Part shown: positions 1 through 64,000 of the stretch, one piece after another | Layout: each line of letters starts with the position of its first letter | Numbering within the stretch: the stretch's first letter is position 1 | Origin: Bacteroidota bacterium | GTDB taxonomy: Bacteria; Bacteroidota; Ignavibacteria; UBA10030; SZUA-254 | Reading direction: 5' to 3' | DNA length: 64,000 nucleotides | NCBI GenBank assembly: GCA_044449065.1 | Contig: JBIOHP010000002.1 | Span: 117,462 to 181,461 of the forward strand | Notes under the pieces: model-generated | What the model was told of the DNA's origin: nothing | Database searches by the model: none | What the model saw: only the letters and a program-made list of their open reading frames with translations | Position numbers and translations under genes: made by a program

Positions 1-457
1 GTTTCAGCTCGTTATTAATTTCTTTGATACAATCGCGAAGAACAGGATTCTCAATATCATTGACCATCAAAACGAGAATTTCGTTGTATGGAAGTTTCTG
101 CCTGATGAGATCGGAGCTCACACGAACAAATGATACGATGTCCGTAGCGGGCGGCTTCATTTTTACGCTCGCGAGCAATTTCTTATTCACCCGCAGAACT
201 TTGAAGCCCATCTTCGAAAGAGCATCATGCACTTCCGCCTTTGTGAATGCTCGTTGTTCACCTTTAATCGGCTTCTCCCCGGTTTTTTGAACAGTGTACA
301 TCCATGTGGTCCGGGGAATGACTTTCGTCAGTTTAAACTTTCTTTGAAGCGCGAGTTGTTGAGCTTTTAGTTTCGCTATACGAACATTATCGGCCTCAAT
401 AATTCCCTGAATCGGCTTCCCCCCCGTGGCTATCCCTTCGACTCTAAATTCAGCCAT
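1..457 (-). CDS. pilC: PilC/GspF-family inner-membrane platform protein (type IV pilus / T2SS), N-terminal part; the gene runs off the left edge of the window
   Basis: Minus-strand ATG at 457..455. The translation is MAEFRVEGIATGGKPIQGIIEADNVRIAKLKAQQLALQRKF...KMKPPATDIVSFVRVSSDLIRQ...NPVLRDCIKEINNEL. It matches the N-terminal cytoplasmic domain pattern of PilC/GspF (M-A-x-F-x-Y, GK..KG..EA, then the T2SSF repeat). The ORF track missed it because the frame is open to the window edge. Confidence 0.65.
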   Translation of the reverse strand, partial: MAEFRVEGIATGGKPIQGIIEADNVRIAKLKAQQLALQRKFKLTKVIPRTTWMYTVQKTGEKPIKGEQRAFTKAEVHDALSKMGFKVLRVNKKLLASVKMKPPATDIVSFVRVSSDLIRQKLPYNEILVLMVNDIENPVLRDCIKEINNELK

Positions 458-749
458 GCAGTAAACCCTTCAGATTGTTGTTGCTATAAATTTCAACCAT
501 AGTTCCGCTTTCAATAATGCCAGTATGATATCCGCGCGTCATGAAGAATGTTTGACTTTTATAAATTGTGAATAATAGTTACATTGCACTCACAATTTAG
601 GTACTCAATGCTTAATAAACAAGACCCGTTTTGATCTCTATCAAAACCGACGTGAGGTGGATCACATGAATGAACCGGGGGATATCTTCGAAAAAACGCA
701 GTACGTATATTGAAACTGGATAGGAACTGAGAAAAGGCTTACAGGGACC

Positions 750-1136
750 TTATTGGAACTGACCGGTGTATATAAATAAAGATAATTGACCCCGGGAATC
801 GAGAGTGGCGGAAATAGTCCCAAATCCATCCTTTGAAGTGGAAAGAAATGTGATCGTTGATCCATTTCCAGCAATTGTAGCAGTAATATCCCCATGGGGA
901 TTCGTTTGATACGCAGCAGGAACAGTCCATCCGTTGAATGAACCGTTGCCTCCTCCCATGATCTTTGCACGCTGAAAATACGCGAATGCATCCTGCCCCA
1001 CGGTATTTAAATCGCTGATAAGGTCATCTTTATTCGATGCTATCGAAGTCATGTTAAAAATATAAATTCCCGTCGATATTGTGATGGCGACAATTATGAC
1101 GCCAAGGATAATCAAGAGAAGCTGCTGTTGTCCCAT
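750..1136 (-). CDS. Pilin-like small secreted or membrane-anchored protein, paralog A (atypical; no canonical G-FTLIE prepilin motif)
   Basis: 128 aa. N-terminus MGQQQLLLIILGVIIVAI is a hydrophobic helix shared with the two downstream paralogs. Gly/Asn/Thr/Ser-rich C-terminal part. GGAG lies 4 nt before the ATG, and an in-frame stop lies upstream. It sits in a tandem array next to the pilC-like gene. Confidence 0.45.
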   Translation of the reverse strand: MGQQQLLLIILGVIIVAITISTGIYIFNMTSIASNKDDLISDLNTVGQDAFAYFQRAKIMGGGNGSFNGWTVPAAYQTNPHGDITATIAGNGSTITFLSTSKDGFGTISATLDSRGQLSLFIYTGQFQ

Positions 1137-1250
1137 AAATCTTCTCCGTTAACAAATAAACATTTCAAAATAAAAAATGCATTGCCCTCGGCGGTTGATT
1201 TGCGTTGGGCAATGCATGTGCATAATCCTTATAAAAGTCCGAATTAACCT

Positions 1251-1640
1251 TTAAAATCCGGTACTTGCGGGTGCGGACGCGTTACCATTACCATCGTAAG
1301 TGACAGTTACGGAAGCTCCATTAACCTGCTTCGAGGTAGCCGTTAGCACAAGCTGAGTTGCAGTTTGTGTGGTTACAGTGTACGTGGCATTGGGATTGCC
1401 GGTGCCCCATGCGCCGGTCGTATTAATCGTATATCCTGCGTAGGTGCCATTACCGCCGCCCATGCTGGTGGGACGGATTTTGAATTGGTACGCATCTGCA
1501 CCCAGAGTTGATAAATCAGTGATTATAGCATCGCGATTTGATGCAATGCTTTGACCGCTGAACATCGAAATACCGACAGCGATTGCGACGCCGACAATGA
1601 TGACGCCAAGGATGATGAGGAGGAGTTGTTGCTGACCCAT
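1251..1640 (-). CDS. Pilin-like small protein, paralog B
   Basis: 129 aa. Same MGQQQLLLIILGVIIVGVAIAVGISMF N-terminus. About 96% identical to paralog C, differing at only about five positions. In-frame TAG six codons upstream of the ATG. Confidence 0.45.
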   Translation of the reverse strand: MGQQQLLLIILGVIIVGVAIAVGISMFSGQSIASNRDAIITDLSTLGADAYQFKIRPTSMGGGNGTYAGYTINTTGAWGTGNPNATYTVTTQTATQLVLTATSKQVNGASVTVTYDGNGNASAPASTGF

Positions 1641-1722
1641 ATTAGTTCCCTTCTATTTTTTAAAGTTTGTGAATTATGTTTATTAGTTCTTTGAGTATTA
1701 TGATAACCTGCTTATTTTAGTT

Positions 1723-2112
1723 TTAAAAACCTGTCGTAACCGGCGCTGACGCTTTTCCATTTCCATCATACGTCACTGTTACCGATGCGCCATTGACCTG
1801 CTTTGACGTTGCTGTTAACACAAGCTGTGTAGCAGTCTGTGTCGTTACGGTATAGGTAGCATTTGGATTTCCAGTGCCCCAAGCGCCATTCGTATTGATC
1901 GTATAGCCCGCGAAGGTACCATTACCGCCGCCCATGCTGGTGGGACGAATCTTGAACTGGTACGCATCTGCGCCAAGTGTGGATAAATCTGTTATGATAG
2001 CATCTCTATTTGACGCAATACTCTGACCGCTGAACATTGAAATACCGACTGCAATAGCGACACCCACTATGATGACGCCGAGGATGATGAGAAGAAGTTG
2101 CTGCTGACCCAT
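1723..2112 (-). CDS. Pilin-like small protein, paralog C
   Basis: 129 aa, near-identical to paralog B. Tandem duplication. Confidence 0.45.
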   Translation of the reverse strand: MGQQQLLLIILGVIIVGVAIAVGISMFSGQSIASNRDAIITDLSTLGADAYQFKIRPTSMGGGNGTFAGYTINTNGAWGTGNPNATYTVTTQTATQLVLTATSKQVNGASVTVTYDGNGKASAPVTTGF

Positions 2113-2496
2113 AATATGACTCCTTTATATTATTTTTAAAATTTATGAATTGATAATCCGAACACAAAGATTTTTCATGACTAATTCTATCGTTGCAATG
2201 TTCGTACCAATCTATTAGAATCTTTTAAAAACTTAGTATCGTCCAAATATTCACCATTTTCAGCGAATTATTAAAGTTAAAAATCTTATTGGAAATACTC
2301 ATCGGTAAATATTACGTATAATAAGGAATTTATTACCGAAAAATAACAAATCACCTTAAAACGAGCTGAATTCGTTCATCGGATTTAAGATAATGTGCAT
2401 TAGAAGGGTCGATTGCAGGTATTATTGATTGAATATCTGGAGGTAGATCAGAATTTGATGTGTATACGTTAAAATGTAAATTTGTCGAATTAATTC

Positions 2497-3210
2497 TTAT
2501 GGGTAGTACCGGGGAATAGTTGCGTAACTAATAGGGTCTTCGATTCCAGCCATCTGGAAACCCCGTAGCCGCAGCGCACAGCTATCGCATATGCCGCATG
2601 CTTTCTCTTCCCCCTGATAACATGACCACGTGAGATGGAAGGGAGCTTTGAGTTCGATCCCGCGCTTTACAATTTCAAATTTTTTCATATGAATAACAGG
2701 CGTTAGAATTGAGATGTGTGTTCCGGGTTTTGTTCCTAAAGAAATCACTCGGTTGAAGGCGTCATAAAACTCACGGCGGCAATCCGGGTAACCTGATGAG
2801 TCCTCTTCGACCGCGCCGATAAAAATTTTTTTCGCGTTCAATATTTCTCCCCAACTCACGCCGATAGAAAGAAGATGTGCATTCCGAAAAGGAACGTATG
2901 ATGTAGGAATTTCAATTCTATGGAGATCCGCTTTTTGAACCCCCATTGTATAATCGGTCAAGCTTGACCCACCGATTTGTTTTAAATGTTCGATGCTCAC
3001 ACTCATGCGCTTCTGGACGCGATAATGATCGGCAATTTCATTAAACGCCCGTTGTTCCCTATTTTCCGTACGCTGACCATAATTCAAATGAAGAAATGCC
3101 AATTCATACTCAAGATTTGCAATAGCGGCAGTTACGCAGCTATCCATCCCACCGCTCATTAATACGACCGCAATTTCTTTTTTTTGCTGGCTCTTCATAA
3201 CAATGTTCAA
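2497..3210 (-). CDS. queC: 7-cyano-7-deazaguanine synthase QueC
   Basis: SGGMDS PP-loop motif and C-terminal CGxCxxC zinc motif (CGICDSC). 4-bp ATGA overlap with queE. Confidence 0.9.
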
Positions 3211-3878
3211 ACGCCCCTCGTCGAAGGATGCCAGATAAATTTGTGTATTTGAAGTTGAAATCGTGCGTCCAACTTATCCGAGAGAATCCATTCTGCCAAC
3301 CGGATGGGTTCCAATTCGCCGAATACAACCGACATGAGCACAGAACTCTTTTCTAATAGCCGATGTTCAGCAATTTTCTCTTTTGCCCAATCATAATCTT
3401 CGCGGGTTCCGATCACAAATTTTACCTCGTCATCACGGGCAAGATAGCGAACGTTTTCCCACAAATTTTTTTTAACCATTTTACTCGAAGGACATTTGAA
3501 ATCGATTATTTTTTTCACCCTTGGATCGACTTTCTCAATCGATAAACTGCCGCCGGTTTCCAGGAGAACTTCATAACCCTCATCGCAAAGCCGCCTCATC
3601 AACGAATGGACATTCGATTGGAAGAGAGGTTCACCGCCAGTCACCTCCACGAGCCGGCATCCGTATTCCTGAACAACGGATAGAATTTGCGAGATATTCA
3701 ATTCTTCCCCTTCATCAAAGGCATATTGGGTATCGCAGTAACTACAACGGATATTACAATAGGATAAGCGGATGAAGACGCACCTACGACCGGCGAAACT
3801 CGATTCACCCTGTACACTGTGAAAAATCTCATTTATTATTAGAGATTCCCCTGTATTTTTTATATCTTTGGTATCCAT
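3207..3878 (-). CDS. queE: 7-carboxy-7-deazaguanine synthase QueE (radical SAM)
   Basis: CNIRCSYC radical-SAM cysteine motif and QGES motif. Operon partner of queC. Confidence 0.85.
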
Positions 3879-4066
3879 GATTGCTCTAGAAAAATATCAT
3901 AAATAGAGCAGTGAAACGCAAACAATCGATCTGCAAAAGCCAATATTATATACTCCGGTTAATTGGTTTCGATGGCATTTCTATCATCAAGTGAGATCCA
4001 AGGCATCATGAGAATGCTATTTATGCTATTAATAGATACGCCCGCTTTATCTAAATTTTTGCCAAT

Positions 4067-5920
4067 ATGAAACGTTTAATAATATTCAAAGCCCTCATAT
4101 CGCTGGTTTTTACAGTATTGTTTTTTATGTTTTGGCCCACCAATTTGGTATGGGATGACGCCGGAATAATATTGAAGTACATGGACAATTTTAGGAACGG
4201 TTACTTCTATTCTTACAATCCTTCCGATGGTCCGGTATTTGGAATTTCAAGTTTTACCCACGGTCTCTTATCAGGATTTTTTGCCTTCACTCATATTTTT
4301 TCTCCTTTAAATAGTTTATTTGCGAGCAATTTCATCGGCTTGTTTTTCGTCTCTTTCCTCTCGCTCCATTTGATATCCCGGTATGAATATAATTTTTCAG
4401 TAATCTGGTTTGCATGGCTTCTATTAATGTGTTCGTCGCAGGATTTTGTCTGCAATATTAAACAGGGAATGGAGATTCCGCTGTACCTTGCAATACTCCT
4501 GGGATGTTTTCACTTCTATCTGAAAAACGACGTGAGATGGATGTTCGCGTTCTTCTCCCTGGCAATTATTACAAAACTCGACTCTGTGCCAATTATCGGC
4601 ATGCTATTCCTCGGCTTTGTCTATAATAACCGTCAATCGCTGAAACCTTTTACATTTGCCAATAAATTATATCAACAAATTTTATTGTACGGCATCTTGC
4701 CCCTGACTGGATGGATAGTATTCAGTTTTCTGGTTTTTCGGGGACCTCTGCCGCAGGCGGCGCTCGCCAAAATGTATTATCATATGCATTCATCCGGAAG
4801 CTGGTTTCCTTTCCTGCAGCCGCTTATGGAAGGCGTAGTTCATCAAATCATTATTCTGGGAGTCGCAATTGTATTTTTTGGATACGCTCTCTATTGTATT
4901 TACACGAAACGATTCAGCGAGATATCGACAACCCTGATCTTTGGTTTAGCGGCGACGGCGTATTTACTCCTCTATTACTTTTATAACCCGGGAGAAAGAA
5001 TGGGATGGTATTATGCTATCCCGGAATTCCTCATGAGCTTACAAATGATCGTCATAGCGATCAGACTCGCTCACACCTTCATGATTCGCTGGAAACGCTC
5101 TGCGCTCATCATTATATTCATGGCTCTCCTTATCATCAGTTCTGCCGTCGTCAATAAATTTATCCAGAGAACGCTAAATTATTTAACGGTCATAGAATCC
5201 CAACGAATTGCCATCGGCGATTGGATTCATGATCATAGTAACCCCAACGATACGCTTATGGCTGGACATGGACATATCGCACGGAATTCAGGTCTGTATA
5301 CCATTGATTTTACCGGCATCAATTCAACAATTGTTACCGATTATAAACTTGATTTCGGAAAACTTGTCAATAATTTTAAACCCAGATGGATCGTGCAAGA
5401 GGGGTTTCTCGATGCTAAGTTGGAAAGGACGGCTGGATATACACTGAGAAATTCGTTCTATAATACTGCCGTTTTGAGTTATCCGCCGGTAAGAGTATAT
5501 GAGAAATTGTCCGGAACTAATTTCACCGCCGAACATCCCATTACACCGGCGATGGTTACTACCAATGGCAAATATGAGATGCGAGCGAATGGATTATTTA
5601 TTATCGATGGGACTAGAATTTCATTCAAAAATATCGATCCTAACATTCATCTGATAAAATTTGAAGTCGGTTTAATCAGAGGGGATATCAACAACACCAT
5701 TAACGCCGAAATAACCGGCATCGATTCTAAAACATTAAAAAACTCATCATTCGAGCTACCGCGTAAAAATTTAGCCAATCCTGCCGATGGATTTAGTGAC
5801 CGATGGGTAATAGATCTTCAACCGGAATGGACCATTAAATCCGTGACACTTTTTACACAAGAATCAGCGGGAAATCCTTCAGAACATTTTATAATCGTTG
5901 ATCCGATCATTACAGAATAA
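4067..5920 (+). CDS. Polytopic integral membrane protein (about 12 TM) with a C-terminal soluble domain; possible GT-C-type glycosyl/polysaccharide-modifying enzyme
   Basis: 617 aa, highly hydrophobic N-terminal two-thirds. It heads the polysaccharide gene cluster. No specific motif recognised. Confidence 0.4.
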   Translation: MKRLIIFKALISLVFTVLFFMFWPTNLVWDDAGIILKYMDNFRNGYFYSYNPSDGPVFGISSFTHGLLSGFFAFTHIFSPLNSLFASNFIGLFFVSFLSLHLISRYEYNFSVIWFAWLLLMCSSQDFVCNIKQGMEIPLYLAILLGCFHFYLKNDVRWMFAFFSLAIITKLDSVPIIGMLFLGFVYNNRQSLKPFTFANKLYQQILLYGILPLTGWIVFSFLVFRGPLPQAALAKMYYHMHSSGSWFPFLQPLMEGVVHQIIILGVAIVFFGYALYCIYTKRFSEISTTLIFGLAATAYLLLYYFYNPGERMGWYYAIPEFLMSLQMIVIAIRLAHTFMIRWKRSALIIIFMALLIISSAVVNKFIQRTLNYLTVIESQRIAIGDWIHDHSNPNDTLMAGHGHIARNSGLYTIDFTGINSTIVTDYKLDFGKLVNNFKPRWIVQEGFLDAKLERTAGYTLRNSFYNTAVLSYPPVRVYEKLSGTNFTAEHPITPAMVTTNGKYEMRANGLFIIDGTRISFKNIDPNIHLIKFEVGLIRGDINNTINAEITGIDSKTLKNSSFELPRKNLANPADGFSDRWVIDLQPEWTIKSVTLFTQESAGNPSEHFIIVDPIITE

Positions 5921-6023
5921 ATTGATAAAGGACGGTTTTATCGTTACATTTAAAATTGTTAGATTTTGATTTTATCAATATATATATAATGGATAATTCA
6001 GAAACTGAAACAACTATAACGCC

Positions 6024-6815
6024 TTGAACACGAAAACTTCAACGATAAAAAAGAAGCCGACGCCGTTTAATCAATACTACAATATCATCCGTGAATTGGC
6101 GATTGCCGATTTTCGCCTCAAATATCATGATTCAGCGCTGGGATACGTCTGGTCCATGTTGAATCCGCTATTGATGTTCGGGGTATATTATTATGTCTTC
6201 ACCACGATTTTCCACAGCACTATTCCATCCTACCCGATCTTTCTCCTGGCAGGAATTATCAGTTACGCATTTTTCCAGGATTGTACGTTTAGCGGAATGG
6301 TTGCGCTCGGCTCAAAAGCCGGAATTATGAAGAAGATTTATTTCCCAAAAACCATTCTCATTTTTGCCGCTTCAACCACTTCAATACTATCATATGTCAT
6401 CAATTTGTTTGTGCTCTTCGCCATAACATTTATCGGGAGAGGATTTACCCCACTTGTGTTTCTTACACCAATCCCGGTTTTCTGTTTGATTTTATTTTCC
6501 ATTGGTATATCATTCATCATGGCGACGATGTATGCGTATTTCCGGGATATGGGACAGATTTGGAATGTGTTAGTCCTGGTAATCTTCTGGCTTAGTCCTG
6601 TTGTGTACAATGTTGACAATCTTCCCCAATCGATTTCCAAATTGGTCTACTTCAATCCCCTGACGAGGATTTTCGTTCTTCTTCGCCACTACCTGCTCTA
6701 CAATTATTTCGATCTACGATTTTTATTGATGACGATTATTTATTCTGTCCTCACCTATCTGATAGGATACGTTATCTTTCGGAAATATCAGGATAGCCTT
6801 GCGGAGTTATTTTAA
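6024..6815 (+). CDS. wzm: ABC-2 type polysaccharide export permease (Wzm/KpsM/TagG-like)
   Basis: 263 aa, 6 TM, typical ABC-2 permease layout. TTG start. The stop overlaps the start of the downstream ATPase (TAAATG). Confidence 0.75.
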   Translation: MNTKTSTIKKKPTPFNQYYNIIRELAIADFRLKYHDSALGYVWSMLNPLLMFGVYYYVFTTIFHSTIPSYPIFLLAGIISYAFFQDCTFSGMVALGSKAGIMKKIYFPKTILIFAASTTSILSYVINLFVLFAITFIGRGFTPLVFLTPIPVFCLILFSIGISFIMATMYAYFRDMGQIWNVLVLVIFWLSPVVYNVDNLPQSISKLVYFNPLTRIFVLLRHYLLYNYFDLRFLLMTIIYSVLTYLIGYVIFRKYQDSLAELF

Positions 6816-7559
6816 ATGATTTCCGTCTCCCACCTCTCGAAAATATTTCGTCTTCCCCATGCCCGGAAAAAAACGTTATTCCACAATCTCACATCCATTA
6901 TGTCGGGTGGATACGAGTATGAACAATTGTTTGCATTAAATGACATTTCGTTTCGGGTAAACCGTGGTGAATTCCTAGGAATTATCGGAAGAAACGGTTC
7001 CGGAAAATCCACACTTCTCAAAGTTATTGCGAGAATCTATCAACCGACAAGCGGCGAGGTCCTCGTTGAGGACGATGTTTTTCCAATTCTTGAGCTTGGG
7101 GTGGGTTTCCAGCGCGATTTTACGGTCCATGATAACATCTTTCTTTACGGCTCGCTGATCGGATTCTCACGCAAACAGATGAATCAAAAAAGCAAAGAAA
7201 TACTTGAATTTGCAGAGTTGACAAGGTTTGCCGATTCAAAATTAGAGAAACTCTCATCAGGCATGCAAATGCGGTTGGGTTTCGCAATTGCCATCCAATC
7301 AGTCGCACCTATCATGCTTGTCGATGAAGTTCTGGCTGTGGGGGATAAAATTTTCATTGAGAAATGTAAGAAGACCTTTTGGCAATTGAAAAAATCGGGC
7401 ACCACCATCATATTGGTAAGCCACGATAACGAGGCAATCAGGGAATTCTGCGATCGTGTGTTGGTATTAAATGAAGGGAAATTAGTGTACGATGGGAAGA
7501 CAGCCGATTCGATTGAATATTATGATCGAAACATTCTCGGCGTTTCCCAACCTTCCTGA
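6816..7559 (+). CDS. wzt: ABC transporter ATP-binding protein for polysaccharide export (Wzt/KpsT/TagH-like), nucleotide-binding domain only
   Basis: Walker A GRNGSGKST, ABC signature LSSGMQMRL, Walker B LVDE. 247 aa, so no C-terminal carbohydrate-binding extension. Confidence 0.85.
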   Translation: MISVSHLSKIFRLPHARKKTLFHNLTSIMSGGYEYEQLFALNDISFRVNRGEFLGIIGRNGSGKSTLLKVIARIYQPTSGEVLVEDDVFPILELGVGFQRDFTVHDNIFLYGSLIGFSRKQMNQKSKEILEFAELTRFADSKLEKLSSGMQMRLGFAIAIQSVAPIMLVDEVLAVGDKIFIEKCKKTFWQLKKSGTTIILVSHDNEAIREFCDRVLVLNEGKLVYDGKTADSIEYYDRNILGVSQPS

Positions 7560-7568
7560 ATAATATTT

Positions 7569-8597
7569 CTACCTCAACTCCGATTCCTTCCGGCTAAATC
7601 CTTTTAATATCCCCGCTACACTCCCCACAAAACAAACCAGGTGATCTACCAATAAAAATGGCGTCATCACGATCATGGCAAAAAGACCGCGCACCTGCTC
7701 GAGGTAATTAAGAAAACGGATGTTGAGAAGAATATACACGCCCATCAACGGGAGAAGATACTCATACGATATGAATCCTAACACTGCAGAAATCAGAGCG
7801 ACGAACAGCAAGACGACAAAGAGCGTTGAGATGACAAATGAAGGATAGACATTCACAAAACCCCGTTTAACCGATCCACGAGTTTCTCCTAACTGAGTTG
7901 CTAATTCGGCAAACCCCTCGCTTCGGTGATATTCATTCCGGATGAACGATGCAAGGGTATATCGTTTAAGGTGTTCAACTTCGATATCCATATTTAAGTG
8001 GATGTTGAGTTTTGCTTTTGAAAATCTCTTCCCCAGCTCAATATCGTCGTGACCATGAACGGCGAGCAGTTCGACATTGAATCCACCTAACTGCTGGAAC
8101 GCAGCGCGTTTTATCCCTGATATTGCTCCGAACAGCCAATCGATTTCCGGCAAGCTTTTAATGTATGAATACCGCACCCACAGATTTTTATACTGGCTGA
8201 CGAGATTTTCATGCCGGTGTTGCGCTGTGTATATTCCCACCACCGCATCGAGCCCTTCTTCGCTCAACGATTCAACAATGCCTAAAATAGTTTCGCGGCG
8301 AATGACAATATCGGAATCAATGAAGATGAAAATATCACCTTGTGCATGGCTCGCGCCAAAATTTCGCGCATTATTAGCGCCTTTCCCTTCACCGACTTCC
8401 AGCAGGTTTATCTCAAATTGCCGCGCAATCTCCCTGGTTGAATCGGTTGAATGATCATCAACCACGATAACTTCTATGTTCTTGTAATAGGATCGCTTGA
8501 TCGAAACCAGGCAGGTCTGAATAGTTGCCGCGCCATTCCTTACGGGAATGATCACCGAAACGAGTGGACTATATTCAGACGTGAAGCTTAACGCCAT
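7569..8597 (-). CDS. Glycosyltransferase family 2 with C-terminal TM helices
   Basis: VSVIIPVRNGAATI...VVDDHSTD GT-A N-terminus with a DxD-like motif. Hydrophobic C-terminus. Confidence 0.8.
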   Translation of the reverse strand: MALSFTSEYSPLVSVIIPVRNGAATIQTCLVSIKRSYYKNIEVIVVDDHSTDSTREIARQFEINLLEVGEGKGANNARNFGASHAQGDIFIFIDSDIVIRRETILGIVESLSEEGLDAVVGIYTAQHRHENLVSQYKNLWVRYSYIKSLPEIDWLFGAISGIKRAAFQQLGGFNVELLAVHGHDDIELGKRFSKAKLNIHLNMDIEVEHLKRYTLASFIRNEYHRSEGFAELATQLGETRGSVKRGFVNVYPSFVISTLFVVLLFVALISAVLGFISYEYLLPLMGVYILLNIRFLNYLEQVRGLFAMIVMTPFLLVDHLVCFVGSVAGILKGFSRKESELR

Positions 8598-8636
8598 CTA
8601 GTGTTCAAGAAAAATAATGTATCGGATCGGAAACCA

Positions 8637-9515
8637 TTATTTCAATAACCGAAGGAGGTATTCGCCATAATTATTCTTACTCATCGTTTCGGCAATCGTT
8701 CGCAACCTAGCGGCATCGATATAGCGCTGGGTAAAAGCGATTTCTTCTATGCAGGCGATTTTTAATCCCTGGCGTTTTTCCATCATTGCAATAAATTCAC
8801 CCGCCTCGAGGAGACTATCATACGTGCCGGTATCTAACCACGCATATCCCCTGCCGAGAAGTTCAATCTGGAGCATGGCGCGTTTTAGATACATGTTATT
8901 AACATCTGTAATCTCCAATTCTCCGCGCCCCGAGGGTTTGATCTGTTTGGCAATTTCCACTACACGATTATCGTAAAAATAGAGACCGGTCACGGCATAG
9001 TTTGATTTGGGAGATTTTGGTTTCTCTTCAATGGACGAAACACCCCCTTTGTCATCAAAGCCGATAATACCGTAGCGATGCGGATCGTTTACGTAATATC
9101 CAAAAACCGTAGCCCCGCCTTTTGTTTCAATAAAATGCACCGTTCTACGGAGGCGTTCGGTGAGTCCGTCGCCGTAAAAAATATTATCTCCGAGAATAAG
9201 ACAAACATTGTCCTTACCAATAAACCGTTCGCCGATCAGAAACGATTGAGCGAGCCCTTCGGGTTTTGGCTGCGCAGCATAACTAAAATGGAGGCCAAGG
9301 TTTGAACCATCGCCGAATAAATCCTGAAATTTTGGTAACTCATCCGGCGTCGAGATTATCAGAATATCCCGGATTTCTGCCAGCATCAGCACCGATAAAG
9401 GATAATAGATCATCGGTTTATCGTAGATCGGGAGGAGCTGTTTACATACCGAAAGTGTGAGTGGATATAACCGGGTGCCTGTTCCGCCTGCTAATATGAT
9501 GCCCTTCATTGCCAT
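8637..9515 (-). CDS. rfbA: Glucose-1-phosphate thymidylyltransferase
   Basis: [19 protein letters not shown]-terminus and overall RmlA pattern. Confidence 0.85.
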
Positions 9516-9549
9516 AGCTTGTAATTACAGGTAAATGATTGTCTGATGA

Positions 9550-10497
9550 TTAACCAAGTGTTTTGCGATGCTCAACATACCATTGGATTGTTTTTTTAAG
9601 TCCTTCTTCAAAACCGGTTTTTGATCGAAAACCGAATTCTTTTTCCGCACGCTGGGTGTCAAGGCAACGGCGCGGCTGACCGTTTGGTTTTGATTTATCC
9701 CAGGTTATCTTCCCCGCGAAACCGGTATGGCGGGCGATAATAGAAACAAGATCAACTATGGATATTTCACTTCCACTTCCAAGATTGACCGGTTCTGATG
9801 AATTGAATCGCTCGGCAGCCAGCGTGATACCATCTGCAGCATCCTCCGCGTACAAGAATTCGCGGGTTGGCGAGCCATCTCCCCAAACAACAATTTCACT
9901 ATCCCCCTTCTCCCGCGCTTCGACGCATTTTTTAATCAAAGCGGGAATCACATGCGATGACTTGGGATTGAAATTATCTCTGGGTCCGTACAGATTCACA
10001 GGCAATAAATAAATTGAATTATATCCGTATTGCTGACGGTATGCCTGCGATTGCACCAGCATCATTTTTTTTGCTAAGCCATACGGGGCATTTGTTTCTT
10101 CCGGATAGCCGTTCCAGAGGTTTTCTTCCTTAAACGGGATGGGGCAGAATTTCGGATATGCGCAGATGGTGCCAATGGCAACAAATTTGGGGATTCCCAT
10201 CAACCGGGCATGTTCAAGAAGCTGAATCCCCATGAGAGCGTTATCGTAAAAGAATGTGCCGGGGTTTTCGCGGTTGGCGCCAATGCCGCCGACTACCGAG
10301 GCGAGGTGAATCACCATATCGGCTTTTGATTTTTCATAGAGCGCTTTTATAACGCTTTGTTCACGCAAATCGTACTCTCTTTTCCGGGGAACAATGATGT
10401 TTTTGCATCCCAGCGACTGAAGTTTAGCGAGAACGTAACTGCCGAGGAAACCCCCGCCGCCGGTTACGATGACTGTTTTTGAATTCCAGAATGACAT
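9550..10497 (-). CDS. fcl: GDP-L-fucose synthase (GDP-4-keto-6-deoxymannose 3,5-epimerase/4-reductase) family
   Basis: GxxGxxG at the N-terminus, YxxxK, and close similarity to Fcl over SHVIPALI...[13 protein letters not shown]. Confidence 0.75.
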
Positions 10498-10581
10498 TAG
10501 TTCAATCCCTTAAGAGTTCGAATTCAGAATTATTGATTCGTTTAAACAATTTTTACTTTCCATGCCGTTTTCCAACAATAC

Positions 10582-11427
10582 CTATAGAGAGGTATGAACA
10601 GAACGATGCATACACTGGCTAAGGGCTGTCCGTGATTTTGATCCCCGCACAAAAAATAGATTTTTAAAAAATGAGCCGATCAATGCCGCAATAAATGAAA
10701 ATAAATATCCCAAATATTCCGCACCGACTGGTTTTCCCCAGTGTCTTACCGAAACCCGGTGTAATTCCCAAATCCATGGAGAGATAACATGGTGCATACC
10801 CTTCCCCGTTTTAGAAGATTCATACAGCCGCAAGTTGGAAAGTGCATACGGAATATACTGTAACGTATAGCGGTGCGTTAATCGAATAAAATATTCCTGG
10901 TCCATCACATACTGTAAGCTCTCATCAAGATAACCGACTTCCTGAAACACTTGTCTTCGATAAAAAAAGGACGGCTGGACATACTCGCACGACCATGTCC
11001 AGTATTTCACCAGGTTTTCATATGTCATGCCGCGGGTGAGCATAGGTTTGGTTTCTCTTCCCCCGGCATCGATTTCATATCCATCTCCATAGACAACCAT
11101 TACATGAGGATCGCTGAAGGCATCATTGACTTTTTTAAAAATATTCGGACGGTACATATCATCGGAATTTACCCAGCCGACGATCTCCCCTTTTGCCATC
11201 TTGAATCCTTTATTGAGAGCGTGCGCTTGCCCATTATCCGGCTCGGATACCCATCGCAGGTGAGGATACTTTTTAAGAATATCTATTGTGCCGTCCGTCG
11301 AACCGCCGTCGATGATGATATGCTCCACATCGGAGAAATCCTGATTCATCACACTTTGGATATTCGCCTCGATAAATGAAGCTTGATTATACGAGGGAGA
11401 TATAATTGAGAACCGGGGTGAATTCAC
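10582..11427 (-). CDS. Glycosyltransferase family 2
   Basis: FSIISPSYNQASFIEANIQSVMNQ...IIIDGGSTDGT GT-A fold N-terminus. Confidence 0.8.
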   Translation of the reverse strand: MNSPRFSIISPSYNQASFIEANIQSVMNQDFSDVEHIIIDGGSTDGTIDILKKYPHLRWVSEPDNGQAHALNKGFKMAKGEIVGWVNSDDMYRPNIFKKVNDAFSDPHVMVVYGDGYEIDAGGRETKPMLTRGMTYENLVKYWTWSCEYVQPSFFYRRQVFQEVGYLDESLQYVMDQEYFIRLTHRYTLQYIPYALSNLRLYESSKTGKGMHHVISPWIWELHRVSVRHWGKPVGAEYLGYLFSFIAALIGSFFKNLFFVRGSKSRTALSQCMHRSVHTSL

Positions 11428-11597
11428 GAAAAATTTTCAATGATCGAATAGAGTTCAAATAAAAAATGTTTGTCGCTATCTTTAGATCCTGAGTGAAAAT
11501 TGTTTTGTTTATTTAGTAGCCCGTCGTTAAACGGGCGAAATAAAGAAATTCAGCATGCCGATCAGTGATCGGCTACTACAAAAAATAACTTATTACG

Positions 11598-11622
11598 CAG
11601 GCTCTTTAAAGAGCGGTTTTTT
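11598..11622 (+). terminator. Intrinsic-terminator-like hairpin (GCTCTttaaAGAGC) followed by a T7 run; no + strand gene upstream
   Basis: GGCTCTTTAAAGAGCGG followed by TTTTTTT, read directly. Confidence 0.35.
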
Positions 11623-11739
11623 TATGGTTAATGAGGTTTAAGTATAGCAAATATCGGCTTAATTCCCAAATAATCAGGGAATATTGAACAATTCCGACTA
11701 TTAATTGATATTCCTTAGGAAGCATCGTAAGCTGAATAT

Positions 11740-13014
11740 CTACCGTTTCAACCTCATTGCCTCCTGTGAAACATCAATATATTTTTTTATGAAGATATCC
11801 AATGTAAAATGATCAAGAACTCTCTTACTCCCAGCTTTGCCGAAACGATTACGTTTTTCGGGATCATCTAACAAATTCACAATTGCATCAAAGAGTGCTT
11901 TTTTATCTCCCGACCTAACCAACCATCCGGTTTCACCGTGATTGACTTGTTCCGGGATTCCGCCCGTTTTATACGCTACCACTGCCGTTCCGCATGCCAT
12001 CGCTTCCACAACGGTACAGGGGCTATTGTCTGCCAACGTGGGGGAGACAAAAATATCCGCTGAGGAATAACACGCCCGCAAAATGTCAGGATCGCTTACC
12101 CAGCCAGTTTCTTTTCCAGCGTATTCATCCCCCAGCACCGATTTGCCCTGAAGATGTCCCACTATAAGCGTGTATATATCCGTCCGATTCTTGTACAGTA
12201 TGGAGAGCAATTCTTTAAACGTGTCAATGCCTTTGTGCTGAATAGAATTAATCCAGCTTGCGATGAAGAGAATGACTTTTTTATCCTGCGGGATTCCCAT
12301 TCGTTTGCGAGCTTGGGATTTGTCTTCCGGAAAAAATATTTTTGTGTCCACAGAACTGGGGATCACAAAACTTGGGACGTCGCGCAAAATAGAATTATTG
12401 ACATGAGATTGCAGCCACGCAGATGGCGCTACGATGACAAATTTTTTATTAGCATAAAGCATTTTCTTGAGTCCCAGTTGAAACCGGCTTCTATCGTGTT
12501 TCATTACCGGGTAAGCCGATAGCTGGGGACAATTCCCGCAGTGTTCAGCATAACGCTCACAATCAAAACTCCAGACGCACTTGCCGGTAAACGCCCACAT
12601 ATCATACAACGTCCAGACGACCGGCTTCACGTTCATCAGCGTGGGCAGCGCGAGCAGGTTGAAATAATAACCATGAATATTGTGCAAATGGATGACGTCG
12701 CTTTGCCTTACCAATTTCAAAAAGGGAATCCGCCAAGTCGACAGATAAAACAAGTATTGGGTCGAAAAAATATCGTCAAGAAGATTCCCCGCCGAATAGA
12801 GCAAATCGGGACCGGGAACGGGCTGCACAAACTCTTTCACCAGCGGATCGGCGGAATAATCAATTTTCCGGGCAAGCATTTTGCTGTTGTACCCGCGCAG
12901 GTGCAATTCTTTGCAGATTGTATAGGCGACCTTTTCCGCGCCGCCGCCGGTATTACCGGGACTTATTGCAACAATGTTTTTCATCGTCGCCGGTTCGTCT
13001 TGATTATTTTGCAT
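11740..13014 (-). CDS. Glycosyltransferase family 4 (GT-B)
   Basis: C-terminal EAMACGTAVVAYKTGGIPE motif typical of GT4. Confidence 0.8.
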   Translation of the reverse strand: MQNNQDEPATMKNIVAISPGNTGGGAEKVAYTICKELHLRGYNSKMLARKIDYSADPLVKEFVQPVPGPDLLYSAGNLLDDIFSTQYLFYLSTWRIPFLKLVRQSDVIHLHNIHGYYFNLLALPTLMNVKPVVWTLYDMWAFTGKCVWSFDCERYAEHCGNCPQLSAYPVMKHDRSRFQLGLKKMLYANKKFVIVAPSAWLQSHVNNSILRDVPSFVIPSSVDTKIFFPEDKSQARKRMGIPQDKKVILFIASWINSIQHKGIDTFKELLSILYKNRTDIYTLIVGHLQGKSVLGDEYAGKETGWVSDPDILRACYSSADIFVSPTLADNSPCTVVEAMACGTAVVAYKTGGIPEQVNHGETGWLVRSGDKKALFDAIVNLLDDPEKRNRFGKAGSKRVLDHFTLDIFIKKYIDVSQEAMRLKR

Positions 13015-14131
13015 TCAACACCCGATCGATCACCGCTTCGATTTGTTTAACATTCCGGGGAAGCGAAAATTTCTCGAAGACCCTCTTTCTTCCCGCCTCT
13101 CCCATTTGTGTTCTGCGCATTTCATTATTTGCGAGATTCCTTAGCGAATCAACCACACTTTGGATATCCATCAACGGCACTAATATTCCGCAATCGGAAG
13201 TTACTGCTTCGGGTATCCCGCCGACTGAAAACCCTATCACCGGCAAACCGGACGCCATTGCCTCCATTATCACTAACGGGAAGGGATCCTCCCGCGCGGT
13301 TGATAAATAGATATCCATCGCTGAATAATACAGTGCAACATCTTCAACATTCTCTTTCAGGATAATATCATTTTGTAATCCCAACCGTTCGATATTCCGA
13401 ATAAACTTGCAATAGAATTCCTCGTCTTCTTTTATGCCGATCACGAGAAATTTAAAATGGGGCTTGCCCTTCGTCTCTGTTTTTAGCCGGTTCGCGATAT
13501 CGATAAAAATATCGAATCCCTTCATGTTAGAAATTCTGCCGACCGTGCCTATTACGATGGAATCATCGATCCCCAGCGACTGACGAATTTCGGTCCGCCG
13601 GGAGGCATTGTACGAAAATTTTTCGGGTATGATACCGGCATGAACTACGTCGATCTTGTTAGCGTCAAATCCTTTTTCCTGAATCAGAAAATTTTTCACC
13701 GCTTCCGATACGGCGATCATTCTATCCGGAAAGGTTTTCAACAGCCAGCGTTCTTCCGGGGTTAACGATGCAAATCCCAGGGAGAGCTCATGGACGTGCA
13801 CGATGGAAGGTATTCTCAGCAACTTTGTGTAGAATAACCACTTGGCGGGCTTGATCGTATTGCAGTAGACTGCATCTGGATGGATTCTTCGGAGGAGTTG
13901 AATGCGTTTATTAACCCGTTTAATTTCACGCCAGTATTTCATCTCATCGGGATAGACCGGATCAATATAGACTTGCCCCATTTCTCTGAATTCTGATACA
14001 AGAGGACCATCCTCATCGACAATAAACACCGGATGATATTTACTCTTATCCAACAACGAGACGATGTCCTTTAATAATAGCGGGGCGCCGGAGTGTGATG
14101 CGCTGTGAGATAAGAAGAGAATTGTAGGCAT
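13004..14131 (-). CDS. Glycosyltransferase family 4 (GT-B)
   Basis: MEAMASGLPVIGFSVGGIPE motif. Overlaps the upstream GT4 gene by 11 bp. Confidence 0.8.
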   Translation of the reverse strand: MPTILFLSHSASHSGAPLLLKDIVSLLDKSKYHPVFIVDEDGPLVSEFREMGQVYIDPVYPDEMKYWREIKRVNKRIQLLRRIHPDAVYCNTIKPAKWLFYTKLLRIPSIVHVHELSLGFASLTPEERWLLKTFPDRMIAVSEAVKNFLIQEKGFDANKIDVVHAGIIPEKFSYNASRRTEIRQSLGIDDSIVIGTVGRISNMKGFDIFIDIANRLKTETKGKPHFKFLVIGIKEDEEFYCKFIRNIERLGLQNDIILKENVEDVALYYSAMDIYLSTAREDPFPLVIMEAMASGLPVIGFSVGGIPEAVTSDCGILVPLMDIQSVVDSLRNLANNEMRRTQMGEAGRKRVFEKFSLPRNVKQIEAVIDRVLNAK

Positions 14132-14279
14132 GATCGTAGACGTCCGGTTAGATAGTCGTTAAGTGGTGTTCGAGTCTGTACAAAAAGCTACACTCTAGCG
14201 TTAAAAAAGATTTAAAGTTTCGCAATTTATATCGATATGAGGAGATCGCCCGCCCGAACGACGCAGTCGGGCAGGCGAC

Positions 14280-14316
14280 GTCCGCCTCCCGCCAAAAGGG
14301 AATGCGGGAGGCGGAC
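14280..14316 (-). terminator. GC-rich perfect 13-bp stem-loop (GTCCGCCTCCCGC...GCGGGAGGCGGAC) downstream of the 910-aa membrane protein gene; terminator-like, no U-tract on the minus strand
   Basis: Perfect inverted repeat read from the sequence, 55-90 nt after the minus-strand stop at 14369. Confidence 0.4.
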
Positions 14317-14368
14317 TTGCGATGACTTTTTACACAGGTTTGTTCCATGACGAGTTCTTGTAAGTAAC

Positions 14369-17101
14369 TCATTGCAGGGTTAATTTTATTTTGAACGATT
14401 TATCACCCTTTTGGTCAAACCAGCCGACGCCTTCCTGCAACATGCTGAATTTCACCATGTATATCCCTAAGGGCAAAAGCTTTTGATCGGAGCCGACAGG
14501 ATTTAATTTTGATGTGATTTCGATTTCTTCCCCCGGTTCAACAGCATGCGGAAGATCAACCCGCTGTTCAACTACTTCTTTACCGGGATCTTTTTCGGAG
14601 AACCACATAATACCTAACCGCACTGCGCCAATTGGCGATGGCAAGTCGGTAAGGCAGGGCCAAACCTTATTGCCGTTGTTTCGTATTCTTGCGCGATATT
14701 GCAGAGATTTTGCTGTATCCGCCATACTGCCGATATTAATAATATCAATTTGTATTGATGATCGCAGAGCCGGCAGCGCAAGCGGAGCCGCCGTAAGCGG
14801 ATGATAATGATCAAGAAGCGTAATGCCGTTTAAATAAACCCCCAGGGTCCGTGTATCACCGCTATTCGGCATTGTCTTCGCAGGAACAAAACTATCACTT
14901 TTTACCTCGATGAGCAGGTTTTTTGATATTGGGACGCCATCTAAACTTAACACTTTCGCCCAGTTTCCCTGTGCAACTGCCTGATTAAATATATCGACCT
15001 GATTCGCTTTAATATTTAAATTCGATAAGACAGGAGAGTTTTCTCCAAGTTCGATACGCACCGCTCTGGGCAGATGATTTGAATTGATAGGAATATTAAA
15101 AGAAGCATTACCATTTGTCCAACGGGATTGAGCATCCCGCGCGGCCGGTTCATTCAAACCCGATTCTTCGATGCCAAAATATTGCCGACCGCCAATTTTT
15201 ACATTGATAAAATCATCCTTCAATCCGGTTACAGTATAAATATCCACATTTCGTTCATCGAAAATGATACTATCAGGCAAGGGATTAGTCACGGTTTCAA
15301 TAAACACGCGTCGTAGAAAGAAATTATCGACGTTTTTTTCAACAATCCCGTTTAAATGATGGTTTCCCTGATAGACGACATATACCGGATTACTCACAGA
15401 TGCGCTTTCGCGGATATAATTTTCAACAACTGTCCTCCCGGGATCATTATCCAGATTCATGGGAATAACCTTTCTATCAAAGGCGAGGAAAAGCGGGGTT
15501 TCCCATGTCGCCCAGGGACCTGCGTCATCGGTAAAGATCATTTTATCCTTCGGTAAATGTTCAGCCAATGATTGAATCTGTTTATAATATCCCATTTGTT
15601 CGGTCACCATGATCTGGAAGTCGTCGGCGTCAATCATAAAAATGACAATGAAGAGGGCGGCGGCAACCGAAGGTATATGTCGCATCCAGCCCTTTAAAAA
15701 ATGATCGATGAGCCAGGAGAGCCCCAATGCGGCGAAGATGGCAAAACCGGGGATGACCACGGGGATAAATCTCCGTATCAGCCAGAAGTGATCAGGAGCG
15801 ATGGAAGGATTCCAAATAAATACACTCGAAAAACCTGACGCGATCATAAGGATAACAATTATGGTTGTATCCTTTTTCCGTCGGATCACGTCCCTGAATG
15901 AAAAGAGCCATCCAATTGGAGCCGCGAAAATCACTAATGGTGAAAGATACTTTGCAAGATTTACTAACGAATTTTCTCTAAAATCCCGGGTCAGATATCC
16001 ATAAAGATCCCACACCATTGCAAAATTCCCAAAATTCGGACGGATCCAGTATGCGTAAAGAACTAATGCCACAATAATCGCGGAGAGGATCCCAAAAATC
16101 AAGCGGTGTTCAATAAATTTTTTAATGGAAGAATTGATGGCGGGACTTTTAACAAGCAAAAGAATTGCCGAAATTATCATTAAGTAATTTATTGGACGCA
16201 ATGAAGGGAAAAGTGAAATCAGGTATGGTAGGGTCGTGAATACATGATATAATGTTCCCAAAAGGAAAATCGGAAGAAAGGTTTTGTACAGTGCGAGCCA
16301 GAGAGATTCATCTTCCTGTTCACTTACGTTTGATATTATACGATAAATAAAATGGGAGATAAAAACAAACGGAATAATCATAAAACTATCGATACGGACC
16401 CAGATCGATAGACCGAGCAAGATTCCACTCCATGCCGCTAATTGTTTCACTTTAAAACGGAGTGAATAAATAAATAGAAGTAATCCCCCCCATATACAGA
16501 GCTGGGTGAATATTTCTGTCAGAGTAACATGAGTCACCCAAATCTGGCCCGGATTCAATCCGATCACGAATACCGCGGCGAGAGCAAATTGAACAGGCAG
16601 GAACAACCGGCAGAAACCGTACAAAATGCATAGAGATAGGAGACCGACAAAGCCGTTGAACCTGATTAATCCATCAAAATCGAACGTGCAAAATGCCTGC
16701 GCCAGCCACACAGGATAGAGATGCGCAAATTGAATCGTCATGGTCGAACGAGTTTCGTATATTCCCGGGTATTGTTCATGGGAATCGGCAAATATTGAAT
16801 CCTGACTTTCTGTCCAGGGATAAGGGACATCTAACCTTCCGTGGTGTGCGATATAGATTGCGTGATTTGCGTACATACCCGTATCGCGTCCCCCCACAAT
16901 CGAATCAGCGGGATGCCAGAAATAAATAAACCCTGCAACCATGAGGATAACCATAAGAGATACATCCTCCCACGAAAATGGGGGAAAATTCCCTTGCGCT
17001 GATTTGCCGGTCAGAAATTTTGAAATGAAATATCCACCTGCGACTGCCCAGCCAAGAGCTCCAACCATCGCTCCATTATAGAGATGAAAAGCCGCAAGCA
17101 T
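14369..17101 (-). CDS. Large polytopic membrane protein (about 14 TM) with a C-terminal approximately 350-aa extracytoplasmic domain; possible GT-C-fold glycosyltransferase or polymer-modifying enzyme
   Basis: 910 aa. Hydrophobic N-terminal 560 aa, soluble beta-rich C-terminal domain. Embedded in the glycan cluster. Confidence 0.4.
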   Translation of the reverse strand: MLAAFHLYNGAMVGALGWAVAGGYFISKFLTGKSAQGNFPPFSWEDVSLMVILMVAGFIYFWHPADSIVGGRDTGMYANHAIYIAHHGRLDVPYPWTESQDSIFADSHEQYPGIYETRSTMTIQFAHLYPVWLAQAFCTFDFDGLIRFNGFVGLLSLCILYGFCRLFLPVQFALAAVFVIGLNPGQIWVTHVTLTEIFTQLCIWGGLLLFIYSLRFKVKQLAAWSGILLGLSIWVRIDSFMIIPFVFISHFIYRIISNVSEQEDESLWLALYKTFLPIFLLGTLYHVFTTLPYLISLFPSLRPINYLMIISAILLLVKSPAINSSIKKFIEHRLIFGILSAIIVALVLYAYWIRPNFGNFAMVWDLYGYLTRDFRENSLVNLAKYLSPLVIFAAPIGWLFSFRDVIRRKKDTTIIVILMIASGFSSVFIWNPSIAPDHFWLIRRFIPVVIPGFAIFAALGLSWLIDHFLKGWMRHIPSVAAALFIVIFMIDADDFQIMVTEQMGYYKQIQSLAEHLPKDKMIFTDDAGPWATWETPLFLAFDRKVIPMNLDNDPGRTVVENYIRESASVSNPVYVVYQGNHHLNGIVEKNVDNFFLRRVFIETVTNPLPDSIIFDERNVDIYTVTGLKDDFINVKIGGRQYFGIEESGLNEPAARDAQSRWTNGNASFNIPINSNHLPRAVRIELGENSPVLSNLNIKANQVDIFNQAVAQGNWAKVLSLDGVPISKNLLIEVKSDSFVPAKTMPNSGDTRTLGVYLNGITLLDHYHPLTAAPLALPALRSSIQIDIINIGSMADTAKSLQYRARIRNNGNKVWPCLTDLPSPIGAVRLGIMWFSEKDPGKEVVEQRVDLPHAVEPGEEIEITSKLNPVGSDQKLLPLGIYMVKFSMLQEGVGWFDQKGDKSFKIKLTLQ

Positions 17102-17384
17102 TGCAATCGGAACCGACCAACATGCAATACCGATCGTTGTTAAAATCGCAAAATATACAACATTGGATACTTTAAGCGAGATTGATCCCCCTCCTGTATA
17201 TTGAAATAAAATATAGCCGGTACAAGGAAGGGCGAGCCAGATACCGCTGGATAGAACATGAGTTACGATATTAATAGATTACCTCTGGATGCATCTATAG
17301 ATAAATATTTTCTTGATCTATCTTCCCGTTACATGTATATAACTATCTGTAAAGGAATAAATTAAACATACCATGAATAATAAA

Positions 17385-18149
17385 TCATCTTCGGGAAACT
17401 GCTGGATCCGAATTTTCACGAATCCTCCGAAGATTTTCGACTTCGTTCATGAACTGGTGATTCTCAAATATTTTTGTTTCAACATTCCGCGGCTCGATCA
17501 GTCTGGTAAATAACGAAAACGTATCGCTTAAAATGCCCGGTTCCCATTGTATAATTTCCTGAGAAACGCAGTGTAATCCAACCTTTGCGCAGGTTTCACG
17601 AAACAATTTTGCGGACATCGTCGTGTCCCGCCAGTGGTGGCTCGCCGCAGTCATGAATCCTGAAGCTTCATCGCGATACGATCCCATATTTGAATGGTGG
17701 ATAAAACCATATCCGCCCGGTTTCATTTTCTTTGCGAGTTGGGTTAAGTAGGTAACAAATACTTCGTCATTAGCGTGGACAAGAGAATCCCAGCTAAAAA
17801 CAAAATCTATCGAATTATCGTCCAGAAATTTCAGGGACTTGCCGTCATTGACAAAATACCGAATATGATTGCAAGAAGAAAACCTTTTCTTGCATGCGTC
17901 GATGCATTTCTCAGCAAGATCGACTACGGTTAATTTCTTGCACATTTTCAATAAATGCTTTGTGCATCTTCCATAACCCGGAGCAATCTCCAGGATATGA
18001 TTTGATTCAGCTACCGCCCGGATTCGCGGGTAAATGGTACCATACCACATAGTATCGGAATCACCCCACGGTTTTGACCATTCGTCACCACCTTCGGACC
18101 AATCATAGGATGACCATTGCTTTAAATTTTCCTTTATAGTTGGCATCAC
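17385..18149 (-). CDS. Class I SAM-dependent methyltransferase
   Basis: ILEIAPGYGRCT (motif I, GxGxG-like) followed by an acidic residue after a beta strand (VVDLAE). Confidence 0.7.
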   Translation of the reverse strand: MMPTIKENLKQWSSYDWSEGGDEWSKPWGDSDTMWYGTIYPRIRAVAESNHILEIAPGYGRCTKHLLKMCKKLTVVDLAEKCIDACKKRFSSCNHIRYFVNDGKSLKFLDDNSIDFVFSWDSLVHANDEVFVTYLTQLAKKMKPGGYGFIHHSNMGSYRDEASGFMTAASHHWRDTTMSAKLFRETCAKVGLHCVSQEIIQWEPGILSDTFSLFTRLIEPRNVETKIFENHQFMNEVENLRRIRENSDPAVSRR

Positions 18150-18229
18150 AGACTTCTAAAAATTTATTCCTTACATCGTTTTCTAACTTGGGATTCTGCT
18201 CTATTCCGGTTTACTGGGTCTTGTTCATG

Positions 18230-21076
18230 TTACGAGGAGATGAATTTAAATCCATTTTGTCCGAGTTGTGCGCTCGTATAATTATCGGAAAGAAGATACT
18301 CCAAACATTCCGCCGCTTCGGCAGGGTTAGTATAATAGAGTCCGCATTTTGACTGCACGCAAAGATTTCTTAACTGTGCATTCCCTTCAGGAACGAGCAG
18401 GGGAATTTTGTGCAACAGTCCCCGTAAAACCGCTTGCAGAGTGCACTGCGGATCAACTACCCAATAAATTTTAGCATGGAGCATTTGATCGTTGTCCATC
18501 CAGTCAGCCATGACAAAGTTGACCGGTTTTGAATATTTTTTTGTAAACAGGTCGAGCGCGTCCATGGCGTCTTTTGAGAAACCCGAACCCGCGCATACCA
18601 CAAGCGGCATAGCCGCAGAGTGCGCTCCGTTCGTTCCCGGCTCGTACTCCGCCAGTATCTTACGCGTTTGACTTTCAAACGTATTAGTTTGGATAATGCG
18701 GTATGCATTCTCCCCAAAAGTTTTTAGATGATCAGGATGGTCGATGAGGCGGTCCATCGCTCCGGCAAGCTGGCGCGCGTTCCCGGCGTCAAAGAGGTAT
18801 CCCGTTTTGCCGTCGGTCACTATTTCCGGTATCCCGCCGATACGGGAGGCGATCACCGGCGTACGCGCCGCCATCGCCTCGGTGATTGTGACCGGCTGAT
18901 TTTCGGGCCAAATGGAAGCAAGAATCAGCACGTCTGTCTGCCGGAAAATTTCTTCGATATTATTATTTTCGACCATACCGAAGAAATTCACCGCGGTTTC
19001 GAATCCCATTTCCTTCACCTGCTTCTTATACGATTCCAATCGGTCGCCGGTCCCGACAATATTTATCTTCACACGATCTGGGTGTTTCAGAAACGGCAGC
19101 GCTTCAAAAATGACATGCACGCCTTTATGCCTGCCAAGATAACCGATAAATGTGAAACGGATGAATCCGTTTGCCGGTGTTTTTACCAGAGAGGCATACC
19201 TTTCAACATCGATCCCATACGAAATCACCTTTATCTTATCATTTTGGAATCCCGCTTTCCGGTACGCACAAGCCAGGTAATTACTTGGAGGAAGAAAAAG
19301 ATCGGATTCGCCTAAGGTCAATGAGAGATAATCTTTCCGCAGCCGTATGGGAACCGGCGCACCGTTATCCGAAGAGCTGTGTGACAAACAATCGGTGCAA
19401 TTCGCAAAGTTATCGCAAATTGTTCCATCCGGTTTGAGCAGCGTATTATTCAGACAAAATCCCCAGTGATCGTGCAGCGTGACAACGGTTTTGATATGTC
19501 TCTTCCCCGCCGCGTGGATCAAACCGGCGGAAAGCCCGGTGATATTATGAAAATGGACGACGTCCGGCGCGAACGAATCCAGCGTTTCGGCAAACCGCGC
19601 TTCCACCTCTTTATGGACAAAATTGAAATACTCCGAGCTGTAATCCTTCGGATGGAGAGCAACCCGCACCACGGGCAAGCCCTCGTACTCGTCCCTCCAG
19701 ACGGAGTGCCGTTCCTGCGTTTCCGTGGGATATCCCGCGAAGATGAGAACGTCATTCCCCTTTTTCTTGATCTCCTTTGCCTGGTAGTGAGCGATTAACT
19801 CCGCTCCGCCGATAAAATTGGGAGGGTAAGCATTTGCGCAGAAGATGATTTTCTTTTTCCCGTACGTCGCCTTGAGAACATCTTCAGCTTTTTTCCCTAT
19901 GGTATTCCACGTATATTCGCGCAGAACTTTTTCCCTGCCCACTCTCCCCATCCGTTCAAGAGATTTTGCGTCCTTCAATGCATATAATAATTTATTCTTT
20001 AAATCAAGGACGTCTCCGTACCGTGAAAGGATACCCTCCTTCCCGATTATATTCGGCATGGCTCCCTCGGTGGTTCCAAGAACCGGCGTGCCGCAAATCC
20101 ACGCTTCCAGAAACACGATGCCGAACGCCTCATATCTTGATGGGAGCGCCATCAGATCGCTGATGGAGAGAAGGTTCACTTTATCCTGATGGGACAACAG
20201 ACCGAGATCGATGATCGACGCCTTATCCGCCGAAGAAAGTTTTGCGTAGTATTCTTTGAACCACTCAAATGTGGGACCGACGAGGAAAACCTTTACGGGG
20301 TACTCGGGATAAATTTGCCGCATGGCTTCTATCAGCGTATCCACGCCCTTATCGGGCATTTTTCTGCCGAGAAACGTGATGATTTTTTCCGAGGGTTTTA
20401 ATCCATAGTCCCGCGCGTAACGCGCTCTGAATTTATCAAGCTCAATAGGTTGATAATCCTCCGGGTGAATGCCGCATCCGGCAACGAAAATCTTATCCGG
20501 GGAAACTCCCTTTTTCGCTATATAGTCTTTCTCAAACTCCGAATCGGCAATAACAGCGTCGCTTTTCTTCATCAGCCAATAATTAGAGCGTCGCTCGTAA
20601 TGCGGATGACCGGGGTGAAAATGGGGCACGAACGCGATTTTTTTCTTAAAATATTTCGCCAGAATCATCGCGAAAAAATTATGAGGGTACGGCGCCGTAT
20701 TAAGAAATACAACGTCTGTCGCCTTGATATATCTCCACATCTTGCCGTACATTTCCACCGAGTGGGGACCGTAAAAATAGACTTTAAATATTTTATCGAG
20801 GATAATCCGGTACACAAGATGATAAAAATGGTGGATCGGCAGGGAGCGGTCAAACCGGCGCACCTTCACTCCATGATCGAATTCAAATTTTCCGAACGCT
20901 ATCGTACGGTCGCGGTCGGCGGGATCGCGCCAGAATTCTTCCTCTTTGTTCACGTTCATGGTGAGAACTGTTACATCGTGTCCGTGCCCCGCGAGATAAC
21001 GGCAAACTTCCTGGCACCATGTTTCCGAACCTCCTACTGCAGGCGGGTAACGCTGGATGATAGTCAGGATTTTCAA
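18230..21076 (-). CDS. Dual-domain glycosyltransferase (two tandem GT4 modules plus a C-terminal extra domain), WbdA-like polymerising mannosyl/glycosyltransferase
   Basis: 948 aa. MKILTIIQRYPPAVGGSE (GT4 start) and a second KIIFCANAYPPNFIGGAE module. EAWICGTPVL and EAMAARTPVIASRIGGIPE are GT4 C-terminal motifs. Confidence 0.7.
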   Translation of the reverse strand: MKILTIIQRYPPAVGGSETWCQEVCRYLAGHGHDVTVLTMNVNKEEEFWRDPADRDRTIAFGKFEFDHGVKVRRFDRSLPIHHFYHLVYRIILDKIFKVYFYGPHSVEMYGKMWRYIKATDVVFLNTAPYPHNFFAMILAKYFKKKIAFVPHFHPGHPHYERRSNYWLMKKSDAVIADSEFEKDYIAKKGVSPDKIFVAGCGIHPEDYQPIELDKFRARYARDYGLKPSEKIITFLGRKMPDKGVDTLIEAMRQIYPEYPVKVFLVGPTFEWFKEYYAKLSSADKASIIDLGLLSHQDKVNLLSISDLMALPSRYEAFGIVFLEAWICGTPVLGTTEGAMPNIIGKEGILSRYGDVLDLKNKLLYALKDAKSLERMGRVGREKVLREYTWNTIGKKAEDVLKATYGKKKIIFCANAYPPNFIGGAELIAHYQAKEIKKKGNDVLIFAGYPTETQERHSVWRDEYEGLPVVRVALHPKDYSSEYFNFVHKEVEARFAETLDSFAPDVVHFHNITGLSAGLIHAAGKRHIKTVVTLHDHWGFCLNNTLLKPDGTICDNFANCTDCLSHSSSDNGAPVPIRLRKDYLSLTLGESDLFLPPSNYLACAYRKAGFQNDKIKVISYGIDVERYASLVKTPANGFIRFTFIGYLGRHKGVHVIFEALPFLKHPDRVKINIVGTGDRLESYKKQVKEMGFETAVNFFGMVENNNIEEIFRQTDVLILASIWPENQPVTITEAMAARTPVIASRIGGIPEIVTDGKTGYLFDAGNARQLAGAMDRLIDHPDHLKTFGENAYRIIQTNTFESQTRKILAEYEPGTNGAHSAAMPLVVCAGSGFSKDAMDALDLFTKKYSKPVNFVMADWMDNDQMLHAKIYWVVDPQCTLQAVLRGLLHKIPLLVPEGNAQLRNLCVQSKCGLYYTNPAEAAECLEYLLSDNYTSAQLGQNGFKFISS

Positions 21077-21567
21077 CCGGCAAGCTCCTGCGCCAGCATG
21101 AGCCGCTCCAAAGATTTATCGCCTCCGTGATACAGCGACGCATTGATGTAATAGACGCCTTTTTCGCTCACGGTTCCCCGCCAGAACTCCTCCGGCGAGC
21201 ATTGCGCGTCGTCGATGACGATGCATGCCTCTCTGTTCCAATCGTAGGCAACCGTTATGGTGAGCGGCTGCATCTTCGGCAGGTAGAGCGATTTGGAGAA
21301 ATAGGCAAAGTGACCTTCGGGATGGACCGGGTGTTCTTTCCGGTAAATATCGATTAAGATCTTTACATAAAAATCCTGCGGTGAATTATTTGCCAGGATG
21401 AGGCGGTATTCCGATATCTGATTAAGACGCACGGTCGGTTTATCGCACGAAAAGATCGAAATGCTTGCGGGCACGGAATCGACCTCGCGCGCGTAACGGA
21501 TCAAATCGCGAGTGCGTGAAATAACTTTGATAAAATCCGACGCGACGGCTTTAACTTTGTGTATCAT
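21073..21567 (-). CDS. Hypothetical protein
   Basis: 164 aa ORF, 4-bp overlap with the downstream gene. No motif recognised. Confidence 0.4.
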   Translation of the reverse strand: MIHKVKAVASDFIKVISRTRDLIRYAREVDSVPASISIFSCDKPTVRLNQISEYRLILANNSPQDFYVKILIDIYRKEHPVHPEGHFAYFSKSLYLPKMQPLTITVAYDWNREACIVIDDAQCSPEEFWRGTVSEKGVYYINASLYHGGDKSLERLMLAQELAG

Positions 21568-21589
21568 ACTACTTCACAACCGGTCTGGA

Positions 21590-23446
21590 TTATCCTTTCC
21601 ATGCGATGACGGCGTAGTCCTGCGGTCCGTAAAAATGATCGTTGAACCGGTTGGACGTTTCCGTGTTCTCCGAAAGGCGCTGCGCAATATCAACCGGATG
21701 CAGTTTGAGTATCTCCACGTTGGAGAACCCTCGCGCTTCCGCCATAAATTTTACCATTTCGGACGGCAGGGGATTGCGGTGTGTGGGATCCATATAGAAC
21801 ATATTGCTCCCCACGATGACATTTTCCGGATTCGGCGTTTCAAAGATCATGACGCCACCCGGTTTTAAGACACGGAGAGCTTCGTCAAAAACTTTGATCC
21901 ACACCGCGAAGGGCAGATGTTCTATAATATGGAATCCCGTGAGCGCCCCCAAACTTTCGTCTTTAATTTGCGTCAGATAGGCGAGGATATCGCCCTGTTC
22001 CGCTTTTAAACCGAGAACGCGGCAATGCTCTACCATTGCGCCGCTGAGATCAAGCCCGAACGCTACCAATCCTTCGTCTTTCAGAACTTCCAGCCATTCG
22101 CCTCTTCCGCATCCGACATCGAGGATGGGTTGTTTTCCCGAACCGGCGCCCGCCTTCCGCACCATCGGAAGGTAAATTTTCACACGGTCTTTGATCTCGT
22201 GCCGCGAGCCGCGGTATTTATTTTCAAACGCGAGATACAATTCTTCGTTCATGGCGTCAAGCTCATGGGCAAGCACCTCAAGCTGATCCTGGTTAAAGGG
22301 ATGCGGCAATCGCCGGCGGGCTTCATCTAAAATCACCGATAACCGCCGCTCATGACCAACCATCATCGTCATCAATTTTGTGAGATGTTCCTGAAGATGA
22401 GTAACTTCCGGTCGTAAGCCCGATACCGTCTCATCCAATTTGATATTGCGATCAATGATGCTGCCCTGAGCATCTCTCACCGCGTCGAGACGACGTTCCA
22501 TATTCGATAAAACGTCAACCCTTCCTGTTAACCCGTTTATTCTCTGCTCAAACGACGTTAACCCCCCGATATTGCTTCGTATGTCGTTCACGGTACGCTC
22601 AAGCCGCCATACCGTTTCAAATTGTTCGTGAATTTGCCTGAGCTGGATATTGACAGAATTCAGATTGTCCGAATGCACTTTGACGTCGGTTCCCTGAAGC
22701 GATAATCGGTCGAAGACCGTTCTGGTTTCTTCCTCTAATTTAGATCGTAAGTTTGAGATTTTCTCATTCTGTTCCCTGAGGATTTGCTCGAGATGGGGAA
22801 TAATTTCCACACGATTTTGAACGTACGAGATATGTCTTTCCAAATCAGGAATGGAATTGAGTTTATGTGTGTTTTCACGAATTTGCCGGTCGATGCGATC
22901 TTCGATGGATGGCAGCGCCCGCAATGCTTCTGTGAGATCCTTCATGTCCGCGCGAACGGACGCGAGTTCTGATTCGAAGCCGCGCATGTCGTCCAACCGT
23001 GAACGCAGGAGTATCAGGTTATCCTGCAACGGATGCAAGCTTTCATTTAGACGGTGCATCACTTCCAGTATGGACGTATTAAACGCCTGCTGCGGTTTGG
23101 TGACGACCTGGGCGAAGTACAGAAATATCTTTCCAAAGATAGTCGCCATGCCCCGTACAATTCCGCTTTTGTAATGATTCATTTCGGGTTTTGTACTCCA
23201 GACATATTTGCGGCGCTCTGCTTCTGCAACGCGGGATGTAATCTTATCCCAATCGATGAGCGCGATTTCAGGAGTTGGACGGGGAGTTATTCCCCCCGAT
23301 GCCTGGGGAAAGGGCGGGCGTGCGTCCTTTACATCGGTTGATTTCGCGGGTAATTTCGATCCGTTATCCCCTAATTTTGCTCGTAACCGATTCATGATTT
23401 GTTCGATATCGATATCCTGAGCGGGGTCTTTCATGCTCGTACTCAT
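21590..23446 (-). CDS. Coiled-coil protein with a C-terminal SAM-dependent methyltransferase domain (candidate O-polysaccharide chain terminator / molecular ruler, WbdD-like but with reversed domain order)
   Basis: 618 aa. Residues about 130-400 are long heptad-rich helices (LRSRLDDMRGFESELASVRADMKDLTEALRAL...). C-terminus has ILDVGCGRGEWL methyltransferase motif I, acidic motif II (GLDLS) and motif post-I. Confidence 0.6.
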   Translation of the reverse strand: MSTSMKDPAQDIDIEQIMNRLRAKLGDNGSKLPAKSTDVKDARPPFPQASGGITPRPTPEIALIDWDKITSRVAEAERRKYVWSTKPEMNHYKSGIVRGMATIFGKIFLYFAQVVTKPQQAFNTSILEVMHRLNESLHPLQDNLILLRSRLDDMRGFESELASVRADMKDLTEALRALPSIEDRIDRQIRENTHKLNSIPDLERHISYVQNRVEIIPHLEQILREQNEKISNLRSKLEEETRTVFDRLSLQGTDVKVHSDNLNSVNIQLRQIHEQFETVWRLERTVNDIRSNIGGLTSFEQRINGLTGRVDVLSNMERRLDAVRDAQGSIIDRNIKLDETVSGLRPEVTHLQEHLTKLMTMMVGHERRLSVILDEARRRLPHPFNQDQLEVLAHELDAMNEELYLAFENKYRGSRHEIKDRVKIYLPMVRKAGAGSGKQPILDVGCGRGEWLEVLKDEGLVAFGLDLSGAMVEHCRVLGLKAEQGDILAYLTQIKDESLGALTGFHIIEHLPFAVWIKVFDEALRVLKPGGVMIFETPNPENVIVGSNMFYMDPTHRNPLPSEMVKFMAEARGFSNVEILKLHPVDIAQRLSENTETSNRFNDHFYGPQDYAVIAWKG

Positions 23447-23702
23447 TGTCGTCTTCCTTTGAGTGTAATTATTGGCTTGCTTGGCTGATTTGAGTTCCGA
23501 TCCATTTAATGACGAATTGAATTATTGAGAATCGTTCAATGTCAGAAACTAATGTACGTATTTATAAATTTTTAATCAATAAATATGATAATTCTCTTTT
23601 GGAGGGATTTTTGACTGATTTTCAACAATAATACTGAAGGTTTTATGAAATGCGTTTGAGCCACTCTAATGGGTAAGATTTAAAATGGTCAAAAATAGCA
23701 AT

Positions 23703-24407
23703 TTACGTTTCGTTCCCGGAGGGAATTAATCCTTCGATTATCAAAACGAACTCGCCGCGTATGGTATGCGTTGAAAAATGCATTATCATCTCTGAAATTT
23801 TGCCCCGCCTGATTTCTTCAAATTTCTTGGTTAATTCCCGCGCAACCGCAATCTGGCGATCCCCGAAATGATCTTTCAAATCGCTCAACGTCCTCAGCAG
23901 CCGGTGCGGAGATTCATACAAAACGATTGTTCGTTCCTCCATGCAGAGAATTTCCAGTTTAGTCTTCCTCCCTTTTTTCACAGGGAGAAACCCTTCAAAC
24001 ACAAATCTCTCGATAGACAACCCGCTCGTTATTAACGCCGGAAGAAATGCCGCAGCGCCGGGGATGGAAGTAACCGGAATCAGTTCATCGAGCGCTGCAC
24101 GAATGATCGAGTAAGCCGGATCGGAAATGCCGGGAGTCCCGGCGTCGGTCACCAGCGCAATGGAAAGTCCGGATTTGAGCTTTTCGATTAATTCCGGAAC
24201 ACGGCGAATCTCGTTGTAACTATAAAAACTGAGAAGGGGTTTTTTGATCTGATAGTGTTTGAGAAGAACGCCGGTCGTGCGGGTATCCTCAGCGGCGATA
24301 AGATCGACATGAGAAAGAATATGCACTGCGCGGTATGATAGATCGTCAAGATTACCAATCGGCGTACTAACAATATACAACGTACCCGGTGAAATTTCTT
24401 CAGGCAT
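23703..24407 (-). CDS. rsmI: 16S rRNA (cytidine1402-2'-O)-methyltransferase
   Basis: GTLYIVSTPIGNLDDLSYRA...LIAAEDTR tetrapyrrole-methylase-fold motifs typical of RsmI. Confidence 0.85.
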   Translation of the reverse strand: MPEEISPGTLYIVSTPIGNLDDLSYRAVHILSHVDLIAAEDTRTTGVLLKHYQIKKPLLSFYSYNEIRRVPELIEKLKSGLSIALVTDAGTPGISDPAYSIIRAALDELIPVTSIPGAAAFLPALITSGLSIERFVFEGFLPVKKGRKTKLEILCMEERTIVLYESPHRLLRTLSDLKDHFGDRQIAVARELTKKFEEIRRGKISEMIMHFSTHTIRGEFVLIIEGLIPSGNET

Positions 24408-24422
24408 GCCTGTGATAAGTTC

Positions 24423-25265
24423 TCAGAGACCCCAATCGCGGGGGTACCGGTAATCGATATTGATGGTGCGGTGGGATATTTTAGCAATGAGGGGCGGACG
24501 ACGTTTGAATTGATTCTGCTGCACCAATCGCTGCACTTTTTGAATGAACGATTTTTCAAAACCCATTGCCGCAAGTTCCTGTTCGTTGCGGCGCTCGTCA
24601 ATCATCTGGTAGAACAACTGATCGACTTCTTTGTAGGTAAATCCGAATTCACCTTCGTCGGTCTGCCCGGTCCATAAATCTGCGCTTGGTTTTTTATCGA
24701 CGATAGCTTTCGGAACACTTATCGCTTCCGCAAGCTGCCATACCTGTGTTTTGTATAAATCGCCGATAGGATTAATCGCGCACGCAAGGTCTCCGAAGAG
24801 CGTTCCGTATCCGAGCAGTAATTCCGATTTATTAGAGGTGCCGAGGACGAGAGCGTTTTCACGAGCGGAAATATCATAGAGCACAATCATTCTCTCCCTC
24901 GCCATGACGTTGCCCTTCCGTTTCGCATCCATGGCAGGATCCCCCTCAATAAAGGGATCAACCATTGGCGTAATATCGACCGAAATGAAAGGTAAACCGA
25001 GTTTCTTCAGAATGAGGTGCGCATCGGATAAGCTTGCAGGATTGCTTGTTTTATAGGGAAGAGTTACTGCCGTGACATTTTCCTTTCCCAGCGCTTCAAC
25101 TGCAAGGAACGCAACCAGCGCAGAATCGACTCCGCCGGATAGTCCTATCACGACTTTCCCAAATCCCGCATTTTTTACTTCATCCCGAATGAATTCTACA
25201 AGAATTTTTCGAACGATAGGGGTATGCAGGTTCAAAGAATCGGTTGCTTTCGATGATATTTCCAT
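24423..25265 (-). CDS. nadE: NH3-dependent NAD+ synthetase
   Basis: [14 protein letters not shown]-loop (SGGxDS) and overall NadE pattern. Confidence 0.85.
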
Positions 25266-25382
25266 AGTATGTGAAGATACGGAAAATGGACATTGAACAC
25301 AATTATAAAAAGTTTAGAGGATATTTGTGATATAAATTTCACTTTGATAATCCATTGCTCTTTTCCTATATTATTAATCCAT

Positions 25383-26231
25383 ATGAAACAACAATCAACC
25401 CAGACAAATCCCATAGGCGTCTTCGATTCCGGTATAGGCGGACTGACGGTTGTACAGGCGCTCATGAAGCGGTTCCCCAACGAGAACATTGTCTACTTCG
25501 GCGATACAGCGCGCGTACCGTACGGACCAAAATCGCCCCAGGTGATCCGGGAATATGCCGCTCAGGACACCGAGTTTCTTGTGAGCAAAAGCGTTAAAAT
25601 GATCGTTGTCGCATGTAATACGGTCTCATCAGTTGCCCTCGATGTTGTGATGAAGCACGCGCGTGTTCCTGTCGTCGGGGTAATACTTCCCGGCGCAAAA
25701 GCCGCTGTGGCAGCGACAAAAAAAAACCGCGTTGGCATCATAGGAACAGCCGGAACAATTGCCAGCGACGCCTATGCATACAACATTCACCAATTTAAGA
25801 AATCGATTGAAGTTATCAGCAAAGCATGCCCGTTGTTCGTTCCGCTTGTCGAAGAGGGATGGCTTACGCATAGCGCCACCGAGATGATAGCGAAAGAATA
25901 TCTTTTTCCTCTTAAATTAGCTAAGATTGATACTCTTGTCCTTGGATGCACGCATTACCCGCTTTTGAAAGGCATCATCGGAAAAATCTTCGAAAATGAA
26001 ATAACGCTGATCGATTCCGGCGAAGCGACATCCGAAGAAGTCTCAAACGTCCTTGACCAACAACAACTACACAATCCGAGTTCTGTTCGCGGTAATGTTG
26101 AATTTTTCGTGAGCGATATCCCTTCTAAATTTTCCGAAATCGGTGAACGGTTTTTAGGGAAAAAATTAGGAAAAGTGAGAGTTGTGAGCGTACCGGGAAC
26201 GAAAATTCCTGCAATCGGTTATAGAACTTGA
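25383..26231 (+). CDS. murI: Glutamate racemase
   Basis: IGVFDSGIGGLTV and GCTHYP motifs. The start is placed at MKQQS (25383) rather than the ORF-track ATG at 25293, whose extension overlaps nadE and has no similarity. Confidence 0.8.
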   Translation: MKQQSTQTNPIGVFDSGIGGLTVVQALMKRFPNENIVYFGDTARVPYGPKSPQVIREYAAQDTEFLVSKSVKMIVVACNTVSSVALDVVMKHARVPVVGVILPGAKAAVAATKKNRVGIIGTAGTIASDAYAYNIHQFKKSIEVISKACPLFVPLVEEGWLTHSATEMIAKEYLFPLKLAKIDTLVLGCTHYPLLKGIIGKIFENEITLIDSGEATSEEVSNVLDQQQLHNPSSVRGNVEFFVSDIPSKFSEIGERFLGKKLGKVRVVSVPGTKIPAIGYRT

Positions 26232-26250
26232 ATTACGAAATGAATTTTTT

Positions 26251-26778
26251 ATGGCAATAAAAGAGATACTACTGCTTGGCAATCCCCTTCTACGAAAAAA
26301 ATGCGACCGGGTTAAGAAGATAGCCGATGTATCGAACCAGGAAACGATTCTGGATTTACAAGACACGCTGAATCATTTTCGCCGCAATCATGGGTTTGGC
26401 AGGGGAATCGCAGCTCCGCAGATAGGTGTTCTAAAACGAATAATTTTCATCAATATCGATGAATCGATTGCGCTTATCAATCCAAAAATTATCGCTCATT
26501 CAAAAACCAAGATGACGCTATGGGACGATTGTTTTTCATTTCCCGATATTCTTGCTAAAGTGAAAAGGTATTCGAAAGTAACTTTAACATATACTACTTC
26601 CGAAGGGGCCAAAAAACGCGTCCACGCTGAAGGAGGTTTTTCCGAGCTGCTGCAGCACGAGATCGATCATCTTGACGGCATCCTTGCCATCGACCGGGCG
26701 ATCGATTCCCGGCACATCATCTTGAGAAGCGAATATGAGAAGTTGATCCCAACGAAAAAAGATATCCAGATGTTGTAA
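26251..26778 (+). CDS. def: Peptide deformylase
   Basis: GxGxAAPQ (GRGIAAPQIG), C-containing motif (DDCFSFPD) and HEIDHLDG metal-binding motif. Confidence 0.9.
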   Translation: MAIKEILLLGNPLLRKKCDRVKKIADVSNQETILDLQDTLNHFRRNHGFGRGIAAPQIGVLKRIIFINIDESIALINPKIIAHSKTKMTLWDDCFSFPDILAKVKRYSKVTLTYTTSEGAKKRVHAEGGFSELLQHEIDHLDGILAIDRAIDSRHIILRSEYEKLIPTKKDIQML

Positions 26779-26797
26779 TTGTTGAAAGGAAACTCCA

Positions 26798-27073
26798 ATG
26801 CCTCTATTATCAAATCAGCAGATTACCTCGGAACTCCAATCGCTTAAAGGTTGGACATTAAAAGGGAAAGAAATCACAAAAACGTTTGATAAAAAAGATT
26901 TCATCCGGGCTATCGGTTTCGTAAATTCAGTCGCATTGTATGCGGAAAAATTCAATCATCATCCGGATATTGATATTCGCTGGAATACGGTCACGCTCGC
27001 GCTTTCCACCCATAGCGAAGGCGGATTAACGGAAAAAGATTTCAAGCTCGCGAGAGAAATCGAAACATTATAA
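26798..27073 (+). CDS. Pterin-4a-carbinolamine dehydratase (PhhB/PCD)
   Basis: 91 aa. EKFNHHPDIDIRWNTVTLALSTH matches the PCD signature. Confidence 0.8.
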   Translation: MPLLSNQQITSELQSLKGWTLKGKEITKTFDKKDFIRAIGFVNSVALYAEKFNHHPDIDIRWNTVTLALSTHSEGGLTEKDFKLAREIETL

Positions 27074-27175
27074 TTTCAATTAATTGTATCATCCATTTTA
27101 ATCCGACGGGACGCCCGCAGGGCAATATCGGAGGGTGGAATTGGCTTCACCATACTCGAATCAATTAAAACTACA

Positions 27176-27787
27176 ATGACAAACGATGAACTACTGATAA
27201 TATTCAAAAAATCCGGGGCGCTACTTGAGGGCCATTTTCAACTTACATCCGGACTCCATAGTCGCCAATACTTTCAATGCGCAAAAGTGCTTCAATATCC
27301 GGAATATGCCACAACTATTTGCGGCATGATCGCCAAACACTTTCAAAGTTCGCGGATCAATATCGTTATCGCTCCGGCACTGGGAGGAATCATCGTTGCC
27401 CAGGAAGTCGGAAGAATTTTGAACTCACTAGCTACCAACAATGCCGATCAATTGAGAATTCTCTTTACTGAACGAAAAGATAATCTCATGCAGCTCCGGA
27501 GAGGATTTGAAATTCACCCGGGTGAGCGCGTGCTAGTATGCGAGGATGTTATCACCACGGGCGGTTCCGTTTCGGAGGTTATTGAGATCGTCCGCCGTGA
27601 AGGCGGCGAGGTTGCAGGCGTCGGGTCTATTGTTGATCGAAGCGGTGGAAAAGTTAATTTCAATAATACGCTCTTTGCAGCGATGTCTATGCAGGTGGTA
27701 ACATACAAACCGGAGGATTGTCCCCTTTGCGCGAAAGGAGTCCCTGTTGAAAAACCGGGGAGCCGCGGGAATGCTCCTAAATCGTAA
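27176..27787 (+). CDS. pyrE: Orotate phosphoribosyltransferase
   Basis: LLEGHFQLTSGLHSRQYF N-terminus and PRPP-binding motif VLVCEDVITTGGS. Confidence 0.85.
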   Translation: MTNDELLIIFKKSGALLEGHFQLTSGLHSRQYFQCAKVLQYPEYATTICGMIAKHFQSSRINIVIAPALGGIIVAQEVGRILNSLATNNADQLRILFTERKDNLMQLRRGFEIHPGERVLVCEDVITTGGSVSEVIEIVRREGGEVAGVGSIVDRSGGKVNFNNTLFAAMSMQVVTYKPEDCPLCAKGVPVEKPGSRGNAPKS

Positions 27788-27925
27788 TGTTCACTTCCAT
27801 GCCGACTATTTTTAATATATTTATTATCAAGACCTCACTTGGTGAGGAGCTTTACACAAAATTCGGAAGCGCCAATATCCATTTTGCTGTTCCGCGCCAG
27901 ATTAACTATATGGTAAAAGAATCCC

Positions 27926-28480
27926 GTGAATTTTAAACTCTTGAATAGGAAGATTGTTTACGAAGGAGAGGTGTTCGGCACAATCGTAGATAACATTGAA
28001 TATCCATCCGGAAACATCGGTATTCGTGAAGTAGCGCGCCATCCCGGGGGCAGCGTCATACTGGCAGTTTTTCCTGAACAAACAATATTGATGATCCGGC
28101 AGCATCGTTACCCGATTGATAAATTAATATGGGAACTGCCCGCAGGAAAATTAGAACCAGGCGAAACTCCGCTGCAATGCGCTAAACGTGAATTAGAAGA
28201 AGAAACCGGTTATACTGCTACTCATTTGGAACCGCTCATTTCTATTTATACTACTCCGGGATTCTGCAACGAAATTCTCCACTTGTATATCGCACAAAAT
28301 CTTACACAGCTCCAAGAAGGAAGAAGATTGGAGGAAGGCGAGCAATCTATTACGGTTCATATAATGCCGTTTGCAGAAGTAAAATCCATGATTCTTGCGG
28401 GTGAAATCCATGACGCAAAAACCATATGCGCTATTTTAATCGCTGAAGAAAGAGTAAAACAACTTCCGAACCAATTATAG
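27926..28480 (+). CDS. NUDIX hydrolase (ADP-ribose pyrophosphatase-like)
   Basis: Nudix box GKLEPGETPLQCAKRELEEETGY. Confidence 0.8.
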   Translation: MNFKLLNRKIVYEGEVFGTIVDNIEYPSGNIGIREVARHPGGSVILAVFPEQTILMIRQHRYPIDKLIWELPAGKLEPGETPLQCAKRELEEETGYTATHLEPLISIYTTPGFCNEILHLYIAQNLTQLQEGRRLEEGEQSITVHIMPFAEVKSMILAGEIHDAKTICAILIAEERVKQLPNQL

Positions 28481-28735
28481 CATAAAATCACCGTGCCAAC
28501 AGATAGGTATTTTTTTGTAATTAATACAACAATATCCCATTCTTCAAATCGACTGAATTACTTCAACAATCGATACAAAACGGTTGGCAAAGCATCATAC
28601 GATGCATTGGTATCGCTAATATCTTCTAAAGATATTCTCTGCAACTAATTGGAACTTGCCGTTGTTTTGTATTTTAGATAATATATTTCTATTTTAATTT
28701 GTTGTTATACGTTCCGGAGAAAGTATACAAATACT

Positions 28736-28885
28736 ATGGCGACAGAAACAACCCAACCCGCACCCGTAAAAGATCATAAAGAATTAAAAGAAAAAATTGG
28801 GATGATTTTAACATGGATCATTTTTGGCGGTTCGTTCCTCTTTGTTCTGGGGCGGTTGCTAATGGAAATCGCTACCGGCAGGTAA
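28736..28885 (+). CDS. Small hypothetical membrane protein (49 aa), not in the ORF track
   Basis: ATG preceded by GGAGAAAG about 13 nt upstream. MATETTQPAPVKDHKELKEKIGMILTWIIFGGSFLFVLGRLLMEIATGR has a single predicted TM helix. It lies in an otherwise empty 580-bp gap. Confidence 0.3.
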   Translation: MATETTQPAPVKDHKELKEKIGMILTWIIFGGSFLFVLGRLLMEIATGR

Positions 28886-29061
28886 ATTCCCGCATTCCCA
28901 ACAGCATCAGGGAAATCTTAATCGGCGTGCGATCAACATTCTAACCAATGATTGATATACACATTTGTTACACAGTGCGATATTGGCTGAACAACCAGCG
29001 TCGACATGCTTATTATGATTCGATTTAATAATTACATGGACATGATATTTCCAAGGATCAG

Positions 29062-31740
29062 ATGAATTCAAAAAATCTTCATATTCTTCTTCTCGAAGAT
29101 AATCAGACGGACGCCGAGTTTATCGAGAGAGAGTTGAGGAGGGGGAGTATCCATGCCCAGGTGCTTCGGGTAAACACGAAGAATACATTCATCAAAGCAT
29201 TGGATGATTTTAAACCCGATCTCATCCTTGCAGATTACAATTTGCCTGCCTTCGATGGATTAAGCGCGCTGAAAGTATCCAAACAACGCTCGCCGGATGT
29301 TCCGTTCATTATTGTTTCGGGTTTCCTCGGAGAAGAACTTGCAGTAGATATCGTCAAGAATGGCGCAACCGATTACATCCTCAAAGACCGGTTATCGCGG
29401 CTCGTTCCCTCGGTCACGAGAGCAATTAAAGAAAGTGATGAACGTTCGCAGCGAAAACGCGTTGAAGAACAATTGCGGCAAAGCGAGGAACAGTACCGCC
29501 TCCTTTTTGAAGGCAATCCTGAACCTATGTGGGTATACGACCTCGATACATACCATTTTCTCGCGGTGAACGAATCTGCGGTAAAACATTATGGATTCAC
29601 CTATACCGAATTTCTATCAATGACAATTATGGATATTCATCCGGAATCCGAGATAGCATTATTCAAAAATTATCATGAGAAAATCATTAAAACATCGTTG
29701 AGCCGCGGGATCGGGCGGGCGGGATTGTGGCGGCATAAGAAGAAAGATAACTCCGGACTATTCGTAGAAATCACATGGAATTCCATCCCCTTCATGGGCA
29801 AGCAGGGCGTCCTGGTTCTTGCGAATGATGTGACGGAAAGAAAAATTGCCGAAGACGCTCTCCAGGAGAGCGAACGGAAACTTCGTCAAATTATCGATCT
29901 TGTTCCGCATTTCATTTTTGTGAAGAGCAGCGACGGGCATTACCTTTTGGTCAATAAGGCGGTTGCCGACGCCTACGGAACGACAATATCAGACTTGCTC
30001 AACAAAACCGATTTCGATTTCAACCTGTCGCATTCGGAAGCATCGAAATGGCGGGAAGACGACCTTCTTGTTATAAACAACAAAGAAACACGCTACATTG
30101 AGGAACAACCATTCACCGACTTCAACGGCAATAAGCGTATTCTTTATTCGATCAAAATACCGTTTACGATTACCGGCTCCTCCACTCCCGCCGTGCTCGG
30201 GATGGCAATCGATATCACGGAACAGAAGAAATCCGAAGAAAAAATACTTGAGCAAGCCGCATTGCTCGATATCGCTACAGACGCCATTATTGTGAGCGAT
30301 ACGAATGATACGATCCTGTTTTGGAATACAGGCGCCGAAACTATGTATGGATGGAAAAAGGAAGAAGCGCTGGGGCAGCATGTCTCCGATCTCCTTTTTA
30401 AACACAACAGCGCGCAATTCGAGGAAGCAAAAACTGCCATCCTCAAAGATCAAAAATGGAGCGGTGAAATCCACCAGATCACCAAATCGGAAAAGAACAT
30501 CATCGTCCAAAGCCGGTGGACTGTTGTCTATGGAGAAAACGGAAAAATAAAATCATTCCTTATCCTCAACACCGATATCACTGAGAAGAAAAAATTTGAA
30601 GCGCAATTCCTCCGGGCGCAGCGCATGGAAAGCATCGGGACGCTTGCCAGCGGCATTGCTCACGATCTGAATAATGTACTCGCGCCCATTCTTCTGACGA
30701 TGCAAAATCTGAAGAAAAGATTACCGGACGAACGAACCCAACGGCTCTTAAACACGATCGAGGTGAGCACGCAGCGCGGCGCCGATATGGTTCAACAGGT
30801 CCTTACCTTCACGCGGGGTGTGGACGGGGAAAAGATCATGCTTCAACCCGCTCATCTTATCCAGGAGATCGAAAAAATTGTCCGTGAAACATTCTCCAGA
30901 ACAATCCGGATCCAGGTCAGGTTGGTGAAAGATCTTTGGATGCTCCAGGCTGACGCAACCCAGCTTCATCAGGTAATGATGAATCTTTGCGTCAATGCAC
31001 GGGATGCGATGCCTTCCGGCGGAACATTACTGGTTGAAGCGGACAATGTGACCCTTGATGAGGCATTTGCCCGCATGCACGTTGACGCGAAACCCGGACC
31101 GTATGTCAATATCACTGTCTCGGATAACGGGATCGGTATCGACCCCGAAGTGATCGATAAAATCTTCGAACCATTCTTCACCACAAAAGAAATCGGCAAG
31201 GGAACCGGGCTCGGACTATCGACAGTGCTTGCCATTGTGAAAAGTCACAAGGGATTCATCAATGTTTATAGCGAAGTGGGAAAAGGCACTAAATTCAAAG
31301 TGTACCTGCCTGCTATTATTTCCCCCGCAACACGCGAAGCAACTACCCGAAAGCATGTTGAACTCCCGGCAGGCAAAGGTGAAACTGTTCTTGTTGTGGA
31401 TGATGAAACATCCATCTGTGAAATCACCAAAGAAACTCTCGAAAATTACGGTTACAAGGCGATGATCGCGAACGACGGAAATGAGGCAATTGCGCTCTTT
31501 ACCCAACATAAAAATAAAATTGGCGCTGTTCTTACCGATATGATGATGCCGAACATGGACGGTCCCTCGACAATCAAAGCGTTACGGAAAATCAACCCCC
31601 GGATAAAAATAATCGCTGCAAGCGGATTGATCACCCAGGATAAACTTTCTGAACCATCGGTGACTGGAGTGCAGGCATTTCTACAGAAACCATACACTAC
31701 CGAGAAGTTACTAACAACACTCCGGGATGTGTTGAAGTAA
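29062..31740 (+). CDS. Hybrid sensor histidine kinase: N-terminal receiver, multiple PAS domains, HisKA, HATPase_c, C-terminal receiver
   Basis: Receiver ([12 protein letters not shown]...[13 protein letters not shown]), H-box [10 protein letters not shown]-box DNGIGID...GTGLGLS, C-terminal receiver (VLVVDDE...[11 protein letters not shown]). Confidence 0.85.
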
Positions 31741-32541
31741 TCAGATGCTGTTCCTTCCCAGCGCTTCTATCATCTGATTGTGCACTAAACCATTGCTGGC
31801 AAGAATTTCATGTTCGTAGATACTCGCCTTCTGCCCCGCAAAACCTGTCACTTTTCCGCCTGCCTCCTGAACCAGTAAAATTCCCGCAGCCATGTCCCAC
31901 GGTTGAAGGTTAACCTCCCAGAATCCTTCGTATCTTCCTGCAGCAACATATGCCAAATCGATTGCCGCCGACCCCATCCTGCGGACCGCCTGTGAGATAT
32001 GGAGAAAATCAACAAACCTTTCTATGGCGTGACTGGGATTATCGCGAATATTATACGGAAAACCCGTTACTAACATACTTTTTTTCAATTCGGAAACCTT
32101 TGATACCGAGAGTTTTTCCCCGTTCAGATACGCCCCTTTCCCCTTTTCGGCAATAAATAAATCGTTGAAGTTTGGATCGTAGATAACACCGATGGTAATT
32201 TCGCCCTTCACCTCCAAACCGATGGAAACAGAGAAAACGGGAAACCCATGCGTATAATTTGTGGTGCCATCAAGCGGATCGATGACCCATTTATAGTCCG
32301 GCGAATTTCCCCCGATTCCTATCCCCTCCTCACCGAGGATCCTGTGCGATGGAAAATGCTCATGAAGAATATCGATAATAATTTTTTCGGATTTTTTATC
32401 GATTTCGGTCACGAGATTTTTTTCCTGGCCGAATTTCTCTTCAATCGTTTTCACCTTTCCCAAATTCTCTTTCAGGAATTGTCCGGCGTTTTTCGCTGCG
32501 CGTACCGCAACATCAAGCATGGGGTTTGGTATCTGATTCAT
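31741..32541 (-). CDS. suhB: Inositol monophosphatase family protein (SuhB-like)
   Basis: WVIDPLDGTTNY and GFPVFSVSIGL IMPase motifs. The start is placed at MNQIPNP (32541) rather than the longer ORF-track start at 32625. Confidence 0.8.
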   Translation of the reverse strand: MNQIPNPMLDVAVRAAKNAGQFLKENLGKVKTIEEKFGQEKNLVTEIDKKSEKIIIDILHEHFPSHRILGEEGIGIGGNSPDYKWVIDPLDGTTNYTHGFPVFSVSIGLEVKGEITIGVIYDPNFNDLFIAEKGKGAYLNGEKLSVSKVSELKKSMLVTGFPYNIRDNPSHAIERFVDFLHISQAVRRMGSAAIDLAYVAAGRYEGFWEVNLQPWDMAAGILLVQEAGGKVTGFAGQKASIYEHEILASNGLVHNQMIEALGRNSI

Positions 32542-32828
32542 TTTTTGACCTATATCACAAATTATCGATAAATTTATCCGTACATTCTTTCTATGAACAT
32601 CACAGCCATGCAACGCATATGGCATATATTGATGAGTTTGATTTATTTACAAGCGCGTTTTTGAAGGGAAACGCTTCAATTCCGATAAAGGTGAGTTGAG
32701 TTGTTATTGGTTAAAAGAACAGGGGCGACTCATCCCGTCATGCGAAAAAAGTATGGCGGGACTTTTTTATTTCCCGCTTAACGTAAAATAAAACCTATTC
32801 TTACAATTTCCGGCACCCTGTTCTTCTA

Positions 32829-32950
32829 ACAGGATGCTGAAAAACCCGAACCGAGTCACCCTGAACTTGTTTCAGGGTCTGAATGTGAACAGATTCCGAA
32901 ACAAGTTCGGAATGACTCACTCCAATTTGATACTTTTTCAGCATCCTGCT
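32829..32950. repeat. Approximately 120-bp palindromic intergenic repeat element, copy 1 (REP/MITE-like), two internal hairpins plus a terminal stem
   Basis: AGGATGCTGAAAAA...GAGTCACCCTGAACTTGTTTCAGGG...TTCCGAAACAAGTTCGGAATGACTC...TTTTTCAGCATCCT. About 85% identical to the copy at 39406-39530. Confidence 0.7.
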
Positions 32951-34274
32951 AATGTTTTTTCCCCAGCAGTTTCTTCACCCGGTCGCGATGATTGATATTC
33001 ACCCGGTATTGGATATGGACGCAATTGCCCTCATACGTTTTATTGATTATTTCGACCTCACCATGTAACCGGGCTATTGTTTTATATTCCGACTGGGGAA
33101 TGGTAATTTCTTCAATGATCGAATCTTCATTGAGGATATTCTCAATCATTGCGACCAATCCTGATACATTAATATTCCGAGCCGCTGAGATTATCACGGA
33201 CGGATTATAACGAGTGGTGATATCCTGCACTGCTGAACGATCCGCAACCGCATCGATTTTGTTGAATACAAAGATTGTGGGCTTATCTGCGACCTTCAGT
33301 TCTTCCAGCGTTTGCCGCACAACTTCAATATGTTCGGTAAATTGGGGATGACTTACATCCACCACATGGAGAAGCAAATCCGCCTCTATAACTTCAGTCA
33401 ACGTGCTTTTAAATGATGCAACCAGCGTCGTCGGTAATTTCCGTATGAAACCAACGGTATCGCTCAATAAGATCTTCTTACCGGAAGAAAGGGAAACCTT
33501 TCGCACCGTCGTATCCAGGGTTGCAAATAGCCGGTCTTCAACCAGCACGTCCGCATTGGAAAACAACTTTAGCAACGTCGATTTCCCGGCATTCGTATAC
33601 CCGACTAATGCGACCCGAACAAGATCAGATCGGCGGTTCCGTTGTACATTCCGTTCAAGTTCGATACCGTGAAGTTTCTCTTTTAAAAGACTTATCCGTT
33701 TACGGATAGCTCTCCGGTCAGATTCAATCTGTGTTTCGCCGGGACCTTTTGTTCCCACGCCCCCGAATTGTTTCGATAAGTGAGTCCATTGCCGCGTGAG
33801 CCGCGGCAGCATATATTGCAATTGTGCAAGCTCCACCTGGGTCATTGCTTCTTTCGATTTCGCGCGGAAGGCGAAAATATCTAAAATCAATCCGCTCCGG
33901 TCAATAATTTTGCATTTAATGTGTTTTTCAAGATTCCGGATTTGAACCGGCGAGAGATCGTCGTCAAAAATTACCATGCTGATGTTTTCATCGGCAACAA
34001 GCTCCCCGATTTCTCTTGCTTTTCCGCTTCCGATGAAGGTCGCTGCGTCCATGCGATCACGTTCCTGCAATATCATATGCTGAACCGCTGCGCCGGCGGT
34101 ATCGGCTAACCGTTTGAGTTCCTCAAGATATTCCTCGGCATGTTCACGGGTTTGTTTCCGTCGCACCAGCCCGACAACAATAGCAGTCTCCGGTTTTGCA
34201 GTATCTTTTGAACGGGCGATTTCTCTCCGCTCAGGTTTTAGGGTCTCGATACTATCTTCATTAATCTTACTCAA
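32949..34274 (-). CDS. hflX: GTPase HflX
   Basis: G1 motif VALVGYTNAGKSTL, DTVG, NKID, and the HflX N-terminal domain pattern (IFDDDLSPVQIRNLE). The maximal ORF starts at ATG 34364 but overlaps the upstream gene by 94 bp. TTG at 34274 preceded by GGAG, forming a TTGA overlap with the upstream stop, is proposed as the start. Confidence 0.8.
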   Translation of the reverse strand: MSKINEDSIETLKPERREIARSKDTAKPETAIVVGLVRRKQTREHAEEYLEELKRLADTAGAAVQHMILQERDRMDAATFIGSGKAREIGELVADENISMVIFDDDLSPVQIRNLEKHIKCKIIDRSGLILDIFAFRAKSKEAMTQVELAQLQYMLPRLTRQWTHLSKQFGGVGTKGPGETQIESDRRAIRKRISLLKEKLHGIELERNVQRNRRSDLVRVALVGYTNAGKSTLLKLFSNADVLVEDRLFATLDTTVRKVSLSSGKKILLSDTVGFIRKLPTTLVASFKSTLTEVIEADLLLHVVDVSHPQFTEHIEVVRQTLEELKVADKPTIFVFNKIDAVADRSAVQDITTRYNPSVIISAARNINVSGLVAMIENILNEDSIIEEITIPQSEYKTIARLHGEVEIINKTYEGNCVHIQYRVNINHRDRVKKLLGKKH

Positions 34275-36469
34275 GCAGGCGCTTTCTCCTTCTCCCGGCT
34301 GTCGTGGGCAATGATCATTTCGATGATGACGAGGAGGAGACATAACGCCAGCAAATATTTCCACAACTCAACGCCGAACCGTGACTGGAGCACCGTCGTT
34401 TGGATTGCTGCCGCCTGGTCGACTGATGGAATGATTTTCGGTTCTATGCCTTTTTTCTTCCAAAACTCTTCCATGGCGCCTAAAGACATCTTGCGTGTAT
34501 CCGATTCGCGGCTATCGATATTAACATCGAAGACGGAAAGGAGAACGCTCCCGCTTTTCAGATCGTAGAAACCCGGCACGATTACATGCGGTTTCACGAA
34601 TGTAAGACTCCCGATAGGCAGGAGATTTCTCGGCGATCCTTCTGAAGTAATTTCTTTCAATTTATTCTCATTTGTTGGGACCATTAATTCCTGCGTGCCA
34701 TCGGGAGAATAGAGCGTGTATTTTGTTTCTCCGGTTACTTCTGTCGGTTCAATTGAGATAATGGCGTCCTGCCCGGTAAGATATGATTGATTAACTGCCG
34801 GATGTGCGCCGAGGTATAATACGGAGCGATAAATCAGGGGAACGAAAATCCCTTTGAGCGGAAAATCAGACCAGGAAAGCACGGGTGAAACTGAATAAAA
34901 GAGAATTTTTCCGCTGCCGAGCGTATGTTCCGAAAGAAAGGACATTCCATCGGTCTGCGAAATAATTACATGGCTATTCACGCCGACTTGCCGCTGAAGC
35001 GACCGGAGAATCGCGGGCGATTCGATTGTACGCTTATCGCCGTTAAATCCCGGCAACGTTTTATCAAAAATTGTATTAAATAACGGATGATCAAGATCGA
35101 TTTTCTGGAATGAAACCGAAGAATTCGCATTTGTATTTCCGGTTACTCCCGCAACGGACGGAACAGCAAGAGAGGGAAGAAATTCCGCGTTGAACTCCCC
35201 TTGTTGAAATGCTGACGACGGAAAAATTATAACCCCGCCGCCATGTTCAACAAATTCTTTAATACTCTTGAAACCGATACTCGATATTCCCTTGGTATTC
35301 ATGATTATCAAAACGTCGGTGCGCTTTAAATCGACAGTTGGAAATTTATCCGAAGTTACTTGTTGAACATTGACCAATGACTGAAGCGAATCTGCCCTGC
35401 CTGCTTGCAATGCCAGGGCAGGAAAATGAGCATCACCAGGATTATCGGCAACGAGCGCAACATTGATCCGTTCGGGAATCGATAATGTAAAATACCGCCG
35501 GTTATCCTGTTCCAAGGCGTCATTTTCAGTTTCAACATACCCCTTGATTAACCCGGCATGTTTAGGAATTACCTTCAAGATGACTGTTGCCGTCCCCCAC
35601 GGATCGATACGCACGCTTTGCTGGGCAGCCCGCGCATTTTCAAGGTATCCGCTTACTACATAATTGGAAACGGGGGTGGGGGTAAAATTTCTGATGATTG
35701 CGCTGAGCTCAACCGGCTTGCCGACTTCCAGAATTTTGTTTAACACCTCAACAGAATCGATACCGATATTATCAATTTCTTTTGTGCCGACTTCGACTAA
35801 AAAAAATCTGTTCGGAGAATTCGTATTGTCCGCACTATCCTTGGTGGTGGAAGTAAATAACGTTCGCTGCATATCCGAGATGATGTAGACCTCTTTATTG
35901 GCATTCTTCGATTTGGCAAGAAGTCTTTCGGCTGTGCGCGCCGCTTCATCGATTGAACGGGTAACGCTGGTGATATTCGACTCGCGGATGAGCGTTCTGA
36001 GAGCGCTAAAATCGTGCGTTGCAGGATCGATAGTGGCATTCGGCAAATCGGATAGCTTGATAAGATATACTTCATCGCCCTGGTTCAGCACATCGATGAT
36101 TTTTTCCGTTTTATCTTTCGCCTGCTTAAACAACTCGCCGTACTGATCGCTTCCGGTCATGCTGAATGAATCATCAAAAATAATCGCGACGGATGAATGG
36201 GCATTCGCGCCTAATTTTCCAAAGAGCGCCCCTCGTAAAGCCGGTCTCGCAAATGCAAACACTAAACACAGGACTATCAACGTCCGCACAAGAAGAAGCA
36301 GCCACTGACGTATTTTTAACCGGCGGATTTTGGTTTGCTGTAATTCTTTCAGAAACGAAAGCGTGCTAAACTCTATCGTTCGTAACTTCCGTAAGTTGAG
36401 TAGATGAAGAATAACAGGAATTGCCGCAGCGACTAACCCGAACAGAACGAGCGGATTAAGAAATGTCAT
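34271..36469 (-). CDS. VWA-domain membrane protein with an N-terminal double-TM domain (BatA-like aerotolerance-family architecture)
   Basis: N-terminus MTFLNPLVLFGLVAAAIPVILHLL (characteristic double-TM N-terminal domain). VAIIFDDSFSM (VWA MIDAS-like DxSxS). C-terminal TM. Confidence 0.55.
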   Translation of the reverse strand: MTFLNPLVLFGLVAAAIPVILHLLNLRKLRTIEFSTLSFLKELQQTKIRRLKIRQWLLLLVRTLIVLCLVFAFARPALRGALFGKLGANAHSSVAIIFDDSFSMTGSDQYGELFKQAKDKTEKIIDVLNQGDEVYLIKLSDLPNATIDPATHDFSALRTLIRESNITSVTRSIDEAARTAERLLAKSKNANKEVYIISDMQRTLFTSTTKDSADNTNSPNRFFLVEVGTKEIDNIGIDSVEVLNKILEVGKPVELSAIIRNFTPTPVSNYVVSGYLENARAAQQSVRIDPWGTATVILKVIPKHAGLIKGYVETENDALEQDNRRYFTLSIPERINVALVADNPGDAHFPALALQAGRADSLQSLVNVQQVTSDKFPTVDLKRTDVLIIMNTKGISSIGFKSIKEFVEHGGGVIIFPSSAFQQGEFNAEFLPSLAVPSVAGVTGNTNANSSVSFQKIDLDHPLFNTIFDKTLPGFNGDKRTIESPAILRSLQRQVGVNSHVIISQTDGMSFLSEHTLGSGKILFYSVSPVLSWSDFPLKGIFVPLIYRSVLYLGAHPAVNQSYLTGQDAIISIEPTEVTGETKYTLYSPDGTQELMVPTNENKLKEITSEGSPRNLLPIGSLTFVKPHVIVPGFYDLKSGSVLLSVFDVNIDSRESDTRKMSLGAMEEFWKKKGIEPKIIPSVDQAAAIQTTVLQSRFGVELWKYLLALCLLLVIIEMIIAHDSREKEKAPA

Positions 36470-36646
36470 AAACCCCCGTTGAAATCAATAAAGCATGGAA
36501 TATCATTGATTAAATGACAGAAAAAAACGGGTGAAAAGCAAGATGATTCTTGATGGATTATTCTGACAAATGAACCAAAATTCCCAAAATTCATATTGCC
36601 TTTTCAGCCAAAGTTTCTTACATTGTATTCGCTTAAGTTAAGTCAT

Positions 36647-36721
36647 CGGGATGTAGCGCAGCTCGGCTAGCGCGCCTGCCTTGGGCGCAGGAGGTCCCGG
36701 GTTCAAATCCCGGCATCCCGA
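36647..36721 (+). tRNA. tRNA-Pro (anticodon TGG)
   Basis: Cloverleaf folded by hand: acceptor CGGGATG/CATCCCG, D-arm GCGC/GCGC, anticodon stem CCTGC/GCAGG with loop CTTGGGC (anticodon UGG), T-arm CCGGG-TTCAAAT-CCCGG, discriminator A. CCA is not encoded. Confidence 0.85.
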
Positions 36722-37016
36722 CTATCGTTGTATTTATCGAGACGACAAAAACTCAAGATGGTGACGCTTCTTAATATCTCGAAAACAACCTGAGTGATGC
36801 AACCCACATCGTATTGTGTATGCTATCGGGAGGGGAAAGTGTAAAAATCAGCGTCTATTCTGACATTTTCCGGTAACTCCCAAAGATTAAACGCAGGTCA
36901 GTATTACCGGTCACCTTCATTCTTGCTTTTATTCTGCGTTTTCGTTAATTTGGCACACGTACTTACAATTAAACTATTTTTAAAATTATGATTACAATAT
37001 CACAGAAGGAGAATCC

Positions 37017-37385
37017 ATGCTAAATCAACGCAGCATTCTTGTTGTGGATGATGAAGAAGCTCTTCGCACTGTTCTGAGCAGTGAACTTTCCAGCGAGGGG
37101 TATAATGTTGATACGGCGTCGGACGGCGACGATGCGATCGCGGTCCTCCAGGGCAAACAATTCGACCTTGTTCTCCTTGATATTAAGATGCCGCGGGTTG
37201 ACGGATTTGAAGTTTTGAAATTCATCAAAAAAGGTACCCCCCAGATTAAAGTTATCATGCTCACGGCGTTTGCAGACCTTAAAAATGCCATTGAATCCAA
37301 GAAGCTCGGAGCGGAAGATTTTATCAGCAAACCGTACGATCTTGTCGATCTTTTAACCACCATCGAACGCGTGCTTAGCGAATAG
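37017..37385 (+). CDS. Single-domain response regulator (CheY-like receiver)
   Basis: ILVVDDEE...D...LLDIKMPRVDG...K receiver motifs. 122 aa. Confidence 0.8.
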   Translation: MLNQRSILVVDDEEALRTVLSSELSSEGYNVDTASDGDDAIAVLQGKQFDLVLLDIKMPRVDGFEVLKFIKKGTPQIKVIMLTAFADLKNAIESKKLGAEDFISKPYDLVDLLTTIERVLSE

Positions 37386-37418
37386 TTTTTACCGCGATCG
37401 AAGGAGACCGGAGAAGTT

Positions 37419-38759
37419 GTGCCGCAACGTTACAACATTTTAATTGTAGATGACGAGGCGTCATTTACCGAAATCCTTCGAGAAGAGCTCCAGGAGGAAG
37501 GTATCTATGAAGTCGATCTCGCGTTCGACGGCGTGGAAGCGATCAATCTCATCCAGAAAAAATTATATGACGTAGTCCTCCTCGATATTAAAATGCCGCG
37601 GGTCAGCGGCATTGAAGTTTTGCAATTCATTCAAGAACATTCTCCCTCTTCCCAGGTTATCATTCTCTCCCAGTTCGCCGATGTAAAGATGGCGGTTGAA
37701 ACCACCAAGTTAGGCGCATACGAGGTGCTGGGGAAACCGTACGATTTCGATCAGGTGGAACAAACAATCCACCGCGCTATCGACCGGAAAAAGCTTGCCA
37801 TCGATAATACACTGATGAAGACGGAGCTTTCCCGGAAAGCCGGCACGTTTGAGATCATCGGGAAAAGCCCGCGTATCCAGCGCGTCATGATCGACGCCGA
37901 AAAAGTTGCCGATAGCGAATCCATCGTGCTTATCACCGGAGCAAGCGGCACCGGTAAAGAACTCATCGCCCATTTAATCCATGATCGGAGTCCCAGACGG
38001 TCGCGTCCGTTCGTGCCCGTAAACTGTTCCTCCATCCCCGATACGCTTTTAGAGAGCGAATTATTCGGTCATGAGAAAGGCGCATTCACCAATGCATATA
38101 CCGCCAAGCCGGGTTTGGTTGAAGTTGCAAACGGCGGCACGCTCTTTCTCGATGAAGTTGGCGATATAAGTCCGGTGATTCAACCGAAGCTGCTGAGGTT
38201 TTTGGAAACGGGAGATTTCAGGCGCGTCGGCGGCACCAACGAATTGAAAGCGAATGTGCGCGTAGTGTCCGCGACCAATAAGAACCTCCAGGAAGAAGCA
38301 AAAGCCGGAAGATTCCGCGATGATCTTCTCTACCGGTTGAATGTTATAACGATTCTCATTCCCACGCTGAACCAGCGCCTTGAGGATATTCCTCTGCTGG
38401 TGGATTTTTTCCTTCAGAAAAAATCCAAGCTCAGTGCGCCAAAACGCGTGAGCGAAGAAGCGATGAAATCCCTCATGTTGTATGAATGGCCCGGGAATAT
38501 ACGGGAGCTGGAACATGTTATCGAACGCGCTATAATTTTATCGACCGGCGATCAGATTGAGATTACCGATCTCCATCTCACAAACAACGGAAGCATCGGG
38601 GCGCCCGCCGATCTTTCACTCGACGAGCTTGAGAAACAGCATATCGAGAAAGTTCTTAAACTCTTCGGCGGAAACCGCAAACAGACATCTGAGGCGCTCG
38701 GTATAAGCCAGAAAACTCTCTACCTGAAAATTAAGGATTATAAGATACAGGTAGATTGA
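37419..38759 (+). CDS. Sigma-54-dependent Fis-family transcriptional activator (NtrC-like: receiver + AAA+ + HTH)
   Basis: Receiver domain, Walker A GASGTGKE, GAFTGA-type motif ESELFGHEKGAFTNA, Walker B LFLDEVG, C-terminal Fis-type HTH (QTSEALGISQKTLYLKIK). Confidence 0.85.
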   Translation: MPQRYNILIVDDEASFTEILREELQEEGIYEVDLAFDGVEAINLIQKKLYDVVLLDIKMPRVSGIEVLQFIQEHSPSSQVIILSQFADVKMAVETTKLGAYEVLGKPYDFDQVEQTIHRAIDRKKLAIDNTLMKTELSRKAGTFEIIGKSPRIQRVMIDAEKVADSESIVLITGASGTGKELIAHLIHDRSPRRSRPFVPVNCSSIPDTLLESELFGHEKGAFTNAYTAKPGLVEVANGGTLFLDEVGDISPVIQPKLLRFLETGDFRRVGGTNELKANVRVVSATNKNLQEEAKAGRFRDDLLYRLNVITILIPTLNQRLEDIPLLVDFFLQKKSKLSAPKRVSEEAMKSLMLYEWPGNIRELEHVIERAIILSTGDQIEITDLHLTNNGSIGAPADLSLDELEKQHIEKVLKLFGGNRKQTSEALGISQKTLYLKIKDYKIQVD

Positions 38760-38857
38760 TACTCCATTAACCGATTTATCATTTTTTCAACATAGGTCGA
38801 ATTCCTATTGATATTTTCCAGTTTGTGCATTATATTAAAACGCTCTACTGATATAAC

Positions 38858-39397
38858 ATGCAGATTAAAACCGGAAAAAACATAAAAATTCTACTGTCGC
38901 TGTTTTTCGTTCTCATCCTTATCACGGGAGAGACGGCATTTATTTCCTTCACAACGATTTTCCAATCGACAGCGCATCAGAAAATCGCTGAATCTGTACG
39001 CGAAGGATGCGAGTCCTCCTCCATTGTTCAACTCTGGTATGACCCCCGTGAACCGGAAAATCAAATGATCGTAAGAAACGAAGATCAAACCGTGCTCTGG
39101 GAGGGAGTCGCATATTCAATTGTTTCCATCATTCCGACCTCGGAAGACATTCTTTATCTATGCATGACGGATAACGGCGAAACTTATGTTGAATCCACCG
39201 GCACGCGTTTTTCACCGCAGCACCCCGATCCGATAAAAAACGGATTGAAGGGAAAAGTACTTCTCGGACAATTTATCCAACTCGATGAGATTGTGAGCAT
39301 TCACTGCCCCTATAATGGCGAGCTAACCGCCCCCGCTCACCCGCGGCTGCAAAGCTTCTACCCCGAAATCTCTCCACCCCCTCCCCGTTTAAGTTAA
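38858..39397 (+). CDS. Hypothetical secreted protein
   Basis: 179 aa with an N-terminal signal/TM segment KILLSLFFVLILITG. No motif recognised. Confidence 0.4.
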   Translation: MQIKTGKNIKILLSLFFVLILITGETAFISFTTIFQSTAHQKIAESVREGCESSSIVQLWYDPREPENQMIVRNEDQTVLWEGVAYSIVSIIPTSEDILYLCMTDNGETYVESTGTRFSPQHPDPIKNGLKGKVLLGQFIQLDEIVSIHCPYNGELTAPAHPRLQSFYPEISPPPPRLS

Positions 39398-39405
39398 TAA
39401 ACACG

Positions 39406-39530
39406 GCAGGGTGTTGAAAAACCCTAACTCGAGTCACCCTGAACTTGTTTCAGGGTCTGAACGCTTACAGATTCCGAAACAAGTTCGGATTGACTCATTC
39501 CAATTCGAGACTATTTCAACACCCTGCTAG
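39406..39530. repeat. Palindromic intergenic repeat element, copy 2 (same family as 32829-32950)
   Basis: AGGGTGTTGAAAAACCC...GAGTCACCCTGAACTTGTTTCAGGGTCTGAA...AGATTCCGAAACAAGTTCGGATTGACTCA...TTTCAACACCCT. Terminal stems differ from copy 1 by compensatory changes. Confidence 0.7.
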
Positions 39531-39696
39531 AAGGATTTACGCCAAAAGGATAGCGTTTATCCTTTCTGGCAGTGTTACACAGTCTGTGTGAAAGGTCGTC
39601 ATTGCGAGTCCCGTCATTCTTTTTGACGGGACGTCGCAATCTCCTCACATCGATGTAAATTGCTGAGAATTGATGTTGTCCAAAAAATATTAATCG

Positions 39697-39790
39697 CTTC
39701 TCTGAGTCATCCCGAACTTGTTTCGGGATCCAAAAATTGGTGACTATAGATGCTGAAACAAGTTCAGCATGACTCACCGAACTCAGGGAA
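39697..39790. repeat. Palindromic repeat element, copy 3 (core only, diverged)
   Basis: CTGAGTCATCCCGAACTTGTTTCGGGAT...GATGCTGAAACAAGTTCAGCATGACTCAC. Both internal hairpins are retained with compensatory substitutions relative to copies 1 and 2. Confidence 0.55.
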
Positions 39791-39826
39791 GTATTTTTGT
39801 TAACAAAATTTTTACGGAGAATAAAC

Positions 39827-40693
39827 ATGAAACCTTTAATAATTATTACATTTTTAATTTTATGTTCAATCCCTGCACTCGCGCAGCAGCGGGATACATC
39901 GCAGGTGGTGCTGCCACCAATAACGGTTACGGCGTACAAAGAGAACCAACCCATCGGTGCATATAAACAACCGGAATGGACCACCCGCCGTCGTTTCCCT
40001 ACCACGAGAGTGTATATCCAGACGCAACCCGGTGAAGCCGAGTTTGAGCAGTGGGTTGAAGTGCGTGAGGAAAAAGCAAGCGCCGGCGGCGCCAAGAAAG
40101 CGCGGATTTCACAAGAACTGGAATTCGGGCTTGGAGCGCATACGCAGCTTGATATCTATATGAACAGCATCAGGTACTGGGATGGACAGGCGTCATCCTT
40201 CAATTCACGGGGATGGTCGGTTGAAATGCGCTGGGCGCTTGCCGATTGGGGCTCGCTTCCGGGCAACCCGACTCTCTACTTCGAATACTCAACGTTCGAC
40301 GCAGTCAATGGTGACGAAGACCAAGGGTACGATAAAATCGAACCGAAACTCCTTCTTGGAGGAGAGTTGGGAAACCTCTGGCATTGGGGTTTGAACATCG
40401 TAACGGAACGCGGGTTAGCGCCCGCCGATTATCGTGATGAAGAATATGTTGTCACCGGCGCTGCATCCTATATCGTCGCGGATGAATTATTTTCCATCGG
40501 ACCGGCGTTTCAATATAAATATGAGATAGGCCGAGCGACAGGCACACCCAACTGGCGCACCCATTATTTACTTGGACCCACAATGCAATACCGTCCTGTA
40601 AAACGCGCCTTCCTCGATGTTGAACCGCTCTTCGGCGTCACCGATCAATCGCGCTTGCTCGATATGACAATTGTTTTTGGGTGGACGTTATAA
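39827..40693 (+). CDS. Hypothetical secreted / outer-membrane protein
   Basis: Signal peptide MKPLIIITFLILCSIPALAQQ. Aromatic-rich, with alternating hydrophobic C-terminal strands consistent with a beta-barrel. The start is placed at 39827 rather than the ORF-track start at 39797. Confidence 0.45.
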   Translation: MKPLIIITFLILCSIPALAQQRDTSQVVLPPITVTAYKENQPIGAYKQPEWTTRRRFPTTRVYIQTQPGEAEFEQWVEVREEKASAGGAKKARISQELEFGLGAHTQLDIYMNSIRYWDGQASSFNSRGWSVEMRWALADWGSLPGNPTLYFEYSTFDAVNGDEDQGYDKIEPKLLLGGELGNLWHWGLNIVTERGLAPADYRDEEYVVTGAASYIVADELFSIGPAFQYKYEIGRATGTPNWRTHYLLGPTMQYRPVKRAFLDVEPLFGVTDQSRLLDMTIVFGWTL

Positions 40694-41134
40694 ATGGAAG
40701 AATGAGAGGTCGCTCCGAAAATAGATAAGTCTTTTGGGAGCAACCTCTTGGAGTTTAATGGTGAGGGAACGTTGATATTCAATCCTGCCTGTTTTTTAAA
40801 CCTATCGAATTCGATGGGTTTAAAAAGAGGTTTTTGGATTTTGCTATTTCTTTGAATATACCAAGATTTAATCTCTCACAAATTCCTTAAAATCGACGTA
40901 TATTCAACAATATTTTGATTTTCATTAAATTTTACTTGACAAAATCTTGATACTTTCGTAAATTCTTAAGTATTTTTGCAGGGTATAATCGATACATGCA
41001 CTTTGTATCGATGGGGTTATACATTCATTTAAATAATTTCACTTAATGGCGAGTACGCTTTTTTAGGATAGGGATTATTTCATTTCGCCATAAAAAATAT
41101 TTTAAAATTCTTTCAAAAAAATTAAAGCAGACAT

Positions 41135-41302
41135 ATGAGCACATGTAAGGAATGTAAAGGTAAAGGTTCCGCACAATGTCCAAAATGTCATGGGACTGGG
41201 CGTCTTGGAGGTGGAATATTAAGTTCATCATATCAATGCAACAATTGTAATGGTTCCGGCAAGGTAAAATGCGGCGTTTGCAATGGTAAAGGTAACATTT
41301 GA
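41135..41302 (+). CDS. Mini zinc-ribbon protein with four CxxCxGxG repeats (DnaJ cysteine-rich-domain-like), 55 aa; missed by the ORF track (under 60 aa)
   Basis: MSTCKECKGKGSAQCPKCHGTGRLGGGILSSSYQCNNCNGSGKVKCGVCNGKGNI read directly. Four evenly spaced CxxCxGxG motifs. First gene of the AT-rich island. Confidence 0.5.
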   Translation: MSTCKECKGKGSAQCPKCHGTGRLGGGILSSSYQCNNCNGSGKVKCGVCNGKGNI

Positions 41303-41762
41303 AGTCAATGAAATAGTTAGGAAAATATTTTTGAAAATCGAAGAAATAATTAAATATTTAAAATCTCGTTATACGGCTAATTTTCGTCAGGATTCACCTA
41401 CTTATTGGAGAGTAGAGGTAATGACAACGGAAGGGCGATCACAAGTTGTACATTTGATATACAAGAAAATAATTTTGGCGGGCCAAGATTTATCGAGGCT
41501 GATTGCTGAGAGTCCCATAGGACCTTTATACAAGCACTTCAATTATGAAACCATTTTGAGGAAAAACGCGGAATTAGATGTAGGGGCAATATGCATTGAA
41601 GATCTTAAAAATGAAGAAAATTTATTTGTTTCCTACTTGACCCTCCGCTCAACTCATCTTGTGCCAACTGCTGATTATGAGGAGATACAAGAATTGATAG
41701 AGAAAACAGCTTTTGTCGCTGATCAATTAGAGAAAGAGATTTATGCAAGAGACTATCACTGA
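41283..41762 (+). CDS. Hypothetical soluble protein (island gene 2)
   Basis: 159 aa ORF. The start overlaps the last 20 nt of the zinc-ribbon ORF in another frame. No motif recognised. Start uncertain. Confidence 0.4.
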   Translation: MVKVTFEVNEIVRKIFLKIEEIIKYLKSRYTANFRQDSPTYWRVEVMTTEGRSQVVHLIYKKIILAGQDLSRLIAESPIGPLYKHFNYETILRKNAELDVGAICIEDLKNEENLFVSYLTLRSTHLVPTADYEEIQELIEKTAFVADQLEKEIYARDYH

Positions 41763-41784
41763 ATTCTTATAAAAGGAGAATATC

Positions 41785-42801
41785 ATGTTTCGCTATCTTT
41801 ATTTTTTCATTCGATTTCGTCAATATTTTAAAAATGACAAAGGATTATCCGAATTTGCAGACAGATGTCTGAACTGGTTAATCGAAAAATCTGCCATAAA
41901 AGCTGGAATTTATATAGAAAAAAACGAAGAACTCAAAGATGAGAAAAAAAATCTAATTTTACGTAGTGAAGATATAAATAAAAAGGCAATGCTCGAAAAT
42001 GATGATTTTTTCACTGTGAGAAAGAAATATCGTACACAAACTTTTATTATTGGAGTAATAATAATCGCAGAAATGTTTTTAAATTACATTTCAACACTTA
42101 TTTTCATCAACGGGGAAGATTTGATCTTCACCTTCATACGATGGGGAATTGCAATTGTATTAACTGGTGGCGGAATTATTGTATCGGAGAAATTGATCGA
42201 ATCAGTCTTGCCGATAACAAAAAAGGAAAAAAAAGATATTCCAAACAGATCTACCCCAGTTATTATATTGTGGTCAATTTTACTCATAGGGGTTGAAATA
42301 GCCATAATGGGAGTTTCAGAAACTAGAGCAACCGATATTGAGGGTGGCCATACCGGTGGTGTGTTGTATTATGGGTTCATTATACTTTCAATGGTATTGC
42401 CTCTTATTGCAGGTGCGGCTCGATGGGATATTATGCATTATTTAGATGCGTATAAAAATACACTCTTACATCGAAAAATTCAGGAGAGATTGCATAAAAT
42501 AGAGACGATACTACGAAGAAATGAAGAACATAAGTTGCAATATTTTAAAATTCAAAGTGTAGTATTCTGGGACATTTTCAGCGAATTTAAGACATTTAAA
42601 GAAAACTATGACAAGAAGAAAGGACTGAAAACCGAAGATCTATCTTCTCATTTTGCCTGTAACAATGATACATTTCAACTCGAAGCCGATAAGAGATACG
42701 AGAAGGATCCTCGCACACATTCCGCAAGTCATATTCAAAAATTGACAATATCTGATAAATCTGTTGGAGATAAAATTGGACAATCAGCCTTTCAGGAATG
42801 A
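41785..42801 (+). CDS. Hypothetical membrane protein (about 4 TM central block, soluble N- and C-terminal parts) (island gene 3)
   Basis: 338 aa. Hydrophobic segments FIIGVIIIAEMFLNYISTLIFI, IAIVLTGGGIIVS, VIILWSILLIGVEIAIMGV, VLYYGFIILSMVLPLIAGA. RBS GGAG 8 nt upstream. The stop overlaps the next start (ATGA). Confidence 0.5.
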   Translation: MFRYLYFFIRFRQYFKNDKGLSEFADRCLNWLIEKSAIKAGIYIEKNEELKDEKKNLILRSEDINKKAMLENDDFFTVRKKYRTQTFIIGVIIIAEMFLNYISTLIFINGEDLIFTFIRWGIAIVLTGGGIIVSEKLIESVLPITKKEKKDIPNRSTPVIILWSILLIGVEIAIMGVSETRATDIEGGHTGGVLYYGFIILSMVLPLIAGAARWDIMHYLDAYKNTLLHRKIQERLHKIETILRRNEEHKLQYFKIQSVVFWDIFSEFKTFKENYDKKKGLKTEDLSSHFACNNDTFQLEADKRYEKDPRTHSASHIQKLTISDKSVGDKIGQSAFQE

Positions 42802-43664
42802 GGTTTGAGAGATTTATGAGCAAGATAATAATTTGTTACTTAGGTGTTTTGCTGATAGGCTTTTCCATCCTAAATATTGGATGCCAAACCAAGATTGATA
42901 GACGTTTGAATTGTATATGTTTGATTGATTACTCTGGCAGCCTGAGCGATGAAACGCTTCAGAGGTATATACACATTATTAGTTCTGATGTTTTGTCAAA
43001 TTTGAACATCAAGGACCGTTTAATAGTTTTGCCAATCGATGAAGGAGCAAAGACAGAAGCTGTTAAACTAGTCTATGAGGATTTCTCTGAAAAAAAATAT
43101 TCTAAAACATCGGATGGATTCACACACGCTAGCGATAGCACAATGAAGCGATTTCATGATTATCTTGAGCAATTAAAACCTCAACTTATGATCCAATTGG
43201 ATTCACAAAAAGTCGTTCGCAGTAAATTCACATACTTTACTGATATAATGGCAGCATTGGAACAGTCAGAAGGGTTATTGGAAACAAATGAAGAAGATAA
43301 TTTTACAACGATTTTCAACAGATTTATTACCGGGCGCAATAAATTGGTTTCCGAAAATGTAATCATCCTTTTTTCAGATATGATTCATGAATCAAGTGAG
43401 TATAATTTTAATAAACCCAACGGCTGCGATTCCAAAGAGGCAAGCTCAATTATTAACAATCTCGTCCAAAATAAAAGAATGCCAAACTTGAAGGGAAGTA
43501 AGATATTTGTTGATGGACGAACTGGACATTCGAATCGTATGGTCGAAAACATACGATCATTTTGGAGCAAGTACTTTAAAGAATCTCATGCAGACCTCAT
43601 TGCTTATGATTTCGATATTGGCAATCAAATTGTTTCATTTTTAAATAATCAACGAGTTAAATAA
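42798..43664 (+). CDS. Secreted or lipoprotein with a von Willebrand factor A-like domain (island gene 4)
   Basis: Signal peptide ending ...LIGFSILNIGC. MIDAS-like LIDYSGSLSD (DxSGS). Later VIILFSDMIHE resembles the VWA iiLlTDG strand. An alternative start is at the second ATG, 42816. Confidence 0.5.
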   Translation: MRFERFMSKIIICYLGVLLIGFSILNIGCQTKIDRRLNCICLIDYSGSLSDETLQRYIHIISSDVLSNLNIKDRLIVLPIDEGAKTEAVKLVYEDFSEKKYSKTSDGFTHASDSTMKRFHDYLEQLKPQLMIQLDSQKVVRSKFTYFTDIMAALEQSEGLLETNEEDNFTTIFNRFITGRNKLVSENVIILFSDMIHESSEYNFNKPNGCDSKEASSIINNLVQNKRMPNLKGSKIFVDGRTGHSNRMVENIRSFWSKYFKESHADLIAYDFDIGNQIVSFLNNQRVK

Positions 43665-44022
43665 GTTTTACGTAAAAGTGTGGAAAATAGATTGAACGTT
43701 TTGATTTTTTGTAAAAATAGATTATTCCGAAATAGCCCATTTAATCATAACTTGAGCTCTCTACTATATGAAATCATACTTCAAATGCAATCTATTTTTT
43801 TACCCCATTAGTAACAGCATTGCAAAAATAGAAAAGGGGAGTGGATCGACATCAACCAAATTCATTAAGAATTATTGATCGATGCATTGCAACAATAGTT
43901 TAATATACCGAAAGTAAGCAATCCCGTCACATTCAAGGAAATATAGAGGCCGACTCCATCTCGTTTTCAAGAACTTCGGGCGATACAATCTCTTTTTAAT
44001 CGCCTTTCCTCTTGCACTTTCT

Positions 44023-44745
44023 GTGGGTATCCTCAAAATATTCTTTCATTACCAGGGATGGGAGCCATTTGTTTTTTCACTTTCTCCATTTTTTACGAGC
44101 GTTTTAACTGGTATTGTTTTTTTGATAGGATTCATTCTTGCGGGGGTAATGACGGATTATAAAGAATCTGAAAAAATACCGGGCGAGATCTTGACTAGTC
44201 TCCAGACTATCTGGCTCGAGACATCGTTAATACACAAGAAAAATCCGCCAGCGGCGATGTCCTTGCGCAAGAAAGTTGTGGAATTTACAGCAATCCTGCA
44301 AACTGATTTTCTCGTGCGACGGGAAGAACGAACAGCCTTCCAGTTGCTCGACTCATTCTCCGAAGAATTTGAACTATTATACGATACTCTTCCACCCCCC
44401 TTTCTAGTCCGGTTAAAAAATGAACAAGCTGCTCTAAGGAAACTTCTTGTGCGAATCAAGGTCATACGCGATACGCACTTCTCTCACAACGTATATTTCG
44501 TAATCAAAAGTACGGCTGCTGGATTCGTTACCGGATTGCTTCTGTTAAAAATGGAACCGTTCGCGGAAGGTATATTTTTTCTCTGTCTATATGTTTATAT
44601 GTTAGTTTCCGTTATTATATTAATTAGGGATATGGATGATCCGTTTGAATATTCGGATAACATTGAAAAAATTGATGAAATTGATTTTAAGATACTGTTT
44701 GACTATGCACAGAATTTAGGTAACAAAATAGCGTTCGATGACTGA
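44023..44745 (+). CDS. Hypothetical membrane protein (2 N-terminal + 2 C-terminal TM helices around a soluble helical domain) (island gene 5)
   Basis: 240 aa. GTG start (no in-frame ATG/TTG upstream back to the stop at 43915). No motif recognised. Confidence 0.4.
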   Translation: MGILKIFFHYQGWEPFVFSLSPFFTSVLTGIVFLIGFILAGVMTDYKESEKIPGEILTSLQTIWLETSLIHKKNPPAAMSLRKKVVEFTAILQTDFLVRREERTAFQLLDSFSEEFELLYDTLPPPFLVRLKNEQAALRKLLVRIKVIRDTHFSHNVYFVIKSTAAGFVTGLLLLKMEPFAEGIFFLCLYVYMLVSVIILIRDMDDPFEYSDNIEKIDEIDFKILFDYAQNLGNKIAFDD

Positions 44746-44822
44746 CCGGTAATTCACTAATGTATAGCAAACAATGATGTGATTTCTTCATTCCTCCTCG
44801 ATAAGGAATTTTAATCTAAGTA

Positions 44823-45536
44823 ATGCGAGAAATAATAGATGGACTCAAAGAAGGATTTCAATTTACAGTAACTTTCCACCCACACCTTGAGTTAGATAAA
44901 GTGCTTCTCGGTACTTCTGGATTATCGAATTTTCTAATTCTGATGACATTAGGCGGTTTGATAGCGGCTATTTATTTTTCAGTTGAACAATCGAAAATTA
45001 TTGAAAGCGTTCCATTCGGAAAGCCGGGCTTTGTGACTGCACTTGCATGTCTTGCGTTAGCGTGGTCCGGTTTAGCCTCTATCGCTTTGACTTTTTTTTA
45101 CATCATAGGTTCACTCACTGGTTGTTTAATAGGAGTCCGCAATGGCACGCTGCTCCGCAGGAATATCTTCTTTGGGGTTTCGATGCTCGCTGGTATTTTT
45201 ATAGGAGGAATCCTCATCGTTTTAGCACCAATAAATTTAGGAAAAACGGTCCAGCTTATCATACTTTGTTGGCTTGCGTGGGATATGGTACAAGAAGGGC
45301 TTCGAACAATTAATATGGAACGTTTTTATCATCTCTATATATTCTTGATGATAGGAGGAGCCATTTCGCTGGTTTTTTTTGACCCAAAAATTTATTGCCT
45401 ACTGATCGTTAAGGCATCAGAGACAACTTCGATGCGAATTGTTTATACCGATGGCTTCAAGAACCTGATGATTGCTTTTTCCTATACTCCAATTTTAGGT
45501 TGGGTTATCGGATTTTGGAACGAAAAACCATATTGA
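44823..45536 (+). CDS. Hypothetical polytopic membrane protein (about 6 TM) (island gene 6)
   Basis: 237 aa, strongly hydrophobic throughout. Confidence 0.4.
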   Translation: MREIIDGLKEGFQFTVTFHPHLELDKVLLGTSGLSNFLILMTLGGLIAAIYFSVEQSKIIESVPFGKPGFVTALACLALAWSGLASIALTFFYIIGSLTGCLIGVRNGTLLRRNIFFGVSMLAGIFIGGILIVLAPINLGKTVQLIILCWLAWDMVQEGLRTINMERFYHLYIFLMIGGAISLVFFDPKIYCLLIVKASETTSMRIVYTDGFKNLMIAFSYTPILGWVIGFWNEKPY

Positions 45537-45714
45537 GTACATTTTTTCATTCTTTTTTTAAACAAATTTGTTCGGAAATTAGATGGTAACGATAATTATT
45601 TCAAAATTTTTTATCCTTGACAATCTGTACTTTTTCCCAAGGGAAAAACCTGCCTGCCCAAATTTGTTTGACTTTCCCCCTAAAATTTCGTAATTTTTGA
45701 TACTTTTTAACATC

Positions 45715-45752
45715 AAACGCCCTGAAAACAACTAATGACAGGGCGTTTTTTC
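45715..45752 (+). terminator. Rho-independent terminator (9-bp stem AACGCCCTG/CAGGGCGTT followed by TTTTTT)
   Basis: Perfect stem with a 15-nt loop and a T6 tract, read directly. Lies at the right edge of the AT-rich island. Confidence 0.6.
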
Positions 45753-45823
45753 TATTAAAGAATTTTGCTATCGGTCAATGGAAACGTTCCGATGACTGTA
45801 CTCTACCTCCCCTCGCTCCGCGT

Positions 45824-45847
45824 CTCCCCTCCTCAATCGAGGAGGGG
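45824..45847 (+). repeat. Perfect 10-bp GC-rich hairpin TCCCCTCCTC-aatc-GAGGAGGGGA (member of a recurring CTCCC/GGGAG hairpin motif)
   Basis: Read directly. A similar hairpin (ATCCCCTCC-n6-GGAGGGGAT) occurs at 47138-47161. Confidence 0.5.
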
Positions 45848-45945
45848 AAACCAGCAGAGAGGTGTGGTCGGAATCAAAAGAGAGCGTTTCATAAAGACCA
45901 TAATATTCATAGTTAACCGTTTAACATTATTGGAAGACCTCCCGG

Positions 45946-47115
45946 ATGACGAAATTTCAAGGCGTCGATTATTACAGTCTCGATGACAATCTGAGCGAAG
46001 ATGAAATTTTAGTTCGGAACACCGTTCGCGAATTTGTCGACGACAATGTCCTGCCGGTCATTGAAAAGCAGTATCGCGCCGGCGCCTTTCCCATGAACCT
46101 GATCCCCACAATGGGCGAGCTTGGGATGTTCGGCTCCACCCTGCCCGCGAAGTACGGCTGCGCCGAAATGAACAACGTCGCCTACGGCCTGGTGATGCAG
46201 GAGCTGGAGCGCGGCGATAGCGGCGTGCGCAGTTTCGCCTCGGTGCAAAGCGCGCTCGTGATGTATCCCATTTTCACCTTCGGATCGGAACAGCAGAAAG
46301 ATTACTGGCTGCCGAAACTCGCCACGGGCGAAAAAATCGGCTGCTTCGGATTGACCGAACCCGATTACGGCTCTAACCCCGGCGGCATGATCACGCGAGC
46401 CGAAGAAAAAAGCGACGGCTACCTCCTCAACGGCGCGAAGATGTGGATCACCAACGGCACACTTGCGGATGTCGCGGTTGTCTGGGCAAAACTCAACGGC
46501 GTCGTGCACGGCTTCCTCGTAGAAAAAGGCACCAAAGGATTTTTAGCTCCCGAAATGACAGGCAAACACTCGCTCCGCGCTTCGGTGACATCGGAATTGA
46601 TTTTCCAGGATTGCCTCATTCCCAAATCAAACATTTTCCCCAAGACAGAAGGATTGAAAGCGCCGCTCATGTGCCTGAACCAGGCGCGGTACGGTATCGC
46701 ATGGGGAGTAATCGGTTCGGCGATGGCATGTTACGACTCTGCATTGAACTATGCCAAGTCGCGCATACAATTTGGGAAACCGATAGCGGCATTCCAGATC
46801 ACGCAGGAAAAACTCGTTCAGATGATATCCGAAATAACGAAAGCGCAGCTCCTTTGCCTGCAACTTGGGAGATTGAAAGATAAAGGGAAACTCCGGTTCC
46901 AGCAGGTATCGATGGCGAAACGGAACAACGTTCACCAGGCGCTGGAGATCGCGCGCGTGGCGCGGGAAATTTTAGGGGCGAACGGCATCCTCGACGAGTA
47001 TCCCGTCATGCGCCACATGGCAAACCTCGAATCGGTAAAGACGTACGAGGGCACGCACGAGATGCACACGTTAATCATCGGCGAAGACATCACCGGTATC
47101 CCGGCGTTTATGTAA
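45946..47115 (+). CDS. gcdH: Glutaryl-CoA dehydrogenase
   Basis: Acyl-CoA dehydrogenase fold with near-collinear similarity to GcdH ([19 protein letters not shown]...I.GE.ITGI.AF). Confidence 0.8.
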
Positions 47116-47137
47116 ACGTTTCCCCTCCGAAGGACGT

Positions 47138-47161
47138 ATCCCCTCCTGCGAGGGAGGGGAT
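47138..47161 (+). terminator. GC-rich hairpin ATCCCCTCC-tgcgag-GGAGGGGAT 22 nt after the gcdH stop; terminator-like without a contiguous U-tract
   Basis: Read directly. Confidence 0.4.
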
Positions 47162-47237
47162 AAAGGGGTGGGCTTTCATCGGGGACTTAGAGGGTTTATA
47201 AAAGTGTTTTCTCATTATAATATTATCCAAAACCAAT

Positions 47238-48704
47238 ATGCCAATCAAAAAATTTTTAGGTGAAGCGATCACGTTCGACGACGTCCTCCTAGTTCCAAGG
47301 GAATCGTCGGTGCTTCCGCGCGACGTCGATATCAGCACGAAGCTTTCAAGAAATATCCGGCTGAACATCCCGCTGGTATCCTCGGCAATGGATACCGTAA
47401 CGGAAGCGCGGCTGGCAATCGCCATGGCGCGGGAAGGCGGCATCGGCGTCCTCCATAAAAACATGTCGATTGATCATCAGAGCGCTCAGGTGGATCAGGT
47501 AAAACGTTCTGAAAGCGGTATGATCTCCAATCCCACTACCATGAAGCCCACGCAGACGGTCGGGGATGCACAGCAGATGATGGGCCATTATCAGATCTCC
47601 GGCATCCCGATTGTCAATGACGACGGCAAACTCGTCGGAATCATCACAAACAGGGACCTCCGGTTCGATCCCGATGAAACGCTCCCGATCTCAAAACTCA
47701 TGACGAGCAAAAACCTCGTTACGGCTCCGGTGGGAACCTCGTTGGCGGAAGCCGAGCACCTTCTGCAAAAACATAAAATCGAAAAACTCCTCATCGTCGA
47801 TAAAAAAGGAAAATTGCAGGGGTTGATCACCTTCAAGGACATTCAGAAGAAGAAGAGTTTTCCAAACGCCTGCAAAGATACGCGCGGCAGGTTGCGGGTT
47901 GGAGCGGGAGTCGGCGTGACCGTTGATACGATGGAACGGGTAGACGCGCTCATCAAAGCTGGCGTCGACGTCGTCATTGTCGATACCGCCCACGGACATT
48001 CGCGCGGCGTAATCGATATGATTAAAAAAATCAAGCGCAAATATCCCGATAACGAACTCATCGCCGGCAACGTTGGGACCGGCGAAGCCACCCGCGCACT
48101 CATTGCTGCCGGCGTTGATGCGATTAAAGTCGGTATCGGTCCCGGTTCGATTTGCACGACGAGAATTGTCGCTGGAGTCGGCATCCCCCAGATCACGGCT
48201 GTGTACGATTGCGCGAAAGCAGCGGCGCGTTCGGGCGTTCCCGTGATTGCCGATGGCGGGATTAAACAAACAGGAGATATTCCCAAAGCGATCGCGGCGG
48301 GCGCTGATTCTGTAATGATCGGCAGTCTCTTCGCCGGAGTGGATGAAAGCCCCGGAGAAAAAGTGCTGCTCGAAGGCAGAGGTTATAAAACGTATCGCGG
48401 CATGGGTTCTATTGAAGCGATGAAAAAAGGAAGCAGCGACCGGTATTTCCAGGATGTTGAGGATGAGCTCCCCAAACTCGTGCCCGAAGGCATCGAAGGG
48501 CTTGTGCCCTACAAAGGTCCCCTGGCGGATACTATATTTCAAATGGTCGGGGGGTTGCGCGCTGCGATGGGTTACTGCGGGTGTCCGTCTATCGCCGACA
48601 TGAAAACCAAAACGCAGTTTGTAAAGATATCCGAAGCGGGTTTGCGCGAAAGCCACCCGCACGACGTAGTGATATCCAAAGAAGCGCCGAACTATCACAG
48701 ATAG
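47238..48704 (+). CDS. guaB: Inosine-5'-monophosphate dehydrogenase
   Basis: N-terminal FDDVLLVP, tandem CBS domains, catalytic loop [11 protein letters not shown]. Confidence 0.95.
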
Positions 48705-48720
48705 ATTTTCGGTAATAATA

Positions 48721-48887
48721 TTGACCTCACCCTAACAAACATCAAGGGTAAGGGATGCAGTATTTTCTCTTTGACCTCACCCTAAGAAACATCAAGGTTC
48801 AGGGAACTGATACTTACTTCCTCTCCCGGTGGGAGAGGGAAATTATAATATGATCTTATAGGAAAAACCTTACCGGGGTGAGGTCAA
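48721..48887. repeat. MITE-like element: 12-bp terminal inverted repeats TTGACCTCACCC / GGGTGAGGTCAA enclosing two 35-bp direct repeats and a CCTCTCCC-ggt-GGGAGAGG hairpin
   Basis: DR1 48721-48755 TTGACCTCACCCTAACAAACATCAAGGGTAAGGGA. DR2 48771-48805 TTGACCTCACCCTAAGAAACATCAAGGTTCAGGGA. Inverted terminal copy CCGGGGTGAGGTCAA at 48873-48887. Confidence 0.55.
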
Positions 48888-48993
48888 TTAAACATCATCT
48901 TAGAAAATTTCGTAGGTGCCACATTACTGATGGGTTAAGAAAATCAATCTTATGAACAAAATTCAATTTCGATAACAAATTTAAAATTATAGA

Positions 48994-50064
48994 GTGTCAT
49001 CAATTCGTCTCCAAAAACTTCGCAAGATCCTTGATCAACTTGATCTTGACGCGTTCCTGATAACCTTTCCGCCGCATTTGCGGTATATAAGCGGGTTCTC
49101 CGGTTCATCAGGATTGGCTGTGGTGAAAAAAAACTCTGCATGGATCTTCACCGACGGTAGGTATACCCAGCAGATACGGGAGGAAACACTCGGTTGGAAA
49201 GTCCACATCGCCGGCGGCAGTTTGTTCGAGGAGCTGAAAAAGACCTCCTCCCTCCTCGCTTTAATGCGGGTCGGGATCGACGGCAATACGATGATGCTTA
49301 CGGAATTCCACCAGTTGAAGAAAATCTTTCCGCGCGTGAAATTCATCCCGAAAGTTGATACCATAGAGCAAATCACGGCGGTGAAAGATATTGGAGAGAT
49401 CGAAAATATCAGATCAGCAGTACGCATCACGGATAAGGTCTTCAAAGATTTGCTCCCGATGGTGAAACCGGGCGTGAGCGAGCTTGATCTCTCGGCGGAA
49501 ATTTCCTACCGCCACCGCAAGTATGGCGCAGAAGGCGACGCCTTTGAACCGATCGTTGCCAGCGGCAAGCGGAGCGCACTTCCACACGGAAAAGCGTCGT
49601 CAAAAAAAATCAGAAAAGGCGAACTGCTCACGCTCGATTTTGGCTGTACCTATAACGGATATCACAGCGATATGACGCGCACAATAGTTGTGGGAAAACC
49701 GACATCTGAAATGAAAGATATTTATGATGCGGTTCTAACGGCACAGATGCTTGCGATTGAAGCGGCAAAAGACGGAATCAAATCGCGCGACCTTGACGGT
49801 GTAGCGCGATACTCTATAAAAACGGCGGGGTATGATAAATATTTCCGGCATTCACTGGGGCACGGCGTAGGGTTGCAGATTCATGAATCACCGCGGATAT
49901 CAATGCAAAGCAAAGCGGTAATCGAGAAGGGAAATGTCGTCACGATTGAACCGGGTATCTATATACCGCAATTCGGGGGAGTTCGTATTGAAGATATCTT
50001 AGTCATTACGAACGATGGTTCCGAAAACCTGACCCGCTCCCCTAAACATCTCATAATCGTATAA
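48994..50064 (+). CDS. M24-family metallopeptidase (Xaa-Pro aminopeptidase / prolidase-like)
   Basis: GTG start. Metal ligands in D...D (LTLDFGCTYNGYHSDMTRT), HGVGLQIHESP and E...E near the C-terminus (pita-bread fold motifs). Confidence 0.8.
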   Translation: MSSIRLQKLRKILDQLDLDAFLITFPPHLRYISGFSGSSGLAVVKKNSAWIFTDGRYTQQIREETLGWKVHIAGGSLFEELKKTSSLLALMRVGIDGNTMMLTEFHQLKKIFPRVKFIPKVDTIEQITAVKDIGEIENIRSAVRITDKVFKDLLPMVKPGVSELDLSAEISYRHRKYGAEGDAFEPIVASGKRSALPHGKASSKKIRKGELLTLDFGCTYNGYHSDMTRTIVVGKPTSEMKDIYDAVLTAQMLAIEAAKDGIKSRDLDGVARYSIKTAGYDKYFRHSLGHGVGLQIHESPRISMQSKAVIEKGNVVTIEPGIYIPQFGGVRIEDILVITNDGSENLTRSPKHLIIV

Positions 50065-50079
50065 GGTCGACCTGCCGGA

Positions 50080-51372
50080 ATGAGCGCCGACACAACCTCA
50101 CTGCGAAACGTTCTCGTTATAGCATATTATTTTCCGCCGATGGGTTTGAGCGGAGTCCAGCGAACATTGAAATTTGTGAAATATCTCCCGCAATTCGGCT
50201 GGCAGCCGACAGTGCTTACCGTAACCCCGACGGGATACTTTGCGCAGGATGAAACTCTTCTGGATGAAATCAAAGATTTGAATATCGAGATCATCCGCGC
50301 CGGTTCGCTCGACGCAAATAGGTTCTTTAAGAAACAAAGAATCGTCAAACTGCCGTCCGAACGATGGGGAAAGTTTCTTACGTTTACAAGTGATTTGTTT
50401 TTTATTCCCGATAATAAAATTGGCTGGAAACGGAGAGCCCTTCAGGCGGCGATGGAAACGATGAACAAAACAAAATTCGACGTGATTTTTGCCACCGCGC
50501 CTCCGTTTACCGATTTTCTCATCGGAACGGAATTGCACGATCGGTACAAAATCCCTCTCATTCTCGATTACCGCGATCCGTGGCTCGAATATCCAGTTAA
50601 GTATTATCCCACATTGTATCACCGGTGGAAAACGTACGCCATGGAAAAAATCGCCTTGCAGAAATCGTCAAAAATTATCGTGACCAACCGGCGGGTTAAA
50701 GAATTAATCCTGAAACAGTACGTATTTCTTGATTATGAAGATATCGTAATCCTCCCGCAGGGATACGATCCCGCCGATTTTGATTTCTCATCCTCAAAGA
50801 ATAGTGAAAATCAAAAATTCACAATTACTTATACCGGCGTCTTCAACGGCGATAGAACCCCGAAGTATTTTTTCGAGGCATTGAAAAAAATATTTTCCGA
50901 TTCACCGGATTTGAAAGAAAAAATTGAAGCGCGCTTCGTCGGAAATTTCCAGGATGAGTATATCAGATTAATTCAAGCGATGGAACTCGATCAGAATATC
51001 GTTATGACGGGATATGTTAGCCATGCCGAGAGCATCAAAGAAGTGATGAAATCTGATTGCGTATGGCTGATGTTGATGAACGACCGGCAATCGCCCGGAA
51101 AGTTGTACGAATATATCGCCTCGAAGAAACCGATTCTCGCTTGCGTCCCGGATGGGTTTATTAAACAAACCGTACTCGAAACGGGCGCGGGTGTTGTTGT
51201 CGATCCCACGCACGTCGAAGCAATATCCAATGCGATCCTGCAACTGTATGATCAGTTCAAGAAAAAACAGCTCCCTTCGACCACAGAAGAGATTGTTCAG
51301 AAATATAACCGTGTCGCTCTAACGAACGAGTTATCGAAGATAATGGGATTTCTTATAGATTATCCGTCATGA
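50080..51372 (+). CDS. Glycosyltransferase (GT-B, family-4-like)
   Basis: 430 aa. N-terminus NVLVIAYYFPPMGLSGVQR and C-terminal Rossmann-like half (ILACVPDGFIKQTVLETGAGVVVD). Confidence 0.55.
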   Translation: MSADTTSLRNVLVIAYYFPPMGLSGVQRTLKFVKYLPQFGWQPTVLTVTPTGYFAQDETLLDEIKDLNIEIIRAGSLDANRFFKKQRIVKLPSERWGKFLTFTSDLFFIPDNKIGWKRRALQAAMETMNKTKFDVIFATAPPFTDFLIGTELHDRYKIPLILDYRDPWLEYPVKYYPTLYHRWKTYAMEKIALQKSSKIIVTNRRVKELILKQYVFLDYEDIVILPQGYDPADFDFSSSKNSENQKFTITYTGVFNGDRTPKYFFEALKKIFSDSPDLKEKIEARFVGNFQDEYIRLIQAMELDQNIVMTGYVSHAESIKEVMKSDCVWLMLMNDRQSPGKLYEYIASKKPILACVPDGFIKQTVLETGAGVVVDPTHVEAISNAILQLYDQFKKKQLPSTTEEIVQKYNRVALTNELSKIMGFLIDYPS

Positions 51373-52652
51373 AAATTTTAGTTATCGGCTCCGGAGCCCG
51401 CGAACACGCGCTCCTTTGGAAATTGTCGCAGAATTCAAAACACCCCGAATTGTTCTGCGCGCCGGGAAATGCCGGAACCGCGCAATTAGCAAAAAATATC
51501 CCGGTGAAGACAACCGCGTTACCGGACCTGTTGTCATTCGCGAAAATTGAAAAAATCGATCTCACTGTCGTCGGTCCTGAGCAACCCCTCATGGACGGGA
51601 TTGTGGATCTTTTTGAGGAAAACGGATTAAACATATTCGGTCCCCGGAAAGCTGCCGCGGAGATCGAAGGAAGTAAGGTCTTTGCGAAACATTTCATGCA
51701 AAAGTACAAAATTCCCTCCGCTTCCTTCCGCTCGTTCGACCTAACGGAACAAAATAATGCGATAGATTATATTAATGCACTCTCCCCTCCCATCGTTATT
51801 AAAGCGGACGGATTAGCGGCGGGAAAAGGCGTATCGATTTGTGAAACACGCGGCGAAGCAGTTCAAACAATCGATGCGATGATGGGGAAAAAAATTTTCG
51901 GAGATGCCGGCACGCGGATCGTTATCGAAGAATTTCTCGAAGGATTTGAAACATCGGTTCTCGTACTCACCGATGGCGGGAATTTTGTTACCCTTGTCCC
52001 TTCGCAGGATCACAAACGGATTCTCGATGGAGATAAAGGAAAAAACACCGGCGGAATGGGCGTGTATGCGCCGGTGCCGATGGTTTCGTTTGAAATGCTT
52101 GAGGAAATCAAACGGCACATCATCAAACCGACGCTCGAAGGTATGGCAAAGGAAGGAAGAACGTATAAGGGCTGCCTCTATGCCGGTTTGATGATCACGC
52201 AGCAGGGTCCCAAAGTTATTGAATTCAACTGCCGCTTCGGCGACCCTGAAACGGAAGTTGTCCTGCCCCTCCTTGATGACGACCTCGTCGATCTAATGAT
52301 GGATATATCGGCGGGTACATTATCAAAAACGGAAGCACGGTTGAAACAACTCTCCGCGGTATCCGTGATTATCGCATCGGGGGGTTATCCCGATGCATAT
52401 GAAACCGGAAAGAAAATATTAGGATTGGATACAATTGCTGCAATTGACGATATTATAGTGTTTCACGCCGGCACAAAAACGGAAAACGGAGCAGTACTAA
52501 CCTCCGGCGGAAGAGTCCTCGCTGTTACGGCTCTTGGTCCCAAAGATAATTTTGAAGAAACCATTCGCAAAGCATACAGCGCGGTAAAAAAGATCACCTT
52601 CGATGGCGCGTATTACCGGAGCGACATCGGGAAAAAGGGACTGTTGCGGTAA
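51369..52652 (+). CDS. purD: Phosphoribosylamine--glycine ligase
   Basis: MKILVIGSGAREHAL N-terminus and ATP-grasp motifs. 4-bp overlap with the upstream gene. Confidence 0.9.
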   Translation: MKILVIGSGAREHALLWKLSQNSKHPELFCAPGNAGTAQLAKNIPVKTTALPDLLSFAKIEKIDLTVVGPEQPLMDGIVDLFEENGLNIFGPRKAAAEIEGSKVFAKHFMQKYKIPSASFRSFDLTEQNNAIDYINALSPPIVIKADGLAAGKGVSICETRGEAVQTIDAMMGKKIFGDAGTRIVIEEFLEGFETSVLVLTDGGNFVTLVPSQDHKRILDGDKGKNTGGMGVYAPVPMVSFEMLEEIKRHIIKPTLEGMAKEGRTYKGCLYAGLMITQQGPKVIEFNCRFGDPETEVVLPLLDDDLVDLMMDISAGTLSKTEARLKQLSAVSVIIASGGYPDAYETGKKILGLDTIAAIDDIIVFHAGTKTENGAVLTSGGRVLAVTALGPKDNFEETIRKAYSAVKKITFDGAYYRSDIGKKGLLR

Positions 52653-52680
52653 ACAACTCACAATAAGGATTATTATTTTA

Positions 52681-54024
52681 TTGTTCCAGTATAAACATAT
52701 AGAACAATCGCTCTCAGTTATTCGCGAACAACTGAGTTTATTCGATGTGCAGACTAAAAAAGCACATGTTCCGTCTTATCAACTTGAATTTAAAGATTGG
52801 GATTTTGCTTCAGCGGATACGAAAATTGAAACTCATGGGTTTCATCCCTATCCCGCCATGATGATCCCGCAGATTGCGAGATTATTAATTCAGATGCATG
52901 GTAAAAAGGGACAACCATTACTGGATCCGTTTTGTGGCTCCGGCACAGCCCTTGTCGAAGCACGGATCGCCGGGTTGAATTCCTACGGGATAGATATTAA
53001 TCCCCTCGCACTTCTTTTATCAAAAGTCAAAACAACTCCACTTGATATACAAATATTAAAAAAATATTCCATTCGATTATGCGATGATTACCTAAAGACG
53101 ACCATAAAACTTGCCGATAAAAAAGACTCTGAAATAATCCCGAAGTTTTTCAATATAGATTATTGGTTTCGCCCTAAAATTAGTCGTCAACTCTTCGTGT
53201 TAAAATCAGTCATCGACAAAATTCCTGAAATTGATTATCGCGGGTTCTTTTTAATTGCTTTTTCACAAACAGTCAGAGAATCGTCATATACTCGCAACGG
53301 CGAGTTTAAACTTTTCAGGATGCCCGCGGAACAAATGGAGAAATTCATGCCAAATGTTCCAGAATTATTCTTCAGTATTGTTCAAAAAAACTTGCCCATG
53401 ATGGCAGAGTTTGCACGAGCTGCAAAAAACAACGTTTTCGTAAATATTCTTGATGAAGATTCCAGAAAAACTACTGCGATACCCACAAAAACGGTTGATC
53501 TGATCGTAACCTCTCCTCCCTATGGAGACTCGCGCACAACGGTTGCCTACGGGCAATATTCTCGTCTCTCGCTTCAATGGTTAGGTTTACCATGGGAAAA
53601 AGTAAAAAATATTGATACTATTTCACTTGGAGGGCGCAAATATTCGGAATTTTCCGGTTTTAAAAAGTATCCCCATCTCATGGATATAGTAAAGAAAATT
53701 GAGATTCAGGATTCCAAACGCGTCCAGGATGTTGCGAGTTTCTTTTATGATCTCGAATTATGCTTTAGTGAATTCAAACGAGTGTGCAAGAAAAATGCGA
53801 TTCTATGTTTTGTTGTCGGAAACCGTACAGTGAAAGGGGTGAAAATTCCAACGGATGCTATTATTACGGAATTAGGCAATAATGTGGGGATGAAGCACAT
53901 CAAAACTTATACTCGAAATATTCCAAACAAACGAATGCCTTCAAAAAATAGCCCAACCAATATTGAAGGTCAATTAGGCGAGACCATGACAAAAGAATAT
54001 ATTGTCGTGTTGAAAAATAACTGA
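52681..54024 (+). CDS. SAM-dependent amino-methyltransferase, probably a DNA N6-adenine/N4-cytosine methyltransferase (motif I before motif IV with about 200 aa between: alpha-like order)
   Basis: Motif I LLDPFCGSGTALVEA and motif IV DLIVTSPPYGD. The ORF is open from 52603, inside purD. TTG at 52681 (AAGGA 11 nt upstream) is proposed as the start; the first in-frame ATG is about 85 codons further in. Confidence 0.6.
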   Translation: MFQYKHIEQSLSVIREQLSLFDVQTKKAHVPSYQLEFKDWDFASADTKIETHGFHPYPAMMIPQIARLLIQMHGKKGQPLLDPFCGSGTALVEARIAGLNSYGIDINPLALLLSKVKTTPLDIQILKKYSIRLCDDYLKTTIKLADKKDSEIIPKFFNIDYWFRPKISRQLFVLKSVIDKIPEIDYRGFFLIAFSQTVRESSYTRNGEFKLFRMPAEQMEKFMPNVPELFFSIVQKNLPMMAEFARAAKNNVFVNILDEDSRKTTAIPTKTVDLIVTSPPYGDSRTTVAYGQYSRLSLQWLGLPWEKVKNIDTISLGGRKYSEFSGFKKYPHLMDIVKKIEIQDSKRVQDVASFFYDLELCFSEFKRVCKKNAILCFVVGNRTVKGVKIPTDAIITELGNNVGMKHIKTYTRNIPNKRMPSKNSPTNIEGQLGETMTKEYIVVLKNN

Positions 54025-54034
54025 AGAGGATTCC

Positions 54035-54928
54035 TTGAAGATAATTCCAATACGTCCAGAATTGAAAAACGAGTTACAAGGGAATAAGGGCTTAATTCAA
54101 AAAGTCAAGAAGAAATATCTCCCCACGGGAGAAAAACTTGCAGGGGTAGCATGGAAAAATGTTTCATTTAGACACCAGAAATTAACCCGTGAAAACGTAA
54201 TAAAAAATTTCAATGCGTATTTATCCGAACTTCTTGATTAAGAATATGAATTATATCTCGAATATGAGGAGGATTGCATTTCCAAGGGAGTCATTGAACT
54301 TGCATTCGGACCAGACAATAAGCGGGACTACCCGGCAGTTCATTCTTTAATACAAAAGACGTTAGGCATTTTCGGGGATAAAACTATTTCAAATGACAAG
54401 AAGTTAATTAATTTAATTTCAATTCTCCGTCCATTTTATAAGATAGTTGAACAAAGTTTTGCGCAAGGTCGGATGTCTCGCGCAGGTGGAAGCTCGCAAT
54501 ATCATCTTAAAACTCTTCTTGAACGCGCGGGTTATAGCGGTGAATTTGAAATGGAACAGATCCTTAATGGTACAGTCGATTTTTTGTTTCCGAGTAAAGC
54601 TGCGTGGGATCAGGATAAGAGAAAATGTATCATTGTATCGATGAAACGCACGCTGCGTGAGCGTTATAAACAAATATTCGAGGAATTAAATATTACCGGC
54701 GGCATCCCTGTGTATATTATTATAACAGAAACTTATGAAGAAGCCGAGAAAGATATTACCGAGTCTAAGGTTGACAAATTGAACGAACACAACTTTTATC
54801 TTGTTATCCGAGACGAAATCAAGAATCGGAGGTTCTCCAAAAAGGTAAATGTAATTAGTTTTTCCACGTTTATTCAAGAAGAACTCCCGAATAAACGATA
54901 TGCATGGAAGTCGTTGCTAAAAAAATAG
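54035..54928 (+). pseudogene. Putative restriction-endonuclease partner of the upstream methyltransferase, disrupted by a single in-frame TAA (54239-54241); the ORF track shows it as separate 68-aa and 151-aa ORFs
   Basis: 54035..54241 and 54473..54928 are in the same frame. I translated the 231-bp gap codon by codon and found no further stop, giving a continuous 297-codon frame with one TAA. The ATG at 54035 is 10 nt after the MTase stop. Confidence 0.5.
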
Positions 54929-54957
54929 ACTACATTAATAAGAAAGAGAGTATATAG

Positions 54958-55884
54958 TTGAAAATTCTTATCACCGGCGGAGCAGGGTTTATCGCATCTC
55001 ATGTCGCCGACGCCTATATTGCGGCGGGACATGACGTCGTTATTATCGATAATCTTGTTACCGGGAACAAACAAAATCTTAATCCCAAAGCAAAATTTAT
55101 CGAAATGGATATCCGAAGCGAAGAACTGAAAAAAATATTTTCCTCCGAAAAATTCGACGTTGTTAATCATCACGCTGCGCAAATGGATGTGCGAAAATCC
55201 GTCGAAGACCCTATGTATGACGCCTCGGTGAACATTCTTGGAGTGTTAAATCTTCTGGAAAATTGCCGGTCGCATAAAATAAAGAAATTCATTTTCTCCT
55301 CCACCGGCGGAGCAATTTACGGCGAGCAGGATTATTTCCCCGCCGATGAGGAACATCCAACGCGGCCCCTTTCCCCCTACGGGATCTCAAAGTTAACGAC
55401 AGAAAAGTACCTGTTCTACTACAGCGCTATACACGGCGTGCAGTACGTGATTCTTCGGTATGCAAACGTGTACGGACCCCGGCAAAATCCTCATGGTGAA
55501 GCCGGCGTGGTGGCGATCTTTGCCACCAAAATGTTCGCCGGAACACAACCGGTGATTAACGGCGAAGGCAAACAAACACGCGATTATGTCTATGTCGGCG
55601 ACGTCGTAAGGGCGAATGTAAGCGCGTTGAAATTGAACAAAAACGATTGCATTAATATCGGCACGGGAATCGAAACTGATGTTAATGCGTTGTTCAATAT
55701 TTTGAGTAAATATACCGGAAAAAACGTGAAGGAAGTCCATGGAGCCGCGAAAGAAGGCGAGCAGCTCAGAAGCGTCCTTCTAAATAATAAAGCAAAGCAA
55801 ATCCTCAACTGGTCGCCGGAAGTCTCCCTTGAGGATGGCTTGAGGATGACTGTGGATTATTTCAGAAATCGTAAACAATCGTAA
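54958..55884 (+). CDS. NAD-dependent sugar-nucleotide epimerase/dehydratase (GalE/WbpP-like)
   Basis: TTG start. GGAGFIASH Rossmann motif, catalytic YxxxK (YGISK). Confidence 0.8.
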   Translation: MKILITGGAGFIASHVADAYIAAGHDVVIIDNLVTGNKQNLNPKAKFIEMDIRSEELKKIFSSEKFDVVNHHAAQMDVRKSVEDPMYDASVNILGVLNLLENCRSHKIKKFIFSSTGGAIYGEQDYFPADEEHPTRPLSPYGISKLTTEKYLFYYSAIHGVQYVILRYANVYGPRQNPHGEAGVVAIFATKMFAGTQPVINGEGKQTRDYVYVGDVVRANVSALKLNKNDCINIGTGIETDVNALFNILSKYTGKNVKEVHGAAKEGEQLRSVLLNNKAKQILNWSPEVSLEDGLRMTVDYFRNRKQS

Positions 55885-55887
55885 TCC

Positions 55888-56838
55888 ATGCCTCATAAAC
55901 AAAAACTTATAGAGAAAATTCTCAGCGGCGACCGCGTAAGCATCGCCCGGGGAATTTCGTACATCGAAAATGAATATTCCGAGTCGATTCAATTGCTCCG
56001 GGAACTGTATTCACACACGGGTAAAGCGTACCGTATCGGTATCACGGGACCTCCCGGTGCCGGCAAAAGCACCATCTCGAATAAGCTTGCAAAATTTTAT
56101 CGCGGGCAGAATAAAAAAGTCGGCATCATAGCTGTCGATCCTACCAGCCCCTTTACCGGGGGCGCACTTCTCGGAGACCGCGTGCGGATGACCGACGTCG
56201 AATTGGATCCCGGTGTATTTATCCGGAGTATGGCGTCCCGGGGAAGTCTGGGCGGGTTGAGTAAAAAGGCAAAAGAAGCCGCCGATGTTCTGGATGCGTC
56301 AGGATCAGATATCGTACTTATGGAAACGGTGGGAGTCGGACAATCCGAGCTGGATATTGCGCACGCAGCGGACACCACCATTGTCGTGCTTGTTCCCGAA
56401 TCCGGAGATTCAATCCAGGCGATGAAAGCCGGCTTGATGGAAATTGCGGATTTCTTCATCATTAATAAAGCCGATCGTGCCGGCGCGGATCAGGCGGTGA
56501 TGTCGATTAAAACTGTTTTAAATCTCAAACCGCAGGATTCCGGCTGGTCACCCGACGTCTTGAAAACTGTTGCAAATAGCGAAAAAGGAATCAAAGAAGT
56601 TGCCGACATGATCGACGCCCATCATAAGCATCTTGAAACGACGAACAATCTTCAGTTGCGGCGTAGGGAACGGATTGTTGAACGCATTCACGATCTCATC
56701 AGTGAACGGCTGCATGTTGAATTCTGGACAGAAGAGCGTAAGTCCCTTCTTGCGTCCAAGTTAGATTCAATCGTCGATCAGAAAGCGACCCCATATGATA
56801 TTGTGGAAGAATTACTAAAAAGTTTGAAACATCGATAA
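55888..56838 (+). CDS. meaB: MeaB/ArgK-family GTPase (methylmalonyl-CoA-mutase-associated chaperone)
   Basis: Walker A ITGPPGAGKST, IAVDPTSPFTGGALLGDRVRM, NKAD motif. Confidence 0.8.
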   Translation: MPHKQKLIEKILSGDRVSIARGISYIENEYSESIQLLRELYSHTGKAYRIGITGPPGAGKSTISNKLAKFYRGQNKKVGIIAVDPTSPFTGGALLGDRVRMTDVELDPGVFIRSMASRGSLGGLSKKAKEAADVLDASGSDIVLMETVGVGQSELDIAHAADTTIVVLVPESGDSIQAMKAGLMEIADFFIINKADRAGADQAVMSIKTVLNLKPQDSGWSPDVLKTVANSEKGIKEVADMIDAHHKHLETTNNLQLRRRERIVERIHDLISERLHVEFWTEERKSLLASKLDSIVDQKATPYDIVEELLKSLKHR

Positions 56839-56892
56839 CATTGCTATTCGTCGAAAATCCTCATAAATTAAAAAAACGAAAAGGAAATTGAA

Positions 56893-58071
56893 ATGGCTGA
56901 ACAAGAAACATTAGAACAGGTTACACCGGAATTCCAGATAACCGATACCATGAAGATGGTGCGCGATGTTGCTCGCGACTTCGCTGAAAAAGAAATTAAA
57001 CCCGTCGTTATGAAAAACGATGAATCGATGAACTTTCCCATGGATATCATCAAAAAACTTGGCGGATTGGGATTTATGGGAGTTATCTTCCCCGCAGAGT
57101 ATGGCGGCGCGGGCTTCGGCTATCTCGAATATATCACCATTATTGAGGAAATATCAAAGATCGATCCGTCAATCGGTTTGAGCATTGCCGCGCATAATAG
57201 TTTGTGCAGCAACCACATCTATACATTCGGCTCTGAGGAGCAGAAACGAAAATATTTGACCGATCTTGCTTCCGGTAAAAAGATCGGCGCATGGGCATTG
57301 ACGGAGCCAACTTCGGGAAGCGATGCGGGCGCGATGCTAACAACAGCAAAGCGCGAAAGCGATTATTATGTCCTGAACGGCAGCAAAAATTTCATCACTC
57401 ACGGATCAGTAGGTGATGTGACCGTAGTGATGGCAATTACCGATAAATCTCTGGGGAAAAAAGGCGCATCCGCGTTCATCGTAGATAATAAAACTCCCGG
57501 CTTCATCGTCAGCAAGAAGGAAAATAAACTTGGGATGAGGTGCTGCGATACATCCGCGCTATCATTCGACAACATGAAAGTTCCGAAAGAAAATTTGCTC
57601 GGAGAGGAAGGCGGCGGATTTGCGCAGGCGCTAACCGTATTAGACGGCGGACGCATCAGCATAGCCGCCCTTGCGCTTGGCATTGCGCAGGGTTCGTTCG
57701 AATTAAGCGTGAAGTATGCCAAAGAGCGGCAGCAATTCGGCAAGCCGATCGGATATTTCCAGGCGATCCAGTGGAAACTTTCAGAAATGGCAACCCAGAT
57801 CGAGGCAGCGAGACTGCTCACGTATCGTGCAGGATTTCTAAAAAACGAAGGCAGCGAGGTCACCCTTGAATCGGCGATGGCAAAATATATGGCGGGTGAA
57901 ACCGCGGTATATTGCGCCGGTGAAGCCGTTCAAATTCATGGCGGGTACGGTTTTATCAAAGACTTTCCGGTCGAAAAATTTTACAGGGATTGCAAATTGG
58001 TGACGATTGGCGAAGGAACCACCGAAATACAAAAGCTCGTCATCGCGCGTAATCTTCTCGATATTCATTAA
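56893..58071 (+). CDS. Acyl-CoA dehydrogenase, short/branched-chain type (isovaleryl-CoA-dehydrogenase-like)
   Basis: Acyl-CoA dehydrogenase motifs (GAWALTEPTSGSDAG, QIHGGYGF, ...EGT.EIQ). Adjacent to the methylcrotonyl-CoA carboxylase subunit. Confidence 0.75.
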   Translation: MAEQETLEQVTPEFQITDTMKMVRDVARDFAEKEIKPVVMKNDESMNFPMDIIKKLGGLGFMGVIFPAEYGGAGFGYLEYITIIEEISKIDPSIGLSIAAHNSLCSNHIYTFGSEEQKRKYLTDLASGKKIGAWALTEPTSGSDAGAMLTTAKRESDYYVLNGSKNFITHGSVGDVTVVMAITDKSLGKKGASAFIVDNKTPGFIVSKKENKLGMRCCDTSALSFDNMKVPKENLLGEEGGGFAQALTVLDGGRISIAALALGIAQGSFELSVKYAKERQQFGKPIGYFQAIQWKLSEMATQIEAARLLTYRAGFLKNEGSEVTLESAMAKYMAGETAVYCAGEAVQIHGGYGFIKDFPVEKFYRDCKLVTIGEGTTEIQKLVIARNLLDIH

Positions 58072-58089
58072 TCCTTATCAATCAACATC

Positions 58090-59748
58090 ATGGCGCAGCC
58101 TGGCAGTGAAGTTCAGAAAAATCCAACCTACCTGAAATATGAAGACAACGTAAAAAACTTACTCCGGGTAATCGAAGCAAAACGGGAGATCATCAAACTC
58201 GGGGGAGGCAAAGCGTCGATTGAAAAACTCCATAGCAAAGGAAAACTGAGCGCGCGTGAGCGCATCAATAAACTTATTGATCCCGGCAGTTATTTTTTAG
58301 AACTCGGGATATTCACGGCTTACGATATGTATGAAGAATATGGCGGCGCGCCCGCTGCCGGCACGGTGTTTGGCCTGGGTGTGATCCACGGCAGGGATGT
58401 TCTCATCGTTGCGAACGATGCTACAGTAAAAGCTGGCGCGTGGTTTCCGTTAACCGGCAAGAAAAATCTCCGCGCCCAGGAAATAGCGATGGAGAACCGC
58501 GTTCCGATTATCTACCTCGTGGATTCTGCCGGAGTCTTCCTCCCAATGCAAAGTGAAATATTTCCCGATAAGGAACATTTCGGTAGAATATTCCGGAATA
58601 ATGCCGTGCTCTCATCTATGGGTATTCCACAAATAGCCGCAATCATGGGACCGTGCGTTGCCGGCGGCGCGTACCTGCCGATCATGAGCGATGAAGCGCT
58701 TATAGTTGAAAAAACCGGAAGCGTATTCCTCGCCGGACCTCATCTCGTGAAAGCTGCCATAGGCGAAGAAGCCAATATCGAAGACCTCGGCGGAGCGACA
58801 ATGCATTCGAGTGTTTCCGGCGTCACGGAATACCATATGCAAAACGACGAAGAGTGCCTTGAAAAAATCCGGAGTCTTATTGATAAATTTGGCAACTTTC
58901 CTAAAGCCGGTTTCAGCAGAATCGCAGCAAAACCGCCGCGATTTGACGAGAGTGAACTTTATGGATTAATACCCGATGACCGCTCCAAACCATACGATAT
59001 GTATCAGATCATTTCCCGAATTGTGGATGACGGTGAATTTGACGAGTATAAAGCCACTTATGGAAAATCATTGATCACCGCCTACACCCGGATTGACGGT
59101 TGGGCGGTCGGCATCGTCGCCAATCAACGCTCAGTCGTAAAAACAAAAAAAGGAGAAATGCAGGTTGGCGGCGTTATCTATTCCGATAGCGCCGATAAAG
59201 GCGCGCGGTTTATCATGAACTGCAACCAGAAACTCATTCCGCTGGTCTTCATTCAGGATGTTACAGGATTCATGGTCGGTACGCGCTCCGAACAGGGCGG
59301 TATTATCAAAGACGGAGCGAAAATGGTGAACGCGGTTGCAAACAGCGTTGTTCCGAAATTCACATTCATTATCGGCAATAGTTATGGCGCGGGCAACTAC
59401 GCCATGTGCGGCAAAGCATACGATCCGCGGATGATCTTCGCCTGGCCCACAGCGCAAATTTCAGTGATGGGGGGAAAACAAGCCAGCGAGACTCTCCTCA
59501 GCATTAAAGTCCAGGCGATGGCGTCTAAAGGCGGAAAACACATTTCCGACGAGGAACAAAAAGCATTACTTAAAGAAATATCCGACCGCTATGCTCGTGA
59601 ACTCGATCCCCTCTTTGGGGCAGCAAGATTGTGGGTTGACGATATCATCGATCCGCTTCAAACCCGAAAGATCATTTCACGGGGAATCGAAATGGCGTCG
59701 AATAATCCAAATATTCCAAAGTTCAATCCGGGAGTCTTGCAGGTGTAG
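58090..59748 (+). CDS. Acyl-CoA carboxylase carboxyltransferase subunit (methylcrotonyl-CoA carboxylase beta-chain-like)
   Basis: 552 aa. N- and C-terminal carboxyltransferase halves (SARERINKLIDPGSF, GPCVAGGAYLP, FIQDVTGFMVG). Confidence 0.8.
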   Translation: MAQPGSEVQKNPTYLKYEDNVKNLLRVIEAKREIIKLGGGKASIEKLHSKGKLSARERINKLIDPGSYFLELGIFTAYDMYEEYGGAPAAGTVFGLGVIHGRDVLIVANDATVKAGAWFPLTGKKNLRAQEIAMENRVPIIYLVDSAGVFLPMQSEIFPDKEHFGRIFRNNAVLSSMGIPQIAAIMGPCVAGGAYLPIMSDEALIVEKTGSVFLAGPHLVKAAIGEEANIEDLGGATMHSSVSGVTEYHMQNDEECLEKIRSLIDKFGNFPKAGFSRIAAKPPRFDESELYGLIPDDRSKPYDMYQIISRIVDDGEFDEYKATYGKSLITAYTRIDGWAVGIVANQRSVVKTKKGEMQVGGVIYSDSADKGARFIMNCNQKLIPLVFIQDVTGFMVGTRSEQGGIIKDGAKMVNAVANSVVPKFTFIIGNSYGAGNYAMCGKAYDPRMIFAWPTAQISVMGGKQASETLLSIKVQAMASKGGKHISDEEQKALLKEISDRYARELDPLFGAARLWVDDIIDPLQTRKIISRGIEMASNNPNIPKFNPGVLQV

Positions 59749-59751
59749 ATT

Positions 59752-60549
59752 ATGCCAAAACTTCCGGCAATAATCTTGATTTTCTTCTTCTCATTATCAA
59801 CTGCATCTTCACAGGAAACGCCGGGCGCGCGCGCGAACGATCTCCGAAAATATTTTATCTTCGATAACCCGCATCCTCTCGCCTGTCTCTTTACATACTT
59901 CCCCTCAATTTTCATCCAGCATGAAATTGAATTAAAATCATTTGTCCGGAGTAAAACATTTTCTCATTTACGGGAGCAATTTGGGGATCAAAAAGCGGTC
60001 GATGCGATCTATATCAGGGCAATGCAATTGACAAATAATAACACAGCTATTTCGCTGCTTCTTGCCACACTTGCCACGTTTGATCATCGCGTCGTGGAGT
60101 TAAAAATCCCGATCTTTGAATTCGGATTGCCCCTCAGCGAGGAATCAGGCGGTGAATTCTCCCGGCGGGTGAAAAACCTCCCACGCACTTTGTATGACGA
60201 CAGCCCGGATTCCGGCGACAGGGATAAATTACAACACTTTTTTGGATCGGCATTTATAACCTATATTTCTGAATCACGCGACGCTGCAGATAGATTTGGC
60301 ATGTTTGTGGAAAAAGGCGAGCGGCTATTTATCATCGGCGGCGTGTACGATGAACGCGATCTGCGCGCCGATTGGCAGGGACAAAATTTCGGAAGCGCGC
60401 TTCTGAAAAATAACCGCAAAAGACCTTCCCATTTCCTGACAAACTATCCCGCCGGCTACAAAACGGAAAACATTCCTTCGGGCGGCGTGGGGCACGATGA
60501 GGAACTCTCCGAAACCGGGGCGTCTTGTTACATTACGGAAGGACCATAA
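59752..60549 (+). CDS. Hypothetical secreted protein
   Basis: Signal peptide MPKLPAIILIFFFSLSTASSQ. No motif recognised. Confidence 0.45.
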   Translation: MPKLPAIILIFFFSLSTASSQETPGARANDLRKYFIFDNPHPLACLFTYFPSIFIQHEIELKSFVRSKTFSHLREQFGDQKAVDAIYIRAMQLTNNNTAISLLLATLATFDHRVVELKIPIFEFGLPLSEESGGEFSRRVKNLPRTLYDDSPDSGDRDKLQHFFGSAFITYISESRDAADRFGMFVEKGERLFIIGGVYDERDLRADWQGQNFGSALLKNNRKRPSHFLTNYPAGYKTENIPSGGVGHDEELSETGASCYITEGP

Positions 60550-60551
60550 TC

Positions 60552-61895
60552 ATGCCGTCAATATTAATCATCGATGATGAAAAAAGCGTCATCGAATCGA
60601 TCAAGATGATCCTGGAGTATGAAAAATATACCGTTAATTCCGCAGAGAACGGAATGAAGGGATTGAATCTCCTATCCAGCAGTCCTACCGATGCAATACT
60701 GCTCGATATTAAAATGCCCGATATGGATGGCATCGAAGTGTTGCGGGAAATTAAAAAACGCAATAACGAAATCCCGGTGATAATGATATCAGGACACGGA
60801 ACATTCGAAACTGCGGTAGAGGCGACAAAACACGGGGCGTTCGATTATCTTTCCAAACCGTTGGACCGCGACAAACTTCTCATCACTGTCCGCAATGCCC
60901 TTCGCCAGCGCGATCTTGTCGTTGAGGTTAGAAAGGTCAGAGACAAAGAAATAATTCTTGGGTCGAGTGAAAAAATTCAATCAATTCTAAGTGTCATTCA
61001 GCGGGTTGCCCAGACTGATGCGAGGGTGTTGATTACCGGAGAGAGCGGCACCGGTAAAGAACTGGTGGCAAAAGCTATTTACCGCGCAAGCAAACGTATC
61101 AACAAACCGTTCGTGGAAGTGAACTGCGCCGCGATCCCCGGAGAATTAATTGAATCCGAATTATTCGGTCATGAAAAAGGATCATTCACCGGCGCAACCG
61201 CCCAGCGAATGGGTAAATTCGAACAGGCGGATGACGGCACAATTTTCCTTGATGAAATCGGGGATATGAGTCTCTCCGCGCAGGCAAAAGTTCTCCGGGC
61301 ATTGGAAGAGGGAAAGGTTGAACGTGTTGGCGGCGAGCGGTTGATTCCGGTCGACGTGCGGGTGCTGGCTGCAACCAATAAAGACCTCTCCGTAGAAATT
61401 CAGGCAGGGCGCTTCCGTGAAGACTTGTACCATCGCCTCAATGTTATTCCGATACTGGTGCCTCCGCTTCGCGACCGGCGCGATGATATACCAACCCTTG
61501 TGTATGCTTTTATTGACGATATTTGTTCGAGAAACGGCATCCCGCAAAAGAAAATCTCCGAAGACGCGATGCAAACACTCTATTTGATGGAGTGGCGGGG
61601 GAATGTGCGCGAGCTTCGCAATGCCGTTGAACGGCTTGTCATTATGTGCGCCGGAAGCACTATCGAACAATCCGATCTCCAGCTTTTAGGCTACGCCGAG
61701 CGAAAAGTCGGCGACGATCTGGTTTCAACCAGCCGGACATTTCAGGAATTTAAAGACCGCGCCGAAGCGGCATTCATCAAACACCAGTTGGATGTCCATG
61801 AATGGAATATCTCCAAGACCGCAGAAGCGCTGGAGATGGAACGCAGCCATCTCTATACGAAAATTAAGAAATATGATTTGAAAGAAGAGAAATAA
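60552..61895 (+). CDS. Sigma-54-dependent Fis-family transcriptional activator (receiver + AAA+ + HTH)
   Basis: Receiver (ILIIDDE...LLDIKMPDMDG), Walker A GESGTGKE, ESELFGHEKGSFTGA, C-terminal HTH. The start is placed at MPSIL (60552); the ORF-track start at 60525 overlaps the upstream gene. Confidence 0.85.
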   Translation: MPSILIIDDEKSVIESIKMILEYEKYTVNSAENGMKGLNLLSSSPTDAILLDIKMPDMDGIEVLREIKKRNNEIPVIMISGHGTFETAVEATKHGAFDYLSKPLDRDKLLITVRNALRQRDLVVEVRKVRDKEIILGSSEKIQSILSVIQRVAQTDARVLITGESGTGKELVAKAIYRASKRINKPFVEVNCAAIPGELIESELFGHEKGSFTGATAQRMGKFEQADDGTIFLDEIGDMSLSAQAKVLRALEEGKVERVGGERLIPVDVRVLAATNKDLSVEIQAGRFREDLYHRLNVIPILVPPLRDRRDDIPTLVYAFIDDICSRNGIPQKKISEDAMQTLYLMEWRGNVRELRNAVERLVIMCAGSTIEQSDLQLLGYAERKVGDDLVSTSRTFQEFKDRAEAAFIKHQLDVHEWNISKTAEALEMERSHLYTKIKKYDLKEEK

Positions 61896-62007
61896 CGTTA
61901 ATCCGCATTTTCAACAAAACCCCCGTTCCCCCTTTCCTGCCCGACTGTCAGGCGGGGACAAGGGGGCAGAAATTGATTCGATAAAAATCCATCTTTAAGT
62001 TTTAACT

Positions 62008-62157
62008 ATGAAAGGTATTCCCCGTCGACAAAAAATGAACGTACAAGCTAAGCACGCTGATCCGCGTAGCTCACAAAAACTGGAGCAATCAAAAATTCAG
62101 CGGGTGAAGAAAAGCGAATTGAAGTTTAAGAAGAAATCTGAGGAAAACAACCTATAA
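62008..62157 (+). CDS. Small highly basic hypothetical protein (49 aa), not in the ORF track
   Basis: MKGIPRRQKMNVQAKHADPRSSQKLEQSKIQRVKKSELKFKKKSEENNL. Lies in a 290-bp gap after a GC-rich hairpin. Confidence 0.25.
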   Translation: MKGIPRRQKMNVQAKHADPRSSQKLEQSKIQRVKKSELKFKKKSEENNL

Positions 62158-62182
62158 GATAAGGCAATCTGACGTTTTGTTT

Positions 62183-63274
62183 TTACTCCGTTACCGGATA
62201 TCGCTCCATACATTCCTCCCTATCGCAGCAGGTGTAACAAACTCGTTTGAACGCTTCATAGCCGAGCAGTTCAACATCCGGTGAAATGTATCCATCCTTC
62301 ACGGGTTCGTTGCGCAAGAGATCCGTGCTTAAATACTTCTTGTTATCATCGGGTAACACCGTAACTACTATTGCATCATTCCCCAATTTATTTTGCGCCA
62401 TCAACGCGCCGATAAGATTGGCACCGGAGGAAATGCCCATCCCTAACCCAATTTCCGACGCAAGTTTTTGCGCCATGATTATAGCATCACCGTCATGGAC
62501 GGCAAGAATTTCATCAAATTTATCTAATTGAACAATTGGAGGAATAAATTCATCGGTAATTCCCTGGATGCGATGTTTACCAACTTTGTGACCTGTAGAC
62601 ATGGTCGGCGACTCTGCCGGTTCCAGGGGAAATATTTTCACAGACGCATTTTTGCTATTCAAGAATTTGCCAACGCCCATGATCGTACCACCCGTCCCGA
62701 CGCCCGATACGAACGCATCAGGTTTTAATGAGTGATAAAAGAGCTGCCACCAAATTTCAGGACCAGTGGTTGTTGCATGAGCTTCAACATTCGCTCCATT
62801 TGAAAATTGTTGGGGAAGAAACGCCGTCTTTTCATTTTTGGCAAGCTCCTCGCTCAAACGAACACTGCCGAGGAATCCACCTTCCTCGTGGCTTACCGGA
62901 ACAATTTTAGCGCCGAGGCTACGGATAAGTTCCACACGTTCGCGGCTCATCCAATCCGGCATGAAGATTACTACCGGATGTCCCAATGCTCTGCCAATCG
63001 CGGAAAAGGAAATCCCGGTATTTCCGCTGGTGGCTTCAACGATAGTATCGCCTTGATGGAGTTTATCTTCCTCATACGCCTTTGTGATGATATGATACGC
63101 CATACGGTCTTTGATGCTGCCTGTCATATTAACATTTTCCGCTTTTGCATAAATCACCCGATTGGAACCGCGAAATTTAAGATGGATGCCCAGCAAAGGC
63201 GTATTGCCAATCATGTGACGAAGATTGTTCAATCGGTCAGAATGATGCGGGAATGTTTTAATTACCTCTTGCAT
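62183..63274 (-). CDS. PLP-dependent cysteine synthase / CBS-family enzyme with an approximately 50-aa Cys-rich C-terminal extension
   Basis: PLP-lysine motif [13 protein letters not shown], glycine-rich GTGGT loop. C-terminal tail ...[20 protein letters not shown]. Confidence 0.7.
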
Positions 63275-63595
63275 TACGATCTCGTGTTAGGAATATGAAG
63301 ATTAAATCAAATATATATTGAACAAATTAGAGTATGGCTAACCATAAATACGCCGACATCACTTTCATATAACATACAATATGCGAGAAATTGCATCCGA
63401 GCAGTTATAGGCAGCTGTCTTTACAAAATAATGTATTTTTAAAATATACGATTTTCTTAAGGACATTCAAACTGACCTTCCATCATTCAAAACGTGAAGA
63501 ATTGGTTAGATTTTCGTAAATTAGTATGTGATCAATTCACTAATTTTATTTACACATTTATTCTCCACTAGAACTTCAATCCGACAAGAAAATGC

Positions 63596-64000
63596 ATGGA
63601 AAACCTTATTTATTTAGATAATGCCGCTACGACATTTCCGAAACCCCCTGAAGTGTATGATTTTATGTTTGAATTCTTCCGCACGCACGGGGTAAACCCG
63701 GGCCGTTCCGGATACGATGCCACCATAGAAACCGAAGAAGTGGTATATGGCACAAGGAAAATGTTAACGGATTTTTTCAACGGCACCGATCCGAACCAAT
63801 TAACATTCAGCTACAATGCATCCGATTCACTGAATATGATTATCCAGGGACTCGTAGTTAAAGGCGATCATGTCATTACTACAAAGCTGGAGCACAATTC
63901 CGTTCTCCGCCCGGTGTATCATTTGGAGCACGATCATGTTTCCGAAATGACCCTGATCCCGTTTGACAGGGACGGCTATCTTGATCCCGGCGACATTAAG
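63596..64000 (+). CDS. Cysteine desulfurase / class-V aminotransferase (N-terminal part; continues beyond the window)
   Basis: MENLIYLDNAATTFPKP start typical of IscS/NifS/SufS-family enzymes. Confidence 0.7.
   Translation, partial: MENLIYLDNAATTFPKPPEVYDFMFEFFRTHGVNPGRSGYDATIETEEVVYGTRKMLTDFFNGTDPNQLTFSYNASDSLNMIIQGLVVKGDHVITTKLEHNSVLRPVYHLEHDHVSEMTLIPFDRDGYLDPGDIK

What the first reader, a model, noticed from the sequence alone, without database searches (positions are those of the whole stretch)
41135..41302. Unannotated 55-aa protein made of four CxxCxGxG repeats (stand-alone DnaJ-type zinc-finger module)
Reading 41135-41302 gives MSTCKECKGKGSAQCPKCHGTGRLGGGILSSSYQCNNCNGSGKVKCGVCNGKGNI, which has exactly four CxxCxGxG units, the signature of the DnaJ cysteine-rich domain that binds two Zn. 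It is below the 60-aa cutoff of the ORF track. It is the first gene of the AT-rich island and its 3' end overlaps the next ORF. Stand-alone DnaJ-CR-like mini-proteins are unusual. It could act as a zinc-dependent holdase or adaptor, or as an anti-sigma-like regulator for the downstream membrane proteins.
Basis: seen in the sequence. Interest (0 to 1): 0.6.

Follow-up and report, generated by a model that had tools for sequence, protein, structure and literature searches.

The report
Unannotated stand-alone two-zinc DnaJ-type mini-protein
A real but unannotated 55-residue gene encodes a minimal DnaJ/BSD2-type double zinc finger from a widespread, uncharacterised family of free-standing mini-proteins, which here heads an operon for a conserved membrane system and elsewhere sits beside chaperone and conflict-system genes.

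Summary
Window 41135-41302 (+) encodes a 55-aa protein with four CxxCxGxG units. It is the only such motif-bearing segment in the 64-kb window, and random sequence gives at most one motif per segment.

It is a genuine gene. More than 50 cluster representatives of 52-70 aa and 31 genome loci from at least 10 phyla share the length, the eight Cys and the MATC start. Synonymous sites are saturated, and dN/dS is about 0.05-0.14 where computable. The GenBank MAG record skips it: the flanking genes carry consecutive tags ACHQQQ_01765 and ACHQQQ_01770.

The nearest solved relatives by sequence are the DnaJ cysteine-rich domain and plant BSD2, but every curated family threshold is missed.

The genes downstream are a YbjN/T3SS-chaperone-like protein, a 4-TM protein and a divergent vWA lipoprotein. 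The 4-TM/vWA pair is conserved in about 30 loci. The zinc finger accompanies it in only 3 of about 17 evaluable loci, in three different gene orders.

Elsewhere the mini-protein sits tightly in operons with Hsp70/GrpE/J-domain, TPR-CHAT/TIR, DO-GTPase, TerB/TerD, vWA and RHS genes.

My best reading is a Zn-stabilised protein-binding adaptor or co-chaperone subunit acting in trans. This is inferred, not shown. "Unusual" is overstated, and the anti-sigma idea has no support.

The parts
41135..41302 (+). Unannotated 55-aa gene for a stand-alone two-zinc (4 x CxxCxGxG) DnaJ-CR/BSD2-type mini-protein. It is basic (pI about 9.2) and has no signal peptide or TM segment.
   Evidence: Translation. Chance test. 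Pfam DnaJ_CXXCXGXG E 2.2e-6, below the cutoff. Family of 52-58 aa homologues at 45-82% identity. Purifying selection. Not annotated. pI and hydropathy.
41283..41762 (+). Second gene (ACHQQQ_01770): a cytoplasmic, acidic protein with a YbjN / type III secretion chaperone-like fold. It is 159 aa from the ATG at 41283, or 143 aa if the TTG at 41331 is the true start.
   Evidence: 48 homologues and no Pfam hit. AlphaFold2 pLDDT 90.3. Foldseek PDB hits: 2plg E 6.5e-4 TM 0.62, PA14_16140, SycE, SigE, SpcU, YbjN, AmyR. pI 5.4.
41785..42801 (+). Third gene (ACHQQQ_01775): a 338-aa inner-membrane protein with about 4 TM helices (roughly residues 84-217), flanked by basic N- and C-terminal soluble regions. 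It is a core component of the conserved system.
   Evidence: Hydropathy. No Pfam, NCBIfam, PHROG or PADLOC hit. Homologues lie next to the vWA gene in about 25 loci.
42798..43664 (+). Fourth gene (ACHQQQ_01780): a 288-aa lipoprotein (lipobox ...IGC) with a divergent von Willebrand A fold and a conserved MIDAS-like DxSGS...T/D...D motif. Its start overlaps the stop of the TM gene by 4 nt. It is a core component.
   Evidence: Alignments A4 and A7 with invariant D44, S46, D194. AlphaFold2 pLDDT 93.4. All 50 top Foldseek PDB hits are vWA/I-domains, E 3e-5 to 9e-4. No Pfam hit.
40792..40827 (+). Terminator-like palindromic hairpin after the upstream gene ACHQQQ_01765. It marks the end of the preceding transcription unit.
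   Evidence: Consensus scan and inverted repeat I7. The number of such sites in the region is not above the shuffled expectation.
40936..40964 (+). Best sigma-70-like promoter match (TTGACA-17-TAAATT, 10 of 12) in the 440-nt gap upstream of the mini-gene. It is a candidate operon promoter only.
   Evidence: Promoter-like sites in the region are not above chance (22 found against 19.2 +/- 4.8 expected).
44023..45536 (+). Two further TM-protein ORFs (240 aa and 237 aa, the latter ACHQQQ_01790) within the same AT-rich island. They are not conserved with the system elsewhere, so their membership is doubtful.
   Evidence: Absent from the homologous loci.

Best explanation
Window 41135-41302 is a genuine, translated-type gene that annotation missed. 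It encodes the minimal form of the DnaJ cysteine-rich / BSD2-type module: four CxxCxGxG units in 55 residues. By homology these should fold into a V- or hairpin-shaped finger holding two Zn(Cys)4 centres (in DnaJ, units 1+4 and 2+3 form the two centres). It belongs to a widespread, uncharacterised family of free-standing 52-58-aa proteins. The proposed mechanism is inferred. The protein is a cytoplasmic, Zn-stabilised protein-binding subunit that acts in trans, as the CR does inside DnaJ or as BSD2 does for Rubisco. It would grip a partner polypeptide encoded beside it and so help to assemble, hold or gate that partner. In this locus it is co-transcribed with an acidic YbjN/T3SS-chaperone-like protein, a 4-TM protein and a vWA lipoprotein. 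The likely partners are the chaperone-like protein or the cytoplasmic tails of the TM protein. It is an optional accessory of that system, not a core part.
For: Shown: the ORF and its motifs are real and non-random. The family is conserved in length, in the eight Cys and in the N-terminus. It occurs in 31 species-level genomes across Bacteroidota, Ignavibacteriales, Acidobacteriota, Chlorobiaceae, Planctomycetota, Desulfobacterota, CPR and an archaeon. pN is 0.06-0.22 against pS 0.5-1.0, and dN/dS is 0.05-0.14 where computable. The family profile matches the DnaJ CR (1exk, 3.9e-8) and BSD2 over its full length with the same compact spacing (6ekb/9ci1, about 2e-5). There is no signal peptide or TM segment. 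The gaps and overlaps are operon-like: 41302/41283 or 41331, 41762/41785, and a 4-nt overlap at 42798-42801, with no terminator between the genes. Linkage to the core system recurs in three different gene orders: window ZnF-YbjN-TM-vWA, L078 ZnF-TM-vWA, and L021 TM-vWA-ZnF. In most of the 37 family loci the gene lies 1-60 nt from a co-directional neighbour. Neighbours include Hsp70, GrpE, ClpB-like and J-domain proteins that lack their own CR (L028, L033, L042, L039). That is the setting in which a trans-acting CR would make sense. Holdase activity of stand-alone four-motif proteins is documented for ZnJ2/BSD2 (PMC5818400).
Against: No binding, zinc content or expression was measured. The core TM+vWA system lacks the zinc finger in about 14 of 17 evaluable loci, including the three closest homologues of the YbjN-like gene. 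So the mini-protein is dispensable for that system. Its neighbours are so varied (RHS, TerB, TerD, CHAT/TIR, DO-GTPase, NUDIX, PrpD, amidohydrolase) that no single partner family explains the distribution. No curated family threshold is reached. The vWA domain is extracytoplasmic, so it cannot be a direct partner.
Confidence: 0.45

Rival explanations
1. Thiol/zinc redox switch. The two Zn(Cys)4 centres act as a sensor that releases zinc and unfolds under oxidative, electrophile or metal stress, as in Hsp33 or zinc-binding anti-sigma factors. This switches the adjacent membrane, Ter-like or conflict system on or off.
For: All eight Cys are invariant. The gene recurs next to TerB (L036, L038, L041) and TerD/vWA clusters (L014), which are linked to tellurite and metal stress. 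The DnaJ CR has documented redox activity (PMC5818400; PMC8262869 abstract).
Against: Invariant Cys are equally expected for a purely structural zinc site. Most contexts have no obvious redox link. ZnJ2 chaperone activity was reported to be redox-independent (PMC5818400). Nothing in the window operon is redox-related.
Confidence: 0.17
2. Functionally independent small gene. The mini-protein is a self-contained, horizontally mobile gene, for example a general co-factor of the housekeeping DnaK system or a zinc buffer. It lands in variable or island regions, and its adjacency to the downstream genes has no functional meaning.
For: Neighbours are highly variable and some are plainly housekeeping: PrpD, amidohydrolase, NUDIX, tRNA synthetase. 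The downstream system mostly occurs without it. It lies at the edge of an AT-rich island.
Against: It was found beside the rare TM+vWA pair in three loci with three different gene orders. By my rough estimate this is very unlikely by chance for such a rare gene. Conserved pairs cross phyla: the 115-aa family in Bacteroidota, Ignavibacteriales, Saccharibacteria and Aminicenantes, and the 265-292-aa family in L008 and L033. Spacing to co-directional neighbours is typically 12-27 nt. There were no hits in plasmid or phage collections.
Confidence: 0.2
3. Small basic zinc-finger regulator that binds nucleic acid (DNA or mRNA leader) or an RNA-binding protein. This would resemble anti-TRAP or phage Q-like zinc fingers, and would control expression of the operon.
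For: Nearly all family members are basic, with pI 8.5-9.6. There are weak hits to anti-TRAP (NCBIfam 7e-4; PDB 3lcz 8.5e-3) and to PHROG 'antitermination protein Q-like' families (about 6e-3).
Against: These hits cover only one or two CxxC units and fall far below the cutoffs (19.6 bits against 65). The Zn(Cys)4 centres each carry -2, which reduces the net charge. No Rfam element or conserved leader was found upstream. The DnaJ-CR fold is not a known nucleic-acid binder.
Confidence: 0.1
4. Precursor of a ribosomally synthesised, post-translationally modified peptide with a Zn-tetracysteine anchor, like the cysimiditides.
For: Cysimiditide precursors are small proteins with CXXCXGXG motifs that bind Zn (bioRxiv 10.1101/2024.10.02.616296). 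One family locus (L033) has a radical-SAM-like gene two genes away.
Against: Cysimiditides have two motifs flanking a modified Asp, need an adjacent PIMT-type methyltransferase and are confined to Actinomycetota. Here there are four motifs, no conserved loop Asp and no modifying enzyme in the operon. The whole peptide is conserved across phyla instead of having a variable core.
Confidence: 0.03

Closest known systems
BSD2 / ZnJ2 (plant and algal chloroplast DnaJ-like zinc-finger proteins; Pfam BSD2_CRD PF25436)
   Same: The functional part is just a four-CxxCxGxG two-zinc module with no J-domain. The spacing between units is the same compact one: the family profile aligns positions 4-53 to BSD2 residues 17-70 (E 2.5e-5). 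It acts as a protein-binding holdase or assembly factor (PMC5818400).
   Different: BSD2 is eukaryotic and plastid-targeted, carries a transit peptide and extra sequence, and is dedicated to Rubisco. The window protein scores 22 bits against a 27-bit cutoff, comes from a Bacteroidota MAG, and sits in membrane or conflict-type operons with no Rubisco link.
Cysteine-rich (zinc-finger) domain of type I Hsp40 DnaJ (Pfam DnaJ_CXXCXGXG PF00684; PDB 1exk)
   Same: Four CxxCxGxG repeats, matched end to end to the 65-position profile (E 2.2e-6). It is the best solved sequence relative (3.9e-8). By homology it has two Zn(Cys)4 centres that bind substrates and cooperate with Hsp70.
   Different: The window protein is free-standing, not inserted between the J/G-F region and the C-terminal domains. 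The spacers are shorter (11/20/11 residues between the first Cys of successive units, against 17/22/14 in E. coli DnaJ from my own knowledge). The score is below the gathering cutoff (28.3 against 32.7).
Anti-TRAP (RtpA) of Bacillus (53 aa; PDB 3lcz)
   Same: It is a free-standing bacterial protein of about 53 aa with DnaJ-type CxxCxGxG zinc binding. It works purely by binding and inhibiting another protein (PMC2896485 abstract).
   Different: Anti-TRAP has only one zinc site (two motifs), forms trimers and dodecamers, is T-box regulated and targets TRAP. Similarity here is marginal (NCBIfam 19.6 bits against a cutoff of 65; PDB E 8.5e-3).
Cysimiditide precursors (Zn-tetracysteine RiPPs)
   Same: They are small ribosomal peptides with CXXCXGXG motifs that bind Zn.
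   Different: They have two motifs, a modified Asp and an obligatory methyltransferase partner, and occur in Actinomycetota only. None of these features applies here.
GAP1-N2 / DO-GTPase and Hsp70-GrpE conflict systems (Kaur et al. 2020, eLife, PMC7159879)
   Same: Several family members lie inside such gene clusters: L019 has DO-GTPase2 + GAP1-N2 + DO-GTPase2, and L042 has GrpE + Hsp70 + a zinc-ribbon cyclase.
   Different: A term search of the paper (DnaJ, Zn-ribbon, cysteine-rich, zinc) returned no passage describing a stand-alone CxxCxGxG mini-protein. The window locus has none of these NTPases.

Membership tests
DnaJ cysteine-rich domain (Pfam PF00684) | Four CxxCxGxG repeats | tested here: met
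   C4, C15, C35, C46 units. The profile is matched 1-65 of 65.
DnaJ cysteine-rich domain (Pfam PF00684) | Score at or above the curated gathering threshold | tested here: not met
   28.3 bits against 32.7.
DnaJ cysteine-rich domain (Pfam PF00684) | Embedded in a J-domain protein (J, G/F, CR, CTD architecture) | tested here: not met
   The ORF is 55 aa from stop to stop (58 codons), and homologues are 52-58 aa.
DnaJ cysteine-rich domain (Pfam PF00684) | Binds two zinc ions through eight Cys | not testable with these tools
   All eight Cys are invariant in 29 family members.
BSD2_CRD (Pfam PF25436) | Score above the curated threshold, and a plastid Rubisco-assembly context | tested here: not met
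   22 bits against 27. The source is a bacterial MAG and there is no Rubisco gene in the operon. The family profile nevertheless aligns to BSD2 over its full length.
Anti-TRAP (NCBIfam NF058604 RtpA) | Equivalog score, and a single Zn site of two motifs | tested here: not met
   19.6 bits against a cutoff of 65. There are four motifs here, not two.
Zinc-binding anti-sigma factors (ZAS) | HxxxCxxC motif and an adjacent cognate sigma-factor gene | tested here: not met
   There is no His-x3-Cys-x2-Cys in the peptide. No sigma factor lies among the operon genes.
Cysimiditide RiPP precursors | Two CXXCXGXG motifs flanking a modified Asp, plus an adjacent PIMT-like methyltransferase | tested here: not met
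   There are four motifs, no conserved loop Asp and no methyltransferase in the operon.
Uncharacterised stand-alone 4xCxxCxGxG mini-protein family (this work) | 52-58 aa, N-terminal M-[AST]-x-C, eight invariant Cys, spacing about 11/20/11, no other domain | tested here: met
   Alignment A1. Identity to members is 45-82%.
von Willebrand A domain (for the fourth gene, 42798-43664) | vWA Rossmann-like fold with a MIDAS DxSxS...T...D motif | tested here: met
   All top-50 Foldseek PDB hits are vWA/I-domains. D44-x-S46-G-S48, T148/D149 and D194 are conserved. Pfam VWA models give no hit, so it is a divergent member by fold only.
YbjN / type III secretion chaperone-like superfamily (for the second gene, 41283-41762) | alpha-beta(3-4)-alpha-beta(2)-alpha chaperone fold | tested here: met
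   The model has pLDDT 90. Hits: 2plg E 6.5e-4 TM 0.62, and SycE, SigE, SpcU, YbjN and AmyR at probability 0.95-1.0. There is no Pfam hit by sequence.

The most novel reading that the evidence does not exclude
The 55-aa protein represents a previously unrecognised, widely shared trans-acting 'DnaJ zinc-finger' subunit of prokaryotic conflict and stress systems. It would be a small Zn/redox-sensitive adaptor that couples non-canonical Hsp70/GrpE, vWA/Ter, CHAT/TIR and DO-GTPase effector modules to a common trigger, such as proteotoxic or phage-induced unfolding. The YbjN-like + 4-TM + vWA-lipoprotein set in this window would then be a new membrane-associated system of that kind.
Probability: 0.12. 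Interest if true: 0.7.

Novelty: new variant of a known kind. Interest (0 to 1): 0.42.

Why it matters
Small proteins below 60 aa are routinely missed. This one was skipped by the GenBank annotation even though it is strongly conserved across phyla. It shows that the DnaJ zinc-finger module circulates in prokaryotes as a free-standing gene of minimal size. So far this has been described for plant BSD2/ZnJ2 and, in half-size form, for Bacillus anti-TRAP. It is repeatedly wired into operons for Hsp70-type chaperones, vWA/Ter proteins and predicted conflict systems. If it proves to be a shared adaptor or trigger subunit, it would give a handle on how such systems recognise their signals. The work also defines an uncharacterised three-gene membrane system (YbjN-like, 4-TM, vWA lipoprotein). 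If it is only a generic holdase, the finding is a modest annotation and family-definition gain.

Tried and rejected
- The word-index homology search with the peptide found nothing. The exhaustive phmmer search was needed.
A 7-sequence alignment worked.
- PADLOC gave no credible hit for any island protein. NCBIfam and PHROGs gave only weak partial matches.
- Profile-profile comparison of the vWA-like protein with TerY-type vWA proteins matched only the first strand and the DxSGS motif (probability 3%). Its PDB sequence search gave spurious nanobody hits. Only fold search resolved it.
- The PDB profile search for the YbjN-like protein found nothing, as did the search for the 115-aa partner family.
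- HMM searches for remote homologues of the window's neighbours among the neighbours of other family members were negative. The hhalign comparison with the L024 neighbour was not significant.
- Rfam found nothing credible in the upstream region.
- Protein BLAST against plasmids and phages found nothing. One viral contig carries only a 34-aa half-module.
- The promoter and terminator scans were not above chance.
- No tRNA or integrase lies at the island. The 15-nt flanking direct repeat is probably chance.
- The anti-sigma and RiPP readings were rejected; see the membership tests.
- The opposite-strand ORF 41043-41231 was considered. It was rejected because conservation follows the + frame.

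Full report
**Observation**

Window 41135-41302 (+) reads ATG...TGA and translates to MSTCKECKGKGSAQCPKCHGTGRLGGGILSSSYQCNNCNGSGKVKCGVCNGKGNI, exactly as reported. It has four CxxCxGxG units, starting at C4, C15, C35 and C46.

In a six-frame scan of the whole 64-kb window, this is the only stop-to-stop segment with even one such motif, and it has four. In 200 first-order Markov random windows the mean was 0.21 motif-bearing segments per window, and no segment had more than one motif.

GC drops from about 0.45-0.53 to 0.33-0.35 between roughly 40.7 and 45.9 kb, and the ORF is the first one in that stretch.

The mechanical next ORF starts at the ATG at 41283 and overlaps by 20 nt. GenBank uses that start, giving 159 aa (P0001). 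Most homologues are 142-146 aa and align only from residue ~17, where a TTG (41331) lies. Others have unrelated N-terminal extensions. The overlap is therefore uncertain.

**Is it a gene?**

Yes.

- An exhaustive phmmer search of 1.84 billion cluster representatives gave 445 hits at E <= 1e-3. Of the best 150, 55 are proteins of 52-70 aa aligned end to end at 45-66% identity.
- Their alignment shows eight invariant or near-invariant Cys, conserved Gly, a conserved Pro after the third Cys, a typical M-A-T-C start, and a length confined to 53-57 aa.
- A pattern scan of 185,579 species genomes returned 31 close loci at 49-82% identity. They come from Bacteroidota, Ignavibacteriales, Acidobacteriota, Chlorobiaceae, Pirellulales, Desulfobacterota, Geobacteraceae, Chloroflexi, CPR phyla, Aminicenantes and a Methanoperedens archaeon.
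- Between the window gene and eight of these, nonsynonymous differences are 0.06-0.22 per site, while synonymous sites are saturated (0.5-1.0). Where dS can be computed, dN/dS is 0.05-0.14.

The gene is not annotated in the source record. The upstream gene is ACHQQQ_01765 and the next genes are ACHQQQ_01770, 01775 and 01780, so the tags are consecutive. The exact peptide is also absent from the 15-billion-protein collection that holds all of these neighbours.

**What it is**

- Pfam DnaJ_CXXCXGXG matches residues 4-53 to profile positions 1-65 of 65 (E 2.2e-6), but at 28.3 bits it is under the 32.7-bit cutoff.
- BSD2_CRD (22 bits against 27) and NCBIfam anti-TRAP (19.6 against 65) are also sub-threshold.
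- A profile of the family finds the E. coli DnaJ CR (1exk, 3.9e-8). It also finds plant BSD2 (6ekb and 9ci1, about 2e-5) over positions 4-53 with the same compact spacing, and marginally anti-TRAP (3lcz, 8.5e-3).

By homology, the protein is a minimal two-Zn(Cys)4 finger of the DnaJ-CR/BSD2 type. It has no signal peptide or TM segment, and it is basic, as are nearly all family members.

I could not predict its own structure, because both structure-prediction jobs went to the neighbours.

**Surroundings in the window**

Spacing is operon-like. The second gene ends at 41762 and the third starts at 41785. The third and fourth genes overlap by 4 nt (42798-42801). No terminator-like site lies between the genes.

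- **Gene 2 (143/159 aa).** It has 48 homologues and no Pfam hit. A pLDDT-90 model has the YbjN / type III secretion chaperone fold (2plg E 6.5e-4 TM 0.62; PA14_16140, SycE, SigE, SpcU, YbjN, AmyR). It is acidic, with pI 5.4.
- **Gene 3 (338 aa).** It has about four TM helices between basic soluble termini, and no family hit.
- **Gene 4 (288 aa).** It has a lipobox, a conserved DxSGS...T/D...D pattern and a pLDDT-93 model. The top 50 PDB matches of that model are all vWA or integrin I-domains. Sequence methods alone failed on it.

**Is the mini-protein part of that system?**

Only sometimes.

- The TM and vWA pair is conserved in about 30 fetched loci. The YbjN-like gene precedes it in about ten of them.
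- The zinc finger is present in three loci, in three different gene orders:
  - the window: ZnF-YbjN-TM-vWA;
  - L078: ZnF-TM-vWA;
  - L021: TM-vWA-ZnF.
- It is absent from the other roughly 14 loci with enough flank to judge. These include the three closest homologues of gene 2.
- For a gene this rare, three adjacencies in different orders are hard to explain by chance. That is my rough estimate, not a formal test.
- Two other core loci carry a different small Cys/His-rich ORF after the vWA gene (L006, L071). This hints at analogous replacement, but it is weak evidence.

**Contexts of the family elsewhere (37 loci)**

The gene usually lies 1-60 nt from a co-directional neighbour, often 12-27 nt downstream of it. 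The neighbours differ widely:

| Neighbour class | Loci |
|---|---|
| TPR-CHAT plus TIR | L007, L008 |
| TerD/vWA/TerY cluster | L014 |
| TerB | L036, L038, L041 |
| DO-GTPase2 + GAP1-N2 + DO-GTPase2 | L019 |
| Hsp70, with GrpE or a ClpB-like ATPase | L028, L033, L042 |
| J-domain protein plus vWA | L039 |
| RHS proteins (Chlorobiaceae) | L025, L026, L034 |
| Cross-phylum 115-aa partner family | L017, L018, L032, L040 |
| 265-292-aa partner shared by two different clusters | L008, L033 |
| Housekeeping genes | several |

Several of these match gene sets described as NTP-dependent conflict systems (PMC7159879). A term search of that paper found no description of a stand-alone CxxCxGxG protein.

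The family is essentially absent from the plasmid, phage and viral-contig collections.

**Mechanism**

What is shown:
- a conserved, selected, cytoplasmic-type mini-protein with the DnaJ-CR signature;
- operonic placement;
- recurrent but facultative linkage to a TM/vWA system;
- recurrent placement next to Hsp70-type and conflict-type genes.

What is inferred: it works as the CR does inside DnaJ and as BSD2/ZnJ2 do alone (holdase activity, PMC5818400). That is, it would be a zinc-stabilised finger that binds a partner polypeptide, here supplied in trans to whichever system it is attached to. In this window the plausible partners are the acidic chaperone-like protein or the cytoplasmic tails of the TM protein.

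I put this reading at about 0.45. The rivals are:
- a zinc/thiol redox switch (about 0.17);
- a functionally independent gene (about 0.2);
- a basic nucleic-acid or regulator-binding factor (about 0.1);
- a RiPP precursor of the cysimiditide type (about 0.03).

The anti-sigma idea fails on both motif and context.

**Novelty and verdict**

The domain is known, and stand-alone relatives are known (BSD2/ZnJ2, and anti-TRAP at half size).

The new points are as follows:
- the prokaryotic 55-aa family appears uncharacterised and reaches no curated family threshold;
- this copy is unannotated;
- its pattern of association with vWA/Ter, Hsp70/GrpE, CHAT/TIR and DO-GTPase genes is not mentioned in the papers I could search.

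I rate it a new variant of a known kind, of moderate interest.

Noticed in passing
window 41283-43664: There is a conserved, uncharacterised membrane system: a YbjN/T3SS-chaperone-like protein, a 4-TM protein and a divergent vWA lipoprotein with an intact MIDAS-like motif. It occurs in about 30 metagenomic and genomic loci. None of the three proteins has a Pfam, NCBIfam or PADLOC assignment.
   Followed up: partly
L006 3053-3217 and L071 4719-4874: Two homologous core loci carry a different small Cys/His-rich ORF (54 aa and 51 aa, RING/treble-clef-like pattern) downstream of the vWA gene. This may be an analogous replacement of the CxxCxGxG mini-protein. The two are only weakly similar to each other.
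   Followed up: partly
L017 5637-5984, L018 5636-5983, L032 5726-5980, L040 6209-6577: A 115-aa protein family of unknown fold is paired with the zinc-finger gene in four phyla, upstream in three loci and downstream in one. It includes the two closest relatives of the window's mini-protein. It has no Pfam or PDB sequence match.
   Followed up: partly
L008 4068-4946 and L033 5143-5940: A 265-292-aa protein, 84% identical between the two loci, immediately precedes the zinc finger in both. One locus is a TPR-CHAT/TIR cluster and the other an Hsp70/radical-SAM-like cluster. The two-gene module therefore appears to move between systems.
   Followed up: no
L014 5257-5442 and L039 3501-3704 (paralogue at L014 1020-1202): A homologous 61-67-aa single-TM mini-protein directly follows the zinc-finger gene in two unrelated loci. 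Both loci also encode vWA proteins.
   Followed up: no
L012 5338-5547: In this locus the zinc finger is followed by a second, unrelated 69-aa Cys-rich ORF with several CxxC pairs.
   Followed up: no
L087 5019-5123 (IMG/VR contig): A 34-aa half-module with two CxxCxGxG units (one predicted Zn site) lies between a 951-aa ORF and a 285-aa ORF, both of unknown function, on a viral contig.
   Followed up: no
window 40942-40956 and 45692-45706: An imperfect 15-nt direct repeat (87% identical) brackets the AT-rich island (spacing 4750 nt). No integrase lies nearby, and the only tRNA in the window (tRNA-Pro, 36647-36722) is about 4 kb upstream, not at the island edge. The repeat is probably a chance match in AT-rich DNA.
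   Followed up: partly
window 44023-45536: Two more TM-protein ORFs (240 aa and 237 aa) lie in the same AT-rich island. They have no family hits and no counterparts in the homologous loci. The 240-aa form from the GTG start is not the annotated one.
   Followed up: partly
one search hits such as P0050, P0057, P0070, P0085: Many longer proteins (150-1084 aa) consist of several tandem copies of the same two-zinc module. Some are fused to TPR, SH3_3 or DUF5678 regions.
   Followed up: partly

Follow-up and report, generated by a model that had tools for sequence, protein, structure and literature searches.

A diverged palindromic repeat with BoxC/PIT/TMECO-like blocks probably separates guaB from pepP in an Ignavibacteria-like Bacteroidota genome

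A 64,000-nucleotide stretch of a Bacteroidota (Ignavibacteria-like) MAG, analysed in full and referred to here as the window, carries a short repeat-bounded element in the intergenic region between guaB and the gene of an M24 peptidase (pepP). The best explanation, to which a probability of roughly 0.7 was assigned, is that this element belongs to a widespread family of short palindromic intergenic repeats composed of BoxC/PIT/TMECO blocks, of which it is a lone copy that has shifted towards AT and undergone a local duplication. The family is built from three such blocks, namely an end block, (T)TGACCTCACCC(C), a CCTCTCC-loop-GGAGAGG hairpin and an inverted end, (G)GGGTGAGGTCA(A).

The guaB stop codon (TAG) occupies positions 48702-48704 and the pepP open reading frame starts with GTG at 48994, within the gene order guaB-pepP-GT4-purD, and the whole intergenic region (48705-48993) spans 289 nt with a GC content of 35%, compared with 44% for the window. 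The original prediction placed a 167-bp element with perfect 12-bp terminal inverted repeats downstream of guaB, and this was confirmed at 48721-48887. Exact copies of the 12-mer TTGACCTCACCC were located at 48721-48732 and 48771-48782 on the plus strand and at 48876-48887 on the minus strand, with none elsewhere in the 64 kb on either strand; allowing up to two mismatches gave no excess elsewhere in the same 64 kb. A given 12-mer is expected at approximately 0.008 copies in 64 kb and TTGACCTCACCC was observed three times within 167 nt, which is not a chance occurrence. When the flanking A/T is included, the outer inverted repeat measures 13 bp (ATTGACCTCACCC at 48720-48732 and GGGTGAGGTCAAT at 48876-48888, 100% complementary) and is predicted to close a long-range stem.

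Within these ends, two 35-nt direct repeats (48721-48755 and 48771-48805, both on the plus strand), identical at 32 of 35 positions, were recovered by a repeat finder as previously described. In the first, the end block TTGACCTCACCC is followed by a TAA linker and then by ~20 nt (CAAACA-TCAA-GGGTAAGGGA), and in the second the left end block TTGACCTCACCC (48771-48782) is followed by a TAA linker (48783-48785) and the start of the left arm. The second repeat opens an inner unit of 115 nt (48772-48886), which is made up of TGACCTCACCC, 37 nt, a central hairpin, 35 nt and GGGGTGAGGTCA. The central hairpin is a GC-rich pyrimidine/purine stem, CCTCTCCC-ggt-GGGAGAGG, which was found where it had been predicted, at 48820-48838, and can be extended to 48839 as CCTCTCCC-ggt-GGGAGAGG(G). 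At the right end (48873-48887, minus strand), a CCG linker of ‘type B’ precedes the inverted end block GGGTGAGGTCAA. The blocks have a GC content of 64% and are intact, while the arms between them have one of 32% and are not complementary to each other in the window, a pattern that may have arisen through decay of the arms. C-rich pyrimidine/purine hairpins like the central one number three in the window, compared with none in 50 shuffles.

The statement that the element holds no open reading frame stood in substance and not to the letter, as a mechanically defined 32-aa ORF (48755-48853) crosses it and shows no sign of being a gene. A small protein encoded by this ORF was considered and rejected, because the repeat copies lie in different frames and the differences between them are non-synonymous. 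To the right of the element, the enlarged spacer continues for another 106 nt (48888-48993) that are AT-rich (25% GC); this extra sequence lies outside the element, is not explained by the best explanation and was counted against it.

Comparison with relatives, which are labelled Ignavibacteria or Ignavibacteriales, indicated that the element is inserted DNA, since guaB adjoins pepP with a spacer of approximately 13-50 nt in 20 related contigs, compared with 289 nt in the window. In the closest relative for which DNA was at hand (P0003, both of whose contigs, L155 and L156, were used), pepP is 75% identical, the order guaB-pepP-GT4-purD is kept and the spacer measures 31 nt. The spacer is 36 nt in a contig of P0002, and 13-50 nt separate the guaB and pepP alignments in 18 further syntenic metagenomic relatives. 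When the window was aligned to L155, just the last ~15 nt before the pepP start were shared, and the window carries about 250 nt that are absent from relatives; exact junctions cannot be drawn in this comparison, because the relatives used as empty sites are distant (pepP identity of at most 76%, the most similar being at 75-76%). All of these sites were free of the element. The comparison thus shows DNA gained in the lineage of this MAG, inside a normally tight, operon-like guaB-pepP junction. When the intergenic region was compared by low-stringency BLAST with the window and with 80 related loci, its internal repeats alone were matched, and no second copy of the element was detected in the 64 kb of the window or in 514 kb of relatives’ DNA, which was counted against the best explanation. 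The original prediction had also named the outcome that would speak for a conserved regulatory region, namely an element that is unique and present unchanged in relatives; what was found is short spacers in the relatives and same-ended elements that are dispersed and multi-copy in other genomes.

These same-ended elements were retrieved with the pattern TGACCTCACCC-N80-110-GGGTGAGGTCA against 185,579 GTDB species genomes. The search returned 74 loci, with 75 stretches, compared with approximately 1-2 loci expected, in a count that reflects a pattern taken from the window, with exact ends and a fixed length range, and does not gauge the true diversity and abundance of the family. The match of the end blocks is true by construction, as the pattern was drawn from the window, and the independent evidence is therefore the central hairpin together with the symmetric spacing. 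The loci belong to Spirochaetota, Leptospiraceae, Chloroflexota, Acidobacteriota, Armatimonadota, Peregrinibacteria, Myxococcota, Proteobacteria and many Bacteroidota, the last of which include Hymenobacter, Chitinophagaceae, Saprospiraceae, Cytophagales and Bacteroidales. Several genomes have two to five family matches and extra copies are found within the same loci; judged from these sequences, the family is not locus-specific. The common build starts with TGACCTCACCCC, which a short linker joins to CCCCTCTCC-loop-GGAGAGGGG; a variable middle comes next, in many cases with a second hairpin after it, and a further linker leads to GGGGTGAGGTCA. A CCTCTCC-loop-GGAGAGG hairpin is present in 61 of the 75 stretches (once in 28 and twice in 33). 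Matches to the hairpin motif numbered 101 in 529 kb of family loci and one in the window, within the element, compared with none in 514 kb of DNA from the pepP relatives.

The inner unit of the window corresponds in layout, block order, spacing and length to the subtype of the family that has a single central hairpin, in which the spacers measure 21-39 nt and the total length is 102-130 nt. The single-hairpin layout was also seen in L082, L086, L093, L099, L111, L118, L123, L124, L130, L137, L139, L148 and others. With the cross-phylum set (L081-L154), the window copy has in common the end blocks and hairpin, the order of the blocks, the near-symmetric spacers and the overall length; in both, the arms are often non-complementary and a target-site duplication is lacking. 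It differs from that set in having CCC instead of CCCC in the end block, in the register of its hairpin (CCTCTCCC, not CCCCTCTCC), in its AT-rich arms, which have no detectable homologue, and in its extra, duplicated left end. No significant similarity was found between the window arms and those of sampled family members, a result counted against the best explanation. The 19-nt pattern of the direct repeat, TTGACCTCACCCTAANAAAC, gave no match in the viral collection or in the 185,579 species genomes, and the specific 35-nt repeat is private to this locus. The family pattern had no match in viral contigs and the intergenic region had none in the plasmid collection; the family consensus matched plasmids in just three cases, all from Pseudanabaena. 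A crude ORF-based analysis, which is not reliable for GC-rich genomes, showed no orientation bias in the gene context of the family loci. The 71 TM half-elements used for an HMM aligned poorly and the model did not discriminate, and it flagged two other hairpins in the window.

By sequence, the blocks of the family are those of the intrastrand-triplex repeats known in E. coli as BoxC, PIT or TMECO. In E. coli K-12, 23 ‘TMECO’ repeats have been described, for example CCCTCTCCC-TGT-GGGAGAGGG-CCG-GGGTGAGGG, and equated both with BoxC (Bachellier, 1990s) and with the PIT elements that Hoyne and Maher described (2000, 2002) (Holder et al., 2015, PMC4666352). According to the same study, TM units of E. 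coli are 34-37 nt long, are always intergenic, have no association with transposons, phages or plasmids and mark loci that vary between strains; they frequently form inverted pairs, in which a unit with a TTA linker (type A) is combined with one with a CCG linker (type B), and the triplex forms as single strands in vitro and was not detectable in vivo. The E. coli motif was reported there for Proteobacteria only, alongside G/C-rich triplex motifs in cyanobacteria. One E. coli pair, located at hrpB-mrcB, was examined directly in sequence and includes ACCCTCACCC-TAA-CCCTCTCCC-TCAA-GGGAGAGGG.

The blocks in common are the CCTCTCC(C)-loop-(G)GGAGAGG hairpin and the third block GGGTGAGG. In both systems A linkers (TTA/TAA) and B linkers (CCG) adjoin the third blocks and A is paired with B, the window having CCTCACCC-TAA at 48775-48785 (and again at 48725-48735) and CCG-GGGTGAGG at 48873-48883. 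The TAA at 48783-48785 is the type A linker seen from the opposite strand, and TAA or TAAAT linkers also occur in the family members L101R, L121R, L095R, L138R and L143L. Both kinds of repeat are strictly intergenic, often arranged as inverted pairs, prone to local deletion and duplication, and without a tie to a known transposon. The arrangement differs, however, as the third block begins exactly 3 nt past the hairpin in E. coli, whereas GGGTGAGG starts 36 nt after it in the window, where a single central hairpin is separated from the end blocks by 35-37 nt. In the inverted pairs of E. coli the third blocks point inward, and in the window and the cross-phylum set they point outward. The window end blocks also carry a TGACC/GGTCA extension, while those of the cross-phylum set end in GGTC(N), and the host is a Bacteroidota (Ignavibacteria-like) MAG and not a proteobacterium.

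These differences are reflected in the pattern searches. The window hairpin, (T)CCTCTCCC-GGT-GGGAGAGG(G), comprises eight Watson-Crick pairs and one G-T pair, and one more C would be needed to satisfy the 9-nt hairpin pattern CCCTCNCCC-N3-6-GGGNGAGGG. The strict TMECO pattern, CCCTCNCCC-N3-6-GGGNGAGGG-N3-GGGNGAGGG, was matched by E. coli alone, with no match in the window or in controls, and the window element is for this reason regarded as a variant and not a member of TMECO. A relaxed pattern consisting of the hairpin, at most 12 nt and GGGTGAGG gave two matches in E. coli, 69 in the family loci, none in controls and none in the window. The failure of both patterns, and the distance of 35-37 nt instead of 3-12 nt between end block and hairpin, were counted against the best explanation.

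The two 35-nt direct repeats start 50 nt apart; the inner unit has its true left end in the second (48771-48805), and the first, 50 nt upstream, is an additional left end. The arm part of the two repeats is identical at 20 of 23 positions although arms differ greatly among family members, which indicates that the sequence was duplicated locally and did not arise by a second insertion. After insertion, the left end (the end block with ~23 nt) would accordingly have been copied 50 nt upstream, probably by slippage at the structured repeat. The similarity ends after 35 nt, a length that agrees with that of a single TM unit in E. coli (34-37 nt). The first copy was aligned as GACCTCACCC-TAA-CAAACA-TCAA-GGGTAAGGG against ACCCTCACCC-TAA-CCCTCTCCC-TCAA-GGGAGAGGG of E. 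coli, from which we infer that its ~20 nt may be a decayed hairpin, and the repeat a decayed unit. Local duplications of the end block are present in other members too (L096 and L128, and an array in L109).

The original prediction favoured a MITE-like nature for the element, and in part this was borne out. In its classical form, this reading describes a deletion derivative of an insertion sequence that is moved in trans by a DDE transposase recognising the 12-13-bp ends. The element is small (167 bp), lacks a real ORF, is bounded by perfect 12-13-bp terminal inverted repeats, occupies a site that is empty in relatives and has same-ended counterparts that are multi-copy in other genomes; its ends, which read 5'-TG...CA-3' and may resemble those of the IS3 family, were also counted in favour. 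It shares its size, terminal inverted repeats, non-coding nature and intergenic position after a gene with bacterial MITEs such as Correia/NEMIS and ERIC/IRU but, unlike these, has no target-site duplication and no parent insertion sequence was met. At the window, the flanks (AATAATA/TTGACC on the left and GGTCAA/TTAAAC on the right, with the slash at the element boundary) show a palindromic A/T extension alone, and in 75 family members flank matches of 1-10 bp were at or below chance, with 0 of 75 at 3 bp. The predicted check for target-site duplications was thus negative here and throughout these 75 members. A palindromic T...A extension is enriched in the family (39 of 75). The idea of a TGA^TCA target was discarded, as other copies end in GGTCN and the TCA had been imposed by the search pattern.

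A transposase was likewise missing among the 25 most frequent Pfam families listed for 46 large ORFs of the window, none was noticed in the family loci, and no full-length element with such ends was encountered. The near-identity of the blocks across phyla and the conserved inner hairpins are both atypical for MITEs; the blocks match BoxC, PIT and triplex-motif repeats, which are not known as transposase-driven elements with terminal inverted repeats, and the family is all but missing from plasmids and was not found in viral contigs. A classical MITE is disfavoured by the lack of a duplication and of a parent element, and was considered improbable.

The lack of target-site duplications argues against a cut-and-paste transposase acting on terminal inverted repeats; more compatible with it would be a single-strand (REPIN-like) route in which hairpins are recognised, or recombination or gene conversion among copies. 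REPINs, or BIMEs, are REP doublets mobilised by RAYT, a Y1/HUH transposase (Bertels and Rainey, 2011, PMC3116915). Like REPINs, members of the present family are short and intergenic, occur in multiple copies and pair a hairpin-containing unit in inverted orientation, and in neither case is there a target-site duplication. The two also agree in that copies within a genome are more alike than copies at orthologous sites: at an orthologous site in Hymenobacter, the middle of the element is wholly different between two species, whereas two copies from the same genome are alike (L135 and L126, compared with L090). The blocks have no sequence similarity to REP, however, and stay nearly identical from one phylum to the next, in contrast to the lineage-specific REP sequences. 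In two Chitinophagaceae (L115 and L137) that are collinear over 3.6 kb at 86% identity, the blocks are conserved and the arms are much more diverged, and the element interior lies in opposite orientation (arm score of 62 inverted and 26 direct, with a null maximum of 42; 78% identity in reverse orientation by BLAST). The Hymenobacter and Chitinophagaceae patterns suggest turnover by re-insertion, conversion or inversion and not simple vertical decay.

An extension of this view is that the three blocks form a recognition module for a factor acting in trans, for example a recombinase or an HUH/Y1 enzyme that binds hairpins, which inserts, homogenises and flips the palindromes in many phyla. This was put forward tentatively, as a possible but unlikely account. 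Consistent with it are the intact blocks beside decayed arms, the conservation of blocks at orthologous sites, the greater closeness of within-genome than of orthologous copies and the one orthologous pair in opposite orientation. If true, such activity would also have produced, as a by-product, the window copy with its two left ends and single right end.

The flipped Chitinophagaceae site also bears on whether the locus could be an inverton, in which recombination at the inverted 12-mers would flip a segment of 93 bp or 143 bp and thereby alter the expression of pepP and of the downstream glycosyltransferase gene. The opposite orientations at L115 and L137 are an indirect hint of this kind, equally explained by independent insertion in either orientation. 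In the window, a short segment immediately upstream of pepP-GT4 lies between perfect inverted repeats and contains a palindromic, -10-like ATTATAAT (48842-48849), but the repeats are short at 12 bp, a simple scan found no complete promoter inside the segment, and no recombinase is among the 25 most frequent Pfam families listed for the window. The chance that the locus is an inverton was accordingly judged slight.

A regulatory role was the second suggestion of the original prediction, in which the TTGACC-containing 12-mers would be a triple operator, bound by a transcription factor that controls pepP. The three 12-mers are indeed identical and situated upstream of pepP, two being direct and one inverted. 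Nevertheless, some 60 palindromes that are unrelated, as are their contexts and phyla, have this 11-12-mer at their ends, 74 unrelated loci in many phyla have palindromes bounded by it, and relatives with the same gene pair and operon wholly lack it. The sites also lie 106-272 nt upstream of the pepP start, within inserted DNA. The distribution of the 12-mer thus makes an operator array very unlikely, and next to no weight was given to it.

A structured RNA was considered in two forms, as a whalefall-1-like small RNA encoded on the minus strand or as a cis-acting structure that stabilises, terminates or decouples the guaB-pepP message. Whalefall-1 is known from whale-fall metagenomes alone, where it has been classed as an RNA (Weinberg et al., 2010, PMC2864571). 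Its Rfam model (RF01762) aligns to 48773-48841 on the minus strand through both of its conserved parts, the CUCUCC/GGAGAG hairpin and AGGGUGAGG, and the two share a layout in which a CUCUCC-loop-GGAGAG hairpin is followed by a variable ~22 nt and then by AGGGUGAGGAC. The alignment scores 16.4 bits (E of 0.06-0.12), far under the gathering score of 37, and the window element is not a member; a similar weak match (19 bits) was obtained for the Leptospiraceae member L082. No Rfam family reached threshold in the window or in 16 family loci, and matches to microRNA precursors reflect long hairpins only.

The predicted fold of the intergenic region (-73 and -78 kcal/mol on the two strands) is more stable than that of shuffled sequences (z = -3.6 and -4.0) and was counted in favour of an RNA, as was the conservation of blocks beside diverged arms at the orthologous site of the two Chitinophagaceae. 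A stability above shuffles on both strands is, however, as expected for any palindrome, and the equal signal on the two strands is that of a DNA-level repeat; because the stems are invariant, there is no covariation that would support an RNA. A promoter and terminator scan of the region gave no terminator-like site and one weak promoter-like site, which lies on the minus strand outside the element and is not suitably placed. In E. coli, PIT elements showed no promoter or terminator activity in earlier tests (Hoyne and Maher, 2002, as related in PMC4666352). An RNA function was on balance regarded as distinctly improbable.

Returning to the palindromic repeat as the preferred reading, the element would be transcribed within the guaB-pepP-GT4-purD message, in which the 13-bp outer stem and the 8-9-bp central hairpin could fold. 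It probably has no specific role for guaB or pepP and would persist as a selfish or neutral structured repeat; an insert of this kind, carried on the transcript of guaB and pepP, is considered the most likely state. Against neutrality, the three perfect 12-mers and the conservation of blocks at orthologous loci elsewhere could reflect a function.

For the locus, the analysis clarifies that the element is neither a regulator of the peptidase gene nor a new kind of transposon, and that it is best viewed as a diverged copy of a type of repeat known since the 1990s, which has split a normally tight gene pair. The wider point is that a module of ~40 nt is found almost unchanged in Spirochaetota, Chloroflexota, Bacteroidota, Acidobacteriota, Armatimonadota, the candidate phylum Peregrinibacteria and Proteobacteria. 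Handles on how this module is copied and kept constant come from the confinement of conservation to the blocks, from the missing target-site duplications and from the flipped element at an orthologous site, and some of its carriers, such as Hymenobacter strains, are cultivable.

C-rich pyrimidine/purine hairpins were found only three times in the 64-kb window, as against 0 in 50 shuffles, and these three lie one each in three consecutive intergenic regions, within 3 kb. Besides the hairpin of the 167-bp element itself, a second unit resembling the triplex motif (the C-rich hairpin plus third block of the E. coli BoxC / PIT / TMECO type) is located at 47139-47174 in the spacer between the acyl-CoA dehydrogenase gene and guaB, and reads TCCCCTCC-TGCGAG-GGAGGGGA-TAAA-GGGGTGGGC. 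The 18 nt at its core, GGGGATAAAGGGGTGGGC, recur without change at 290-307 of the relative's contig L155, in the orthologous spacer, the two spacers differing outside this core. The unit can also be read as a G-quadruplex motif with four runs. At 45826-45870, the third hairpin, CCCCTCCTC-AATC-GAGGAGGGG, is followed 13 nt further on by GGTGTGGTC, which has one mismatch to GGTGAGGTC.

A palindromic ATTATAAT at 48842-48849, inside the 167-bp element, is -10-like on both strands, and a sigma-70-like site on the minus strand (TGGAGA-16-TATAAT, 49013..48986) overlaps the pepP start and is directed toward the element. Elsewhere in the window, the minus strand of 753-2112 carries three neighbouring paralogous ORFs of ~128 aa each with pairwise identities of 41-42%, the first of which gave no Pfam match.

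Among the family loci, L111 contains a tandem array of family units with a period of ~167 nt (~1069-1610) adjoining its element, and L109 a short-period tandem array of TGACCTCACCCC...GGGGTGAGGTCA hairpins (16-160). Palindromes with TGACCTCACCC ends were also identified at unrelated loci of two Reyranella species (L119, 2295-2409; L142, 5398-5510), with an interior that differs from that of the family and is devoid of the CCTCTCC hairpin. Therefore, palindromes of different kinds have the end block in common.

A family element occupies an orthologous site in two MAGs of Chitinophagaceae (L115, 3113-3235; L137, 7452-7577), whose sequences there are 86% identical and collinear for 3.6 kb, and fits exactly between two convergent genes, the TGA/TCA at its ends being the stop codons of both. 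The blocks are kept between the two species, with the interior reversed in orientation.

Two Hymenobacter species likewise carry the element at an orthologous position (L090, 1203-1313, versus L135, 1445-1561, and L126, 903-1018), with unrelated middles and different linkers. Compared with Rfam AaHKsRNA41, for which the gathering score is 97, a further long palindromic repeat of Hymenobacter sp. UV11 (L126, 7027-7250) reached 67-69 bits on each of the two strands. Two element copies of UV11 are nearly alike, and such within-genome homogeneity is typical of repeat families that are active or undergo conversion.

Follow-up and report, generated by a model that had tools for sequence, protein, structure and literature searches.

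The analysed window, a 64,000-nt stretch of DNA from a metagenome-assembled genome, contains a two-gene unit on the + strand, a methyltransferase gene followed by an endonuclease reading frame. The features of the locus, with the evidence for each, are as follows.

51369-52652, + strand: purD, the left flank of the pair (GARS domains in the syntenic gene)
52681-54024, + strand: methyltransferase gene, 447 aa from TTG 52681 (PADLOC, Pfam and homologue alignment)
52924-52947, + strand: methyltransferase motif I, DPFCGSGT, the AdoMet-binding loop (invariant D-P-F-x-G-S-G-T columns)
53512-53523, + strand: methyltransferase motif IV, SPPY, the catalytic loop (TSPPYGDS block invariant in the alignment)
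54035-54928, + strand: restriction endonuclease pseudogene, 297 codons, of the EcoRII-C / Ecl18kI / PspGI family (homology, Pfam and fold)
54035-54238, + strand: N-terminal 68-codon fragment (aligns to residues 4-68 of intact relatives)
54239-54241, + strand: in-frame TAA at codon 69, the sole lesion (translation; sense codon in relatives)
54242-54928, + strand: C-terminal 228 codons, with Y71, Y74, Q144, D182, K204, R208-E209-R210 and E217 (alignments)
54473-54475, + strand: ATG, codon 147, the first in-frame start after the stop (151-aa ORF at 54473-54928)
54578-54580, + strand: codon of the catalytic Asp182 (equivalent by alignment to D138 of PspGI and D160 of Ecl18kI)
54644-54664, + strand: codons K204 to R208-E209-R210, the catalytic Lys and the CC:GG-reading R-(D/E)-R motif (alignments; PMC2577326)
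54958-55884, + strand: NAD-dependent sugar epimerase gene, galE-like, the right flank of the pair (annotation and synteny)

The methyltransferase, 100% identical to NCBI MFI5251143.1, matched the PADLOC profile MTase_II (PDLC03322) over its full length (2e-139, residues 59-472, profile positions 18-442 of 446) and Pfam PF01555 (N6_N4_Mtase) at 61.4 bits against a cut-off of 26.7. Both motifs that an earlier note on this DNA had pointed out, DPFCGSGT and SPPY, lie in invariant columns of the alignment, motif I coming first and motif IV following after about 190 residues. The gene is also intact, as had been claimed, every column invariant in 13 homologues being kept. An RNA methyltransferase of the Trm11/RlmL type, raised by the note as a possible alternative identity, was rejected: the full-length match is to type II DNA methyltransferases, and the likeness to the RNA enzymes is confined to a stretch of approximately 50 residues that surrounds motif I, with scores far short of the equivalog cut-offs (49 bits vs 316 for TIGR01177, 33 vs 280 for Trm14 and 23 vs 466 for RlmK/L). 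PF01170 (UPF0020) passes its Pfam cut-off at 48 bits, with the best stretch at residues 83-130 and profile positions 8-56 of 197, and the PDB matches to Trm11/Trm14 span only the same approximately 50 residues.

In the public annotation the methyltransferase starts at ATG 52603, giving a product of 473 aa and an overlap with purD. The TTG at 52681 suits the N-termini of the homologues better ('MFQYKQIE' and 'MIQYKSIE' vs 'LFQYKHIE' in the window), and on this sequence comparison the start should probably be moved there. The Ser form of the motif, SPPY, has been described as characteristic of N4-cytosine enzymes such as M.PspGI and M.MvaI (PMC2532716), and three of the homologues carry the source name 'cytosine-N4-specific'. 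Given this motif, these names and the C/G-only core expected for the partner nuclease, the enzyme probably acts on N4 of cytosine, like M.PspGI and M.MvaI.

The methyltransferase ends at TGA 54022-54024, and the endonuclease frame begins with TTG 54035, 10 nt later, as described in the note. Translation of 54035-54928 reproduced the frame given there, with 68 codons, TAA at 54239-54241 and then 228 sense codons up to TAG at 54926-54928; numerous stops interrupt both other frames. From the base composition (approximately 37% GC) we estimate the chance of a 228-codon open stretch at approximately 1e-7. The list of open reading frames splits the gene into the two fragments that had been reported, 68 aa (54035-54241) and 151 aa (54473-54928), and contains no in-frame ATG, GTG or TTG between 54242 and 54473, leaving 77 codons after the stop free of start codons. 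A scan for promoters and terminators, which is sigma-70-based and possibly unsuited to this phylum, gave counts at or below the shuffled expectation, and an Rfam scan of 51000-57000 returned nothing.

A search with the joined product recovered 118 homologues, almost all of 283-304 aa and 42-68% identical to it at 95-99% coverage; it found no pair-carrying relative closer than 68% endonuclease identity. As both parts align collinearly to single intact proteins, the fragments derive from one broken gene for a protein of approximately 297 aa, in agreement with the note. Its proviso that relatives might likewise have two genes separated by a shared stop does not apply, since the intact homologues cover nearly the whole joined sequence. 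In these relatives the codon at the TAA position is ACG, ACA, AAA, TTA, GTG or ATA, between an invariant Asp and an invariant Glu-Tyr.

The proposal that the partner ORF encoded the cognate restriction endonuclease was supported by Pfam, by PDB matches and by fold. The joined product matched PF09019 (EcoRII-C) at residues 139-280 with 54.2 bits against a cut-off of 25 (E = 2.4e-14), and this domain is present in all but one of the listed homologues. The family profile matched Ecl18kI (3e-16), the catalytic core of EcoRII (3e-11) and PspGI (2e-8) in the PDB. The fold was compared using an AlphaFold model of an intact relative, P0003 (pLDDT 87.9, pTM 0.83), in place of the broken copy of the window; it matched Ecl18kI (2fqz) with a Foldseek E of 5e-12 and a TM score of 0.69-0.71 over 286 columns, followed by 3bm3 and 3hqg. 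Because the match to Ecl18kI spans the entire model, the 68-aa head belongs to the same fold as the rest and maps to its N-terminal helices. With its reading frame interrupted, the endonuclease belongs to the family by descent, as a pseudogene.

These results bear on whether the 68-aa piece, for example a regulator, and the nuclease could be two separate functional genes, as the public listing of the former as a hypothetical protein (MFI5251144.1) might imply. Such an arrangement is barely credible: every full-length relative has an unbroken ORF across the region and a sense codon in place of the TAA, the 68-aa piece had no family match of its own in profile searches and corresponds to the helices of the Ecl18kI fold just described, and the start-free stretch follows the stop. 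In annotation, the 68-aa 'hypothetical protein' should be joined with the fragment downstream of it as a single endonuclease pseudogene.

Residues D182, K204, R208-E209-R210, E217 and Q144 of the joined product align to D138, K160, R164-E165-R166, E173 and Q94 of PspGI, for which catalytic roles (D138, K160, E173), CC:GG reading by R-(D/E)-R and a role in recognition (Q94) have been described (PMC2577326). The PD-(D/E)XK site thus has its Asp, its Lys and its second Glu, D182, K204 and E217 being invariant or nearly so in the family, in which R208-E209-R210 and Q144 do not vary at all. The family motif 'xEYELYLEYEE' aligns to 'VEYDIFLLVEE' of EcoRII, which holds the pocket residue Y226 (PMC2577355), and both pocket tyrosines of the family, Y71 and Y74, are invariant. 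The TAA precedes the aromatic residue of the flipped-base pocket by two codons and is upstream of all recognition and catalytic residues.

The first metal-binding Glu is absent. At least 90% of the subfamily, like the window copy, has Gln at position 155, which three independent alignments set opposite E105 of PspGI, E125 of Ecl18kI and the aligned Glu of EcoRII. Judged from these alignments, Gln155 is a trait of the subfamily and not a lesion of the window copy. Because the substitution extends to nearly the whole subfamily, the nuclease activity of the intact relatives is itself an assumption, and a subfamily of more than 100 members with Gln at this position may work with a variant active site or have a CCGG-family specificity that has yet to be described. 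The Glu-to-Gln change poses a small, testable biochemical question. Because the window contains only slightly fewer CCWGG sites than expected (69 against 88, a ratio of 0.79; CCNGG 0.86, CCGG 1.13), word statistics lend no support to a CCNGG or CCWGG specificity, which would be predicted from the relatives.

Among known systems, that of PspGI from Pyrococcus (R.PspGI and M.PspGI, CCWGG), in which M.PspGI is an SPPY enzyme thought to make N4-methylcytosine (PMC2532716), consists of the same two genes, a single-domain endonuclease of the EcoRII-C fold and an SPPY amino-methyltransferase. D138, K160, R164-E165-R166, E173 and Q94 of PspGI all have identical counterparts in the window, and archaeal (Thermococcus) homologues are approximately 52% identical to the window methyltransferase. 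However, endonuclease identity is low (phmmer E = 1.7e-3, catalytic half only), E105 of PspGI is Gln in the window subfamily, the pocket aromatic is Tyr instead of the Phe of PspGI, the host is a Bacteroidota-group bacterium and the window copy has a nonsense codon. Ecl18kI and SsoII (CCNGG), the best structural and sequence matches, resemble the family in the PD-(D/E)XK core, in R-E-R, in having a helical N-terminal region and in flipping a base into a pocket (PMC2577355). Identity is approximately 20%, the pocket residue of Ecl18kI is Trp61 where this family has Tyr, as EcoRII does, and E125 of Ecl18kI is Gln here. The partners of Ecl18kI and SsoII are C5-cytosine methyltransferases, not SPPY amino-methyltransferases. 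The C-terminal domain of EcoRII (CCWGG) is the namesake of the Pfam family, and its pocket-helix motif resembles that of the window family. EcoRII has an extra N-terminal effector domain and requires a second site (PMC2770665), whereas the window protein of approximately 297 aa has no effector domain and carries R-E-R where EcoRII has K-D-R ('CKDRW').

The note also raised the possibility that the ATG at 54473 still yields a truncated product. A 151-aa endonuclease made by re-initiation there would hold D182, K204, R208-E209-R210 and E217, and gene callers predict similar C-terminal products of 166 aa in other genomes (P0048 and P0056). That such a product keeps some cleavage or DNA binding is nevertheless very improbable. 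It would miss the N-terminal helices, approximately half of a single fold, as well as both pocket tyrosines (Y71, Y74) and the invariant residues S141, Q144 and R146; the equivalents of the last two in PspGI, Q94 and R96, contribute to recognition and to the pocket (PMC2577326). As for P0056, it is the end of a gene that is itself broken by a stop and a frameshift, and invariant residues are substituted in it (F183C and P186L).

Intact homologous pairs, for which a search in relatives had been suggested, were found: the methyltransferase gene lies directly upstream of the endonuclease gene in 15 full-length loci from Bacteroidota, Poribacteria and Armatimonadota. The two genes are on the same strand, separated by the 10 nt already mentioned in the window and overlapping by 8 nt in L001-L003. 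An independent case of decay was seen on a marine scaffold from another phylum (L025/L026), where an intact methyltransferase gene stands beside an endonuclease gene that carries both a stop and a frameshift, and several fragmentary endonuclease copies also occur among the loci of the family.

In the window, the endonuclease deviates at 3 of the 73 columns conserved in at least 90% of homologues, and all three deviations are conservative and within the range of intact homologues. As the stop is the only sign of decay in the nuclease gene, it is either a recent mutation, a variant within the population or a base error. The absence of further decay fits a very recent mutation and equally an artefact. 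A search of other metagenomes for the same species with a 24-base pattern spanning the stop gave no match.

That the TAA is a base error of the assembly, or a minority allele from a mixed population, in an organism whose system is intact and active, is unlikely but by no means far-fetched. The gene beyond the stop is conserved as in intact homologues, the closest relative has AAA at this position, one substitution from TAA, and the source is a metagenome-assembled genome. Against it, the same kind of decay arose independently in L025/L026 and in the fragmentary copies, and the nearest relatives have lost the whole pair, which suggests that loss is under way in the lineage. Substitution errors are, moreover, uncommon in consensus assemblies.

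Taken together, we consider that, with a probability of about three in four, the locus is a type II restriction-modification unit of the PspGI / Ecl18kI kind whose nuclease gene is broken by a nonsense codon and whose methyltransferase is intact. The reading of the earlier note, a single nonsense mutation in the nuclease gene beside an intact and presumably solitary methyltransferase, is thereby supported, the TAA being the sole lesion and the methyltransferase untouched. The region is an ordinary example of an already known kind, a restriction-modification pair with a dead nuclease gene, and nothing in it would surprise a specialist. Loss of the nuclease with retention of the protective methylase is a common and expected route of decay for such systems.

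In the course of events that we propose, the first gene encodes an SPPY amino-methyltransferase and the second a homodimeric PD-(D/E)XK endonuclease, which would read CC:GG via R-E-R and flip the middle base of its 5-bp site (CCNGG or CCWGG) into an aromatic pocket. A single-base change would have made codon 69 of the endonuclease gene TAA, translation would end two residues short of the pocket aromatic, and no active nuclease would be made because no in-frame start codon occurs for 77 codons past the stop. The untouched methyltransferase would presumably still methylate the genome as a solitary enzyme. Loss of the nuclease first is the only order not lethal to the cell, and as the nearest relatives lack both genes at this junction, the window may represent an early step of a loss completed there. 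For annotation, a solitary methyltransferase, and not an active restriction barrier, is predicted for the organism.

A review (PMC12707154) notes that numerous modification enzymes are maintained in lineages that lack a restriction partner. The locus resembles these solitary methyltransferases in that an intact methyltransferase stands beside a nuclease gene killed by a point mutation, and differs in that its nuclease gene, with one lesion, can still be recognised in full, which makes it the earliest stage. It is a clean and early illustration of how such systems are expected to be lost, the nuclease before the methylase, and has same-site comparators (intact or empty) and a parallel case in another phylum.

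The pair had been described as inserted into a housekeeping string, and this was borne out by the five closest relatives found, in which purD directly abuts the epimerase gene; in addition, the GC content of the pair lies 8-11 points below that of its flanks. Several more distant relatives hold an intact pair at the same purD|epimerase junction. An initial view, drawn from the syntenic loci L001-L006, that the pair is an old vertically inherited unit and not an insertion was revised, the junction being empty in the nearest relatives. Only short, chance-level matches were found among the flanking direct and inverted repeats searched as the signature of a mobile element. Host trees were star-like, with occupied and empty lineages interspersed, and pairwise endonuclease identities did not correlate with host identities (Spearman -0.16, n.s.). 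Methyltransferase identities track host identities in our reading of six pairs, and the GC content of the pair tracks that of the host; both lean toward long residence of the pair. One ancient gain with later losses and repeated gains at the same site are both candidates for the history of the junction. It is possible, and we suggest it tentatively, that the junction is a long-lived slot in an Ignavibacteria/Kryptonia-like branch of the Bacteroidota group, that the Gln subfamily has a variant active site or an undescribed specificity, or both. If the junction is such a slot, the intact pair of several deep lineages, the single nonsense codon of the window and the empty junction of the nearest relatives would form a natural series for the loss of a chromosomally fixed restriction-modification unit.

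Retranslation and the ORF listing bore out the coordinates and the two-piece description that the earlier note had given for the ORF downstream of the methyltransferase gene. The TGA of the methyltransferase ORF (54022-54024) is followed by a gap of 10 nt to the start at 54035, and the remaining two frames over the downstream gene contain many stops in translation. Its features are as follows.

54035 to 54928, + strand: endonuclease frame, from TTG 54035 to TAG 54926-54928, translated as 68 codons, TAA, and 228 sense codons
54239-54241, + strand: in-frame TAA, codon 69
54473, + strand: ATG, the first in-frame ATG, GTG or TTG past the TAA, opening a 151-aa fragment
54497-54499: codon 155 of the endonuclease, Gln opposite the first metal-binding Glu

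The joined 297-aa translation matched Pfam EcoRII-C (PF09019; E = 2.4e-14, 54 bits, cut-off 25), two PADLOC type II endonuclease models and, among solved structures, Ecl18kI (7e-9) and PspGI (1.7e-3), which identifies the partner ORF as a restriction endonuclease, as had been proposed from the sequence. A profile of 54 homologues reached Ecl18kI at 3e-16, EcoRII at 3e-11 and PspGI at 2e-8. The large protein database contained 118 homologues with 42-68% identity to the joined query; since nearly all of them (283-304 aa) cover 95-99% of it, both open pieces are one gene elsewhere. In tblastn against the fetched loci of other genomes, the first 68 residues and the 228 that follow the stop were collinear and in the same frame within single ORFs. 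A genuine two-gene arrangement of the two pieces is poorly supported, because relatives carry a sense codon at the stop position (ACG, ACA, AAA, TTA, GTG or ATA), flanked by Asp on one side and Glu-Tyr on the other, both invariant. The codon in the closest relative, L004, is AAA, one substitution away from TAA.

An AlphaFold model was made for the intact relative P0003 from a 54-sequence alignment (mean pLDDT 87.9, pTM 0.83). It superposed on Ecl18kI over approximately 286 columns with a TM of 0.69-0.71, so the N-terminal 68 residues are predicted to belong to a single Ecl18kI-like endonuclease fold rather than to a separate protein, which likewise speaks against two genes. The next structural matches were PspGI and the EcoRII catalytic domain, and the structure search with this model gave no further significant match.

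The PspGI active site consists of E105, D138, K160 and E173, recognition involves Q94, R164, E165 and R166, and the flipped-base pocket includes E60, F64, Y67, R96 and R99 (PMC2577326); E60 and F64 correspond to R57 and W61 of Ecl18kI and to R222 and Y226 of EcoRII (PMC2577355). In the alignment, Q144, D182, K204, R208-E209-R210 and E217 of the window copy line up with PspGI residues and are invariant or nearly so across the subfamily. As the subfamily motif D-x-E-Y-x-x-Y-L-x-x-E aligns with VEYDIFLLVEE of EcoRII, Y71 and Y74 are likely the aromatic residues of the flipped-base pocket. With the TAA at codon 69, the 68-aa peptide stops just short of the pocket helix and is devoid of any recognition or catalytic residue. 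That a truncated product initiated at codon 147 still functions is poorly supported, as the pocket helix, Q144 and R146 would be missing from it, and a comparable 166-aa tail called as a protein (P0056) comes from a gene with a stop and a frameshift. Gln155 is found in at least 90% of the subfamily opposite the first metal-binding Glu (PspGI E105, Ecl18kI E125, EcoRII; alignments A1 and A2) and is a deviation of the whole subfamily, not peculiar to the window copy; it may reflect a variant active site, and the exchange of Glu for Gln at a catalytic position across the subfamily is worth recording. The endonuclease genes of this subfamily are nonetheless still paired with methyltransferases across three phyla.

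The upstream gene matched a PADLOC model for type II methyltransferases along its full extent (2e-139), exceeded the threshold of Pfam N6_N4_Mtase, and retains all columns invariant in 13 homologues, including DPFCGSGT and TSPPYGDS. An RNA methyltransferase identity was rejected, since likeness to Trm11, Trm14 and RlmL spans only some 50 residues surrounding motif I and falls far under the NCBIfam cut-offs, and its reading as a DNA amino-methyltransferase stands. SPPY is characteristic of N4-cytosine enzymes according to a paper on M.PspGI, itself highly similar to M.MvaI (PMC2532716), and three homologues carry the source label 'cytosine-N4-specific', so the enzyme likely acts on N4 of cytosine. 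The public annotation starts at ATG 52603, which adds the stretch 52603-52680, lengthens the product to 473 aa and makes the gene share 50 nt with the end of purD. TTG 52681 (447 aa), the start taken in the earlier note, is the better one because the homologue N-termini (MFQYKQIE, MIQYKSIE) agree with the window from there; this is among the annotation corrections worth keeping.

In 15 full-length loci, which come from Bacteroidota, Poribacteria and Armatimonadota, the methyltransferase gene lies directly upstream of the endonuclease gene and both share one strand; in L001-L003 they overlap by 8 nt. The two constitute a bona fide two-gene system. They are found together in unrelated genomic settings and in other phyla as well (L007 from an uncultured Chitinophagales, L008, L010-L017, L022), which indicates that the cassette also moves horizontally as a unit. 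Archaeal matches were to Thermofilaceae for the endonuclease and to Thermococcus, Woesearchaeota and Nanoarchaeota for the methyltransferase.

The evidence is best explained if a PspGI/Ecl18kI-like unit lost its nuclease through a single nonsense mutation, with the methyltransferase still intact. The nuclease has to go first, as prior loss of the methylase leaves the chromosome open to cleavage. The TAA aside, 73 columns are conserved in at least 90% of homologues, and the window copy deviates at 3 of these (Q174E, L228I, V258I), the median in intact homologues being 1 and several having 2-4; it shows no sign of accumulated decay. The chief competing explanation takes the TAA for an assembly error or a minority allele; an exact-pattern search of other metagenomes for the same species gave no match, and the best endonuclease identity among relatives carrying the gene was 68%. 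Both the observation and the interpretation of the earlier note are supported, and the element is a pseudogenised addition to a well-known kind of system. Solitary methylases are common after nuclease loss (PMC12707154).

Nuclease decay beside an intact methyltransferase (452 aa) occurred independently a second time in marine, Poribacteria-like TARA and Logan scaffolds (L025/L026, 3651-4501), where an endonuclease gene 94% identical to intact P0027 carries a stop in place of Trp near codon 36 and, near codon 108, a frameshift; its P0056 tail carries F183C and P186L at invariant positions. Three Poribacteria genomes (L018 6001-6384, L019 6001-6390, L021 73-457) retain no more of the endonuclease gene than its 3′ third to half, and no methyltransferase gene was detected in the fetched flanking DNA. 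In a Fimbriimonadales locus (L020 5824-6540), a methyltransferase head (residues 7-93) overlaps the start of an endonuclease tail (residues 105-291), suggesting an internal deletion that spanned the boundary between the two genes. These four copies are later-stage remnants.

Insertion of the pair into a housekeeping context was confirmed: in all five closest relatives found (epimerase proteins 72-80% identical to that of the window; purD 85% identical in one), purD is directly followed by the epimerase gene, 18-227 bp separating the two, in the same string pepP-glycosyltransferase-purD-epimerase-meaB. Within the window, GC content is 37-38% in the pair and 46-49% in purD, meaB and the epimerase gene. 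More distant relatives (L001-L003, L004/L005, L006; flanking proteins 58-70% identical) carry an intact pair at exactly the same junction, and L009 shares the right flank with the pair present, so that intact, nonsense and empty states can usefully be compared at one junction. Host trees of flanking genes were star-like, and lineages with and without the pair were intermingled in them. Three observations tilt toward a single old insertion that was later lost repeatedly: methyltransferase pairwise identities follow host identities (six pairs, by reading of values), the GC content of the pair tracks that of the host at a constant deficit, and the alignment of the L024 spacer to the window restarts about 16 nt ahead of the endonuclease stop codon ('GTTGCTAAGTATTTAG' vs 'GTTGCTAAAAAAATAG'). 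Endonuclease pairwise identities did not track host identities, and repeated acquisition of the pair at one site is a possible alternative to an old insertion. At the borders of the pair, the repeat search found no flanking repeats, an Rfam scan of 51000-57000 no tRNA-like or other elements, and a promoter/terminator scan, based on sigma-70 promoters that may not suit this phylum, no excess of motifs.

The empty spacer of the closest relative (L024 582-721, Ga0265316_10164834; 140 bp) contains two short hairpin-forming inverted repeats absent in the window, AGAACGAAAT-TCA-TTTCGTTCT and GAACGAGAT-GA-ATCTCGTTC, and may be a deletion scar. The contigs L001, L002 and L003 come from different samples and are nearly identical; in L003 (JGI 3300003890, Ga0063162_1000272), the epimerase gene beside the intact pair is broken (5894-6704), giving two tblastn segments and called as a 114-aa gene and an opposite-strand ORF.

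CCWGG is mildly depleted in the window (69 observed vs 88 expected). GGCC is depleted far more than any CCGG-type word, with 21 observed against approximately 146 expected over 1-64000 (ratio 0.14, maximal-order Markov model), which suggests long exposure of the lineage to GGCC-specific (HaeIII-type) restriction unrelated to the pair. CTAG is also low in the window (ratio 0.38).
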